From an uncultured cyanobacterium (GTDB taxonomy: Bacteria; Cyanobacteriota; Cyanobacteriia; Cyanobacteriales; CAWCAG01), in NCBI GenBank assembly GCA_963803805.1, contig CAWDOD010000002.1:96001-160000 (forward strand): a stretch of 64,000 nucleotides of DNA. Reading direction: 5' to 3'. Positions 1 through 64,000 of the stretch are shown here, in pieces. Made by a program: the position numbers and the translations under genes. A model generated the notes under the pieces. The model had not been told where the DNA came from and made no database searches. It saw only the letters and a list, made by a program, of their open reading frames with translations. Within the stretch, counting starts at the first letter, position 1; every line of letters starts with the position of its first letter.

Positions 1-2
1 CC

Positions 3-389
3 GATACAGCTTATTTTGCCCATAGTAACTATGGAGTAGAATATCATCTTGTTCTACCTTTGAAAAACAACACTAATCAACCACAAACTGTAAATATATC
101 TTGGCAAACTCCTATCAAAGATGAAGGAGGAACAGAAAGATTGTTGTTTACCAATTCTCAAGATCAAAGAATATTTTTTCGAGGTACAGTTAAACTAACT
201 TATCAAGACGAAAAAGAAAGTAAGCAAACTCGTTATTATCATTTAGTACAAAGAAGAGGACAGCAAGGAGAACCTTTATTGACTTTGAATTTGCTTCCTA
301 ATGAAACTAAGGAGGTGCAAGTAGATTTTATTTATCCTCCTGATGTTACTCCACCTCAAGTTTTGACTATTGAAACTTTATCTAATTAA
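3..389 (+). CDS. 3' part of a conserved cyanobacterial protein, DUF3370-like (truncated by window start)
   Basis: Frame is open from base 3 (DTAYFAHSNYGVEYHL...). The C-terminus FRGTVKL..HLVQRRGQQGEPL..VDFIYPPDVTPPQVLT resembles DUF3370 proteins. Confidence 0.7.
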   Translation, partial: DTAYFAHSNYGVEYHLVLPLKNNTNQPQTVNISWQTPIKDEGGTERLLFTNSQDQRIFFRGTVKLTYQDEKESKQTRYYHLVQRRGQQGEPLLTLNLLPNETKEVQVDFIYPPDVTPPQVLTIETLSN

Positions 390-704
390 AATTACCAAAA
401 CCATAAATGGCTTTTGTGAATATAGAGAATAGTTAATACGACTTGAGATAGATAAAAAATACTTTAAGAATAAAAACTTACTACTTAAAAAGTCATAACA
501 ATATTTCTCTAGACGGAAGATAGTTAATTAAACCTTAACTTATAATTGATTATTAAGGCCTGTCTACATTTTTTAGAAAATTGAAGATTCTCTATAAATG
601 TTTTTAGATAGGCTGAGTTGAGAAAAATAGATATTCTATTACATAGCTAATAAAATATCTATTTTTCAAACGCTTTTTAAGTAAGTCTGAGGAGTCATAA
701 AAGA

Positions 705-1508
705 ATGTCCCAATTAATTAAAAATACTTTACTCTGGCGCAGTTTGCGTAAAGGTGCGCTAGCTTTCGCTTTAGTAGGTTTACTTCTTCCTGCTGCTTGT
801 ACCGATACTGACACAGTAGAGGAAGCAGAAATAGAAGAACAAGAAGAAGATAATGTTACCGCAGAAGATGTTACCGAGAATACAGGTGATCTTATTGGTC
901 AAACTGTAACAGTGAGAAGCGAAGTTGAGGCTGTTGGGGAACAGAGTTTCCTCATGAGTGATGAAGAATTGTTTAGTGATGACACAATTTTAGTCATCAA
1001 TGCCACAGGGGAAATTTTTACAGTTCCCACCGATGGTACAGAAGTTCAGGTAACTGGGGAAGTTAGGGAGTTTGTTTTAGCAGATATAGAAGAAGAATTT
1101 GCTGACTTTGAGTGGGACCCAGAAGTTTACGAAGATTATGAAAAAAAAGCGGTTATCATCGCTGAATCTCTCGCCGAAGCGCCAACACCAGACGAATTAA
1201 CTGATAACCCTGAAGAATATTATGGAGAAGTTGTAGCAGTACAAGGGGATGTTGAAGAGGTTCTTAGTGAGAATACTTTTGTAACTGATGATGGCTTACT
1301 TGTGGTTGTTTTAGAGACGGAAGGAGTCTTGACAGAAGGAGAAGAGGTAGCAATGACAGGGGAACTTAAGGAGTTTGTCTTAGCTGATGTCGAAAAAGAC
1401 TATGATCTCACCTGGGATTTAGATGTCAAAGAAAAAATCGAAGCTGAATATGAAACTAAACCAGTATTGATTGCTAAAAAAGTTTATCCATCTGCTGTAG
1501 AAGAGTAA
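705..1508 (+). CDS. Acidic lipoprotein with two internal repeats (possible OB-fold), function unknown
   Basis: Lipobox LPAAC after a hydrophobic stretch. Repeated motif V.VTGE(V/L).EFVLAD(I/V)E. RBS GAGGAG at 689. Confidence 0.7.
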   Translation: MSQLIKNTLLWRSLRKGALAFALVGLLLPAACTDTDTVEEAEIEEQEEDNVTAEDVTENTGDLIGQTVTVRSEVEAVGEQSFLMSDEELFSDDTILVINATGEIFTVPTDGTEVQVTGEVREFVLADIEEEFADFEWDPEVYEDYEKKAVIIAESLAEAPTPDELTDNPEEYYGEVVAVQGDVEEVLSENTFVTDDGLLVVVLETEGVLTEGEEVAMTGELKEFVLADVEKDYDLTWDLDVKEKIEAEYETKPVLIAKKVYPSAVEE

Positions 1509-1529
1509 GTTGCAATAAATAATTAATTG

Positions 1530-1571
1530 AAAGTGGGGGGCGCAATCTAGGAGATCGAGTTCCCCACTTTT
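1530..1571. terminator. Bidirectional intrinsic terminator between convergent genes
   Basis: AAAGTGGGG...CCCCACTTTT inverted repeat flanked by A/T runs. Confidence 0.6.
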
Positions 1572-1573
1572 TA

Positions 1574-4222
1574 TTAAACTTCTACAGGTTGAGAAGCATT
1601 ACTTTCTACAGATTCCCTTTCTTTAATTAAAGCGATCGCCCCACTAACGCTTTCGGGCAAAATTACTACTAAACCATCTTCAGTCACCTTATCTAAGCCC
1701 ACTTTAATGGCTTCAGCTTCATTGAGAATAGTCACACAATCAGAATCAGGTTTTTTCTGGCGAATTCCTTTCACAATCAAATCGGCTACTTCACCTCGCG
1801 CCCTGCCCCTAGTATCTTCATCTTCTTTAACAATAATATGATCAAAGAACTCTGCTGAGAGTTCCCCCAAAGCAATTAAGTCTTCATCACGGCGATCCCC
1901 AGGGCCACCGACTACACCAATACATTGGCCTTGCCAGTTACCGACAAAACCCCCTAAAGCAGCATAACTAGCGGGGTTATGGGCATAATCTATTAAGGCA
2001 TGGCCTTTTTCCAGGGTAAAGAGATTCATTCGACCGGGAGTTTGACCCACAGAAGGGGCAAAAGTTCTTACTCCTTGACGAATAGATTCTATTTCTACTC
2101 CTTGGGTATAAGCTGCTAAACAAGCAGCCAAAGCATTAGCAATCATGAAAGGAGCCATTCCTCCCATGGTGATAGGAATATTAGCAGCCCGTTCAATATG
2201 TACAGTCCAGTCCCCAGAAAGGAGAGAGAGGTAGCCATTTTCATAAATAGCAGCTAAGCCTCCTTCTTTTGTATGCTCCTGCACCAAGGGGTTGTTGGGG
2301 TTCATGGAAAAATAAGCTACTTGCGCTTCCACCTGCTGTGCCATATCTACTACCAAGGGATCATCAGCGTTGAGAATGGCATAACCTTCCGGTCGTACAG
2401 ATTCTACCACCACACTTTTAAGGCGGGCTAATTGCTCTACGGTATCAATATCACCAATACCTAAATGATCTGCGGCGACATTTAAAACCACACCAATATC
2501 GCAAAATTCAAAAGCTAAGCCGGAACGCAAGATCCCCCCACGGGCCGTTTCTAACACCGCCACCTCAACAGTAGGGTCTTTAAGAATCACCAGAGCGCTT
2601 TGAGGCCCTGTGGTATCCCCTTTTTCCACTAAATGCCCATCAATATAAATACCGTCAGTGGTTGTGTAACCAACTACCTGCTCCGTTTGTCCATAAATAT
2701 GGGCAATGAGACGGGTTGTAGTGGTTTTTCCATTAGTACCAGTGATAGAAATGATGGGGATGCGGCTAGGAGTTCCTTTAGGGAAAAGCATCTCCAAAAC
2801 CGGGGCCGCTACATTGCGAGGCAAACCCTTACTAGGACAAACGTGCATCCTAAACCCAGGGGCCGCATTAACTTCAACCACAACTCCAGATACTTCTCTT
2901 AAGGGTTTGGTGATATCCGGTGTAACCACATCGATCCCGGCAATATCTAAGCCAATTACCTTCGCAACCCTCTCTGCTAGCCAAATATTCTCAGGATGAA
3001 TATCGTCAGTACGGTCAACGGCGATACCACCTGTACTCAGATTGGCTGTGGCTCTAAGATAAACGGTTTTCCCTGGCTCTAAGATCGTATCAAGATTGTA
3101 GCCTTGGCGTTGTAAAACATCCGTGGCTGTCTTGTCTAAAGTTATCCTAGTGAGAACATTATCATGACCATCACCTCGGTCAGGATCACGGTTGGTTTGG
3201 TCAATGAGTTGTTGAATCGTTAACTGACCATCCCCAATTACATGGGCTGGAACTCGCTCTGCTACCGCCACAAGTTTGCCATCAATGAGCAAAATACGAT
3301 GGTCGCTACCACGGTAAAAACGCTCTACAATTACCCCACGAGTCTTAGCTTCCTGGCTAGCCAAATCGTAAGCTTGTTCTGCTTCTGACCAATCTTTAAT
3401 ATCAATGGTGATACCTCTACCGTGATTGCCATCAAGAGGCTTAATGACAATGGGATAACCCCCTAAATCTTCAATAGCTCCTTCTAATTCATTGAAGTAA
3501 GAAATAACCGTGCCATTAGGAACAGGAATACCAGCATCTCTGAGGATAGTTTTGGTTCCTTCCTTATCACAAGCCAGTTCTACACCCAAAATACTGGAAT
3601 AGTCGCTTAAGGTGGCTTGAAGGCGTTTTTGATGGACTCCATAACCTAGTTGCAGCATGGCACGGGCATTAAGTCGTAGCCAAGGAATTTTGCGGGCTTC
3701 AGCTTCTCTAACGATGGTTTCAGTGCTAGGGCCAAGGGCAGAACTTTTAGCTAAATGTTCTAGGTCATCTAAATCTTGGTTTAGTTCTTTAGCTGGATAA
3801 GTTCCTGTATTAATAATACTTTGACACAATCTAACTGCTGCTCTACCGGCATAGCGTCCTGCTTGTTCGTCAAGATATTCAAAAACGACTTGATAAACTC
3901 CTGATGTACCCGTTTCCCTGGTACGACCAAAGCCAACAGGCATACCGGCTAGTTCTTGTAGTTCCAGGGCTACGTGTTCGATGATGTGACCCATCATCGT
4001 CCCTTCTTGAACTCTACTAAGGAATCCTCCTCGACAGCCTGGAGAACAGTGGTGTTCTACCAAACTAGGTAAAACCTCAATAAGTCCTTCGTAGAAGCCC
4101 TGAATTTGATTAGAAGGTTTCTCCGCAAGTTCTTCTAAGTCTAAGCGAAGAATGATTAATTTATGCCGTCGAATGCTCCAATAATTGGGGCCGCGTAAGG
4201 TCTGGGTTTTCAGAATTCTCAT
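1574..4222 (-). CDS. cphA: Cyanophycin synthetase
   Basis: N-terminus MRILKTQTLRGPNYWS, ATP-grasp domain, Mur-ligase domain (TGTNGKTTT, DYAHNP); adjacent to cphB. Confidence 0.97.
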   Translation of the reverse strand: MRILKTQTLRGPNYWSIRRHKLIILRLDLEELAEKPSNQIQGFYEGLIEVLPSLVEHHCSPGCRGGFLSRVQEGTMMGHIIEHVALELQELAGMPVGFGRTRETGTSGVYQVVFEYLDEQAGRYAGRAAVRLCQSIINTGTYPAKELNQDLDDLEHLAKSSALGPSTETIVREAEARKIPWLRLNARAMLQLGYGVHQKRLQATLSDYSSILGVELACDKEGTKTILRDAGIPVPNGTVISYFNELEGAIEDLGGYPIVIKPLDGNHGRGITIDIKDWSEAEQAYDLASQEAKTRGVIVERFYRGSDHRILLIDGKLVAVAERVPAHVIGDGQLTIQQLIDQTNRDPDRGDGHDNVLTRITLDKTATDVLQRQGYNLDTILEPGKTVYLRATANLSTGGIAVDRTDDIHPENIWLAERVAKVIGLDIAGIDVVTPDITKPLREVSGVVVEVNAAPGFRMHVCPSKGLPRNVAAPVLEMLFPKGTPSRIPIISITGTNGKTTTTRLIAHIYGQTEQVVGYTTTDGIYIDGHLVEKGDTTGPQSALVILKDPTVEVAVLETARGGILRSGLAFEFCDIGVVLNVAADHLGIGDIDTVEQLARLKSVVVESVRPEGYAILNADDPLVVDMAQQVEAQVAYFSMNPNNPLVQEHTKEGGLAAIYENGYLSLLSGDWTVHIERAANIPITMGGMAPFMIANALAACLAAYTQGVEIESIRQGVRTFAPSVGQTPGRMNLFTLEKGHALIDYAHNPASYAALGGFVGNWQGQCIGVVGGPGDRRDEDLIALGELSAEFFDHIIVKEDEDTRGRARGEVADLIVKGIRQKKPDSDCVTILNEAEAIKVGLDKVTEDGLVVILPESVSGAIALIKERESVESNASQPVEV

Positions 4223-4414
4223 AATGTATTGTCAAGTCGGACTCGGAAGCACCAAGAAGCCATATGTTATACCATAGTTTCTCGCTTTCAAAAGAAATTA
4301 AACTGTTACTGATGAACGGTTTTTTCAGTTGTTGATGTCAAGGTAACTATTTCTTGAGTTATTTTAGTCTCTATCAAGTCGCCCTAAATTATCTCCTAGG
4401 TAAGAATCACTGCT

Positions 4415-5281
4415 TCAATTAGAAGAAAGTACTTGGCGAGATTGAACTTGATAGCGATCGCCATGACAGAGAATGTGTAGGCGCAGGTTGTGAATATTAA
4501 TCGGGTCAGCAGTTCCAACTTTTTTTTGGTTAGTATAAGACAAGCATAAAGGATCTACAATTGTCACGGTTCCTTTACCAATTACTCGTAATACCCCATC
4601 CTTTTCAAAAACAGCACAGGTATCTTCATCAATTCCCACTCCTAAAAGATGGGGATACATAGCCACAGCGCTCAGTAAGCGGGCCATACGATTACGATTG
4701 TGGAAGTGTTGATCAACAATCACTTCAGGGATCATATTTAGCCCTGTAGCTATATCCACCAAAGAGCGATTAGGGGACTCACCACTACCCCCACCAGCAA
4801 TCATTTGATCCCCCATAACCGCAGCCCCCGCACTAGTCCCAGCTAAAGTTACTTCCCCTAGCTGTACTCGCTGCCGTACTCTCTCAGCAATGGGAGTATC
4901 TGTTAACAAGCCGCAGAGTCTAAGCTGATCTCCTCCGGTCATAAAAACGCCGGTACACTCTTCTATATATTCTTTGTAGCTGCGGTCATCTCCTTGTTGG
5001 CGATCGCGGATATCCAAGATTTTGATTTGCTTGGCCCCCATCTCTTCAAAAATACGTTCGTAGCGACTACCTGTAAGGGCTGGTTCCCTAGAAGCTGAGG
5101 GAATAATCGCAATAACTGCCTCCGAAGCACCTGCCCGCTTAAAAAAGTGGTGCAGGATTTCTTTCCCATGAACTTTATCTTCAGCGCCACCAATCACCAA
5201 GATGGCAGTTTTTGTTGATAAGGACATCTTGGTTTCTGACATTTGAGACTCCAGTTGCAACATAACCTCACTTTTTAACAT
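4415..5281 (-). CDS. cphB: Cyanophycinase (start may be 5263)
   Basis: IGGAEDK, TGGDQ, GTSAGA catalytic Ser, DQHF motifs. Confidence 0.96.
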   Translation of the reverse strand: MLKSEVMLQLESQMSETKMSLSTKTAILVIGGAEDKVHGKEILHHFFKRAGASEAVIAIIPSASREPALTGSRYERIFEEMGAKQIKILDIRDRQQGDDRSYKEYIEECTGVFMTGGDQLRLCGLLTDTPIAERVRQRVQLGEVTLAGTSAGAAVMGDQMIAGGGSGESPNRSLVDIATGLNMIPEVIVDQHFHNRNRMARLLSAVAMYPHLLGVGIDEDTCAVFEKDGVLRVIGKGTVTIVDPLCLSYTNQKKVGTADPINIHNLRLHILCHGDRYQVQSRQVLSSN

Positions 5282-5476
5282 AGGGAAAACTAATATTTAT
5301 TTTTGCTTGCTTACCCGGTGTTTTTGCAAGAAAACACTAGATACATTTAAGAGAAAAAGAATAACTGGTCATAAAACTAAGTATTAGAATTAAAGATTAT
5401 ATGACGGCGACAATACTTGGGACAATAGGTATTCTTAAGTGTCAAAGCTCTTAACCATAATATTTTCATAACTACT

Positions 5477-6181
5477 GTGCGCATTGATGTTATCACTTTG
5501 TTTCCTGACTTTTTCTGTTCGCCCTTGAGTTCGAGCTTATTAGGTAAAGCTTTGGCAAAGCAAATCGCTACTGTTCATTTACACAATCTGAGGGATTTTA
5601 CTACAGATAAACATAGAAGGGTAGATGATGAACCCTATGGTGGTGGTGTTGGTATGCTGCTTAAACCAGAGCCTATTTTTGCGGCTGTGGAATCTTTGCC
5701 TGTATTACCTAAACGCGACATTATCTTGCTCACACCTCAAGGTCAACCCCTAAATCAAAAGTTATTGCAAGAATTAGCAACAGATTATGAACAATTGGTA
5801 TTGCTCTGTGGTCACTATGAGGGAGTGGATGAACGGGTTCGTAATTTGGTGAGGCGGGAGGTATCTTTAGGGGATTTTGTGCTTACTTGCGGGGAGATCC
5901 CTGCTTTAGCTTTGATTAATGGAGTTGTGCGGCTATTACCAGGGACTGTTGGTAAGGAAGAATCCCTGAAAGCAGAAAGTTTTGAAGAGGGTTTGCTAGA
6001 TTATCCTCAATATACTAGACCTGCTGTTTTTCGAGGCTGGGAAGTGCCAGAGGTACTGCGTTCAGGAAACCATCAAAAAATCGCTCGTTGGCGCAAAGAA
6101 GAGCAAATTAAAAGGACTAAAGAACGTCGCCCTGATTTGTGGGAGGATGGGGAGATGGGGAGATGGGGAGAAAACTATTAG
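5477..6181 (+). CDS. trmD: tRNA (guanine37-N1)-methyltransferase
   Basis: VDDEPYGGGVGM, CGHYEGVDER, SLGDFVLTCGE, YPQYTRP motifs. Confidence 0.97.
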   Translation: MRIDVITLFPDFFCSPLSSSLLGKALAKQIATVHLHNLRDFTTDKHRRVDDEPYGGGVGMLLKPEPIFAAVESLPVLPKRDIILLTPQGQPLNQKLLQELATDYEQLVLLCGHYEGVDERVRNLVRREVSLGDFVLTCGEIPALALINGVVRLLPGTVGKEESLKAESFEEGLLDYPQYTRPAVFRGWEVPEVLRSGNHQKIARWRKEEQIKRTKERRPDLWEDGEMGRWGENY

Positions 6182-6210
6182 CCACTAGTACTGATTATTG
6201 ATCATTGAGA

Positions 6211-6958
6211 TCAAGTTGCTACTGCCACCTTAAGCATTTCTTCTGGGGTGAGGTTGTGGTAAACCACCTCACCATCGAGAAACCAAACAATACGTTGGGT
6301 TAAACGAGCTACTTCTGGCTCGTGTGTTACCATGATAACGGTCATGCCGCTACTATTTAACTCAGCGAAAATATCCATGACTTCGCGGGTGGTGTGGGAA
6401 TCTAAAGCCCCCGTTGGTTCATCAGCTAGCAGGATAACAGGTTGGTTAACGATGGCACGGGCGATCGCCACTCTTTGTTGTTGCCCCCCAGAAAGTTGGT
6501 TAGGTTTATTGTTAAGACGACTTGACAAACCCACTCTAGTTAAGGCAACTATGGCGCGATCACGTCTTTCTTGGCTAGAAACTCCGGCATACAACATGGG
6601 TAAGATGACGTTATCCAAAGCAGTCATTTGGGGTAAGAGATGAAATTGTTGGAAGACGAAGCCGATTTTGAGGTTGCGAATTGTCGCTAGTTCTGATTCG
6701 GGCAAAATCGAGACATCAATATTATCAAGATAGTAACTTCCTGATGTTGGGCGATCTAAACAACCGATGGTGTTCATCGCCGTAGATTTTCCTGAACCAG
6801 AAGGCCCCCATAATTGAGCAATATTCGCCTTTTTCTACTGTTAAGTTAACCTCAGAAAGAGCGCGTACTTCAGCATTACCACTACCATAAATTTTAGAAA
6901 TATTTTCTAAACGAACAATGGCAGATTTGTAAGGGGAATTGTTAATTGAATTCAACAT
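6211..6958 (-). CDS. ABC transporter ATP-binding protein (LolD/MacB-like) split by one extra base
   Basis: Removing one G from the G5 run (C run at 6805-6809) restores Walker A GPSGSGKST. LSGGQQQRVAIARA and ILLADEPT follow. Confidence 0.88.
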
Positions 6959-7110
6959 ATTTATTTGTCATAAAAATTACTAAGCTAAAAGGATTTTCCT
7001 TTACCCCTTAACTCTTAAACCTTAATTGTCGATTGAAAGTTGAAAGTCTACTGGGCAAATACTCTAACCTTGCTCCAAAATAGGGGATGTGCCAGAATTA
7101 ATTCCTCCCT

Positions 7111-10100
7111 ATGTCTAAATCTGAATCTGATCATTCTTCATCACTATCTTCACAAGATAGCAAGAAATTCTTTGTTGTTGGTGTTGGTGCTTCTGCTGGT
7201 GGGCTGCGCGCATTAGAAGAGTTTTTTGAGAATATGCCCACAGATAGCGGGGCGGCTTTTATTACTATTCAACACCTCTCCCCAGACTTCAAGAGTTTGA
7301 TGAAAGAACTCTTGGAGCGGCACACGGAGATGAGTATTCATAAAGTGGAGGATGGCATGAGATTGCAGTCTAACTCCATCTATTTAATCCCTCCAGGGCA
7401 AAATCTGGTTGTTGAAGAGGAACAGTTACGCTTACAAAAAAGAGAAGATAAAATTTATCATCGCCCTAATTTTCCTATTGATCTATTTTTCAAATCTTTG
7501 GGGAAAAATTATCAAGAACGAGCTATTGGGGTAGTTCTTTCTGGAACTGGTAGCGATGGCACTCAAGGTTTACGAGACATTCATGAAGCTGGGGGTATTA
7601 CCCTAGTTCAAGAGCCAAGTACTGCTGAATTTGATGGTATGCCTCGCAGCGCGATCGCCACAGGAGTGATTAACCGAATTCTCTCACCGCGAGATTTAGC
7701 TGAAACTATTTATCAGTTTTTAAAATCCCCCACAAATCCTGACAAGTTTAGTCAGCAGCAAGCACTTTCTTCTAATTCTCCAGAATTACAAAATATTACT
7801 AGCCTGCTAGCACGCTACAAACAAGTAGATTTTTCTCACTATAAAAGTAATACCTTAAGTCGGCGTATTCATCGCCGTTGCTTAATCACAGGTTGTACCA
7901 CTATAGAAGAGTATATTGAGCTTCTGGAAATATCGGCTGAGGAACGAGAAATTCTCCGGGGTGACTTACTAATTGGTGTAACTAATTTTTTCCGCGATCG
8001 CCCTGCTTGGGACTTTTTAGCTAAAAATGTTATTGACAACCTATTAAAGCAAGCCGAATCTGGGCAAGAGTTAAGATTTTGGATTACAGCTTGTTCTACG
8101 GGTGAAGAAGCTTATTCTTTAGCCATTTTGGTAGATGAGGCTATTTCTAAATTCAATAAGCGAGTTAAAGTCAAGATTTTTGCTACGGATATTAACCGCC
8201 TGGCTTTAGAGAAAGCTGCTCAAGGAGTTTATCCAGAAAACATCGCTAATGAAATTAACCAAGAGCGCTTGGCAAAATATTTTACTCCCAAAGAAGAAGG
8301 CTTTCAAGTGAGTCGGAAACTACGGGAGATGTTGATTTTTGCTCCTCACGATTTAACCAAAGATGCTGGTTTTACTCGCATTCACATTATTAGTTGTCGC
8401 AATGTTTTGATTTATATGCAGCCCCAGTTGCAACAACAAGTTTTGCGTAATCTTCACTTAGCTTTAACAGTTAAAGGGACTCTTTTCTTAGGAGAGTCAG
8501 AGACGTTAGGAGATTTTAATGAGGAATTTGTTACTCTGCACAAAACCTGGAAGCTTTATCAGAAAAAACGGGATGTGAGGTTGAATTTGCCTTTGCGGGG
8601 AGTTGAGAAACTCGGCACTAATATGGTGAATCCTCCTAGTGAGAAGAAGATTAGTACTAGCAGAAGAGAACCCGTACTAGAAGCTGCTTTAAACTTGGTT
8701 TTAGAACAGCAGAAAAGCACCTGTTTGTTGGTAAATAATGAGAATCAGGTTTTGTATTTATTTGAAGATTTGGCTAATGTCTTGAAACTACCTACGGGGG
8801 AATTATCTAGGGATGTTAATAAGCTAGTCATTTCCGCCTTGAAACTACCTTTGAATACGGCGCTTCACCGAGCAAAAAAAGAGAAAAAACCGATTCTTTA
8901 TACAGGTATTAAACTGGATCAAGAAGATGATAGCCGCAGAGTCAACCTCAAAGTTAGCCGGAATAAAACCAACAAACTGGCTGGAGATTTTTTGATGGTG
9001 ACGATTACTGAAAATAATCAATCTCCTCCCTCTAAATTAGTTGGTGAAAGCTTTGAGGCTGATGCAGAAACGGCCCAACGTATTACAGAATTAGAAGAAG
9101 AATTACAACATAGTAGTGAAAACCTACAAGCAGTTATTGAAGAATTAGAAACAACTAATGAAGAACAACAAGCTACCAATGAAGAGTTAATTGCTTCTAA
9201 TGAAGAGTTGCAAAGTACCAATGAAGAACTACATTCAGTTAATGAAGAGTTATATAGCGTTAACAGGGAGTATCAAGCGAAAATTCAACAGTTAACTCAA
9301 CTCAATGATGATGTAGATAACTTACTTAGTTCTATAGATATTGGGGTAGTGTTTTTAGATAAAGACTTGAAAATTCGTAAATTTACCTCCGCCGCCACAG
9401 AAGCAATTAATTTAGTTGAGGCAGATATTGGTCGTCCCCTCAAACACCTTTCCCATAATATGGACTGCAATAATTTACTAGAAATGTTGCAGGAAGTTGT
9501 TGAAATTGAAGAGCCTTTGGCAAAGGAAGTCAAGTTAGTAGAAACAGATACGAATCTTTTACTACGCATTCATCCCTATCGCCAAAATGAAGGCTTTAGT
9601 GATGGGATTGTCCTAACTTTTGTTGATATTGACGATATTAAGAAAGCAGAAGAAGCCCTGAAACAAGCAGAAGAAGATTTGCGTCGGGCGAATGAAAGTT
9701 TAGAAAGGAGAGTAGAAGAACGTACTGCGGCCTTGCAAGAAAGTAAAGAACGCTTCCAGGCAACCTTTGAACAAGCAGCAGTGGGTATTGCCCATGTTTC
9801 CCTAGAAGGGAAATGGTTAAGGGTGAATGGCAGGATTTGTGACATTATTGGCTATACCCCAGAAGAACTACTCCAACTAACTTTCCAGGATATTACTCAC
9901 CCCGATGATTTAGAAGCTGATTTAGGTTATGTGAAGCAAATGTTGGCCGGAGAAATTAACAATTACTCTATGGATAAACGCTACATCCATAAAAATGGCG
10001 TGGAGGTGTGGATTTGCTTAACTGTATCTCTAGTCAAAACTAAGACAGGAAAGGCAAAATACTTTATTTCTGTAGTAGAAGATATCAACGAACGCAGGCA

Positions 10101-12054
10101 AATTCAAGAACAACTACGCCAAGCCAAAGAACACCTAGAGTTGCGAGTAGAAGAACGCACTGCAGATTTATATGAAAGTCAAGAAAGATTATCTTTGTTT
10201 ATCCAACACGTTCCAAGTGCGATCGCTATGTTTGATTCCCGAATGTGTTACTTAGCTACTAGTCGCCGTTGGCTGATTGATTATAACCTTTCCCAAGAAG
10301 ATATTATTGGCCGCTCCCACTACGATGTTTTTCCCGAAATTCCTGAACGTTGGCAAGAAGATTACCGCGAGGTTCTCCAAGGAGGAACTGTCAAATCAGA
10401 AGAAGATAGCTTTGTTCGTGAAAATGGTGATATAGATTGGCTACGCTATGAACTTCGTCCTTGGTTTACCAAAGAAGGGACAATTGGCGGTTTGATTATG
10501 TTCACAGAAGTAATCACAGAAATGAAACAGGCAAAAGAAGCTTTACGCCAAGCTAACTTAGAATTGGAACAAAGGGTTAGTGGGCGTACCGCAGAACTTG
10601 AGGCAGCTAAAGATAAAGCGGAGGCTGCTGATCGGGCAAAGAGTGCTTTTATTGCCCATATGAGCCATGAGTTACGCACTCCCTTGAATGGGGTTTTAGG
10701 ATTTGCTCAAATTCTCAAACGAGATTCGACTTTAACCCCGAAGCAATTTAACGGTATTGACATTATTCAAAAATCTGGCAGCCATTTACTAACTTTAATT
10801 GAAGACATTCTTTATATTGCTAAAATCGAAGCGGGTAAATTGGAATTACAGAAGAGTGAGTTTCATTTCCCCTCTTTTCTCGATAACCTCATTGCTTTAA
10901 TTAGCGTCCGTGCCGAACAAAAGGGCATTGCTTTTAATTATCAAGCTCTTTCTGGACTACCTACCACTATAAAAACAGATGAAACTCGCCTGCGGCAAAT
11001 TCTTCTTAATTTACTTGGTAATGCCGTTAAATTCACCCTAACTGGCGGTGTTGTTTTTAAAGTTGGTTATTTAACTAGTTTTGAACCAGATACGAAAACT
11101 ACTAATTCACCTAGCATTATCAGATTTTATATTGAAGATACAGGGCCCGGTATTCCCCCAGAGAAGTTAGAAGAAATATTTTTACCTTTTCAGCAAATAG
11201 TAGATAGCCATATCCCCAATAAAGGCACAGGATTAGGTTTAACTATTAGTCAAAATATTGCTGAACAAATGGGCAGTGAAATTCAAGTAACTAGCCAATT
11301 AGAAAAGGGTAGTAGCTTTTGGTTTGATCTAGAGATTCCTGAAGTTGCGGGTAATACTGTGGGGGACGAAGGGGCATTCCCTCCTACAAGTCCTCAAATG
11401 AAAGGATATAAGGGAAAAAGACATAAAATCTTGATAGCAGATGATCAACCTAATAATCGTGCTGTTTTAGTTAATTTACTAAGTCCTTTGGGTTTTGAGA
11501 TATCAGAAGTAAGTAATGGTGCAGAAGCTTTAACCAAAGCCAAAGAATTTCAGCCAGATTTAATTTTATTAGATTTAGTAATGCCAGTTTTAGATGGCTT
11601 TGAAGTAGCCAGAAGATTGCAACAGGAGCCTACTTTGCAAGATAAAATAGTCTTTGCTATTTCCGCTAGCGCTCTTCCTAAAGACGAGTCTTATAGTTAT
11701 CGAGCTGGTTGCCATGCTTTTTTACCCAAACCAGTTAACTTCGACCAACTTTTAGAGTTAATTCAAACTCATTTAGAATTGGAATGGAGTTATGGTGAAA
11801 ATACGCTCTTAATTTCCCCTCAAGAAGAACCTAGGGAAAAAACCTCTTTCCCTACTTGCCCTAACCAGGAAGTGACAGTTTTATTGTTCGATTTAGCTAA
11901 ACGAGGGGATATCAGAGGCATCTTGGAGCAAGCTACTCAGTTAGAACAACAAGATGAGAAATTTATTCACTTCGCCAATGAAGTTAGCCAGCTAGCCCAA
12001 AGCTTTCAAATTCAGAAATTACAACAATTCTTACGTAAGTGTAGAGAATTATAA
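7111..12054 (+). CDS. CheB methylesterase / CheR methyltransferase / PAS / His kinase / receiver hybrid
   Basis: GASAGG, IQHL and GSDG (CheB); [17 protein letters not shown] and CRNVLIY (CheR); ELQSTNEEL coiled coil; PAS domains; [16 protein letters not shown]; receiver LLDLVMP. Confidence 0.93.
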
Positions 12055-12257
12055 AAGCACATTGCTCCACTTTAAAAAAGAAAAATATACATCATATACA
12101 TTAATGTAAACACTAGCGCAAACCTTAAAGCGTCATAAATAGAAGATATACAGCTAGTAACTTGTAGAATTTAGTATCTTAACTACTGAGGCAATTTTAC
12201 TAAATCAACTTACTGAGTTGTTTTAACTAGGCTTAGGTAGGAATAAACTTTTAGTTT

Positions 12258-13502
12258 ATGGACGCAGTTTGGGATCAACTAACTCATAAAAAAGCCTTTC
12301 CAGAAATAGGTGTCGGTTTGTATAAACTTGATAAAGCTAATTCCGATGTTATCTTAATTGTGGATGATACTCCTAGCAATTTACAGGTTTTATTTGCTTG
12401 TTTAGAAAGTACAGGCTTTAAAGTCTTAGTGGCGCAAAATGGAGAAGATGCCCTACAAATAGCCACATCAGAAATTCCTGACTTAATATTATTAGATATA
12501 CTAATGCCAGGTATGGATGGCTTTGCTGTTTGCAGCCAATTGAAGGCTAATACTCAAACTGAACATATACCTGTTATTTTTATGACAGCCCTCACTGAGA
12601 CTATTAAAAAAGTTAAAGGTTTTGAAGTGGGGGGAATTGATTATATTACTAAACCTATTGAACAAGAAGAAGTTTTAGTTCGTATCCGTACCCATCTTAA
12701 ATTGCAAAAGATGCAACAGTATATCCAAGGGCAAAACGAACAACTTCAATCAGAAATTCATCGTCGCCAACAAGCAGAAGAAGAACTTGTTAAAGCATTA
12801 GATAAAGAACGGGAACTCAATCAACTTAAGTCCCACTTTATTGCTATGACTTCCCATCAATTTCGTACCCCTTTGACTACAATTCTCGGCGCTACAGAAT
12901 TACTTCAATCTTATAGCGATCGCCTTAGTTTAGAGAAGAAGAAAAATCATTTCAGCCGTATTAGAGATAATGTCGGACACATGACTCAAATGCTAGATGA
13001 TATCTTGCTTATTGGTCAAGATGAAGCAGAAGAGTTGAATTTTAATCCTACTCCTCTTAATGTCCTCGAATTATGTCAAAATTTGGTGGCAAATTTCCAA
13101 GATAGTAGCAAGAGTCAACCCATAATTGCTTTTACTCATCAAGGAGTTTGCACTGAAGATAGCAGTAAATGGCCTTTAGTAGATAAAAAAATTCTTAACC
13201 ACATCCTTGATAATTTACTCTCCAATGCTCTGAAATATTCACCAACCGATAGTCAAGTGGATTTTGTTTTAGAATGTCAAGCAGAGCAGATAACTTTTCA
13301 GATTAAAGACCGAGGAATGGGTATTCCTTTAGCAGATCAAAAACACCTTTTTGAACCATTTTATCGTGCTAGTAATACTGATTCGGTGCATGGTACAGGC
13401 TTAGGATTAACTATTGTCAAAAAAGCAGTGGATTTGCACGGTGGAAAAATCACTTTTGAAAGTAACCCCGGCATTGGTACTACTTTTACTGTTACAATTT
13501 AA
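12258..13502 (+). CDS. Receiver-His kinase hybrid
   Basis: IVDD..LLDILMP..TKP receiver; SHQFRTPL H-box; NALKYS and GTGLGL. Confidence 0.92.
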   Translation: MDAVWDQLTHKKAFPEIGVGLYKLDKANSDVILIVDDTPSNLQVLFACLESTGFKVLVAQNGEDALQIATSEIPDLILLDILMPGMDGFAVCSQLKANTQTEHIPVIFMTALTETIKKVKGFEVGGIDYITKPIEQEEVLVRIRTHLKLQKMQQYIQGQNEQLQSEIHRRQQAEEELVKALDKERELNQLKSHFIAMTSHQFRTPLTTILGATELLQSYSDRLSLEKKKNHFSRIRDNVGHMTQMLDDILLIGQDEAEELNFNPTPLNVLELCQNLVANFQDSSKSQPIIAFTHQGVCTEDSSKWPLVDKKILNHILDNLLSNALKYSPTDSQVDFVLECQAEQITFQIKDRGMGIPLADQKHLFEPFYRASNTDSVHGTGLGLTIVKKAVDLHGGKITFESNPGIGTTFTVTI

Positions 13503-13850
13503 GACAAGATTCTTACAACCAAAGCCACATTTTGTCAACAGGGGATTAAATTTAGTCCCAAAAATAAGTAATTGTATTATAAATTGTAGTATTGCAAATT
13601 TTCTGTCCCAAAGCTGTTTGATTTCAGTCAAAGCCCCATTTTACATCGATTTTGCTCAGTTAAAGATGGCTTTAGGCACAGAAAAGCCCAATATATCATT
13701 GTTTATAAATCTTGATTAATTCTATTACAAAAGAAACCCCTGTCAATACCTTGTTAAATCGTTCTCAACATAACTTCATAAAGATGCTCAAAAATTTCTG
13801 AAGTTTAAATGGTTTAAACCTTGACTACAAGAAAGGAAAGTTTTACTTAT

Positions 13851-13938
<88 letters not shown>

Positions 13939-14337
13939 AAATCTTATACTTGGTGAGGATATTTTATTTATTGAAGTTCTCTAACTTGAGCTTCGGAGTT
14001 GGAAAGAATTTGATAAGTTTGGAGCTAACTTATCTAACAGAATCACTGTCGCTGATATGAGTTCGCGGAGCATTGCTGTAGGCTTATCGGTCTTAGATAA
14101 TAAAATGCTGTCCCTATAGAATAAAGTAGGACTTACGCAGTGAGTCGAATTTAGTATCAAATAGAATTGCTATAGATACTTGGTGCTTTTGATACAACTT
14201 GAGGATTACTTACAAATAATACACAGATAGAGAATTATTTGAAGCTAACATGAAAGAACTTACATTACAAGTAACTCTTCGTCCTTTATAAAGATTAAGT
14301 TAGTTTTAAGTTGCTATAAGGAGAATCTCAAAAAATA

Positions 14338-17300
14338 ATGACAGCGAAACTGACAAAGCAAATTAGTCAGTTAAGAGCAACTCTAGGCACTATGGAAGTC
14401 GCATTAGGAGAAGTGGGGGATGCTATTACCTGGACTGACGCACTCGGTCGTATACAGTGGTGTAATGCCGCTTTTGCTGACTTAGTTGGGCAACCCCACA
14501 TAACTATTTTAGGTACTCCTTTAACTGAATTATTACCTTTAACTAAGGGAAGCGAATCCGTTAAACCAGAATTTCATCCCCTTAATCAAGCATTAAAAAA
14601 GCAAACTAAAGGCAAAGAATGTTACGAATATAATCGTCATGACAAGATAATTAGCTTAGAAATATCTTGGTCATACTTGCATATTAATAACTCTACTGAA
14701 CCAAAGGAAACAATTAGGACGGTTATTGTCATCCGCGACATCACAACCTACCAACAAGTAGAAGATATTTTACAATGTCGAGTAGCCCAACGAACGAAGG
14801 AATTAACCCTTGCCAACGAACAACTACAACGAGAAAAAGATTATTTTAGCGCTACATTTGACCGTGCTGCGATAGGCATTGCTCGTATTAGTTTAGAGGG
14901 GAAGTTTCTACGGGTTAATCCGAAACTTTGCCAAATTGTTAATTACTCTCAAGAAGAACTTAAGCAAAAGACTTTTATTGATATTAGCTACCCTGAAGAT
15001 TTAGAGTTGGATAGAGAATATGTAGGGCAATTACTAGCAGGGAAAATCTCTACCTATTGTCGAGAAAAAAGATATCAAACCAAAGATGGTTCCCTGATTT
15101 GGGTCAAGGTAACAGTCTCTTTAGTTTACCAAACTTCTGGTCAGCCGGACTATTTTATTTCAATCATCGAAGATATTAGCTTGCATAAACAATCTGAGCA
15201 AGCAATTCGTACCACAACCTCACGACTCACTGCCTTAATTAAAAATCTGCAAGCGGGGGTACTATTAACCAATGAATCTGGCAAAGTCATCTTAGCTAAC
15301 CAGAAATTTTGTCATCTTTTTCAAATTACAGTTTCTCCCGAAGAATTGATTAATCTAGACTGTCTGGAAATTGCTCAAAATACCCACCAAGTTTTAGTTA
15401 ATCCTCAAGAATATATTGCCAGAATTGAAACTATTATTGCTCAGCAGCAAATTGTCATCAACGAAGAGTTAAACTTAGTTGATGGCAGAACTGTTGAGCG
15501 TAATTATGTACCGATTTTTATTGAAGAAAGTTACTATGGTCATCTCTGGCTCTATTGGGATACAACAGAACGTAAGCAGAGTCAAAAGTTATTACAAAAG
15601 CAGTATCAACAAACCCTATTATTAAAGCAAATTACCGAGGAAATTCGCCGCAGTTTAGATACAAAAAAAATTCTTCAAACTACAGTGACAGAAGTAAGTA
15701 AAGCTTTTGAGGTTAGCCGTTGTGTAATTTACAATTATCAAGAACAACCAACTTCTCAACTCAACTGTTTAGCTGAATCTTTAAATGGTGAGTATAGCTC
15801 AATTCTAGATATAAATATCCCAGTTGCAGATGATGCCTTCGCCCAACAAGTTTTTGCCTGTGACAAAGCTGTTGCTGCCGATGATGTTTATCAAAATCCT
15901 CGACTTAAGTCATCTGCTCAAATCTGCCGTCAAGTAGACTTAAAATCGATTTTAGCTGTCCGTACTTCCTATCAAGGTAAACATAATGGCGTACTTGCTT
16001 TACATCAATGCGATCGCTTCCGCCACTGGAGTCGTGAAGAAATTGAACTCTTAGAAGCGGTTGCCAGCCAAGTAGGTATCGCCCTTGCCCAAGCTAGACT
16101 CCTAGAACAAGAAACTAGACACAAAAAAGCGGCTGAAGCTGCCAACAGAGCTAAAAGCGAATTTCTAGCCACTATGAGCCATGAAATACGCACTCCCATG
16201 AATGCTACCATCGGCATGACAGGAATCCTTTTAGATACGCCTTTATCCCCTCAACAAAAGGGTTATGTGGAAATTATCCGTAACAGTGGTGAAGCTTTAC
16301 TGGTAATTATTAATGATATCCTTGATTTTTCTAAAATTGAGTCAGGGAAACTAGAATTAGAAGAGCAACCCTTTGAATTGCAAGTCTGTCTAGAAAATGC
16401 TTTAGATTTAATTGCCCCAGAAGCAACAGAAAAAGGACTAGAGTTAGTTTATACCGTTGAGCCAAAGATTCCTACCCTTTTATTAGGAGATGTGACAAGG
16501 CTACGCCAAATCTTAGTTAATCTCCTCAGTAATGCTCTCAAATTTACCGCTACAGGAGAGATTGTGGTAGTAGTTTCCCTAGTTGAACAAAGCCAGGATA
16601 ATCTGTATACCATTCAATTTAGCGTCAAAGATACCGGTATTGGTATTTCTGGTGAACAACAGCAACGCCTCTTTAAATCTTTTAGTCAAGTTGATACCTC
16701 TACAACCCGTGAATATGGCGGTACAGGTTTAGGTTTAGCCATCAGCAAGCGTTTAACGGAAATGATGGGAGGTTGTATGTGGGTTGAAAGTGAACTTGGG
16801 GTTGGCTCAACTTTTTATTTTACAACTTCATTTCCCTTAGCGCCTGCTTCCGGGGCAAGTAATCGCCATGGTTGCGAGACGAATTTAGTCGGGAAACGTC
16901 TGCTTATTGTGGATGATAATGCTATCAATCGCCAATTTTTAACCCACCTTACCCAAGCTTGGGGTTTAGTAGCGATAACTGCTGCTTCTGGTTTAGCAGC
17001 CCTGGATTTACTCAAAGAAGATGATGGCTTTGATTTATTAATTTTTGACTTGCGAATGCCGAAAATGGATGGTTTTCACCTTGCTAAAGCTGTTCGCTGT
17101 CTCCCAACTTATCAACAAGCACCGATTATCATGATTACAGCTTTAGGTTTAGTGGCTAAAGATGTAGATCCCCATCGAGAAGTTAACTTTGCTGCCTGGT
17201 TGCAAAATCCAGTAAAAAAGTCCCGACTTTATGAAGCAATCGTTGATATTTTTGCTCAACCTGCAACACCTGAATTTAGCTCTAGGGAATCGGAAACTGC

Positions 17301-18132
17301 TTTGAGGAAAGTTTACCGCCCAGTAAAAAATTCTGAACCAGAAACAAGCTTTCCCCCCCTACCACTAAAAATACTCTTAGCTGAAGATAATCGAGTTAAC
17401 CAGCAAGTAGCTCTTTTAATTTTAGAAAAATTAGGCTATCGAGCAGATGTTGTTAGTAATGGGCAGGAAGTTTTGAAAGCCCTTCAGCGATGTAATTATG
17501 ACCTTATTTTAATGGATGTGGAAATGCCCCAAATGGATGGCTTCACTGCCGCACGTCTAATTTGTCAAGGCTGGGGAATCCATGAGCGCCCCCAGATTGT
17601 TGCTGTGACAGCCTACGCTATGCAAGGAGACAAAGAAAAATGCTTGCAAGCAGGGATGGATGGTTATGTTAGCAAGCCGATTCGCGAGTCAGAGTTACAG
17701 CCGCTCTTACAACAAGCTAGCCTCATAGCTAGAGAAAAACAACTGGATTTCAAGAAAAATAGTTCAGTCCTTACTTCCTTTCAAGTTATAGACTATCAAG
17801 TTTTGGATTCTCTAAAAAAGCTGGGTAGAGCCAAAGCCAAAGGCATTTTGACGACAATTATTGAGCAGTATTTTGAAGATGCCCCCCAAAACATTGCTAA
17901 AATACATACTGCCATTGCCCAAGGGGACTGTCAAACTCTTCGTCATGCCAGCCATAGTTTGCGCTCAAGCAGTGCTAATTTGGGGGCAGTTGTCCTCTCT
18001 CAATATTGTCAAGATATAGAAGATATAGCTCGTCAAGGAAGTACACAAATTTCTTCTCAACAGCTTATGCAGATTGAGGCGGAGTATGAGAAAGTTAAAA
18101 AAGCTTTGCAATCGGAATGTCAGAATGGGTGA
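14338..18132 (+). CDS. Multi-sensor hybrid His kinase: PAS x3, GAF, HisKA, HATPase, two receivers, Hpt
   Basis: [17 protein letters not shown], two receiver domains, C-terminal [12 protein letters not shown]pt motif. Confidence 0.93.
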
Positions 18133-19069
18133 AACTAGCACAGTTTTTCAGCAAGAAAGTCCTTTAATTTTAGTAATTGATGATGATCGTTCTATGAGGA
18201 CACTTCTTAATTTGGCGATGGAAGAAGAAGGCTACCGGGTTATGGATGCCAAAGATGGAGAGCAGGGAATTAGGGAATATCGCCGCTGTCAACCAGATAT
18301 GGTACTTCTTGATGCGGTTATGCCAGGAATGGATGGTTTTACCTGTTGTCAGAGAATTAGGGAACTTCCGGGAGGCGATCGCACACCAATTTTGATGATT
18401 ACGGTGCTTGATGATCAAGATTCTGTGGATCAAGCTTTTGAAGCTGGCACTACTGATTACATTACTAAGCCAATTCACTGGGCTGTACTTTCTCAAAGGG
18501 TACAACGTCTCCTTTTGGCTTATCAAGCTTTCAAAGAAGCCCAAGAAGCAAAGTCTCAGTTACGTCAGCACCAAGGCTGGCAAGAGTTATTTAAAAGTAT
18601 TATTGAGGAGTTAAGTTCAGTAGAGAACCTTGAAGTAATACTAAACAATACAGTCACTAATTTACAGGTTTTATTGCAAGTCGAAAGGGTAGCCATACAA
18701 ACTCTAGACGGTAAATTAATTATAGAAGCCGTTGCTCCTAATTGCCTCCCTTTAACAGAGTTATCTTTACTAGATCCTATTTTACAAGAATATTATGGCC
18801 AAAATTATCATCAAGGAGAAATCATTGCTATTGATAAGATATCAGAAGCAAGATTTCCAGAAGAAGTAGTTACAAGCTTTGAAAAAAGCGCAGTAAAGTC
18901 TTTGTTATTTGTCCCCATTTTAGTTGCCGGAAAATTGTGGGGAGTTTTATTAATTCATAAATGTCTTGTTTTTCACACCTGGGAAAAAAATACTCAAGAA
19001 TATCTCGTTTATTTAAGCAAATTATTAGCGATCGCAGTTTACCAAGCTCAATTGAGTAGTAAGACTTAA
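18125..19069 (+). CDS. Response regulator: receiver plus C-terminal GAF domain
   Basis: [32 protein letters not shown]. The ATG at 18125 overlaps the upstream kinase stop. Confidence 0.88.
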
Positions 19070-19072
19070 ACC

Positions 19073-20017
19073 ATGAACAGCTATGCAATCCTTGGTACAG
19101 GTGCTATTGGAGGTTATTACGGTGCTTGTTTACAAAGAGCAGGAAAGGAAGTTCACTTTCTTTTAAATAGAGATTATCATCACGTCAAAAAGCAGGGTTT
19201 AGTTATTGAATCTATCAATGGCAACTTCACTTTATCTCAAGTAAAAGCTTATCAAGATGTGCAGCAAATGCCCACCTGTGACGTAATTGTTGTTGCCCTA
19301 AAAACCACCCAAAATCATCTTCTCCCTTACCTACTCCCCCCTTTATTAAAAGAAAATAGTACTATTTTATTATTACAAAATGGTTTAGGAGTAGAAGAAA
19401 AAATAGCCGAATTCGCCAATAGCCAAGCCATTATAGGAGGACTCTGTTTCGTTTGCTCCAATAAAACTGCACCAGGACATATTCGCCATTTAGACTACGG
19501 TTACATAACCATTGGTGCATATAATCCTAACTATCAAGCTGCTGGTATTACCAAAGAAATGGAGGAGATCGCCAAAGATTTTGCTAATGCAGCCATAGAA
19601 ATAAAATTTAGTCAAGACTTGCTTAAATCCCGGTGGCAAAAGTTAGTTTGGAACATACCCTATAATGGCTTATCAGTAGTTTTAGATGCAACAACTAAAC
19701 AAATAATGCTTGAAGAAAGTAGCCGTTGTTTAGTAGAGAAAATCATGACAGAAGTTGCAGCCGGAGCAAAGAGTGAAGGCAAAGAAATTACTAATGATTA
19801 TATTCAAACTATGTTGAATTATACCAAACAGATGAAACCCTATCATACTAGTATGAAGTTAGATTATGATAATCATCGTCCCTTAGAAATAGAGGCAATC
19901 GTTGGCAACCCTTTAAAACGTGCTGCTCATCAAGGAATAATTTTACCTAAGATTGAGATGCTCTACCAACAATTAAAATTTCTAGATACTGCCAACCGAC
20001 CGAATGTAGCTTATTAA
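19073..20017 (+). CDS. panE: 2-dehydropantoate 2-reductase (ApbA/PanE family)
   Basis: GTGAIGGYYG, LQNGLG, WQKLVWN, TSMKLD, EIEAIVG motifs. Confidence 0.88.
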   Translation: MNSYAILGTGAIGGYYGACLQRAGKEVHFLLNRDYHHVKKQGLVIESINGNFTLSQVKAYQDVQQMPTCDVIVVALKTTQNHLLPYLLPPLLKENSTILLLQNGLGVEEKIAEFANSQAIIGGLCFVCSNKTAPGHIRHLDYGYITIGAYNPNYQAAGITKEMEEIAKDFANAAIEIKFSQDLLKSRWQKLVWNIPYNGLSVVLDATTKQIMLEESSRCLVEKIMTEVAAGAKSEGKEITNDYIQTMLNYTKQMKPYHTSMKLDYDNHRPLEIEAIVGNPLKRAAHQGIILPKIEMLYQQLKFLDTANRPNVAY

Positions 20018-20073
20018 CAACCAATATCTTGTTTGCCCTTGCTAGAGGCTAAAATGCTTAATGATAAATGACA

Positions 20074-21174
20074 TTAGGCCTTACCTAATGGTAAACTAAT
20101 CGTAAAAGTAGTACCTTCTTGTAACTCACTTTCTACAGAAATTGTGCCTCGATGAATTTCTGTAAGTTTTTTAACAATAGCCAAACCTAATCCTGTGCCA
20201 GGAATCTCGCCAACATTACTAGCTCTACGAAAGCTTTTAAAAAGTTCCTGTAAGTCTTGAGGAGGTATACCAATACCTTGATCTTGAATACAAAAAACTG
20301 CAAAATTATTATCACAACTCAAATAAAAATTAATAGGTTGATTATTAGGAGAATATTTAATTGCATTAGACAGTAAGTTCGTAAGAATCTGCCTCAGTAG
20401 TTTGGCATCCATATAAGCTTCCTGACAAGAATTTTTAAATACCAAGTTAATCGGTGATCTAGTTTGGAAAATAAGCTGTAACTCATCTACCAACTCTTGG
20501 CAAAACTCAACTAAGTTGAGATGATTAGGATTAAATCCTAAGCTACCAACTTCGGCTTTACCAATAATTAAAATGTCTTCAAGCAAATTATCCATTTGCC
20601 GAACAGCTTGTTGAATTTTGTGAATATATCTCAGCTTCTTTTCTTCTTCCCAAGTAGAACTAAAACTCTCTAGCAATTCTGCTGCTAAAGAAACCACAGA
20701 CAGAGGAGTACGTAAATCATGGGAAGTCATGGAAAGAAAGCGATGCTTCAACTGATTGATTTCTCTTTCTTTTTCTAAAGCTTGACGTACTTCTTTTTCC
20801 GCTTGATACCGACTCAATGCTATCTCAATAGTAGTTTGTAAATCACGTTCTTCAAAAGGTTTCACTACATAACCAAAAGGTTTAGTTTGTTTTACTCTTT
20901 GCAAAGTTTTGATATCGCTATGAGCGGTTAAGTATACAATGGGAATATGAAAAGCATCTTGAATTTGTTTCGCTGCTTCTACACCATCATATTTTCCTTT
21001 CAAGCTAATATCCATGATTACTAAATCTGGAGTAATTATTTGAGCCTTAGCAATAGCTTTTTCTCCAGAACTAATTACTGCTGGGACATCATAGCCCATA
21101 TCCTTAAGAGCTTTTCTAATCCCCATACCGACAATTGTTTCATCTTCAACTACTAAAATAGTCGTTGAACTCAT
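20074..21174 (-). CDS. Receiver-His kinase hybrid
   Basis: VVEDE..IMDISL..VKP; SHDLRTPL; NAIKYS; GTGLGL. Start overlaps the upstream stop (ATGA). Confidence 0.92.
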   Translation of the reverse strand: MSSTTILVVEDETIVGMGIRKALKDMGYDVPAVISSGEKAIAKAQIITPDLVIMDISLKGKYDGVEAAKQIQDAFHIPIVYLTAHSDIKTLQRVKQTKPFGYVVKPFEERDLQTTIEIALSRYQAEKEVRQALEKEREINQLKHRFLSMTSHDLRTPLSVVSLAAELLESFSSTWEEEKKLRYIHKIQQAVRQMDNLLEDILIIGKAEVGSLGFNPNHLNLVEFCQELVDELQLIFQTRSPINLVFKNSCQEAYMDAKLLRQILTNLLSNAIKYSPNNQPINFYLSCDNNFAVFCIQDQGIGIPPQDLQELFKSFRRASNVGEIPGTGLGLAIVKKLTEIHRGTISVESELQEGTTFTISLPLGKA

Positions 21175-23819
21175 GTTACTTCCTCCTGATGTTTGGGGTA
21201 AGGAAAATTTATTTCAAAATAGGTTCCTTGTCCTCGTTTAATTTTGATGTCCCCTTCTAGTTGCTCAGTCAAGTTATAAACTAACTGTAATCCTAAAGAA
21301 TCAGCTTCTTCAAGTTTCAGGTCTTCTTGTAAGCCAATACCATTATCTTTAACTAATAAAGTTACTTTCTGGTAGTCATTTATGCTTAATTTGAGCAGTA
21401 CTAAACCATCTTCTTTTTCAATAAAAGCATATTTAAGAGAATTAGATACTAGTTCATTAATAATTAGTCCGCAGGGTATAGCTGTATCAATATCAAGCAA
21501 AATATCTTCTATTTCTAAGCGCAACTTAATTTTTTTATTGGAAATACTATAGGAATGTAAAATATTGTTGGTTAAATTGTTGATATATTCTTGAGCATTA
21601 ATTTGAGCTAGATTAGGAGAATGATATAACTTCTCATGAATAAGAGCCATAGTCTTAACACGATTATTACTCTCTTCAAATAAAGCTAAAACCTTCTCAT
21701 CTTTGACATAGCTAGACTGCAATTTTAATAAACTAGAAATGACTTGTAAGTTATTCTTAACTCGATGATGAATTTCTTTAAGTAAAACTTCTTTTTCTTT
21801 AAGAGATGCCGTAATTTTTGTCTCAGCTTGCTTACGTTCAATAATTTCTTCTTGCAATTCTGCCATAACTTGGCGCAACTCAGCAGTACGTCGAGCTACT
21901 CTTATTTCCAATTCTTCATTGGTTATTTCCAAAATACTAGCTAAGGTTGCATAGCGTTCCTCACTAGCTCGTAAAGAAGCTTCTGCTTGTTGACGTTCGA
22001 TAATTTCTTGTCTTAAGTTTTTATTGACTTGTTCTAGTTGTGCTGTTCTTTTTTTGACCCGTTTTTCTAATTGCCTACGAGCTTTTCCTAGCTCCTTGTT
22101 AACAGTTTCAAGTTCCTCTGTCCGTTGAATTACTCTTTGTTCTAACTCTTCATTTAACCTAAGAATTTCCGCTTCAGCAGCCTTTCTTTCTACTGCTTCA
22201 AAAGCTAAAGAAATTAAATCAGCAATGGAACCAGCAAAATTCTGCTCTTCTACAGTCCAGTGACGCATATTCGTAACTTGCTCGTGACAAATAACTCCTA
22301 TTAATTTACCATCTAAATAAACTGGTGCATCTAATACAGATTTAACTCGGTAAGGAATGAAATAAGCTTCTAGAAACTCTTTAGTTCTCTGATCAACATC
22401 AGTGTGTTCAACTGCAATAATACGTTCACTTTCTAAAGCTTGAAAATATCTAGAACCTTTGCCAATATTTAACTGAATGTCTGCTAAATGCTCTTTTGTA
22501 CTTAGACAAAACAAATCATGACAATGTATAGCTGAGTAATTTTTATTGCAAAGCCAAAAACCAACCTGATCCACTTCTAAAGTTTGGGCTGCTACTTGAG
22601 TTATTTTCTGCAAAGACGCAGCTATATTTCCTGAACTGAGGATTTTATTTTTGGCTAAATTCATCAAAACCTGATTATGCTTGCAAAGACGTTGCTCCCT
22701 TTCTTTCAAAGCAGTTTTTTCTCTTTGATACTCTTCTAATTCCCATTGAGAATGTTGATAAAGTTCCGATTGCTGAATAGCTTTGCCCACTTGAAAAGCA
22801 AGGTTTAAGAGCAAATTACTAGATGAAGAAGACCATTCCTTGGTAGATCTGCAATGATGAGCGCAAACCAAACCCCACAATTTCATATTTAGCAAAATTG
22901 GTACTGTTAACTTTGCTTTTGTCTGCCACTGCTCGAGTAATTTAATTTTACGATCACTAAGATTCGCTTCATAAATATTAGTGATTTTGCGGGTGAGATG
23001 TTGATAATAACTCTCTATCCAAATAGGCTCGAAACAAGATTTAGGTAGAGTTTCTCCTAACAGAGAAGGCCAATTCTTACCGACAGATTCTGCCACTACC
23101 ACCCCATCTCCTTTAGGATTAAAGCGACAAATAAATACTCTGTCAGTTTGGAGAAATTGACGTATTTTTTCAACAGTAGTATCAAGAACCTCTTGAAGAT
23201 TGAGAGATTGACGAATATCCCATGCTAAATTTGCTAGTAAGCGATTACATTCTGACTGTTCTTGGAGTTTTGCCGTACGTTTTTTAACCTGCTGTTCCAA
23301 TTGCAAGTTGCTCTGGGACAATAGGGTTTGCTTTTCTACTTGGAGGCGATTAAGCTGTTGTGTCAGGCTATCTACTAAACTAGTATCAATACTTCGTAAC
23401 AAACTTTTCGTTGTTATTACTCCTTGCAGTTTATTGTGCTTATCTAACACCATTAAATGACTCACATCAAGATGTTGCATTTCTTGAAAAGCCTTTTGTA
23501 AGTTATCTTCAGTTTTCAAGCAGAACAAAGGCGTACTCATTACTGCCTTAGCCTGGACAAAGTTAATATCTAATCCTTCTACTTGAAAACGTAGAATATC
23601 CCCTTTGGTAATAATTCCTAAAGGTGTTACAGGTTGATTGTCTAGTTCGTTTGTTAGGTTTTGAGTTATGACCACATATCCCAACTGATGCTCATACATT
23701 AACCGGGCAATATCTCGTATCAAACTAGTAGAATGTGCGCAAATAAAGTCACACTCTACAACTTGAGAAGCAGAGTTAATACAAGTATTGAGCAAAAATC
23801 TAGAGTCAGAAGGGAGCAT
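21171..23819 (-). CDS. CBS-GAF-GAF sensor kinase, HisKA_2 family
   Basis: CBS pair (MSTPL, GVITT), two GAF domains, coiled coil, EIHHRVKNNLQ H-box, DNGIG and SLGL. Confidence 0.9.
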   Translation of the reverse strand: MLPSDSRFLLNTCINSASQVVECDFICAHSTSLIRDIARLMYEHQLGYVVITQNLTNELDNQPVTPLGIITKGDILRFQVEGLDINFVQAKAVMSTPLFCLKTEDNLQKAFQEMQHLDVSHLMVLDKHNKLQGVITTKSLLRSIDTSLVDSLTQQLNRLQVEKQTLLSQSNLQLEQQVKKRTAKLQEQSECNRLLANLAWDIRQSLNLQEVLDTTVEKIRQFLQTDRVFICRFNPKGDGVVVAESVGKNWPSLLGETLPKSCFEPIWIESYYQHLTRKITNIYEANLSDRKIKLLEQWQTKAKLTVPILLNMKLWGLVCAHHCRSTKEWSSSSSNLLLNLAFQVGKAIQQSELYQHSQWELEEYQREKTALKEREQRLCKHNQVLMNLAKNKILSSGNIAASLQKITQVAAQTLEVDQVGFWLCNKNYSAIHCHDLFCLSTKEHLADIQLNIGKGSRYFQALESERIIAVEHTDVDQRTKEFLEAYFIPYRVKSVLDAPVYLDGKLIGVICHEQVTNMRHWTVEEQNFAGSIADLISLAFEAVERKAAEAEILRLNEELEQRVIQRTEELETVNKELGKARRQLEKRVKKRTAQLEQVNKNLRQEIIERQQAEASLRASEERYATLASILEITNEELEIRVARRTAELRQVMAELQEEIIERKQAETKITASLKEKEVLLKEIHHRVKNNLQVISSLLKLQSSYVKDEKVLALFEESNNRVKTMALIHEKLYHSPNLAQINAQEYINNLTNNILHSYSISNKKIKLRLEIEDILLDIDTAIPCGLIINELVSNSLKYAFIEKEDGLVLLKLSINDYQKVTLLVKDNGIGLQEDLKLEEADSLGLQLVYNLTEQLEGDIKIKRGQGTYFEINFPYPKHQEEVT

Positions 23820-24036
23820 AACTTTAATCTTTACTCACCTCAAGGAACATGGACAAAGATAACTTAACAATAGGTAATTCCCCATCACTTCATGATGATT
23901 GATGTTATGAATAAGGTAGTGACTCTAGTTATTTTTTTGTGCGATCGCAATCACATTAACTAGTGATACTAACTAAATTTGCGGAAAAATCCCCAAATAA
24001 AAATTAACTAATTTTAATCTACTGAGTTAACAAAAT

Positions 24037-25248
24037 ATGGTACTTACTTTCTCCCAAACAAACTCTCTGGATTTTTCTGAGATCCGGTCAGAAATCAGAG
24101 CTTTACATTCACAATTGGTGCAATGGCGAAGACATCTTCATCAATATCCTGAACTAGGTTTTCAAGAAAAGTTAACTGCGAAATTTGTCGCTCAAAAATT
24201 GCAAGAGTGGGGCATAAATCATCAAACTGGTATAGCCAAAACTGGTATCGTTGCTACTATAAATAGCCCTCACCCTGGCCCAGTTTTAGCAATTAGAGCA
24301 GATATGGATGCGTTACCTATCCAGGAAGAGAACAATATCCTCTATCGTTCTCGCCATGATGGGGTGATGCACGCTTGTGGTCACGATGGTCATACAGCGA
24401 TCGCTTTAGGAACAGCCTATTACTTAGAAACTTACAAAGATAGCTTTCGGGGAACTATAAAAATAATTTTTCAACCGGCTGAAGAACATCCAGGAGGTGC
24501 TAAACCAATGATCGAAGCAGGAGTTCTGAAAAACCCTGATGTTGATGCTATTATTGGGCTTCATTTATGGAACCGCTTGCCTGTAGGTACATTAGGAGTT
24601 CGTTCAGGGGCATTAATGGCGGCAGTGGAATGTTTTCGTTGTAATATTTTAGGTAAGGGCGGCCATGGGGCTATGCCAGACCAAACAATTGATGCGGTGC
24701 TAGTTAGCGCCCAAGTTGTTAATGCTTTACAAACAATTGTTGCCCGTAATGTTAATCCCTTAGATTCGGCGGTAGTTACCGTAGGAGAACTAAAAGCAGG
24801 AACAGCCTTAAATGCGATCGCTGATCGAGCTTATTTAAGCGGTACGGTACGCTATTTTAATCCTACCCTAGAAGGTTATCTTTCTGGGCGTGTAGAAGAA
24901 GTTATTGCTGGAGTTTGTCAAACCTATGGAGCGAAATATGAGTTAGATTATTGGCAGTTATATCCTCCTGTGATTAATGATACCAAGATAGCTGAGTTAG
25001 TAAGTGCCGTTGCCCTACAAGTTGTCGAAACTCCCAGAGGAGTTGTACCGGAGTGTCAAACTATGGCGAGTGAAGATATGTCATTTTTCCTCAAGGAAGT
25101 ACCAGGTTGTTACTTTTTCCTTGGTTCTGCTAATGGGGAAAAGGGCTTAGATTATCCTCACCATCATCCCCGCTTCAATTTTGATGAGTCTGCGTTAACT
25201 ACGGGGGTCGAAATGTTTGTGCGTTGTGTAGAAAAGTTTAATTGCTAA
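24037..25248 (+). CDS. M20D family amidohydrolase
   Basis: RADMDALP, MHACGHDGH, FQPAEE, GGHGA, SEDM, HHHP motifs. Confidence 0.93.
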   Translation: MVLTFSQTNSLDFSEIRSEIRALHSQLVQWRRHLHQYPELGFQEKLTAKFVAQKLQEWGINHQTGIAKTGIVATINSPHPGPVLAIRADMDALPIQEENNILYRSRHDGVMHACGHDGHTAIALGTAYYLETYKDSFRGTIKIIFQPAEEHPGGAKPMIEAGVLKNPDVDAIIGLHLWNRLPVGTLGVRSGALMAAVECFRCNILGKGGHGAMPDQTIDAVLVSAQVVNALQTIVARNVNPLDSAVVTVGELKAGTALNAIADRAYLSGTVRYFNPTLEGYLSGRVEEVIAGVCQTYGAKYELDYWQLYPPVINDTKIAELVSAVALQVVETPRGVVPECQTMASEDMSFFLKEVPGCYFFLGSANGEKGLDYPHHHPRFNFDESALTTGVEMFVRCVEKFNC

Positions 25249-25327
25249 TTGCTAGTTGTTAATCGCTAGTGGCTAATTGCTAATCTTCATACTGTTTCTA
25301 TCACAACAAAAAGGCGATTCTTCAAAA

Positions 25328-25378
25328 AAATAGTTAGAGAGATGGGATATTAATGCCTGTAGCCCCACTCTCTAACTA
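25328..25378. terminator. Terminator-like hairpin between convergent amidohydrolase and thiC
   Basis: TAGTTAGAGAG...CTCTCTAACTA inverted repeat; the preceding A run reads as a U tail on the minus strand. Confidence 0.6.
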
Positions 25379-25492
25379 CCCCTTCTTACTCCTGTTTATC
25401 CAACTCATTTGTGGTAGTAGTCCTTGCAAAAGAAGCAACGAACATTTTTAAACCACAACTGAGAAGCAAGGAATTCCTAAAAGTTAGCTTAA

Positions 25493-26878
<1,386 letters not shown>

Positions 26879-26886
26879 CTATTAAC

Positions 26887-26965
26887 AGCTTCCCTACGCT
26901 GGTATTAGCCAGTCTCAGGTTCTAAGGGACTATCTCAGCCTGAACAATTCAAGGCACCCCTAGCT
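26887..26965 (-). promoter_or_regulatory. TPP riboswitch (THI element)
   Basis: Minus strand reads AGCTAGGGGTGCC...GGCTGAGATAGTCCCTTAGAACCTGAGACTGGCTAATACCAGCGTAGGGAAGCT, ending just before the thiC RBS. Confidence 0.96.
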
Positions 26966-27124
26966 TGTATAAATAATGATTGTATTACTGTTTTTTCGAT
27001 TTGCAAAGAAAATTTAGTTATTTTTTAAGCAGCATCAAGTAAAAAGCGATAAGCTAATTGCTAGTTGCTAAAATCTTAGACTTGGTGAGGATATTTTATT
27101 GATTAGGGTACTCTAAATTGATAA

Positions 27125-27900
27125 TTAGTCCCAATTATTGTCTGATTCTGCTTTCTTGAGGCTTTCTTCGAGTTGCAGCCAATTAACTTCTTTGCTTAGA
27201 GCATTTTGCTCTAACTTTCCCTGTTTTAGGTAAAGGATGCGTTGACAAAATTTTGAGATTAAATCTAGTTGATGATTAACCATAACTACTGTAGTTTTCT
27301 TTTCAGTAGTTAACTCTCTAAGAACTTTAAATAAATGTTCTGTTTGTCCTAAATCTAAAGCTGAAGTTGGTTCATCTAACAATAGGATTTTCGGTTCTAT
27401 AATTAAAGCACGAGTGAGGGCAACAAGTTGTTTTTGTCCAGTAGAAAGTTGTAGTTCGTGGCGCTCTAACCAATCTGGATTAATATTTAGTTTTTCAAGC
27501 CATTTGTCTATTTTGAGAGCGAATTTCTTGCGGGGGAATTTTTCTGAGAACTAGAGGATAAGCCAATGCTTCCTTTACCTTCATTCCTAACAGTTTAGGT
27601 TCTTGAGAAACAAAAACTATTTGTTTGCGTAACTTCTGAATAGGTATTTGCTTTATCGTTCTCCCTTCAAAAAAAATTGTCACCAGAAGTTGCTTCTCCC
27701 AGACGATTAATTAAGCGTAAAAGAGAAGTCTTTCCTGCTCCAGAAGCACCAATAATACCAACAAATTCCCCAGGATTAATAGCAAAAGAAATATCTTGTA
27801 ATAAATAGCTACTCCCCACAGATGCAGCTAAACTCAAATCCTCTACCTTAAGAATCGGCTGTATTTCTGAGTTGTTATTTCCATCTTGCTCAAGAGGCAA
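27125..27900 (-). CDS. ABC transporter ATP-binding protein split by two single-base insertions
   Basis: Walker [10 protein letters not shown]. Frame changes near 27670-27682 and 27510-27518. [17 protein letters not shown] is read in the third frame upstream of the listed ORF. Confidence 0.85.
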
Positions 27901-28987
27901 AAGCCTGAGTTAAAGTACTAGAAAGATAATCTGCTGCTGACTCTACTAAAGGAATAGCATTTTCATACAACATTCGTGTCGGACCAATAATACCAACACT
28001 GCCTAAAGGAACTTCATTTTGCCAATATAAAGCAGAAATTAAAGTACAAGTTGTTAAAGGTTGAAGAGGATTTTCCGCACCAATTCTCACCGTAACTCGC
28101 TTTTGATTACTTTCTGATTCTGGTATAGCTAAGATTAAGGGTAAAAGCTGCTCTTGTTCTTCTTCGAATAAATGTAGCAACATTTGCACTTGTTCTAGTT
28201 GGGAAAATTCTGGTTGACGCAGAACTTCAGAGAGCCCCCTAACCATAATAGGAGTGGATTTAGGAACTTGAGAACGGCGAGTTAGTTCTTTTTGCAAAAC
28301 TTGCAAAAAATCAGCATAACATTGAAATTCTCGGTCTAATTCTCCCCAATCTACGCAAGCCAATTCTGATAGTAAATGCCCTTGCAACTTACTATTAAGA
28401 AAGTTGGAAAGTATATTTAATTCTCTTTCTGTTAACTGTATATCTACTCCATCTTCTCTTTTATTTGTAGAGTTTTTTTCCATAAAAATAGATTGGGATT
28501 TATGGCAATCTGTCACTACAATTAACATAATTTGTTGCTGACCGATTTCTACTAACTTCACATAGCGCAATCTTGTCGTAGAATGTTGGGGCATGGTAAT
28601 TAGGGCAATATGGCCGCTTAGGGTAGCAATAATTTGTGCTGCCCCTCGTAAAAGAGCCTCGAAACTCCAAGAATCCCAATTGAGTTTGCTACTTAGTAAT
28701 TCTTCAACTCTATTTCCTAAAGCTTCATCTGGAGTCATGAGGCTATCTACATAAATTCGATAGCCAGAGTCTGAAGGAATCCGACCAGAAGAAGTATAGG
28801 GTTGATAGAGCAAACCAGCCTTTTCTAAACGCCCCATGGCATTACGAATTGTGGCAGGACCAACACTAAAGTCATATTCATCATACAAAGTTTTTGAACC
28901 CACTGGTTCTGCTGTAGCGATATAGTGGCGAATAGTAGCCCAAAGAATATGTTGATAGCGTTTTGTTAAATTGGTTGGAAATACCAT
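27890..28987 (-). CDS. hrcA: Heat-inducible transcription repressor
   Basis: [36 protein letters not shown] motifs. Confidence 0.96.
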
Positions 28988-29210
28988 GGGCGCAAATTAT
29001 AAAGCTTAAGATTAATTTTGACGCTAAATTGCCTTTTGTGCTTGACTCTAGCACTATACTCTTAATTTTATGAAAAGTATTAAAGTGAGTATTGACTCTA
29101 TATTTAGCAATTAATGCACCGCAAATGAACTAAAATTTAATTGATAACTAAATTCGCGTTATCTTAAGATCAAGGCGTTACTCCACAAAATCATTGAGAG
29201 CATCCGGTTT

Positions 29211-29651
29211 ATGAGTTTTCGAGCTTTAACTTTTATAGCTATTTCCCTTTGCTTTTGGCTTTTTAGTTTCTTGGTTGCTCCTAGTGCCTTTGCTTTGACT
29301 CAAGTTAAAATTTCTGATCTTTCTTACCAAGAATGTTCAGCCGAATTGTCAGAAGGATTTGTTGGTACTGGTTCAACTAGGGCAGCCAACTGTTTTGTCG
29401 TTGCAGGGAAAGTCAATAACCCTACTGGCAAAATGGTAGTGGATGCCGATGTCTTCGGTCGCATTTACGATGCTAACGGCAACCCAGCTATGCAAAATCG
29501 TAATCGTATCGGTTCTATTGAAGAAATTCCTCCTGGCGTTAGCGATTTTCAAATCAGGATTAGCGTACCTGCAAATCAACCAACGCCTCTTCAGCTTAAA
29601 CAATTTAAAGCTTCTGGCTTTGCTAGAAAGGTTCGCCCTTATTACTATTAA
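29211..29651 (+). CDS. Conserved cyanobacterial exported hypothetical protein
   Basis: Signal peptide ending AFA; clean ORF; DADVFGRIYDANG motif. Confidence 0.7.
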   Translation: MSFRALTFIAISLCFWLFSFLVAPSAFALTQVKISDLSYQECSAELSEGFVGTGSTRAANCFVVAGKVNNPTGKMVVDADVFGRIYDANGNPAMQNRNRIGSIEEIPPGVSDFQIRISVPANQPTPLQLKQFKASGFARKVRPYYY

Positions 29652-29920
29652 ATAATTTGGCTCAGCCTACCTAACTGAGCGCCAATGAAGTTGAGGACGA
29701 AAATTGCCACAATAGGAGACAAATCGATGCCTCCAAGGGGAGGAATAAAGGAGCGGAAGATGTTTAAATAAGGGTCGGTGATCGGACTTAAGAAAGCAGC
29801 AATATTATTGGCCCATTCCATAGTTTGAAACCAGGTTAGCAGGATTCTTACCAAAAGTAACAGAGAATAAATTGAGATAAAGTTAGCGAGACTAGTGGCA
29901 AAAAGTTGAGTAGCAGTCAT
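29648..29920 (-). CDS. YggT/YlmG family membrane protein
   Basis: ITDPYLNIFRSFIPPLGGIDLSP. Confidence 0.92.
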   Translation of the reverse strand: MTATQLFATSLANFISIYSLLLLVRILLTWFQTMEWANNIAAFLSPITDPYLNIFRSFIPPLGGIDLSPIVAIFVLNFIGAQLGRLSQII

Positions 29921-30018
29921 AATGTTTGATAACCTTTTTGGCTAAATTGTCTTGATATAACTATTCTACTGGATCAAAGAACTGCTCTCCTTGATTTTAG
30001 CAACAGCCTAGATAAGAG

Positions 30019-30327
30019 CTAATAATCGTTTTCTATCTCTATAGCACCGCTTTTACTGTTGACTGTACCTAGCTGCTGACGCACATCATCAATGGCTAAA
30101 TTTAGTTGGGCAATCTTATCCTCTAAGCTACGGCGAGCAAATTCAATACTCTCTTCACTTCCTGTAGCAATCCCTGATTGATTATCTTTTTTAAGTAAAG
30201 AAGTTTCTTCTGATGCCATTTCTTTTTCTGTTTTAGAGGCAACTAAGGCTCCCATTATACCTCCGAAAATACCACCAACAACGACCCCCGCTAAAAAGCC
30301 CCCGGTAAACCCATCACGTTGACTCAT
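30019..30327 (-). CDS. Conserved cyanobacterial hypothetical protein (Gly-rich TM segment plus coiled coil)
   Basis: GFTGGFLAG..GG; ARRSLEDKIAQLNLAIDDVR. Confidence 0.8.
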   Translation of the reverse strand: MSQRDGFTGGFLAGVVVGGIFGGIMGALVASKTEKEMASEETSLLKKDNQSGIATGSEESIEFARRSLEDKIAQLNLAIDDVRQQLGTVNSKSGAIEIENDY

Positions 30328-30464
30328 TCTTTTTTCTATCCCGTTTCAGTTATTAACGTGAACTTTATGCTTCATTTTCTTAAACTAATCAAAGGTGACC
30401 CTGAAGAGCAAGTATCATTCTTGAGGCTCGCCCTTCTTAAGGTTACTACTTACTCCCTTCCCGG

Positions 30465-31754
30465 TTAAATTACTGTTCCATCTGGGATGACAGCATTTTT
30501 CAACACTACTACAATACCACTACGGATATAAAAACCTTGTTCTTCACGGTTAGCTTCTTCAATACGATCTTTATTAAGAATCAGAACTTTATCACCGATA
30601 CGAGCATTTTTATCGATAATAGCGCGGCGAATTGTACTTTCACAGCCAATACCCACAGGAGGTTTACCTTTATCTAAAGAAGCTTGGCGTTGGGCTGAAG
30701 ATTCATAAAAATCTGCCCCCATAATCAAGCTATCTTCAATACTACAGTTTTCTTCTATTCTGGTTCTGACCCCTAAAACAGAATGGTGAATACGACAGGA
30801 CTTAAGGACACAACCATCTCCCACCATCGATTCTGTCACTTGGCAGTCTAAGTGTTTTGTAGGGGGTAAGTAACGTGAACGAGTATAAATCGGGGCATTA
30901 GCATCATAAAAACTGAATGCTGGGTCAGGTTGCTTGGTTAAAGCTAAATTAGCGTCATAAAAAGCTTCAATTGTACCAATATCTTCCCAATAGCCTTTAA
31001 ATAAGTAAGCTTGAACATTATGATCTGGGGCAGCTGCTGGAATAATTTCTTTCCCGAAGTCTGTTTCTTCAAGATTTGCTTTTAACAAATTGCAAAGAAC
31101 TTCCTTTTTAAAGACATAAATTCCCATAGAAGCAATGTAGGGACTTCTTCTGGCTTTGTCTGGAGACAAGCCTAACGTCGTGGTATCTACCTGCATTTGC
31201 TTTAAGGCATTACCTTTGGGCTTTTCACTAAAGTCAATAATCCTACCGTTGTCATCAATTTTCATCAAACCAAAGCTGGATGCTCTTTTTTCATCAATGG
31301 GTACAACAGAAAGAGTAATGTCAGCATTAGTTTCACGATGACGTTGGACAAAATCGCGGTAGTCCATGCGATAGAGATGATCTCCAGAAAGAATCAAGTA
31401 TTCATCTACATCCCATTCCTGTAATAGCCAGAGATATTGGCGTACAGCATCGGCGGTTCCTTGGAACCAACCAGGATTCTCAGCAGTCTGTTGAGCTGCT
31501 AATACTTCTACAAAGCCTTCTGTGAAACCTGAAAAGTTATAGGTTTGGGAAACATGACGATTTAAAGATGTTGAATTAAACTGAGTTAGAACATAGAGCT
31601 TATAAATTTCTGAGTTAATACAGTTACTGACCGGGATATCAATTAAGCGATACTTCCCTGCTAAGGAAACTGCTGGTTTAGCCCGCACTTTTGTTAGGGG
31701 ATATAGACGGGTTCCAGCACCTCCTCCCAAAATAATTCCTAATACTCTTTTCAC
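30465..31754 (-). CDS. glgC: Glucose-1-phosphate adenylyltransferase (likely GTG start at 31754)
   Basis: [41 protein letters not shown]. Confidence 0.97.
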
Positions 31755-32050
31755 AAAAAACCTCTCAAGCGCCATTTACCTCTTAAATTAAAGTTTATGA
31801 CGCAAAGGTCATCTAAAGTAAGGGGGAAATCAGAATTTTACTTTTCTTTCTCTACTTGGTTCTGTTCAAAATGGCGTTTTCAATCCTTGGTAGGCTGATA
31901 ATGAGGACTTTAAGGATCTGAAAATAGTCAGGGAAATTCTTTGGTAGATAACAGTAAAGCAGGCTACATTGGGAAAAAATAAGCTAATAGGTAACAGAAA
32001 CTTCAGCAATAGTATTATTACTTGTTACTTACCCCACATCAGCCTTAAAA

Positions 32051-33220
32051 ATGCGCATTTTACAAATCGTTCCTTCTGTTTCCTTAGTTTATGGTGGCCC
32101 TAGTCAAATGGTTCTTGGTTTAACCGAGGCTTTGGCGGCTGAGGGGGTTGAGGTTACTTTACTAACCACTGATTCTAACGGAGATGTGGGTCAACCTCCT
32201 TTAGATGTTCCTCTTGAGCAACCAGTAAAGCAGGATGGTTATGAAATACGTTATTTTCGCTGCTCTCCCTTTCGCCGTTATAAGTTTTCTCCAACCCTAT
32301 TGAGTTGGTTAGCCAGCCATGGGCAAGAATACGACTTAGCCCATATACACGCTCTTTTTTCACCAGTTAGTACAGCAGCAGCTACCGTAGCGCGTTTTTG
32401 CCAGTTGCCCTATCTATTACGCCCTTTGGGAACTCTTGATCCTGCTGACTTACGTAAAAAAAAGCAACTAAAGACCATTTATGGCTCTCTATTAGAAAGA
32501 CCAAATTTGGCTGGGGCAGCAGGGGTTCATTTCACTAGCGCCCAAGAAGCTAAAATCTCTGAACGTTTTGGGGCTACTACTAAGGATTTTATTGTTCCTT
32601 TAGGGGTAAAGTTGCCAGAATTTAGACCAAAAACTGGTCAAGGACGCGCTAAGTTAGGTATCGCCCCAGATCAGCCCTTGCTTTTATTTATGTCCCGTAT
32701 CGACCCCAAAAAAGGACTTGATTTACTGATACCTGCTTTGAATGATTTATTAAACCAAGGGAAAGATTTTCATTTTGTCTTAGCAGGGGCAAATCCCCAA
32801 GATCCTCAGTATGAAAAGCAGATTCAAGGACAAATTCAAGACTCTGGGTTAGCTAACCACAGTACTATTACTGGCTTTGTCGGGGGAGAATTTAAGCTGG
32901 CCTTGTTACAAGATGCGGATTTATTTATCCTGCCTTCCTATTATGAAAATTTTGGCATCGCCGTGGCAGAGGCGATGGCAGCAGGAACTCCAGTGGTAAT
33001 CTCTGATCAAGTTCATATTTGGCAAGAAGTTCGTGATGCAGAGGCTGGTTGGGTTACTAGTTGTGAGGTAACAGCTTTAACCGAAGGGATTCGATTAGCT
33101 TTGCAAAATAAGGACGAACTTAAGGCTAAAGGAGAAAAAGCTCAAGATTATGCCGCTTCTCATTATAGTTGGCAGGCGATCGCACAACGAATGATTCAGG
33201 TTTATGAAGAAGTTTTATAA
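32051..33220 (+). CDS. GT4 glycosyltransferase (HpsP-like)
   Basis: MSRIDPKKG, ENFGIAVAEAM. Confidence 0.88.
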   Translation: MRILQIVPSVSLVYGGPSQMVLGLTEALAAEGVEVTLLTTDSNGDVGQPPLDVPLEQPVKQDGYEIRYFRCSPFRRYKFSPTLLSWLASHGQEYDLAHIHALFSPVSTAAATVARFCQLPYLLRPLGTLDPADLRKKKQLKTIYGSLLERPNLAGAAGVHFTSAQEAKISERFGATTKDFIVPLGVKLPEFRPKTGQGRAKLGIAPDQPLLLFMSRIDPKKGLDLLIPALNDLLNQGKDFHFVLAGANPQDPQYEKQIQGQIQDSGLANHSTITGFVGGEFKLALLQDADLFILPSYYENFGIAVAEAMAAGTPVVISDQVHIWQEVRDAEAGWVTSCEVTALTEGIRLALQNKDELKAKGEKAQDYAASHYSWQAIAQRMIQVYEEVL

Positions 33221-33341
33221 AGTGACACTTGAAAATTGACAAACCACTAGTGTCTGGGGTAGTGGTATGCAAAAATGGTAAAGTCGTAGACAAATGCTTA
33301 AAGGTTCAATTTTAAGCTCACTAAGAGAGAAGACAAATTGT

Positions 33342-33566
33342 ATGAAAGTTGGCGATCGCGTCCGTGTCACTGCATCTGTTATTGTTTATCATCATCCCGA
33401 AAACAGGAAAAAGCCTTTTGATCTCCAAGGGATGGAGGGAGAGGTTATTGCCATAGTTACAGAATGGAAAGGCAGACCTGTAAGCGCCAATTTACCTGTA
33501 CAAGTTAAATTTAGTAAGAAGTTTCGAGCCCATCTCAAAGAAAGCGAAGTAGAAGTGATTGATTAA
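33342..33566 (+). CDS. ftrV: Ferredoxin-thioredoxin reductase variable chain
   Basis: MKVGDRVRV..VYHHP..GMEGEV..WKGRPVSANLP. Confidence 0.93.
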   Translation: MKVGDRVRVTASVIVYHHPENRKKPFDLQGMEGEVIAIVTEWKGRPVSANLPVQVKFSKKFRAHLKESEVEVID

Positions 33567-33676
33567 TAGGCTATTAATTTATCTCAGCGAGAATGCTTGC
33601 TAAAAATAAATGTATTTTGAGATACAATCTTACTTTTTGAAGAGATCTAAATGCCCTACAGTGTACCAATACCTGA

Positions 33677-34876
<1,200 letters not shown>

Positions 34877-34996
34877 TTTATTTGTCAATGATCATTGGTC
34901 AATGTAAGGCTTGCCGTTGCCGTTAGGCATCATTGACCGATGATCACTGGGCGGTATAGCCATTGTCGAAGACTAAACTAATAACTGAAAAAAGTT

Positions 34997-36130
34997 ATGC
35001 GTATTGCTCTATTTACAGAAACATTTTTACCGAAAGTTGATGGTATTGTAACCCGCTTACGCCATACTGTAGAACATTTGCAACGTAATGGCGACAAAGT
35101 ATTAGTTGTCTGTCCGGAAGGGGGTTTGACTGAGTATAAAGGGGCGCAAATTTGTGGACTTTCTGCTATGCCTCTTCCCCTTTATCCAGAGTTAAAATTA
35201 GCTTTTCCTAGACCGACAATTAGGGGAGTTTTGCAAGATTTTCAGCCAGATATTATTCATGTTGTTAACCCAGCTTTTTTAGGCATTTCGGGCATTTATT
35301 ATGCAAAATCTCTCAACCTCCCTTTAGTCGCTTCTTACCATACCCATTTGCCCCAATATCTACAACATTATGGTTTAGGGGCATTAGAGGGTTTTTTGTG
35401 GGAACTTCTCAAAGGTATTCACAACCAAGCCCAGTTAAACCTTTGTACTTCTACGGCGATGGTAAAGGAGTTGGTTAACCATGATATTGAAAACGTAGAC
35501 CTGTGGCAAAGGGGAGTAGATACAGAAATGTTTCAACCCCATCTCGCCTCTACTAAGATGCGATCGCGCCTTTCCCAAGGTCATCCGGAAGACCCTTTAT
35601 TGTTATATGTGGGTAGGGTATCAGCAGAAAAGGAAATTGACCGCATCAAACCAGTGTTAGAATCTATTCCAAATGCCCGTTTAGCTATCGTTGGGGATGG
35701 CCCTAATCGTGAAGCCTTAGAAAGCCATTTTGAGGGGACACAAACCCATTTTGTGGGCTATCTTCAGGGTCTAGAACTCGCTTCTGCTTTTGCTTCGGCT
35801 GATGCTTTTGTCTTCCCTTCCCGTACCGAAACTTTGGGTTTAGTTCTCTTAGAAGCAATGGCCGCCGGTTGCCCTGTGGTAGCAGCCCGTTCTGGTGGGA
35901 TTCCTGATATTGTTACAGATGGGGTGAATGGCTACCTTTTTGAGCCAACAGACCCTCAAGGGTCAATTGAAGCCACTAAACGTCTTCTAGCAGCTAAAGA
36001 GGAGAGGGAAACTTTGCGATCTAATGCCCGTGAAGAAGCAGAACGTTGGGGTTGGGTTGCAGCAACCAAACAATTACAAAGTTATTATCAGTCTGTGGTT
36101 TATTCCCAATCTTTATCTTCTGCAGCGTAG
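34997..36130 (+). CDS. sqdX: Sulfoquinovosyl transferase (GT4)
   Basis: MRIALFTETFLPKVDGIV, ETLGLVLLEAM; directly after sqdB. Confidence 0.93.
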   Translation: MRIALFTETFLPKVDGIVTRLRHTVEHLQRNGDKVLVVCPEGGLTEYKGAQICGLSAMPLPLYPELKLAFPRPTIRGVLQDFQPDIIHVVNPAFLGISGIYYAKSLNLPLVASYHTHLPQYLQHYGLGALEGFLWELLKGIHNQAQLNLCTSTAMVKELVNHDIENVDLWQRGVDTEMFQPHLASTKMRSRLSQGHPEDPLLLYVGRVSAEKEIDRIKPVLESIPNARLAIVGDGPNREALESHFEGTQTHFVGYLQGLELASAFASADAFVFPSRTETLGLVLLEAMAAGCPVVAARSGGIPDIVTDGVNGYLFEPTDPQGSIEATKRLLAAKEERETLRSNAREEAERWGWVAATKQLQSYYQSVVYSQSLSSAA

Positions 36131-36203
36131 TACTCTGTCAATTTCCAATTCACGGGTAAGGGGAAAGGGGAAAAGGTAAAGGATGATTGATTCCTCGTCT
36201 TCC

Positions 36204-36866
36204 CTACTCCCTACTCCCTTTAGTTGCAATTACAGCGTAAAAAGGGTCGCTAGAACCCATGCCTAGCATTTGTAAAAAAGAAGAGAGATTATTGGTATTG
36301 CCTTGGCGAATAACTATTTCTGGGGGGCTGAAGCCGGGGACGGAGTTGAAATAACTTTTTACTAACTTAACTCGACTTGCTTCTGTAGCATCTCGCCAAG
36401 CAGCGATCGCTTTTTGATAAAACATCCGATTGGAGAAGCTAATTATGGCAATTCCTCCTGGTTTGAGGATGCGGTGAATTTCTGAGAAAATAGCTTCGGG
36501 ATATTGTAGATACTGAACAGAAACTGTATTGAGGACAGCAGCAAATTCTTGGTCTGGTAGAGGTAACTTTGGTTCAGTATTGAGGTTTTGGAGAAAATAA
36601 TGATCTAAACGGGGGTTTTTGGCTAACTCCTCTTCATTCATACCATGGCCTTCGACGTGGCTAAATACCATCTCTTCAGGGAGATGAGAAACCCAACTAC
36701 TCATTAAATCGAGAATGCGGGTTTGAGGTTGGAGTCTTTCTTGGTAAAGATTGGTAAGTTGGTCAATAAAGTGATCATCTACATGGGTGACAAAACGAGG
36801 TACAGAGTAGAATTCGCTATCATCGCCGTAATCAAGTTTATTACGTTGGTCAGGTTTTAAAAGCAT
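36204..36866 (-). CDS. Class I SAM-dependent methyltransferase
   Basis: PRFVTHVD, LDLMSSWVSH, VSVQYL, LKPGG. Confidence 0.88.
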   Translation of the reverse strand: MLLKPDQRNKLDYGDDSEFYSVPRFVTHVDDHFIDQLTNLYQERLQPQTRILDLMSSWVSHLPEEMVFSHVEGHGMNEEELAKNPRLDHYFLQNLNTEPKLPLPDQEFAAVLNTVSVQYLQYPEAIFSEIHRILKPGGIAIISFSNRMFYQKAIAAWRDATEASRVKLVKSYFNSVPGFSPPEIVIRQGNTNNLSSFLQMLGMGSSDPFYAVIATKGSRE

Positions 36867-36894
36867 TTCTTAATTTTTAGTTTTTAATTTTTGA

Positions 36895-38544
36895 TTAACT
36901 AAGAGATAACCCTACTACTTGATAAACTTTTTGTTCCTCGAATAACTTAACTAAGTGAGGATTAAGATGATAACTATCTGCTTCTTGGTGCAAAATATCT
37001 AGGGCAACATCTACTGGAAAAGCTGATTTGTAGGGACGCTCTCCTGTTAGGGCATCAAAAACATCTGCAATAGATAGTATCTGAGTTTCAAGGGGAATAT
37101 CCTTTTGAGTTAACCCTTGAGGATAACCTGTACCATCTAGTCTTTCGTGGTGTTTGTGGGCAATTTCAGGAATATCTTGGAAGTATTTTGTCCAAGGAAT
37201 ACGCTTAAGAAATTCATAGGAATGGGTGACATGGGCTTCAATAGCAGAACGTTCTTTGCTGGTTAAATTTCCCTTGGCTACAACTAATTGTTCTACTTCT
37301 AGATCTGTAAGTAAAGGCTTAAGCTGACCATCAATATCTTTATATTGATAGTTAGCAATGGTGGTAAGTTGCTGTAAGTTTTCTGGAGAAAGTGCAGAAA
37401 ATTTTTTCTGTTTTAATTGATTTGGTTCGTTGATATTTTTGATTAATTGCCAGTAGTTATTGAGTTGACTGATTTCTTGCTGTAGTTGTTGTTGCCAAAC
37501 TGTTAGTTGAGTGGCAAATTCTTCTTCTACCAGGGGGCAATTGTTGAGGAGATATTGGACTTTTTTTTCTGCATACTCCATCTCCAAAGTACGTTTAGCT
37601 AACGAGAAACGCTGGCTAATTAACTCTAGTTGATGGGGATAAAGTTTATGGGCTTTATTTAAGATTGCTTCTGGTACAGCTATTTTACCAAAGTCGTGAA
37701 GAATGGCAGCATAGCGAATTTCTTGAAGCTTGCGATCGCTAAATTTTACTTCTTTCAGGGGGCCTATGGCAACTTTGTTAACTTCTTCACTCAAACGCAG
37801 AGATAATTCTGCAACTCTTTCTGAATGGCCAAATGTACTGGAATCCCTTGCTTCAACAGCTTGTATAGAGGCTTTTACAAAGTCTTCAAAAAGGTTTTCA
37901 ATACTTTCTTGCAGGAGACTACGTTCAATGGATATAGCTGCTTGGCAAGCGAGGGAACTTAAAATGCGTTCTTCGCGATCCGAATAAGGCTTAGTAACTT
38001 TGCCGGCATTTTCTGGAGTTACGACGGCATCATGTCTGGTTTTACGATTGAGCAGTTGTACAACACCAATTACTTCCCCTTGTTGGTCTTGCATTGGTAA
38101 TACTAGTACCGAGCGAGTATAGTAGGAAAAATCGCGATCAAAACTACTATCTAATTGATAGGGTACACGCTTAGGTAAGTCATGGGCATCAGGTATATTC
38201 AAGCTTTCTCCTGTTAGGGCAACATAACCGGCTAAACTCTGCATGGTTAAAGGCATAGCAAATTCTCGGAAAGAAGCCTGAGCCAGGGAATCATTCTGTG
38301 CTACTTTGAAAATAAGTTTAGGTATGGCATCACTTTTATTGATTAAATAAACACTACCTGCATCACTCCAAGTAATCTCTCGCATTTTAAAGAGGATTAG
38401 ATTTAATAATTCTCCCAATTCATGGGTACTAGAAAGGGCTGTGCTAATTGCTAAAAGCTTTTCAATAAGTTCAACTTTTTCTGTAGATGGATTATAGAAA
38501 TCCTGAGTTTCAAAGGTTAAGCTTGGGGAGTGAGATGCTTTCAT
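36895..38544 (-). CDS. GAF plus HD-GYP phosphohydrolase (probable c-di-GMP phosphodiesterase)
   Basis: GAF domain; GHSERVA, HDFGK, HHERLDGTGYP, ADVFDAL, RPYK. Confidence 0.9.
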   Translation of the reverse strand: MKASHSPSLTFETQDFYNPSTEKVELIEKLLAISTALSSTHELGELLNLILFKMREITWSDAGSVYLINKSDAIPKLIFKVAQNDSLAQASFREFAMPLTMQSLAGYVALTGESLNIPDAHDLPKRVPYQLDSSFDRDFSYYTRSVLVLPMQDQQGEVIGVVQLLNRKTRHDAVVTPENAGKVTKPYSDREERILSSLACQAAISIERSLLQESIENLFEDFVKASIQAVEARDSSTFGHSERVAELSLRLSEEVNKVAIGPLKEVKFSDRKLQEIRYAAILHDFGKIAVPEAILNKAHKLYPHQLELISQRFSLAKRTLEMEYAEKKVQYLLNNCPLVEEEFATQLTVWQQQLQQEISQLNNYWQLIKNINEPNQLKQKKFSALSPENLQQLTTIANYQYKDIDGQLKPLLTDLEVEQLVVAKGNLTSKERSAIEAHVTHSYEFLKRIPWTKYFQDIPEIAHKHHERLDGTGYPQGLTQKDIPLETQILSIADVFDALTGERPYKSAFPVDVALDILHQEADSYHLNPHLVKLFEEQKVYQVVGLSLS

Positions 38545-39002
38545 AACTTTCGATACACCAAGGTAAGAGGCTTTTAGAGATTTACTGGTTAGGCTGGTTG
38601 TACTTTTGTATCAGTGATTTATTTTCCCTGTCTAGAAATTTTGTTCCAGCCGGTGAGTAATTTATTAAGGTTAAGTTCAGTGGCCCAATTTAGCTACGCG
38701 CAACTATTTTAGAGCAACTTACTTTAACTTTTGGGTTTAAATTTGAATTCATAACTATGAGTATATTACTGAGTAATAGTTATTACCAATACAGAGATTT
38801 TACTAGTTTAATCCCTAAACTGACTTTCCCCTAGTCAAATAAGTTACAAATTACCTGTTATGGAGACTGGGGTGACAAGGTGACTGGGAGAAGTAATAAG
38901 TAATAAGTTTAAGTTCAGGATTCGCTGTAGCCTAATGGCGACGCTACATAAACCCTATTCCCTTATTAATAATCAATGATCAATGTTTAATGATAAGTGG
39001 TA

Positions 39003-39886
39003 TTAACCAATCACCCACAAAACTAAAGGTAGGGTGACAAAACTCATCATGGTTGAAACAATAATTGTTCTCGCCACACGAGGGGGATCTCCCCAAATTC
39101 AGTTACCCAAACTAAGGTATTAACTGCTGTGGGCATAGCCCCTTGCATGACTAAAATCTGTAAATCTAATCCTGTTAAGCCCAAGGTACTACCCACACCA
39201 TAGGCGATCGCCGGGGCAAGGAACAAACGCATAGTTGCAGCAAATAGTTCGTATCTTCCCATACGAAAAGGAGTTTGTGCTAATTGTATTCCTAAAATGA
39301 TTAAGGCGATAGGAATCGAAGCGTTGCCCAGCATTTCCAAGCTTTCAGATAAGCTGAAGGGAAGTTTAATTTCAAATATACGTAAATATAATCCCCCTAA
39401 CATTGCCCATAACAAAGGGAGTTTGAGGGTTAGTTTAATTCCTGTTAATAGTCCTTCTCCTTTTAATAAGGCAGGGGCAATTGAAGCCATTGTTATAGAA
39501 GCTGCAATGAGGTAAACGATCGCCCTTTCTAATCCTTGCTCTCCAAAGGCAAAGGTGATAATAGGTAATCCCATGTTACCGTTGTTAGAAAAAAGAGTTG
39601 TGGCAATCAGGCTTTTTTGAATTGGGGGCGGAAATTTGAGTAGTTTAGCGGTGGCAAAAGTAATTAAATAAAGCAGCACAATAGTTATTAAATAACTTAC
39701 TATTAACCCGCTAGCACTTTGGGCTGATAGCTTTGTACTATATAAACTTGCTGCGATTAAGGCAGGAACTAAAAGATAAATGGTTAGTTGAGAGAGGGTT
39801 TGACGTTCCAGGCTTAGTGTACGCCCTGCAATGAAACCAATGAAAATAATTAAGCTAACAGATGCGATCGCCGGGAGTAAATTCAA
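39003..39886 (-). CDS. AEC family membrane transporter, one base missing near the C-terminus
   Basis: NNGNMGLP, MPTAVN. Adding a G to the run at 39091-39094 gives EFGGDPPRVARTIIVSTMMSFVTLPLVLWVIG* ending at 39003. Confidence 0.87.
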
Positions 39887-39925
39887 TTTTTTTAGTGTTT
39901 GTTTATTGCAAGGAGATTATTTTTA

Positions 39926-41157
39926 TTACTTTATCTCCCTTCCCCTCAAGCCTGTCATTAATTGCAAGGCATATACCCGTAAAGGAGGAATATTGTTTAG
40001 CAACCACAAACCGATACGGCGAGAAGCAACGATGGGAGGAAAGTTATTAGAAAAGAGTCGATCTAATAAGTCAGTGAAACCCAAGATTACTAAGTTTTCC
40101 TTTTTTCGCCAACTTTCATAATTTTTCAGAACCCGCAGATTGCCAATATCTAATCCCTTAGCATCAGCTTCTTGCAATACTTGGGCTAAGGCAGCAGCAT
40201 CACGGATACCTAAATTTAATCCCTGTCCTCCTACGGGATGGCAACAATGGGCAGCATCACCAATTAAGGCGAGTCGAGGTTTGATATAGCGATCGCTTTG
40301 CATCAACTGCACAGGAAAAACGAACCGTTCCCCTGCCATTTCTAATTTACCTAAAAGTCCTCCGGTATATTTTTCTAACCGGGCGAGGAAGTCTTTTTCT
40401 GGTAACTCCTTTAAAGCTTGGGCTTCGGCATGGGGGTTTGTCCAAACTACTTGGCAACGGTTTCCTGGTAAAGGTAGTACTCCCATGGGTCCTGTGGCCA
40501 AAAACGCTCAAAAGCGGTATCATTCTGAGGGGCTTGGTGTTTAATGGTGGTAGCGACGCATGACTGCCAGTATTTCCAACCCTTGGTTCTAATACCCGCA
40601 TCCTTTCTAACTTGCGATCGCCCCCCATCTGCACCAACAATTAATTTAGTCTGGAGTTGTTGCTTTTCCCCGGCAATTTCTACCTCAACTTCTACCCTCA
40701 TATTTTCATAACTAACTCCTACCACCGAAGCGGGGCATAGCCAATTAATATTTTCCGACTCAGCAATTAATTGTTGTAAAACCGCAATTATAGCCCGGTG
40801 TTCAGCCACAAAACCCAGGTTATTTGTTCCCAAATCCTTTAAGCCAAATTCAACAATGGTATCGTAATCGGCATCAGAAAGACGAATTTGCTTAAAACTA
40901 GCAATTTGGGGCAGCATTTTATCCCAGACTTCAAGTTGCTGATAAATGCGACTAGAAAGCAAAGAAACTGCATAGGCTTGTTTTCTTGCTGCGGCTACTG
41001 CTAAGGGTTGACTTTCAATAATAATTACTTTCAAGCCAGAATCCTTTAAGCTACAAGCAAGAGTCGCCCCAGCAATACCACCACCAACAATTACTAAATC
41101 ACAGTCATAGCCAGAAGTTAAGGGAGAAACAGAAGGTTTGATCTGGGCTAAGGTCAT
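39926..41157 (-). CDS. UbiH/VisC family FAD-dependent hydroxylase, one base missing
   Basis: GGGIAG, GADG, GDAAHCCHPVGGQGLNLG. Adding a C near 40497 restores ERFWPTGPMGVLP. Confidence 0.88.
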
Positions 41158-41364
41158 TGTCTGCTTTTTTAAGAAAGGAATCTAAATGTATACTTTCTTT
41201 AATTGTGACCCTAAACTCTAGTACAAGCAAGATGGGCAACCCAATTTAAACCCTGGCTTATCGATCATACTATTATAAGGATCTGTAAAGTTGGGATTTG
41301 TTATGATAACTGATGCCTAACGGCAACAGCAAGCTGTAGATTGATCATTGATCATTAATAACTG

Positions 41365-42182
41365 ATGTGGCATGGCATCCTTAACTTAACCTACGCTAAC
41401 AACGAAAGTGGTACAAAGATAACCAATTCTTTTACCCAAGCCCCTTTTAAAATCCAGAGTCCTTTTTATCCTGAAGGTAAAGAAGTTTGTCATAGCCTGA
41501 TTTTACATACTGCTGGGGGTATGGTGGGTGGAGATAAACTTTCCCAAAATCTTAACCTGCAACCTCACTCCTGTAGTTTAATAACCACCACCGCAGCAAG
41601 TAAGGTTTATCGCAGCAATGGGAAAAAAGCCAAACAAGATATTAATATTCATCTTCATCAAGGTAGTTGCCTAGAATTTTTCCCCAAGAAACAATTGTCT
41701 TTAATGGTGCTGTTTATCAACAAAGTCTGCGGTTAGAATTAGCCCCGGATGCTAATTGGTTAGGTTGGGAAATAACCCGTTTCGGACGCTCTGCCAGGGG
41801 AGAAAAGTTTTTGCAAGGGGAATGGCGTTCTTATACTGAAGTTTGGCAACAAGGAAAACCTTTATGGATTGATCGGCAATGGTTGCCAGGGGGAGAAACA
41901 AGTTTCCATCATCCCCATAGTTTAGCAGGAAAACCGGTGGTAGGGACTTTAAGTTGGCTCGGTAAACCTGTTGATACCGAGATTGTTGCCCAAGCTAGAA
42001 ATCTTTGGCAGCAAGGGCAATATCAAGGGGAAGCCGGGGTTACTCAACTTATTTGCGGATTATTATGTCGCTACCGTGGTGATTCGACCTCAGAAGTGAG
42101 AAACTGGTTCACAGAAGTTTGGCAATTATTACGGCCAATTTACCTTAACAAAGCTGCTATGAAGCCAAGGGTTTGGCTTTGA
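41365..42182 (+). CDS. ureD: Urease accessory protein UreD, one base missing
   Basis: HTAGGMVGGD, TTTAASKVY, FGRSARGE. Adding a base at 41677-41685 restores LEFFPQETIVF. Confidence 0.9.
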
Positions 42183-42213
42183 GCAACTTTAACTACCTAT
42201 GGAGAATTAATCT

Positions 42214-42516
42214 ATGCAACTATCCCCCCAAGAGAAAGATAAGCTGTTAATTTTCACCGCAGCTTTAGTTGCCGAAAGGCGCAAAGAAAAAGGTTTAAAA
42301 CTAAATCATCCTGAATCTGTTGCCTACATTTCTGCGGCTATTATGGAAGGGGCAAGGGAAGGGCGTAGTGTGGCGGAGTTGATGAGTTATGGTACAACTC
42401 TACTGAGAAAAGATGAGGTGATGGAAGGTATAGCAGAGATGATTCACGAAGTTCAAGTAGAAGCAACTTTTCCTGATGGAACAAAGTTGGTTACGGTACA
42501 TGAGCCGATTAAGTAA
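42214..42516 (+). CDS. ureA: Urease gamma subunit
   Basis: [26 protein letters not shown]. Confidence 0.98.
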
Positions 42517-42533
42517 TTAATAATTAAAAAATT

Positions 42534-42851
42534 ATGATTCCAGGTGAGATGATTGTTGGCGAGGGGAAAATTGAGTTAAATGTAGGTCGTCCTACTTTAA
42601 CAATTCAGGTCGCCAATACAGGCGATCGCCCAATTCAAGTTGGTTCTCATTTCCACTTTTATGAGGTTAATTCCGCCCTCAATTTTGAGAGGGAAACAAC
42701 CAAAGGAATGCGTTTAAATATACCTGCTGGTACGGCAGTAAGATTTGAACCAGGGGATGAAAAAGAGGTAGAATTAGTTGCTTTTGCTGGTAGCAGAGAA
42801 GTTTATGGTTTGAATGGTTTAATTGATGGAAAACTAGAGATTTCTGTTTAA
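42534..42851 (+). CDS. ureB: Urease beta subunit
   Basis: [30 protein letters not shown]. Confidence 0.98.
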
Positions 42852-42860
42852 GAATCATTA

Positions 42861-42951
42861 CCAGGAAATCAATTTCCTGGCTTAAACAACAAGTCCGTTG
42901 AAACAGACTTAACATAATTTAGACAGAGAATTAATCATTAATTCTCTGTCT
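42861..42951. repeat. REP-like cluster of three palindromes
   Basis: CCAGGAAAT-CA-ATTTCCTGG; AAGTCCGTT..AACAGACTT; AGACAGAGAATTAAT-C-ATTAATTCTCTGTCT. Confidence 0.65.
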
Positions 42952-43027
42952 TTGTCTCCGTCTCTGTTTTTTGGTAATTCCTGTATTTTTAATACAATAT
43001 ATTTGTATCTCATAAAATATATACTAT

Positions 43028-43705
43028 ATGCTCAAAAGAATTGCTTTAATTTGTTTATTCCTTACTTTAGGAATTCTCGGATTCTTTTACTATTATTGGA
43101 GTCAGTTTACTAAAATTCCTCAATGGTATAGCGAAGAAGAGAAAAATGTAATTTCGACGGATAATCCTAATACTATTCAAGCTAATCAACAACAAGTGCA
43201 ACGCAAAATTGCTAGTCAAGTTCAACCTCAAGTTGGTAATGGAGAAATTGAAGTTAAATTAGACCAAGAAGATATAAATGAACTTTTAGTTGCTAACATT
43301 GCTAAGAATCAAAAAGGCAGCGCTTTATTACAAACAACTAAAGGGGTAAAAACCACTATTAAAGACGATTCTGTGGAAATTGGTGCGGTGGTTAATACGA
43401 CTGAACTTAGTGACCAAGAAACAAAAATTGAGCAAGCGATTGAGAAGTTTCCTTTGCTTAAAGATCGTGATATTTATGTAGCAATTGCAGGTCAGCCTAC
43501 AGTAGTTAATGGGGAACTACAGTTTAATGAAAATACTTTAATCAAAGTAGGTAATATCACTATGACAGTTGCTGATGCTGCCCAGAGATTAGGAGTTCCT
43601 CCAGAAAAACTTCTACAAAATCTAACTGTTAAATCAGAATTAATTCAGGTTCAGGATATTGAAATCGCTGATGAAGAAATCATCTTTAAAGGTAATAGAA
43701 AATGA
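43028..43705 (+). CDS. Membrane-anchored hypothetical protein
   Basis: N-terminal TM helix; 225-aa clean ORF. Confidence 0.75.
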   Translation: MLKRIALICLFLTLGILGFFYYYWSQFTKIPQWYSEEEKNVISTDNPNTIQANQQQVQRKIASQVQPQVGNGEIEVKLDQEDINELLVANIAKNQKGSALLQTTKGVKTTIKDDSVEIGAVVNTTELSDQETKIEQAIEKFPLLKDRDIYVAIAGQPTVVNGELQFNENTLIKVGNITMTVADAAQRLGVPPEKLLQNLTVKSELIQVQDIEIADEEIIFKGNRK

Positions 43706-43798
43706 GCAATATTAAAACTTACGCAATTAAATAGAAAATCAATAGTTCTATATCTAAGCAATGGGGAAAAGAGGGTTACAGAGGCTGAGTATGTAAAT

Positions 43799-43942
43799 GG
43801 GAGCATCTCAAATTGGTAAATACAGGCTTTAGCCGTCAACTTGATATTAGCTTCACTAAAGCAGCAAGAAATGTATTCTTAAAGCTAACAGCTAATAGCT
43901 AACTTCACAGACAAACTATTTCTGCAAAACTGAGATGCTCCC
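43799..43942. mobile_element. 144-bp MITE with 12-bp perfect TIRs and a 9-bp target site duplication
   Basis: GGGAGCATCTCA (43799-43810) / TGAGATGCTCCC (43931-43942), flanked by TATGTAAAT at 43790-43798 and 43943-43951. Confidence 0.92.
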
Positions 43943-43971
43943 TATGTAAATCCTGATTATTAGACATGAAA

Positions 43972-44266
43972 TCAGACCATACCAGCATTAAAAATCTGCT
44001 TTGCAGTTAAACTTAATTCAGGAAAAGTTTGAGAAACAATTCGCTCATTATCTTGAAATTGATTAATTTGATATTCTTCCTCAATGACGTTTGATTTCTA
44101 CAGGAATTTTGATACCAAGAAAGCTAGTAACTTCTTCATGTTCCCCGACTGGTTGTGCCATTTCGATAATATTGCCATTATGTAGTTTGTAGCGTATCCC
44201 AGAATTTTCAGGTAGCCAACGGACAAATTCTTCAAAGGTTATTAGTTTGGGTAAAGCTTGAATCAT
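43972..44266 (-). pseudogene. Uma2/DUF820 endonuclease-like gene with internal deletion
   Basis: N-terminus LITFEEF..RYKLHNGNIIEM is joined out of frame to the C-terminus EEYQINQFQDNERIVSQTFPELSLTAKQIF; the catalytic core is absent. Confidence 0.85.
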
Positions 44267-44424
44267 ACTAAAACAAGGAGCAGGGACTATGCAGCAAGGT
44301 TCTGCTTATTTGAGCATACTCCAGTAACCAGATGGGTTCATCACACCACTATTTCAGACCAAAAGAATAACATTTTGCTAGACTCAAAGATAAAGCTACA
44401 TCTTTAATTTAAGCGAAAATATTT

Positions 44425-45897
44425 ATGGCTCCAACCACATTACTTTTATCCAAAGAACTTCCTAAACTTAGCTACGACTTCACCACAGATAAATTTGACC
44501 AAACTTGGGAAGCCCCCCTCGCTACTCTGTTAGGATTAGGTCGTGCTGCCGGTGCAGATTTTGTGGAATTTTTCTTAGAACGGGTTAATTATATTAGCTG
44601 TTTAGCAGAAGATGAAAAAATTACCAGTATAAGCCCCAGACTCTCTACTGGTGCAGGTGTTAGGCTTTTTCGTGGTACGGCAGATTGTTATGTGAGTACT
44701 AATGATGTTTCCTTTTCTGGTTTAAAAGCGATTTTAGAAAAAGGACTTTCTATCTTAGGTTTGCAACTTCCTGCCCCTAATGCCAGTATTCCCGAAATTA
44801 ACTTAGAACTATTCCGAGATTACGCTACCGTAGGTAATAAGGATGGTTGGTTAACCCAATGTAGTTCCATTCGAGAAATGGGAGAAGTGCTATTAGATGC
44901 TAATGCCGCCCTGCAAAAAAAAGCTTCTCACCTGCAATCTCGCCAAGGTCAGTATTTTCGAGATTGGCAAGAGGTAATGGTAGCTTCAAGCGATGGCACT
45001 TTTGCTAGGGATATTCGCTTAACTCAATCTATCGGTATCAATGTCCTCTGTGCAGATGGGGCTAACCGTACTTCTAACGCTTTACGGGATGGGGACACTA
45101 GCAACCCTGCTTTCCTTCGTAACTGGGATTATCAATCATCCACCACAGAGTTGGCAGAAAGTGCCGGGAAAATGCTCTACGCCGATTATGTAGAAGCAGG
45201 AACCTACCCAATTATTATGGCTAATAAATTTGGTGGTGTCATCTTCCACGAAGCCTGTGGCCACCTTTTGGAAACTACCCAAATTGAACGAAAAACCACT
45301 CCCTTCATAGATAAAAAAGGTGAAAAAATTGCCCACGAAAGCTTAACTGCTTGGGATGAAGGACGTAGTGATAATGCCTTTGGTACAATTGATATGGATG
45401 ATGAAGGGATGCCTGCCCAACGCACCTTGTTAATTGAAAATGGTATCCTGAAAAACTTCTTAGCAGATCGGGCAGGTTCAGTGCGTACCGGGCATCCTCG
45501 TACTGGAAGTGGTCGTCGTCAAAATTATACCTTTGGGGCTGCATCAAGGATGCGTAATACCTACATTGCCCCAGGAAGTTACTCCGTAGATGACTTATTT
45601 GCTTCTGTGGATAAGGGTATTTATTGTAAGAAAATGGGGGGCGGCAGTGTTGGCCCCACGGGAGAATTTAACTTCGGTGTCGAAGAAGCTTATTTAATTG
45701 AAAATGGCAAAATAACCAAACCCCTCAAAGGAGCCATACTCATCGGTGAAGCAAAAGATATTATGAATCGCATTTCCATGTGTTCGGATGATTTAGGACT
45801 TGCTGCGGGCTTCTGTGGCTCTATTAGTGGCAGCATTTACGTTACTGTAGGGCAGCCTCATCTTAAGGTTGATTCTATTACTGTAGGGGGGAGGTAG
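44425..45897 (+). CDS. tldD: TldD metalloprotease subunit
   Basis: FHEACGH, DDEG, RMRNTYI, GFCG..GQP. Confidence 0.92.
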
Positions 45898-46111
45898 TCG
45901 TTGGCTTTGTTGGGGAGATGGGGAAGTAATAAGTAATAAGTGAAGAATTTGCTTTTTCTCCCCAACTTCTGACTCTTTCGTGTCTACTCTGTTACCCGTT
46001 GAAAGTGATACCAAAGCTGCAAAGTCAAAGTTATAAGTTTGTCACCCTATCTCAACTCCTAGGAAATTAACCACCTATTACCCATTACCTATTACCTTTT
46101 ACCTAATAAAA

Positions 46112-47454
46112 ATGACTGCAATTAAAGAAATAGCTGACTACGCCCAAACCAGTGCCAAGCAACTAGGCATCAAAAAATACGATATTTATGGTTCCACCGT
46201 TGATCAAACTAGTGTCCAAGTAGATGAAGGTAAACCTAAGCAAGTTAAGGCTTCTAATCGTTCTAGTGTCATTGTCCGGGTTTGGAACGAAAAAAATACG
46301 ATGGGAGTAACCTCTACCACCGATGTTGATCCTAGAGGTATTGAATTAGCTTTGCAAACAGCCCAGGAAGCAAGTTATTTCGGGGTAACAGAAAATGTAC
46401 CAGATTTTAGCCCTGAAGCTAAAGCTGACACTACTGATGTGGAAAGTAGCAAAGCTGAACAAGCCCCCGTTTCTCAGTTAATTGACCAGTTAGTCAAATT
46501 AGAAAAAGAATTAGTTAATGCCCATCCTGCTATTAAACAAGTACCCTACAACGGCTTAAGTCAGCAGGATGTAGATCGCTTTTATTTAAACAGTGAAGGG
46601 GCATTGCGTAAAGAAGAACGTTCCTATGCGGCTGTTTATCTTTATACTACCACAGAAGAGGAAGGAAAAAAGCCTCGTAGTGCCGGAAGTTACAAAGTCA
46701 GTCGCAGCGTTGCTAAATTACCAGCGGATGATTGCTTACAAGAAGCCCTGCAAAAAACTATTAGCCATCTTGATTATCATAAAATCCCCACAGGTAAGTA
46801 TCGTGTTGTCTTCTCGGCAGAAGCCTTTCTGGGATTATTGGGAGCATTTTCCAATCTTTTTAATGCCCAAAGTGTACTCGACAATCGTAGTCTTGTCAAC
46901 TCCAGAATCTTTAGGTACTTTGATTGCTTCTCCTCTACTTTCGGTTAACGACGATCCTTTGCATCCGGAAAACGTAGCAGCGGAAACCTTTGATGGAGAA
47001 GGTACTCCTACTCGTTGTGTACCCTTAATTGACCAATGGGGTTTTAACTAACTTCCTCCACAGTGCAGGCACAGCAAAACGGATGAATACCCAACCCACA
47101 GGAAATGCTAATAGTGGGGCAAAAGTAACTGTTAGTCCCCATTACTACCATGTTTTCTGTGGAGAGGCAGCTACAGAAGAGTTTAGCTTGGAGACAGCCG
47201 AGAAGGTAGTTTTAATTGACGATTTAAGCGCCCTTCATGCCGGAGTTAACGCTTTGCAAGGTTCCTTTTCTTTACCTTTTGATGGTTGGTTAATTGAAAA
47301 AGGTAAACGTACTAGTATTGATTCTGCTACTATTGCTGGGGACTTTATGGAGTTGTTGCAAGCAATTGTTTATGTGGAAAAGGAACCAGAAGTTACTCCA
47401 GGTGGGGTTTGTCCTCGTGTTTGGGTAGATGATCTTTCGATTACTTGCGAGTAA
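46112..47454 (+). CDS. pmbA: TldE/PmbA subunit split by two single-base insertions
   Basis: Three consecutive frames with shifts near 46891 and 47032; FDGEG, TGNA, HAGVNALQGSFS; follows tldD. Confidence 0.87.
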
Positions 47455-47570
47455 CTTGGTGATGGGGTGATGGGGTGATAGGGAGATGGGGGGAAGAACA
47501 AGACAACTTAATTGGTATATTAATAATCCGCAAGTCCCTAAGCAAATTTAAGAGCAAAATAGGGGAACTG

Positions 47571-48224
47571 ATGAAGAAGAGAATTTATTTAACAACTATT
47601 GCAGCGATCGCGGTATCTGTCGCTGCTGTAGTCATTGCCAAGAACACAAATAATTCTACATCACAAAGTTCTGAAGAATCAGTTGCTAGCACTGAAATTA
47701 TTGAGGGCTTGCCCGTTACAAGAATACAAGGAGATATTGTTATACCAGAAGATATTGAGGAGATGATTGCAAGATCAGATATTATCGTAATTGGTAAACC
47801 AACACAATCAATCACCGAAAGTAAACCCATCGTTCGACGCGATTCTGAGGGTTATATTATTGAAGCATTCTCTCAAACTGAATTTGAAGTAGAACTTGCC
47901 ATCAAAGGTACGTCATCTTCTGACACACTATTAATTGGACAACAAGCAGCTATAGTTCAATACAAAAATAGTCCTAGAACTGTTCTCGAAGTATTTGAAG
48001 ATTACCAACCCTTAGTTCAAGATGCGAAATACCTTCTTTTCCTCAATAAAGGTTGGGGTGATAGTCTATTGTATTTTCCTGTAGGGGTTTATTACGGTAA
48101 ACTTAATATTGATGGTACAGACCAAGCTGAAAATCAAATAGAAAGAAGTCCACATTTCAAATCAATGCGAAAGGACGTAATGGAAAGATTTAAGCCGGTT
48201 ATAGACGAGGCTTTGCGTCAATGA
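47571..48224 (+). CDS. Exported hypothetical protein
   Basis: RBS AGGGG plus ATG at 47571; signal/anchor sequence; SDIIVIGK and KYLLFL segments. Confidence 0.7.
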   Translation: MKKRIYLTTIAAIAVSVAAVVIAKNTNNSTSQSSEESVASTEIIEGLPVTRIQGDIVIPEDIEEMIARSDIIVIGKPTQSITESKPIVRRDSEGYIIEAFSQTEFEVELAIKGTSSSDTLLIGQQAAIVQYKNSPRTVLEVFEDYQPLVQDAKYLLFLNKGWGDSLLYFPVGVYYGKLNIDGTDQAENQIERSPHFKSMRKDVMERFKPVIDEALRQ

Positions 48225-48429
48225 TTTTTCATTAAGCTGATTCACTACCTTAACTTCGGGATATTCCGTTCCCCCATCGATTTATCTGCTAATTCAGCAA
48301 CGCCAGCAGCAATCAAAAGCTCAATGAATTTTTTTACTTAGCAGGCGATCGCCACTCGTACCCCTGGCACAAAAGAGAGTTTTGGGCAATAATTTCTATT
48401 TATGGCTAATCTGGTATCAAATAAAAACT

Positions 48430-49050
48430 ATGTCAACTCTCAGTCAAGCTATTGTCGATATCTTTTCCACAGAAAAGAAACTAAGCCTCAATGGTATCTT
48501 GCAAAAGTTTCCTGAACATGGCTATGGTTTTTTGTTGGCTATTTTAGCTTTACCTTCAGCCCTGCCCATTCCTGCCCCCGGTTATGCAACACCCTTTGGT
48601 TTAGCCTTAGCTGCCTTGGGGTGGCAAATGGTTATTGCCAGAGAAACACCTTGGTTGCCTGATTTTATTGGCAAAAGGCGTGTACATATTGCCCAAGATG
48701 GCAAATTTCTCAAACTAGCTCTCAAATTCATCAATTTTCTTGAAAAGTTTGTCAAACCTCGCTTCCCTCTCCTCCATAAGCACACCAGGTTGTATGGATT
48801 GTTGATTTTCCTGTGCGGTTTATGTATGTCTTTACCCATACCTTTAACCAACACTCTCCCTTCTCTAGGAATCTTCTTACTTGCCTTGGGCTTTCTAGAA
48901 ACTGATGGCTTGTTCCTTTTATTAGGTTCTATAGCTTGCTTGGGAGGTATTCTTATAACCTTAAGTTTAATTACCTTGGGATTTGTTTTTGGTTGGCAAG
49001 CTGTCTTCCAACTTAAGGAATTAGTTAAAGGATGGCTGGGGCTTTCTTGA
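48430..49050 (+). CDS. ExoD family membrane protein
   Basis: GYGFLLAILALPSALP, PWLP, LPIPLTNTLP, ETDG. Confidence 0.88.
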   Translation: MSTLSQAIVDIFSTEKKLSLNGILQKFPEHGYGFLLAILALPSALPIPAPGYATPFGLALAALGWQMVIARETPWLPDFIGKRRVHIAQDGKFLKLALKFINFLEKFVKPRFPLLHKHTRLYGLLIFLCGLCMSLPIPLTNTLPSLGIFLLALGFLETDGLFLLLGSIACLGGILITLSLITLGFVFGWQAVFQLKELVKGWLGLS

Positions 49051-49087
49051 GGAATTGGGAGTAACCATAACGTTTTTTGAAAATGTC

Positions 49088-49116
49088 TTGTCAAATTATT
49101 AACTATGGTATATACT
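49088..49116 (+). promoter_or_regulatory. Sigma70-type promoter of Yfr2
   Basis: TTGTCA-17 nt-TATACT, ending 7 nt before the RNA motif. Confidence 0.75.
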
Positions 49117-49123
49117 GCTTGCA

Positions 49124-49190
49124 GTGTGAGGAGTTAAACAGAAAAGCGCTTGGGGTCGAAACATGGCAAGACTCCCAAGCGCTTTTCTAT
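49124..49190 (+). ncRNA. yfr2: Yfr2-family (Cyano-1) small RNA
   Basis: 5' GTGTGAGGAGTTAAACA, then a long stem GAAAAGCGCTTGGG/CCCAAGCGCTTTTC with GAAACATGG in the loop. Confidence 0.82.
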
Positions 49191-49205
49191 TGCAGGTTTT
49201 TTTAA

Positions 49206-50339
49206 TTAATGATGGTGGTGATGGTGATGAGCCGTAGCTACTCCTAAACTAGGATTAACAGCGATCGCCTCTTCTTCTAATAAAGCTTTAATACTTTCAT
49301 TAGCCCAATCTGCTGCCATCTTTAAAAAATCAGGACGTTCGTTGACACAAGGCATTTGTACAAAAGCCACATCAGAGCGTTTGTGCTGAAGATGGTGGAT
49401 AATATGATCCACATCTAAGATAGTTTCGTGATTTTCTGTAGCAAAACCGATGGGCATCATCACAATGGCTTTAGCCCCCAAGTCCATTAAATTCTTAGCT
49501 GCCAAATCTACATTAGGCTGCGTCCATTCAATTAAAGGGGTGTCGTGATTAAGCCAACCTACAGAAATGAGAGGATACTTATTAATTAACTCTAAACGTA
49601 CCGACTCATATAAAGCTTGACTTTCCTCAATACCAGAGGTGAAGCCTTTGGCTTTGTGAGGACAGCCATGGTTCATCAAGATAATGCCAATTTGCGAAGG
49701 TAAGTGGGTTTGAGCCAATTCTTCTTGGATTTTCTCTTCTACCATTTGCCCCAACAACTTGATATAAGCTGGTTCATCGTAAAACGAGGGAATATAACGA
49801 GTTCCTTTTAACCAATGTTCCTCACCTTCAGTTAGTTTGCTTAAAGCATCGTTAACTTGCTCTACAGCAATACCACTGGTGAAGATAGAATCAACTACCA
49901 AAAGAGGATAAATTAGTAGTTTAGTAAAACCTTCTTCCTTAATTTGAGTTAAAACCTGTTCTGGTAGGTGGGGAGCGCAGAAATTGAAAGCTTTAAAAAC
50001 CTTCACGCGATCGCCCCAGCTTTCTTGGAGATTTTTTTCAATTCCAGCTCGCTGCTCCTCAAAAATTTTATTGTGAGGAGAGATGAAATTACCATGTTGG
50101 TGACTCCATTCATGGAAGTCAAACAAAGCCAAAAGCTTAGCCAGTGGGGGATAAATCCAAGTAGGTACTGGAGCAAACTTAGCAGTGAGTAAGTTTAAGG
50201 CTTGTTCGTTGTAATTAGCAAAGTCTTTGTAGCTTTCTACTTCACCATAGCCCATGAGTAACACAGCAACGTTATCACTGTTGTCTCTTACCTCTATTAC
50301 CTCATCTGTTTGTTGAACTTTTTCTGGGCTAGCAACCAT
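49206..50339 (-). CDS. Ferrochelatase-family chelatase, atypical paralogue (no CAB domain, C-terminal His6)
   Basis: VLLMGYG, ISP, IYPL, NHGCP, W..P, PIGFATENHETILD motifs align with the HemH fold. Confidence 0.82.
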   Translation of the reverse strand: MVASPEKVQQTDEVIEVRDNSDNVAVLLMGYGEVESYKDFANYNEQALNLLTAKFAPVPTWIYPPLAKLLALFDFHEWSHQHGNFISPHNKIFEEQRAGIEKNLQESWGDRVKVFKAFNFCAPHLPEQVLTQIKEEGFTKLLIYPLLVVDSIFTSGIAVEQVNDALSKLTEGEEHWLKGTRYIPSFYDEPAYIKLLGQMVEEKIQEELAQTHLPSQIGIILMNHGCPHKAKGFTSGIEESQALYESVRLELINKYPLISVGWLNHDTPLIEWTQPNVDLAAKNLMDLGAKAIVMMPIGFATENHETILDVDHIIHHLQHKRSDVAFVQMPCVNERPDFLKMAADWANESIKALLEEEAIAVNPSLGVATAHHHHHHH

Positions 50340-50408
50340 GCCCTACTCCTTTAATAGCGTGCAAGATTTTGGGTGTAGGAAATTCAGAAATTCAGAAATT
50401 CATTTTAT

Positions 50409-50422
50409 GTACCTACAGTTAC
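50409..50422. promoter_or_regulatory. Putative NtcA binding site
   Basis: GTA-CCTACAGT-TAC, an exact GTA-N8-TAC match 70 bp upstream of the chelatase start. Confidence 0.45.
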
Positions 50423-50935
50423 CTTTAGGGTAACATCCCCTATGGGGGGATTGCTGATAGTTGTAATCTTTAGTTTATGATTCAGCATAATCTGAAAATA
50501 TATAAGTGAAAACCAAAATATATTGTGTTAAATATTAAATATTTTGAATTCACATAACTTTAACTAAAAAAATGTCAATCCCAAACAGTTCTTGAAAAAG
50601 ACGCATTTATGTGGTTTAATGGCATCACTACAAAATAAGAGTAGCCTACTTGTGTCAAAAATAAATTCGCAATCTCTACAAGCTAGATAAATCGTCACTT
50701 TTACCCCAAAAAAGAGCAAAGTTCTCCTGCTATCTACACTCTAGCCCGAACAAATTTTGAGGGACTTTCCAAAGTTTTTTTGACAAAAAAGACCTACTGT
50801 GATAGAAAGAGTCGCCAAACATTTCCTGCCTCTCCATATTTACTTCCCTTAGCATATTGAGAAAAAGTGAATTGGCGGCTATTGGAAGCAACCACAATAA
50901 GGATTAAATACCTCAACATTCTCTATTTTGATCTG

Positions 50936-52132
50936 TAGTAGTCTGTCAATCATGAATTTGTGGATAAAGATTCTTGAGACGAACACGGGCATCTTCAGTG
51001 GTAAATTGCCAATCTACCGACTTTTGCAATCTGTTACGCTCCACACACCAAGCCTGAGTCTCACTCTCTAAAACTTCCCGCTCTCCAATTCGTCTATCCA
51101 AGCACTGTCGAGTCAAAGCAGACAACTCAATCTCAGCAATATTAAGCCAACTTCCATGTTTGGGAGTATGGTGAATTTCCAACTTTTCTACTAAACCACG
51201 GGCAGTTGGTGGTTCAAAGGCTTTATAAAAAGAAGCCTGTGTGTGAGTGTTTAACTGGTCACATACCAAAGTTACGGTTTCACTCTCTGGGTAGTCTTGC
51301 TCTAGTAAATGCTGTACCTGTAATGCCCAATCTACTGCGGTTCTTGTCTGGGTAACTATAACCTTTCGCCAGCCTGAAAGAGGTTCTGTAAATATGAAGA
51401 GGTTGGCCGTTCCATTACGTTCATATTCGTAATCGAATGACTCTGGATATCCCGGTTTGGCCGGTAGCCGAGTGCGAGTTTCTTTAATTAGTTGCACCGG
51501 TTTTTCATCCATACAGATCATGGGATGCTTGGGGTCATAGGGTCGATGATAAACTTCTAATACATCCTCCATCTGAGCTACAAATTCAGCATTTTTTTGA
51601 GGGGGAATGACATATTGCTTACGCAGATGAGGCTTTAATTGGTTTTTTTTAGCTCTCGTCTGACTGTTTCGTGGCTAATCTCTGGCACAATCTCCAGCTC
51701 TGCTAATTTGTCTGCTAGGAGTCTTAATGTCCAACGTGCTTGCCCTTTTGGAGGCTCTCCACACCTTAAGGCTATTAGCTTTGCCTGCGCTTCTCCATCA
51801 CATACTTTGGGGCGCGATGGACTTTTTTGCTTCTTTCTCTCTAATGCTCTTTCTAAACCAACTTCTACTAATCTTTGTCGCAGATTCGCTACTGTGTTTC
51901 GGTGACAGCCAAATGTCTTCGCTGCCTCTTTGTCTGTCCATCCTTGTCCATTCACGTCTATGTTTAACAGTATATTCGCGTGTTTTATCTTATATGCTGC
52001 TGCTTTACCCTTTGATACTAATTCTTGGAGTTGCTGTCTTTCTTCTTCTGTTAATCTCACTATGTAACGTTTCTGCATTTTTTACATTTGCTTCCTGATT
52101 CCACTCACAAAATTAATTATGACAGACTAGTA
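50936..52132 (-). mobile_element. IS630-family insertion sequence, apparently complete
   Basis: IR TAGTCTGTCA (50939-50948) / TGACAGACTA (52120-52129), TA dinucleotides at both ends, two-ORF transposase. Confidence 0.94.
50946..52078 (-). CDS. IS630 transposase: HTH OrfA plus DDE OrfB joined by a -1 frameshift
   Basis: CMDEKP, CDQLNTH, TPKHGSWLNIAEIE; A8 slippery run at 51643-51650. Confidence 0.93.
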
Positions 52133-52474
52133 GGTTAAGCGTAGATATTACCAAGGCTAGGATAGCGGGGATTTTTTAGCCTTTGAATGATTCTTGGCTA
52201 GATGATTGAGTTGGCTTTTCTGAACTTAAGGTAGGGACTTGGGAACTAAAAATAATTATGCTTAAAGCCAGGATAAAAATAAGAGTTAAATAACGGAAAG
52301 ACTTGAGGCAAGGCATTGTCAGCTAGCAATATTAGGTTTGATATTGCCGATTATTCAAAGCAATTGAACTTGTTCCAGTTTGTACCAATTGAGATCCACC
52401 TCCCAACTCGCACAAATCATTATTCAGAGAATATTTCTTGAGTATTGAATTGGTTTCCTCAAAAACTAATTTTG

Positions 52475-52516
52475 GTATATTTTGTATCTATTTTAATAAT
52501 CTTCTTTGATTATCAT
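52475..52516 (+). promoter_or_regulatory. Putative NtcA-activated promoter of glnN
   Basis: GTA-N8-ATC-N22-TATCAT: canonical class II spacing with an imperfect right half-site. Confidence 0.55.
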
Positions 52517-52544
52517 AGTCCGGTAAAACCTTGATAAAAATAGT

Positions 52545-54719
52545 ATGAGTGGAAATGAAGCCCGTCTCCAGGCAGTTCATCAAATTACTAATCAGGAAAT
52601 GATGCCGCCTAAACTTCCCGAACCTTTAGAAGCAATTTGGGCAGAGAACGTCTTTGATCTGAGTAAAATGCAGTCGAGTCTCCCCAAAGCTGTCTTCAAA
52701 TCAATTAAAAAAACCATTGCCACAGGTGAAAAGCTAGACCCTTCCATTGCCGATGCCGTTGCCAATGCCATGAAAGACTGGGCAACATCAAAAGGGGCGC
52801 TTTATTATGCCCACGTCTTTTACCCCATGACCAACCTCACCGCAGAAAAGCATGACGGCTTTATCTCCGTACAAGGGGACGGCAAGGCTATTTCAGAATT
52901 TTCTGGTAAATTATTAGTGCAGGGAGAGCCAGATGGCTCATCGTTCCCCAATGGTGGTATCCGAGGCACTTCCGAAGCAAGAGGATACACTGCTTGGGAC
53001 GTTACCAGCCCTGCTTACATCATGGAAACCGACCATGGTTCCACATTCTGTATTCCTACGGTTTTTGTATCTTGGACGGGGGAAGCACTAGACAAAAAAG
53101 TGCCACTTTTACGCTCCATCGCCGCTATGGACAAAGCCGCTAACAAAGTTCTCAAGCTCTTAGGACATGAAGATGTTGCTCGTGTGAACTCTAGCTGTGG
53201 CGCTGAGCAAGAATACTTCTTAGTTGATGCTAATTTTGCCAGAAAACGCCCTGACCTCCTAGTAGCAGGAAGAACCCTTTTTGGTAAAGCTCCTGCTAAA
53301 GGTCAAGAATTTGACGACCATTACTTTGGGGCAATTCCAGATCGGGTTTTGGTTTTCATGCAAGATGTTGAAGAAACCATGTACAAACTCGGCATCCCTG
53401 CAAAAACCCGACATAACGAAGTTGCCCCTGGTCAATTTGAAATTGCACCCTTCTTTGAAGCAGCAAACGTGGCGAGTGATCATCAGCAACTCACCATGAC
53501 CATCCTCAAGCGCACGGCGAAAAAGCATGGTTTTGTTTGCTTACTCCATGAAAAACCCTTTGCTGGCATCAACGGCTCTGGTAAGCACGTCAACTGGTCT
53601 GTTGGCAATGCAACTCAAGGAAACTTGCTTGATCCAGGAGACTCCCCCCATGAGAATGCTCAGTTCCTAGTTTTCTGTGGCGCAGTCATTCGGGGTGTTC
53701 ACAAATACGCGCCTCTGATGCGTGCTGTTATTGCTAGTGCTAGCAACGACCACCGCTTAGGAGCAAATGAAGCACCTCCGGCAATCATGTCTGTTTATTT
53801 AGGGACACAATTAGAAGAAGTCTTTGAACAGATTAAAAGTGGCTCAGTTAGTGGCTCTAAGAAAAAAGGTGTCATTGATTTGGGGATTGATGTTTTGCCT
53901 CCCCTCACCAAAGATGCTGGGGACAGAAACCGCACCTCTCCCTTTGCCTTCACAGGTAATCGCTTTGAATTCCGTGCTGTGGGGTCAAACCAATCGGTAT
54001 CAGGGCCATTAGTTGCTCTCAATACCATGTTGGCAGATTCTCTCGATTGGATTGGTAATCGCTTGGAAAGTGAATTAGCCAAGGAAAAGAATCTTAATGC
54101 TGCCATCGTTACCGTCCTCAAAGAAGTGATGGAAGAGCATAGTGCAGTTATCTTTGGTGGCGATGGCTATTCTGAAGAATGGCACAAAATGGCTGTTGAA
54201 GAGCGTGGTTTAGCTAACTTGCCTACCACCGCAGATGCTTTACCTGCCCTTAAAGCGGAATATGTTGAAGACTTGTTTAAGAAGACAGGGGTTTTAACAC
54301 CAGTTGAGCTTGACAGCCGCTTTGAAGTGTATGCAGAGCAGTATATTCTCTCCATTGAGGTTGAAGCCAAATTAGTTATTAATATGGCGAAAACCATCAT
54401 TTATCCCACAGCCGTGGCATATTTATCAGAACTATCATCAACCATTGCTAGTTTGACTGATTTAGGCATCGATCTTGAAAAGGATAGTGCGAAAAAAGTT
54501 GCAAAACTTACTAATTCTTTAGTTGAAGCAACGGGCAAGTTGAGTGCAGCTATGGATAAACATGACTTCCCCTCAACTGAAGAGCATATGAACTATTGTG
54601 CTTATACAATTCGTCCTTTGATGGATGAAGTTCGTGGCTACGGTGATGCCCTCGAAGGTGAGGTTGCAGATAGTTTCTGGCCATTGCCAACCTACCAAGA
54701 AATGCTATTCATCAAGTGA
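52545..54719 (+). CDS. glnN: Glutamine synthetase type III
   Basis: 724 aa; [49 protein letters not shown]. Confidence 0.96.
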
Positions 54720-54905
54720 TACTAAATCCACTCATTCTATCCCCCTTCTCCTTTTGGTTAAAAACTAAAACTTAAACTAAAAGGGGAAAAAGGACAGGGT
54801 GTATCTTACATTTATCATTAGCTCAACGCTAAATGAAGAATTAAACAAAAGCGCAAAAGCGTAAAGACCAAAATATCAACCTGCATACCATTTTCTTGGA
54901 AAAAT

Positions 54906-55847
54906 TCATTCTAAATTAGCTAAATTTATCTCTGATTTTTCACCATTGTGGATAGTTTTATTACCTTTTAATTTAGTTAATAATTCCTCAGTTAATTTCG
55001 CAAAAGCTTTAGAACCTACAGAGTTAGGACTTGTCAATACAACAGGTCTAAACGCATCCACAGCTTTAGCTACATTAACATCCATAGGAATACGAACATC
55101 AAAAATTTGGCTGGGGCTAAAGTCTTCAGAAACTCTCCGCATCACCTGACGATAGTAACGCCCCACTAAACGACCACCGGAAAGAATAAAAACGATACCC
55201 AACAATTTTAAATCGAAAGGATTATCTTTGCCATGATTTTCTTTTAACTTGGCAACACGCCTTTCTAGTAGTTGAATACCAACTAAAGATAAAGGTTCAG
55301 GACGGGCAGGAAGTAAGTAAAAGTTGCTAGCAGCAATACCACTACGGGTTAAAAGATTGTAGCCAGGGGCGCAGTCCATGATAATAAAATCATACTGCTT
55401 AACCACTGGTTCGAGAATTTTCCTCATTAAATTACTTTCTAAGCTATTCCAAACTTGATTAAAATCAAGTCCATTTTGAGAACTAGCTTGTTCATGAAGC
55501 ATTTCAGATACTAAATATTCATCATAAAGTTCTATGTCCCCTGGTAACAAATCCATCCCTTTAACACTACAAACATAGGGACAAATTAGATCCTGAGTAG
55601 AAAACTTTTTTTTAGTATTCGGTTTAATATGTTGGGCAATTAAGTTATTTAAAGTGCGTCTTTCTTTCCTTACTTTAGCAAAATCATGGGGCGACATTAA
55701 GCTTAAGGTGGCACTAATTTGTGAATCTAGGTCAACAACCAAGACTCGCTTATTATGATTTCTAGCTAAACAAGTAGCTAAATTAACCGTTAATGTTGTC
55801 TTGCCGACACCGCCTTTCATATTAACAGTGCTAATGATAAATCCCAT
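54906..55847 (-). CDS. ParA/Soj family ATPase
   Basis: NMKGGVGKTT, VDLDSQ, MDCAP. Confidence 0.92.
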   Translation of the reverse strand: MGFIISTVNMKGGVGKTTLTVNLATCLARNHNKRVLVVDLDSQISATLSLMSPHDFAKVRKERRTLNNLIAQHIKPNTKKKFSTQDLICPYVCSVKGMDLLPGDIELYDEYLVSEMLHEQASSQNGLDFNQVWNSLESNLMRKILEPVVKQYDFIIMDCAPGYNLLTRSGIAASNFYLLPARPEPLSLVGIQLLERRVAKLKENHGKDNPFDLKLLGIVFILSGGRLVGRYYRQVMRRVSEDFSPSQIFDVRIPMDVNVAKAVDAFRPVVLTSPNSVGSKAFAKLTEELLTKLKGNKTIHNGEKSEINLANLE

Positions 55848-56142
55848 GGGCAGAATTCCAATCCCTTTGAATAAGAGCCAAGCGCCAACATTGTAAGTTG
55901 GTTAAAGTCCCATTTTAATCGTTCGTTGTTAAGCTACTCACCCTTCTTGAGGAGAATAAGAAGATTTTAAGATAATTTTCACACCAAATCTGATTGTATA
56001 AAGTTCTGCTTGTAAAATTAGAGAAACAGAGTTTATAGTTGTTGCTGCCTGTAGCCTACGGTAAGGCTAACGCCAACCCTACTCCCTCAACTCGTCAACA
56101 TGATGAATTTGCTTTGGGTTGAAGTTTTTACAAGATTATTCT

Positions 56143-56486
56143 ATGCCAGCTAAAGATATTTTTCATGAGACGGTTAAAAAAGCCCTAATTGATGAAGGTT
56201 GGCTGATTACAGATGACCTAAATATGGAGATATTGAAGTTCAGAAAATATTTGATCAAGAAAGAGATCACTATCAATTAATGAACGTAGGATGGCACGGA
56301 AATCGGCGTTTGAGAGGCTGTGTTCTCCAAATTGATCTTAAAAACGACAAAATTTGGATACAACATGATGGTACAGAAATTGGGGTTGCTAATGAATTAG
56401 TAGAATGGGGTGTACCAAAAGAAGATATTGTTTTAGCCTATCATGCTCCTTATAAGCGCCCATATACTGGATTTGCTGTTGATTGA
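56143..56486 (+). pseudogene. xisH-xisI (fdxN element excision control-like) deletion fusion
   Basis: MPAKDIFHETVKKALIDEGWLITDD (XisH N-terminus) is joined out of frame to PKYGDIEVQKIFDQERDHYQL..KIWIQHDGTE (XisI body). Confidence 0.87.
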
Positions 56487-57365
56487 TTAAACTTTAATGA
56501 TTGCTTTTACTCTTTGTAGAAACTCTTTAGTTAAGCTATAAAAAGCTTTTGCCCCGGAAGATTGAGGATCATTAAGGACGACAGGTTTAAATTCGTCTAC
56601 AGCTTGGGCAACTGCAACATTAACAGGAATTTCTGTAGTGAAAAGTTTATCTTCTCCGAACTCTGCCCCTAAACGCTTTTTAATCTTAGGAGCCATTTTC
56701 GTCGCATGACCTCTAGAATTAAACAAGATACCAATTAAATTAATTTGACTGCGATCGCTCTTTTTTAATTGTTGGATTCTTCCTTCTAAAATACCAACAC
56801 CAATTACTGATAAAGGTTCAGGTTTGGCAGGAACAAGATAGAAGTTGCTAGCGAGGATGCCACTACGGGTTAGTAAATGATCTCCTGGGGGAAAGTCTAA
56901 CAAAACAAAATCATATTCATCTATTACAGGTTCAAGAATTTTTTTGATTAATTGATCCTCAAGTTTCTGCCAATTACGTTCAAATTCTTGCAGGTTTCCT
57001 TGAGATTGAGAATAAATAACTGCCGCTATATAAAAGTCATTATAAAGTTCAATATCTCCCGGTAACAAATCAAAACCAGGAATCTGACAAATATCACGCT
57101 TAATAACTTCTTGAGTAGAAAGATAATTTTGATTATTTGGTTGAATAATTTGGTTAATTAAGGTTCTTAAGGTGAATTTTTCTTTCTTTAATTTAGTGAA
57201 ATACAAAGGTGGTAACAGACTTAGGGTAGCGTTAATTTGCATATCTAAATCTACTACCAAAACTTTTTTAGCAAAGTCTTTAGCTAAACAGGTGGCTAAG
57301 TTAACCGTAACGGTGGTTTTGCCTACGCCGCCTTTCATATTAACAATAGAAACTACAGATCCCAT
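56487..57365 (-). CDS. ParA/Soj family ATPase, second paralogue
   Basis: NMKGGVGKTT, VDLDMQ, LDFPP. Confidence 0.92.
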   Translation of the reverse strand: MGSVVSIVNMKGGVGKTTVTVNLATCLAKDFAKKVLVVDLDMQINATLSLLPPLYFTKLKKEKFTLRTLINQIIQPNNQNYLSTQEVIKRDICQIPGFDLLPGDIELYNDFYIAAVIYSQSQGNLQEFERNWQKLEDQLIKKILEPVIDEYDFVLLDFPPGDHLLTRSGILASNFYLVPAKPEPLSVIGVGILEGRIQQLKKSDRSQINLIGILFNSRGHATKMAPKIKKRLGAEFGEDKLFTTEIPVNVAVAQAVDEFKPVVLNDPQSSGAKAFYSLTKEFLQRVKAIIKV

Positions 57366-58015
57366 TTATGTGTGGTTTCGGGTAAGGGGTAAAGGGCTAA
57401 GGACAATCTTCAAGTCTAAAAACTATCTCTCAAATAAATCTGTTCGAGAATCTTCTCTTCAATGCTTAAGGTTGTTTGCATAACTAATTAAACTCAACGG
57501 TACTCGCTAAAATCATTTCTCGCTAAAATCATTTTAAGCTGATTTTCCCGTTGATTGAGGGGATTTTTGCTTTTAAAGAAGTTTGCGATGATCGCAACTT
57601 AGCTCAGCTACAGAAATTGTCTTGCTCTTTTCTCCCTTGACATAGTATTATGTATAGGGTGGAAAAGGCGCGCTTCTAAAAACCCTTTTTCAAAAGCATT
57701 TTTTTGATTCTTTTCAGTTGCTGACAAAAGTTACAATAATAAGGGAAAGTTTTTTATTTATTAGCGCCGGTTTTATGGTATTCTTTCTTTTAAAGAAAAA
57801 ATTTTACAATGGGAATAGTTGCGTTTGTTTTCAATAGTCAACACTCCCATTATGACATTAAAATTAAATTTACCACAAAATCGCGTCTTAAATTCGTTTA
57901 AATTCCTCTTCTTTACTAAAATTGATTAATACTGGGGAAACAAAGGTTTCCTCTTTTTAATTCGCATTGAAAGTTTCATGCACTTCGTGTCAGGTAAAGG
58001 GTAAAAGAGTAGATA

Positions 58016-58289
58016 ATGAGAAGGGTATTAATTTGCCAAAATCGCACCTGTGTGAAGGCTGGTGCAAAAGAGGTTTTAGCTGCTTTCAGGGCTGATTTGG
58101 TAACTGATGTAGAAATCGTTGCTAGTGGTTGTTTGGGTCAATGTGGCAATTGGACCAATGGTTTTGGTTGAATCGGAAATGGTTTGGTATTGTCGGGTTA
58201 GCCCCACAGAAGTCCCGGCATTGGTAGAAAGGCATTTGCGGAGAAGTCAGCCTTTGAAAAGAATGTTGTATCGTAAGTTTCATCCCTAG
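58016..58289 (+). CDS. Thioredoxin-like [2Fe-2S] ferredoxin with one extra T (missed by the ORF track)
   Basis: MRRVLICQNRTCVKAG...SGCLGQCGN-[t at 58150/58151]-GPMVLV..WYCRVSPTEVPALVERHL..YRKFHP*. Confidence 0.87.
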
Positions 58290-58530
58290 CAAAAACAGCA
58301 ACCCCGTCTGATGTGCTAAGGAATTTCCTCTCATTTATTAATATTAAACAGAGCCGTTTTTCAGCTCCCTTAATTACCAAATATTGGGAAATATTAGCTT
58401 CCAGTTAAGTTGCTGTTTTTGATTTAACGAGACAGATGTTGAGTTTGACTTTGACAGCGCCTTCGACTCCTGAGTTCAACTGTTTACCTAGCGCTTGTTA
58501 TCTGCCAGGGAAGCAATCTCTTACTTCATC
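58290..58530 (-). ncRNA. Candidate large structured non-coding RNA, unassigned
   Basis: Several stems, including a perfect 13-bp long-range pairing. G-U pairs favour the minus strand. No credible ORF. Confidence 0.5.
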
Positions 58531-58658
58531 TACAAACTTAGCATTATTTTTCCTTGTTTTTTATTAACTAAACTAAAATTCATGTTTATAACTATATTTA
58601 CTTATGTTAATGTAAACATAAATGAAGTTAATAGGATTTTTACTAGTTAAGAACAGTT

Positions 58659-59601
58659 CTAGTTAATATGTAAATTCATAAATAAAGTTATTAAAAAAAT
58701 CAATAAACTAGGAATTATTAATAAATAAAAGGCTGGTTTAAGACGAAATATAGTAAAGGTTAATCCTAGAACTTTGAGATCGAAGATAGAGCCAAAAAGT
58801 AAAAAAGCTAGTATGGAGCCATTATCAAAACTAGAAGTAAAGAAATTAGCGAAAAAAGCATTAACAGTCGAGCCTATGGAAATGACTGTGCTGAGGGCTA
58901 ACATAGACAGAAGGGAAGTAACAGGCCCTTGGGCAAAATTTAGTATAGTTAAGGGAGGAACCAAAACTTGAATTAAAGCAGCGATTCGCACAAATCAAGA
59001 CAAGAATGCTTCCTAATTCCCTTGACTCTTTTAGAAAATTGTCAAGAAAAAGATTTAAGTTATGACTAAAAAACTTTTCTTTTCTATCTCCGGTTTTGTT
59101 TGGTTCTGCTGAGGTAAAAGTAGCGCAACGAAGTAAATTAGCCGCATATTCCGGCGAATTAGCCGTAGCTAAAAAAGATTTTGTCCCTAAATTAGCTTTA
59201 AAAAGATAACCAACCAACGTAGCGATGGCCACAGCAAAAATCACTCTCAACGTAACCAGTTGTGGTTGAGCCTGAAAAGCCACCCAAGTCGAATAAAGTG
59301 TAAAAGGATTAATCGTCGGCGCTCCTAAGAAGAAACCAATAGCTAGGGGGGCAGAAACTCCTTGGGTTAACAACCGCCGTACTACGGGGATATTACCATA
59401 CTTGCATACCGGTAGCACTAACCCTAGACAACTACCCAAAAAAGCTGCTAAAAAAGGATTGCGCGGACAAAAGGAAGATAAGGAGCGCTGTTCTCCTAAC
59501 ACAAGCAGTAAACTTGAGATGGCAATCCCTAACAACAGGAAGGGAAGTGCCTCGAAAAGTAAACTCAAAAATAGAGTAGGAGCATTATTCAACAGAGTCA
59601 T
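58659..59601 (-). CDS. DUF318/ArsP-type permease with one extra base
   Basis: EALPFL, LPVCKYGNIP, APTINP, FLLFGSIFDLK; frame change near 58985. Confidence 0.85.
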
Positions 59602-59987
59602 GCGGTTTGGTGGAGAATACCTTTTTTTGGTATGATTTTCGATTAGATTTTACACTTAAACTAGGCACTTTATCACTTAAGTTGCTCAGTTACTTGTTTA
59701 CAAGCGACTAGCTGGAGAATCTGAATTTAAGCAATATTGCTAAAGGATGTAACTTGCCTAAACCTCTCTCAAAAGAAATAACTAAAATAAATTGTTTCTA
59801 TTTCTCTAGATTGAGATTTGATGGTTTATTTCGTTTCCTGGCTTTATAAGTTTGACAAATCCTCTTCTGTGACTAGTAATCATTCTTTCTAAGAGAAAAA
59901 TCTTAAGTTCCTAAGAAAGATAAATAGTGATTAAATATTGATTAATTTCGTGGTAATAAAATAAAGTTATCTTAATGGGGAATAGAA

Positions 59988-60464
59988 ATGTCTAAAACGA
60001 GTGGTGCAAGTAGCAAAAAGGTTTCCAAAGTCTTTATCGATATTCTTAGCTTTGTTGTCGCGATTATTGCTTCAGCCATCCTCACAGGCTTTCTCGCTTA
60101 CTTAATTGCTCAAGCCTTTGATTGGCAATTTTGGTCAGGACTAAAAAGTTTATTAGCTACAGTTCTACCCATTATGATTATTTACTATCTTACTTCCTTC
60201 ACTCAAATAACTAATAGAGAGAATTCAATTCCTCTGTTTAATATCTATTTTATTTTTACTCTTTGGTCAATAGTTCTGTTTGTAATTTTACAATACTTTT
60301 CTAGTTCCTTTATCCCAATACCAGAAGTTGCTTTATCTTTTACTCTAGCTTGTTTCTTTAACCTAGCGAGGAAAAGTTCATTCCAAGCTTTTTTGTCTTG
60401 TGCCTACGGAATCGTTTCCGGTTTCTTGATTTATTCTCTTTTCTTTGGTTTACCGGTAAGGTAA
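59988..60464 (+). CDS. Hypothetical polytopic membrane protein
   Basis: About five hydrophobic helices; RBS GGGG upstream. Confidence 0.7.
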   Translation: MSKTSGASSKKVSKVFIDILSFVVAIIASAILTGFLAYLIAQAFDWQFWSGLKSLLATVLPIMIIYYLTSFTQITNRENSIPLFNIYFIFTLWSIVLFVILQYFSSSFIPIPEVALSFTLACFFNLARKSSFQAFLSCAYGIVSGFLIYSLFFGLPVR

Positions 60465-60606
60465 TGATTTGACAAACCCTACTCTCTAGAAAAAACTCCC
60501 TATACCAGCAGCTTGATAAATAGTCTTACAAAGTCCGAAACCATAGAATCTTAACTTAGTTGGGTTAACTATTTCATCTCAACTCAACGCTTCAGGAGGT
60601 TTTCTC

Positions 60607-62826
60607 ATGAAAAGCCAAGTCTTCTCTCGAATTTTATTGGCAGGATATTTTTTATTATCAGCCAGTACTTCACAAATCATCTTCCCTGCCCCAGCAAAGG
60701 CTCAAATAGTTACCGGAGAAGAACTATACTATAACTTTTTTGACCAAAAAATTAGTCTTAATTTGCGTTCTGATGCACTAGCAGTTGCTTTTAAACCCCA
60801 AAGGGCTGTTCGAGGGACAACAAGGGGCGACAACCAGGAACAAAGTTATAGTTTGCCTCTACATCTACAATTGCAGCAGGATTTACAACAGGGGGTTTTA
60901 GAACCAAATTCCTCGGAAGAATTTCTAGAAGATACAGAAACAGAAAATTCAGGAAAACTTACTCGTAGTCCGGTTGGTGCTTCTGGGCAAATTGCTCCTT
61001 TGAATTTAGAAGTTAAGCCTCTAGGGGAAAACTACGCTTTAGTCAGTTTTTCTGCTGCTACTACCGATACTTCTCTGGCTGTTAAGCGCAATATTGAAGA
61101 AAAAAACTACGTAGAAAGCACCTTACCTGTATTAAGTCGCCCAGAAAAAACTTCTCCAGAAAAGGAAGTCATTGTTTTACCCAATGAAATTACTATCAAC
61201 TTCGCTTCAGGGCTATCTGAAAGGGAAAAACAAGCAATTCTTTTAGAAAATAATCTAGAAATTATCCGCCCTCTACGCTTCACTACAGATCGCTATCTAG
61301 TACGTTCGACTATTGCTTCTGGTACAGAAGTATTGCAAGTTGCTAATCAACTTAATCAAGTCCCGAAAATAAAATCAGCTACCCCCAATTTCATTCAAAC
61401 CCTTACTAGTCAGTATCTAAAAGAAGATCCTAATTTTCCTAAAGCTGATAGGGGTAAAAAGAACAAACTTTTAGCCATGCACTGGCATCTTAATAGTACT
61501 TCCCTCACTAGTTGTTTAAAAAAGCGTCCCAATAATCTTGATAGTTTAGAAGGTTATTTAGACAGATGTCTACCGAATGTTGGGGTGCAAGAAAATTTTA
61601 ATTCACCTCGCATTGATATTCGGGCAACAGAAGCTTGGCAACAAAGTAGTCGCGGTGAAGGGGTGATAGTTGCTGTAATTGATAGCTTAATTCAATGGGA
61701 TCACCCCGACTTAATTAATAATATCCACCAAGTTGGCAAGGTTAGCGATCTCTTGCCTGGGGAAGTTCAGGGTTGGGATTTTGTGGAAAATGATCCTGAT
61801 ACAGGAGTTAGTCAAGCAGAATTACAAATCATTGGCAATCAATTTCGTGAAGCTTTCACCCTCTCTGATAGAGAGTTGCGCCAACAATATCCTCAACTGT
61901 TTACTGAGATTATCGAACAAAATCCAGAATATCAAGAAGCACAAATTGCCAACACCGCTCGTTTCCGCCTCCGTAATGAAGTAGCTGGGGAGTTCCACGG
62001 TACTATGGTTTCTGGTGTTGTAGCTGCCCAGCCCCAAGGAGAAGATGGAGTAATAGGAGTAGCACCCCAAGCCCAAATCTTACCTATACGAGTTATTGGT
62101 ATTAATGGCAGTTTTTCCAGTGCGGCTTATTTGGAAGCTTTAGCTTATGCAGGGGCAAGGAAAGTTGATATTATCAACCTCAGTCTTGGTTCGCAAATAC
62201 CTTCCCAAGGGGAGGTGGAACTAATCTCAGAACTTTTAGAAGCTGACCCTAAATTAGTTATTGTCGCTGCTGCGGGAAATCAAAACCAAGGAAACATTAT
62301 TTTTCCTGCTGGAGTACCAGGAGTAATTGCTGTTGGTGCAACCAATCTCAATGGTTATCGTGCTTCCTATAGTAATTATGGTCAAAATGAGGGTTTCGCC
62401 CAAACCATAACTGTAGTTGCCCCTGGAGGGGATAATACAGTCCCCCACAACTTAGGACGCATTCTTACCACCGGAGGAACTTGGCTAAGTACTTTCTGGA
62501 CAGGCATTGATAACCCAGGAAATTGGGGACCAAACTTTGATACCAGAGGTAAATATCGGTGGAGTTTAGGAACTTCTTTCTCAACTCCTGCCGTGGCTGG
62601 GGTTATCGCTTTAATGAAGGGAGAAGATGCTTCCCAAAGTATTAATCGAGAACAAATAGTAGGGATTCTGCAACAAACCTCTAGTTATCAAGGATTAAGC
62701 TTAAGGGAAGAGGAAATTGCTCTTTACAAATCCCAAATGCTTGTTGATTATCAATCAGCTAAGCAGTATTTTTTCGGCAGTGGCTTGGTAAATGCAGAAG
62801 CGGCGGTACAAAGAGTTAAAGAGTAA
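60607..62826 (+). CDS. Secreted S8 (subtilisin-like) serine peptidase with N-terminal pro-domain
   Basis: Signal peptide ending AKA; VAVIDS (Asp), FHGTMVSG (His), AAAGN, GTSFSTP (Ser). Confidence 0.92.
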   Translation: MKSQVFSRILLAGYFLLSASTSQIIFPAPAKAQIVTGEELYYNFFDQKISLNLRSDALAVAFKPQRAVRGTTRGDNQEQSYSLPLHLQLQQDLQQGVLEPNSSEEFLEDTETENSGKLTRSPVGASGQIAPLNLEVKPLGENYALVSFSAATTDTSLAVKRNIEEKNYVESTLPVLSRPEKTSPEKEVIVLPNEITINFASGLSEREKQAILLENNLEIIRPLRFTTDRYLVRSTIASGTEVLQVANQLNQVPKIKSATPNFIQTLTSQYLKEDPNFPKADRGKKNKLLAMHWHLNSTSLTSCLKKRPNNLDSLEGYLDRCLPNVGVQENFNSPRIDIRATEAWQQSSRGEGVIVAVIDSLIQWDHPDLINNIHQVGKVSDLLPGEVQGWDFVENDPDTGVSQAELQIIGNQFREAFTLSDRELRQQYPQLFTEIIEQNPEYQEAQIANTARFRLRNEVAGEFHGTMVSGVVAAQPQGEDGVIGVAPQAQILPIRVIGINGSFSSAAYLEALAYAGARKVDIINLSLGSQIPSQGEVELISELLEADPKLVIVAAAGNQNQGNIIFPAGVPGVIAVGATNLNGYRASYSNYGQNEGFAQTITVVAPGGDNTVPHNLGRILTTGGTWLSTFWTGIDNPGNWGPNFDTRGKYRWSLGTSFSTPAVAGVIALMKGEDASQSINREQIVGILQQTSSYQGLSLREEEIALYKSQMLVDYQSAKQYFFGSGLVNAEAAVQRVKE

Positions 62827-63014
62827 CAGGTAAGAGGTAATCTTTCACAGCAAAAACTATCCCTGAACCTCAAGTGGACACACCACTAGTAAAATTAATT
62901 GTCTACTTTTGTAATAAAGAGCTAAATTCCCATCGGGATACCGTGGTTTTATGGCAAGATTAAAAATCGTTATTTAAAATTTAACTGCTCCTCATCCACA
63001 AGGAAATTAGTATT

Positions 63015-63653
63015 ATGACTTTGCAACTAGGCGATACAGTCCCAGATTTCAAGCAAGACTCTAGCGCAGGAGAAATCTCCTTTCACGATTGGGCTGGAGA
63101 TAGTTGGGTTGTGCTTTTTTCTCACCCAGCAGACTATACCCCTGTTTGTACAACCGAATTGGGTATGGTTGCTAAACTCAAACCAGAATTTGATAAGCGT
63201 AACACCAAAGTAATAGCCCTAAGTGTAGATGATGCAAAATCTCACTTAGGTTGGATCAAAGATATTGATGAAACTCAAAGTACCAGCGTCAATTATCCTA
63301 TCTTGGCAGACTCAGATCGTAAGGTTTCTGATCTTTACGGTATGATTCATCCCCAAGCTGATAATACCCTCACAGTACGTTCGGTTTTCATCATCGACCC
63401 CAACAAAAAGCTACGCTTAACTATTACCTATCCTGCTAGTACAGGACGTAACTTCAACGAAATTCTGCGAGTGATTGACTCTTTACAACTCACTGATCAT
63501 CATCAAGTTGCTACTCCGGTTAACTGGGAAGATGGCGGAGACTGTGTGATTGTTCCTTCTTTGAAAGATCCTGAAGTATTAAAAGAGAAGTTTCCGAAAG
63601 GATACAAGGAAGTTAAACCTTATTTACGCATGACTCCCCAGCCTAATAAGTAG
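63015..63653 (+). CDS. 1-Cys peroxiredoxin (Prx6 type)
   Basis: FSHPADYTPVCTTE, YPASTGRN. Confidence 0.95.
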   Translation: MTLQLGDTVPDFKQDSSAGEISFHDWAGDSWVVLFSHPADYTPVCTTELGMVAKLKPEFDKRNTKVIALSVDDAKSHLGWIKDIDETQSTSVNYPILADSDRKVSDLYGMIHPQADNTLTVRSVFIIDPNKKLRLTITYPASTGRNFNEILRVIDSLQLTDHHQVATPVNWEDGGDCVIVPSLKDPEVLKEKFPKGYKEVKPYLRMTPQPNK

Positions 63654-63672
63654 GAGACTAGGAGAGGGAAAG

Positions 63673-63804
63673 TAATTAGGTAATAGGTAATAGGTAATAG
63701 GTGAAGAACATACCATTTTCTTTCAAGAAACACCACCACCAAACTCCTATAAAATGGTATTTAGGTCAAACTTATTACTTGTTACTTATTACTTATTACT
63801 TATT
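63673..63804. repeat. Heptamer repeats (AGGTAAT)n and (TTACTTA)n
   Basis: Directly visible; similar arrays at 38893-38908, 45925-45940 and 46073-46097. Confidence 0.85.
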
Positions 63805-63809
63805 AAAAT

Positions 63810-64000
63810 ATGGATATTAAAAATGGCTTCATAGACACTATCGGTAATACTCCCCTGATTCGTTTAAATAGTTTTAGTGACGAAACAGGCTGTGAAATCT
63901 TAGGGAAAGCGGAGTTTCTTAATCCTGGAGGATCAGTAAAAGATCGGGCAGCTTTGTATATTATCAAAGATGCTGAAGAAAAGGGTCTGCTTAAGCCGGG
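63810..64000 (+). CDS. Cysteine synthase, 5' part (truncated by window end)
   Basis: [35 protein letters not shown] (PLP-binding Lys motif). Confidence 0.92.

Follow-up and report, generated by a model that had tools for sequence, protein, structure and literature searches.

The stretch of DNA analysed here (the window) comprises 64,000 nucleotides from an uncultured cyanobacterium of the order Cyanobacteriales (GenBank assembly GCA_963803805.1, contig CAWDOD010000002.1). Towards one end of the window an ArsP_1-type permease lies on the minus strand (58659..59601), read in two frames, 58861-59601 and 58659-58991, which match PF03773 with E=8.1e-36 over positions 2-184 of the profile and E=3.5e-15 over positions 188-293. 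Facing it on the plus strand is a thioredoxin-like ferredoxin-type ORF (58016..58289), again in two overlapping frames (58016-58171 and 58119-58289), for which the Pfam matches are sub-threshold only (DUF1450, E=0.0026; Suc_Fer-like, E=0.0017). A first-pass annotation had named these neighbours a ferredoxin and a permease, and this stands, with the qualifications that both genes are split into two frames and that the ferredoxin label depends on sub-threshold matches. Between the two, downstream of the permease and convergent with the ferredoxin-type ORF, a predicted RNA of ~239 nt occupies 58290..58528 of the minus strand, its ends having been placed by alignment of its relatives. Judged by those relatives it is one member of a widespread family of cyanobacterial structured RNAs, which range in length from 234 to 297 nt. 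From conserved sequence signals the transcript would start at ~58528 and end at ~58291.

There is no credible ORF in the interval, the ORF list containing only short, unconserved frames, and among 132 relatives the longest frame that opens with ATG is 12 aa in the median and has no fixed position. The first impression of an interval without a credible ORF extends to the relatives, none of which has a conserved frame, and a small protein gene was ruled out by these short, unplaced ORFs together with spacer lengths that are not multiples of three. The minus strand folds at -69.2 kcal/mol (z = -2.64, with 4/200 shuffles equally good) and the plus strand with a z of -1.79; folding energy alone is modest support for a structured RNA, it is homology that is decisive. 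The interval 58268-58551 is the sole match to the nhmmer family profile in its own genome (E=1e-34), and a covariance model of the 5' domain (R1) scores 65.6 bits at the locus (E=5.7e-14), covering 58394-58530. This score is below that of most relatives, which reach roughly 80-120 bits, and the window copy is atypical in having a degenerate upstream element and a shortened P5 hairpin as well as the lower R1 score.

The predicted promoter is an extended -10 box, TGcTAAGTT (58535..58543, minus strand), which conforms to the family motif TGnTAnnnT. This motif is present in 100/133 units of the family, and in 84 of them the hexamer ends 7 nt before the GAAG of the first hairpin, P1; it is also repeated in each unit of two tandem arrays, L008 and L011. 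A scan of 57900-58900 did not find a sigma-70 -35/-10 consensus. Further upstream lies a conserved element (58564..58583, minus strand), of which the window has the degenerate copy ATGAATTTTAGTTTAGTTAA. Across the 133 units the consensus of this element is GTAAA-GTTTA-GTTTC, at about -59 to -43, with the strict form GTAWANTTTNGTT in 42/133, and the stretch that separates it from the -10 box is poorly conserved. When the 16-mer of the element was searched with up to 2 mismatches, a mild excess over the reversed control was seen in 4/5 genomes (e.g. 18 vs 6, 11 vs 7).

The 5' domain begins with P1, a 5'-terminal hairpin on the minus strand (58510..58527) in which GAAGU (58527-58523) and GCUUC (58514-58510) are joined by a loop. 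Across 132 sequences 99.7% of P1 cells are paired, and divergent members have the compensatory forms GAAGU/ACUUC and GAGG/CCUC. P1 is followed by P2 (58431..58506, minus strand), in which GGCAGAU (58506-58500) pairs with AUCUGUC (58437-58431); it is paired in 132/132 sequences and reads GGCAGAC/GUCUGUC in the members found by the model. The invariance of P1 and P2 is partly built in, as 131 of the 132 sequences had been picked or filtered with a pattern that includes these motifs. Enclosed within P2 is P2a, also on the minus strand, where ACA-A-GCGC (58498-58491) pairs with GCGCUGU (58460-58454); 93-94% of its cells are paired, with pair 58/122 being CG in 107 and UA in 8 of the 132 sequences. 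Both stems had been proposed from the window alone, and they prove to be conserved in the family (as GGCAGAU/AUCUGUC and ACAGC/GCUGU).

The apical loop of P2a contains AGGAGU (58466..58471, minus strand), a Shine-Dalgarno-like motif with the family consensus AAGAGGUAAA. The loop is near-invariant (GAGGU) in the family and is strengthened to AAGGAGGU in divergent subtypes. The motif was outside the selection pattern, and GAGG or GGAG is found between the P2 arms in 124/132 sequences; it is kept even in divergent members that are without P1 and the P2 5' arm. The spacer that follows the motif varies in length by 1-4 nt, therefore there is no conserved reading frame behind it. A further sequence, AUCUGUCUCGU, is conserved and unpaired, and persists in subtypes that have lost the strand it would pair with.

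The 3' domain is based on P3, in which the 5' arm CAAAAACAGCAAC (58409..58421, minus strand) pairs over 13 bp with the 3' arm GUUGCUGUUUUUG (58290..58302, minus strand), the latter abutting the stop codon (58287-58289) of the plus-strand ORF. This long-range pairing had been picked out in the first-pass annotation; it is perfect in the window, conserved in the family and covarying, with all 10 alignment pairs changed on both sides (pair 188/441, for example, is AU in 70 and GC in 44 sequences). Inside P3 is P4 (within 58315..58398, minus strand), whose lower part joins GCUAA (58398-58394) to UUAGC (58319-58315) and whose upper part joins AUUUCC (58392-58387) to GGAAAU (58328-58323). Changes on both sides are seen at all 13 alignment pairs of P4 in the 132 sequences (209/420 is CG in 82 and UA in 15; 212/418 is GC in 69, AU in 11 and UA in 9), and the window copy itself has GCUAA/UUAGC where the family consensus is GCUGA/UCAGC. 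The domain is capped by P5, the hairpin GGGAGCUG-AAAAA-CGGCUCUG (58349..58369, minus strand), with a 3' side that begins CGGCUCU (to 58350). A 3' hairpin had been noticed here from the start, and it is conserved in the family; the window copy is shortened compared with the extended helix of 40-90 nt found in relatives, where pair 244/370 is AU in 72 and GC in 57 sequences and pair 283/365 is UA in 51, CG in 44 and AU in 8.

How the RNA is terminated is suggested by its 3' end. A run of T is found at or after the P3 3' arm, of at least 4 T in 74/132 sequences and at least 3 T in 113/132, so that P3, a stem with 10 covarying pairs, is followed directly by a U-run in the manner of an intrinsic terminator. 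We infer that P3 and its U-run act as the intrinsic terminator of the RNA, and the same helix probably also terminates the convergent ORF. As a terminator stem P3 is atypical in that it encloses about 105-190 nt; a motif scan in which loops of 3-8 nt were allowed did not call it a terminator, and scored the P5 hairpin as terminator-like.

The fold as a whole was assessed with 51 pairs on 132 sequences, with slid partners and shuffles as controls. Paired cells make up 91.2% of the total against 36.9-47.0% when partners are slid, and the covariation score is 0.238 against 0.049-0.078 in the slid controls. Both-side changes occur at 34 pairs and in 424 cells, where the shuffled means are 23.8 and 138 and 0/500 shuffles come up to these figures. 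Covariation is strong in all three helices of the 3' domain, and the 11 supported helices all nest. The conserved fold is thus a P1 hairpin, a P2-P2a stem and a long bulged hairpin, P3-P4-P5, based on P3, and it is without a pseudoknot. That it belongs to the minus strand is borne out by G-U pairs, which had been said to work on that strand only; GU is found at pair 38/151 in 111/132 sequences and at pair 242/374 in 71.

The 13-bp helix, one arm of which lies within a suspected outer stem, GCUUCC (58514-58509) with GGAAGC (58402-58397), had been read as part of either a long-range pseudoknot or a two-state switch. On that reading the two helices would be rivals. The strands of the outer stem can indeed pair in the window sequence alone, however all six pairs are found in only 3/132 members and at column pair 33/205 a C faces an A in 111/132. 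Both strands are in any case occupied by conserved helices, GCUUC being used in P1 and GGAAGC in P4, and the minimum-free-energy fold of the window copy forms P1 in place of the outer stem. No pseudoknot is needed if the outer stem is not conserved, and no conserved helices interleave. As for a switch, no conserved alternative pairing was noticed; the sole candidate seen, P2a GCUGUU with AACAGC of the P3 5' arm, would meet a C-A mismatch in the 70/132 members that read AACAACA (pair 188/441). Four of the five stems first listed (P2, P2a, P3 and the 3' hairpin) are thus conserved and the outer stem is not, and a pseudoknot or switch built on it is very improbable.

It is apparent that the family is widespread. 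R1 matches 115/151 sampled genomes of the same order, representing 66/80 genera, and 4/10 genomes from other orders of the class; in a phylum-level sample of 151 genomes it matches 41, all within the same class, with no matches in other classes of the phylum. An exact two-motif pattern is found in at least 119 stretches of named cyanobacterial genomes, among them those of many non-Nostocales genera and of unicellular strains such as 'Unicellular cyanobacterium SU3' and Cyanothece sp. BG0011. Within the order the family is carried by strains of Nostoc, Fischerella, Calothrix, Microcoleus, Leptolyngbya-type, Acaryochloris, Prochloron and Richelia, among others. A sister species in the same genus has the RNA at 86% identity. 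Copy number varies, with a single copy in the genome studied here (by BLAST and an nhmmer profile) and tandem arrays in some others, up to 9 matches being found in one genome. Most arrays have a repeat period of about 340-500 bp, and two genomes have composite repeats of roughly 830 bp.

Such multiplication raises the question of whether the unit is a repeat at the level of DNA, either a MITE or other mobile element, or no more than a terminator that serves the two converging genes in both directions. The 13-bp inverted repeat does sit between convergent ORFs, one genome (G058) has 8 matches over different contigs (7 among the matches listed) and three Nostoc plasmids carry copies. Yet the many dispersed copies expected of a MITE are not seen in the genome itself, which has one, and viral contigs gave 0 exact-pattern matches. 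Nor would either element account for a conserved unit that reaches 120 nt upstream of the inverted repeat with a promoter box at a fixed distance, or for helices that covary and keep G-U pairs, which are C-A on the other strand, and a repeat of this kind is hardly to be credited. The homologues across cyanobacteria, their clear covariation and the conserved -10 box instead bear out the structured minus-strand RNA with its own predicted promoter that was first suspected, and on these sequence grounds the locus very probably encodes a real, independently transcribed and conserved non-coding RNA.

This RNA also matches no Rfam family, and from the letters alone it had seemed unlike 6S, tmRNA, RNase P, SRP and the common riboswitches. 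Rfam 15 (4227 models) was run in gathering and E-value threshold modes on the window and 32 member loci. At the gathering threshold the window gave no match at the locus, only a TPP riboswitch and Cyano-1 elsewhere, and in E-value mode the region 58100-58750 gave only noise (E >= 1.5). For the member loci there were 0 matches in 16 of them (86 kb) and no recurrent family in E-value mode in the 16 further ones. Searches of the literature by exact 13-14-nt motifs, which led to 3 unrelated papers, and by keywords, supplementary tables aside, returned no description of this RNA. The family appears undescribed, whilst a 2026 survey, which reports 409 unnamed candidates from 202 cyanobacterial genomes, may list it among them (PMC12873609).

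Amongst known cyanobacterial RNAs the closest in kind is PsrR1/SyR1 (RF02701), reported to be a free-standing sRNA gene with its own promoter and Rho-independent terminator, conserved across several morphological groups as is the present family (PMC6596454). It differs in length, being 131 nt in Synechocystis, and in promoter geometry, as its RpaB site (HLR1) is described as spanning -35 to -10 (PMC6525291), whereas the upstream element here is further from the start. PsrR1, compared through its model and its description, was rejected on this geometry and because its model has no match at the locus or at 32 other member loci; its best score in the genome is 25 bits, on another contig (C9), against a cut-off of 42 bits. 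NsiR1 (RF02399) shares with the arrays its head-to-tail gene copies, each with its own promoter, as judged by a title cited in PMC4734099. NsiR1 is about 60 nt (60 positions in the Rfam model) and heterocyst-specific, in contrast to a family of about 260 nt that is found in unicellular strains as well, and on member loci its model gave only a sub-threshold match (24.9 vs 39 bits), upstream of the RNA in one locus. 6S RNA (RF00013) has a similar length, roughly 200-260 nt, and a similar long irregular helix with large internal loops, but is without the extra 5' domain and promoter-proximal hairpin of the present RNA; it too was rejected, its model matching C10:571059-571241 (90.6 bits) in this genome and not this locus.

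The genes that follow the RNA provide further clues. The ORF nearest downstream shares the strand of the RNA in 58/83 loci and does so within 150 nt in 33/83, and in 25/83 the downstream gene is convergent, as it is here. A same-strand gene within 150 nt fits a cis leader as well as it does a trans-acting RNA. A conserved ORF of 255 aa follows the RNA on the same strand in 24/88 loci; in the 11 loci where the distance from RNA end to ORF start was computed it is 24-116 nt in 10 and 344 nt in one. By hand count, at least 19 genomes among the matches listed have the RNA ahead of this gene on the same strand, at a distance below 1 kb. The protein itself offers little guidance, as its only Pfam match is sub-threshold (Nuc_deoxyrib_tr, E=0.0054), NCBIfam has none, and the 120 homologues listed of 1561 (E<=1e-40) are all 'hypothetical', 'uncharacterized' or nameless. 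Its AlphaFold model is poor (mean pLDDT 57.4) and gave no Foldseek match in the PDB at E<=0.001.

This arrangement, with promoter, structured RNA and terminator ahead of a same-strand gene, recalls terminator-gated leaders and the actuatons, in which an sRNA gene precedes a coding region (Kopf & Hess 2015, PMC6596454). It could be that the RNA belongs with the cis-regulatory leaders, as a riboswitch or an attenuator that binds protein, and that the window copy is an orphan relic whose gene has been lost. The original role of the family would have been to gate read-through into a downstream gene, ancestrally that of the 255-aa protein. The frequency and closeness of that gene and of other same-strand genes favour such a leader, as does a weak U-run (at least 4 T in only the 74/132 already given) which, with ~150 nt between the arms, should permit read-through. 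The RNA and the protein do not keep company phyletically, however; counted by family, the RNA is found in 6/6 and the protein in 0/6 of f20, and 2/2 against 0/2 of f8, whilst the reverse holds in f2 (0/7 against 7/7) and f22 (0/5 against 5/5). An obligate partnership of the two is ruled out by this mismatch, and the genome studied here keeps the protein on another contig without an RNA copy beside it. At its own locus the RNA is not in the 5' UTR of a same-strand gene, and it stands alone because the downstream gene is convergent and no gene can be driven by it, which sets it apart from such leaders and actuatons. Unlike tandem riboswitches the units of arrays L008 and L011 each have their own promoter box, and identity to the sister species is too high for a copy that is decaying. 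A leader origin is thus rather unlikely, though it is the rival to be taken most seriously.

The explanation that we favour, as a probable one, is that the locus encodes a member of a conserved cyanobacterial RNA family with a Shine-Dalgarno-like loop in its 5' domain and a rod-like 3' domain that would bring about termination. Being free-standing here with a convergent next gene, the RNA would have to act in trans or as a ribonucleoprotein. In its most likely mode the invariant 5' domain, by means of the Shine-Dalgarno mimic, may bind a partner, for which the candidates would be the 30S subunit, through the 3' end of its 16S rRNA, or some protein that recognises Shine-Dalgarno regions, whilst the 3' rod would make the RNA stable and terminate it. 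The unit might in many relatives serve the next gene as well, as its terminator-gated leader. The mimicry itself is put forward only tentatively, its basis being a single conserved motif in one loop. The protein known to read Shine-Dalgarno-like motifs, CsrA, was not found in the genome (PF02599; genome 97.4% complete), control genomes matching as expected, and its absence counts against this mode.

A further possibility is an abundant protein-binding decoy, either a second 6S-like RNA, in which the P3-P4-P5 rod would bind RNA polymerase by its two large internal bubbles, or a sponge for a translational regulator that is bound through several GGA/GAGG motifs. The form of the rod, with its two large internal loops, would suit the former, and GAGG-type motifs are found in the P2a loop, at the P5 base and on the 3' strand of P4, with a further one at the P4-P3 junction in Nostoc sequences. 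The gene copies of some sponge RNAs are multiplied in tandem, as they are in the arrays of this family. With CsrB/RsmZ sponges the RNA shares GGA/GAGG motifs that resemble a Shine-Dalgarno sequence, a hairpin loop that holds one of them, and gene copies that are multiplied in some genomes; here, by contrast, only one motif is clearly unpaired, three of the four being base-paired in the conserved fold, there is no sequence similarity to these sponges, and CsrA was not found in the genome. With the canonical 6S RNA elsewhere in the genome, no match of the 6S model here, and no partner protein that consistently co-occurs or is adjacent, a decoy of either kind is doubtful.

Broader still, and a long shot of about the same order, is the idea of a class-wide, undescribed decoy RNA whose loop would titrate the 30S subunit or a Shine-Dalgarno-reading regulator, a counterpart of CsrB in a phylum without CsrA, with tandem amplification for dosage. 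It might be of the same kind as an RNA of ~260 nt in Trichodesmium erythraeum IMS101, which is reported to be transcribed from seven tandem repeats, was confirmed by Northern blot and made up 44.7% of primary reads (Pfreundt et al. 2014, PMC4143802). In that account no function is assigned to it and no similarity to other genomes is reported, and the repeat period is 736-973 bp, against the shorter period of most arrays here (PMC4143802). Among the matches listed none is at the published coordinates of the Trichodesmium array, 103-110 kb.

What can be said is that roughly three in four of the genomes sampled from the main cyanobacterial order carry this RNA family, and that, with no Rfam entry and no name found in the literature searched, it marks a gap in the inventory of cyanobacterial regulatory RNAs, in organisms that are used in research on photosynthesis, nitrogen fixation and biotechnology. 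For annotation, it accounts for a 'gene-less' spacer of 370 bp and supplies a predicted terminator for two convergent transcription units. The Shine-Dalgarno-like loop, the tandem amplification and the recurrent position before a conserved 255-aa gene are all experimental handles, and strains of Nostoc and Leptolyngbya that are amenable to genetics allow the family to be tested directly.

Between an ArsP_1-type permease gene (minus strand, 58659-59601) and a ferredoxin-like ORF (plus strand, 58016-58289) lies a spacer with no credible ORF in the ORF listing, in which the first-pass annotation proposed an independently transcribed structured RNA on the minus strand. The minus strand of the element folds at -69.2 kcal/mol (z = -2.64, with 4 of 200 shuffles as good); for the plus strand z is -1.79. 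Taken by itself, folding energy does no more than hint at a structured RNA. The annotation had seen no resemblance to the common RNA classes, and Rfam 15 is empty at the gathering threshold for the locus, E-value mode adding nothing above noise. Elsewhere in the window the Rfam scan gave a TPP riboswitch (26874-26971, minus strand, 67.5 bits) and a Cyano-1 RNA (49120-49190, plus strand, 53.1 bits). Both neighbouring genes are split. The permease lies in frames 58861-59601 and 58659-58991, which between them match profile positions 2-184 and 188-293; its split reflects either a frameshift in the gene or a sequencing error. The ferredoxin-like ORF is read in two frames that overlap, 58016-58171 and 58119-58289, and inspection by eye puts the break at one extra T near 58150; it may be decaying, as only about its last 8 codons are left beside the RNA in a genome of the same genus (locus L002), or the split may be an assembly error. 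Two genes from the RNA is a ParA/MinD-type P-loop ATPase gene (56487-57365, minus strand; AAA_31 E = 6.3e-34, CbiA E = 4e-19).

BLAST found a single copy of the RNA in its own genome, a copy of 86% identity in the same-genus genome and, in other families of the order, short weak matches that have two motifs in common. An exact two-motif pattern is present in at least 119 stretches of named cyanobacterial genomes, with Nostoc, Fischerella, Calothrix, Microcoleus, Leptolyngbya-type genera, Acaryochloris, Spirulina, Pleurocapsa, Prochloron, Richelia and Raphidiopsis among the matches listed, and with zero matches in a viral contig collection. From all loci 133 complete units were extracted (5 contig-edge units being dropped), giving 132 distinct RNAs with a median of 266 nt and a range of 234-297 nt, the window copy at 241 nt being among the shortest. 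The family nhmmer profile matched the window's own genome once (58268-58551, E = 1e-34), so the many dispersed copies that the annotation had raised as an objection do not apply here.

A survey with R1, a covariance model of the 5' domain (126 positions and 17 pairs, built from 62 diverse sequences), was made to avoid the bias of exact-motif selection. Of 151 genomes sampled within the order Cyanobacteriales, 115 had an R1 match at E <= 0.001, including 108 of 142 good-quality genomes and 66 of 80 genera, with no match in the sampled genomes of families f2 (0/7), f22 (0/5) and f13 (0/2). In a phylum-wide sample, 41 of 151 genomes were matched at E <= 1e-4, of which 37 belong to the order (own genome included) and 4 are among the 10 genomes of the other orders of the class; no genome of other classes in this sample was matched. 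Within the family that has a named Microcoleus genome, R1 matches reached E <= 0.01 in 85 of 101 genomes, and many of them are weak.

RNAalifold on a MAFFT alignment of the 132 sequences recovered three helices, the 5' hairpin P1, P2 (GGCAGAU/AUCUGUC) and the long-range P3, to which P2a, P4 and P5 were added from conserved anchors, so that 51 pairs in 11 helices were counted. In the alignment 91.2% of cells are paired, a share that falls to 36.9-47.0% on sliding the partners by 1-3 columns; the covariation score is 0.238 against 0.049-0.078 in the slid controls, and 34 pairs and 424 cells change on both sides against shuffled means of 23.8 and 138, the observed counts being reached in none of 500 shuffles. 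The strongest covarying column pairs include 188/441 in P3 (AU 70, GC 44), 244/370 (AU 72, GC 57) and 283/365 (UA 51, CG 44, AU 8) in P5, and 212/418 (GC 69, AU 11, UA 9) and 209/420 (CG 82, UA 15) in P4. The pair totals slightly understate the support, as 245/368 was counted in place of 245/369, which is G-C in 125 of the 132. P1 and P2 hardly vary across this set, an invariance partly built in, since selection or filtering by a pattern with both motifs lay behind 131 of the 132 sequences; divergent members found by R1 have compensatory changes in P1 (GAAGU/ACUUC, GAGG/CCUC) and in P2 (GGCAGAC/GUCUGUC).

Four of the five stems proposed from the window alone are present as described, these being GGCAGAU/AUCUGUC (58506-58500 with 58437-58431), ACAAGCGC/GCGCUGU (58498-58491 with 58460-58454), the 13-bp long-range pairing (58421-58409 with 58302-58290) and a 3' hairpin (58369-58350). 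The enclosing outer stem GCUUCC/GGAAGC did not survive, being complete in only 3 of 132 members with a C-A mismatch at one position in 111, and the suggested pseudoknot or two-state switch is unsupported, since the outer-stem strands belong to P1 and P4 and all supported helices nest. From 5' to 3' the fold thus runs from P1 through P2-P2a to the long bulged hairpin P3-P4-P5, and the single-sequence minimum free energy fold of the window copy also has P1 and P3. The assignment to the minus strand holds, with frequent G-U pairs fixing the RNA strand (38/151 is GU in 111 of 132, 242/374 in 71). In the main the original observation was correct, and the window holds a genuine RNA gene, structured and conserved.

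The RNA reads as non-coding: its longest ATG ORF, with a median length of 12 aa, is not fixed in position and is lacking altogether in 10 of 132 sequences. The apical loop of P2a bears AAGAGGUAAA, and in 124 of 132 sequences the P2 arms enclose a GAGG/GGAG motif, which was outside the selection pattern. In divergent subtypes the loop motif becomes AAGGAGGU, a full Shine-Dalgarno sequence, and it is kept with GCUGUU and AUCUGUCUCGU even without P1 and the P2 5' arm. The length of the spacer after the motif varies by 1-4 nt, hence there is no conserved reading frame. Such subtypes occur in composite repeats of about 830 bp at loci L147 (G211:C181:47300-48600) and L148 (G193:C204:12533-13950), where a single repeat combines two or three of the divergent unit subtypes; some of them have neither P1 nor the P2 5' arm yet have AAGGAGGU, GCUGUU and AUCUGUCUC.

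Of 133 units, 100 have an extended -10 box, TGnTAnnnT, whose end is 7 nt upstream of the GAAG of P1 in 84; the box is repeated in each unit of the tandem arrays L008 and L011. The window copy has TGcTAAGTT (58543-58535, minus strand), from which a start near 58528 is predicted; a consensus promoter scan gave no -35/-10 pair in 57900-58900. Further upstream the family consensus has a conserved element, GTAAA-GTTTA-GTTTC (about -59 to -43), whose form in the window copy (58583-58564) is degenerate; it could be tied to no known regulator, and searching genomes for further occurrences gave an uninformative result. A T-run after or at the end of P3 has at least three T in 113 of 132 sequences and at least four in 74. 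As its 3' arm here directly adjoins the stop codon (58287-58289) that ends the convergent ORF, P3 probably terminates both convergent transcription units.

Some genomes have arrays of up to 9 tandem units (G137:C3:1407216-1410242; G067:C1), and in others as many as 8 copies are scattered across contigs (G058). One genome has 9 matches, and those among them that are listed, 7 in number, are separated by about 340 nt or a multiple of it. Copies are also found on three Nostoc plasmid records, including three places on a Nostoc cf. commune SO-36 plasmid (NZ_AP025733.1:242757-249023); these lie in stretches without a listed gene, in a gene table that has no RNA genes at all and is uninformative on annotation. 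Pfreundt et al. (PMC4143802) describe a Trichodesmium RNA of about 260 nt that is encoded in seven tandem repeats and is the organism's most abundant primary transcript, with no similarity to other genomes found by its authors; its likeness to the family in size and organisation is a possible lead. With NsiR1 only the tandem-array habit is shared. PsrR1 is Rfam RF02701 (PMC12873609), whose model has no match at the RNA and a best own-genome score of 25 bits on another contig; its RpaB site lies between -35 and -10 (PMC6525291), unlike the element at about -59 to -43 here. The canonical 6S RNA sits elsewhere in the genome, and CsrA is absent from the own-genome search results.

The main rival to a trans-acting role is that the family originated as a cis-leader. 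Of 83 loci with 1 kb or more of downstream sequence, 58 have their nearest ORF of at least 120 aa on the same strand, in 33 cases no more than 150 nt away; the other 25, like the window, have a convergent one. The next gene encodes one conserved 255-aa protein in 24 of 88 loci (L015:3279-4046 and 23 other loci), often tens of nt past the terminator (24-116 nt in ten loci checked). Some P3 tails have an AAAGGGA-type ribosome-binding site directly after the U-run, and a gene so placed must, from this arrangement, be transcribed by read-through, a layout that matches the 'actuaton' of Kopf and Hess (PMC6596454). The 255-aa protein, cyanobacterial and highly conserved with the N-terminus MxIIALxAWYLxxYEPI, occurs in 104 of the order's 151 sampled genomes. 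Pfam and NCBIfam assign it to no family, the 120 listed of its 1561 homologues bear no informative name, and its structure model is poor and gave no match in a fold search. Protein and RNA do not co-occur by family, families f20 and f8 having the RNA (6/6 and 2/2) and no protein (0/6 and 0/2), and f2 and f22 the protein (7/7 and 5/5) and no RNA (0/7 and 0/5). In the window's own genome the protein gene is on another contig (G000:C6:120875-121636, minus strand), with no adjacent RNA copy.

No paper describing the family was found, and it appears to be undescribed in the literature covered, a scope that ends before the Nostoc/Nodularia transcriptome and Nostoc sRNA-prediction supplements, the 2026 202-genome survey database and Georg et al. 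2014. Judged from its signals and setting, the window RNA is a free-standing sRNA in its own genome. The role we favour, tentatively and at rather less than even chances, is a putative trans-acting one, which would be exerted through the invariant 5' domain and the Shine-Dalgarno-like loop.
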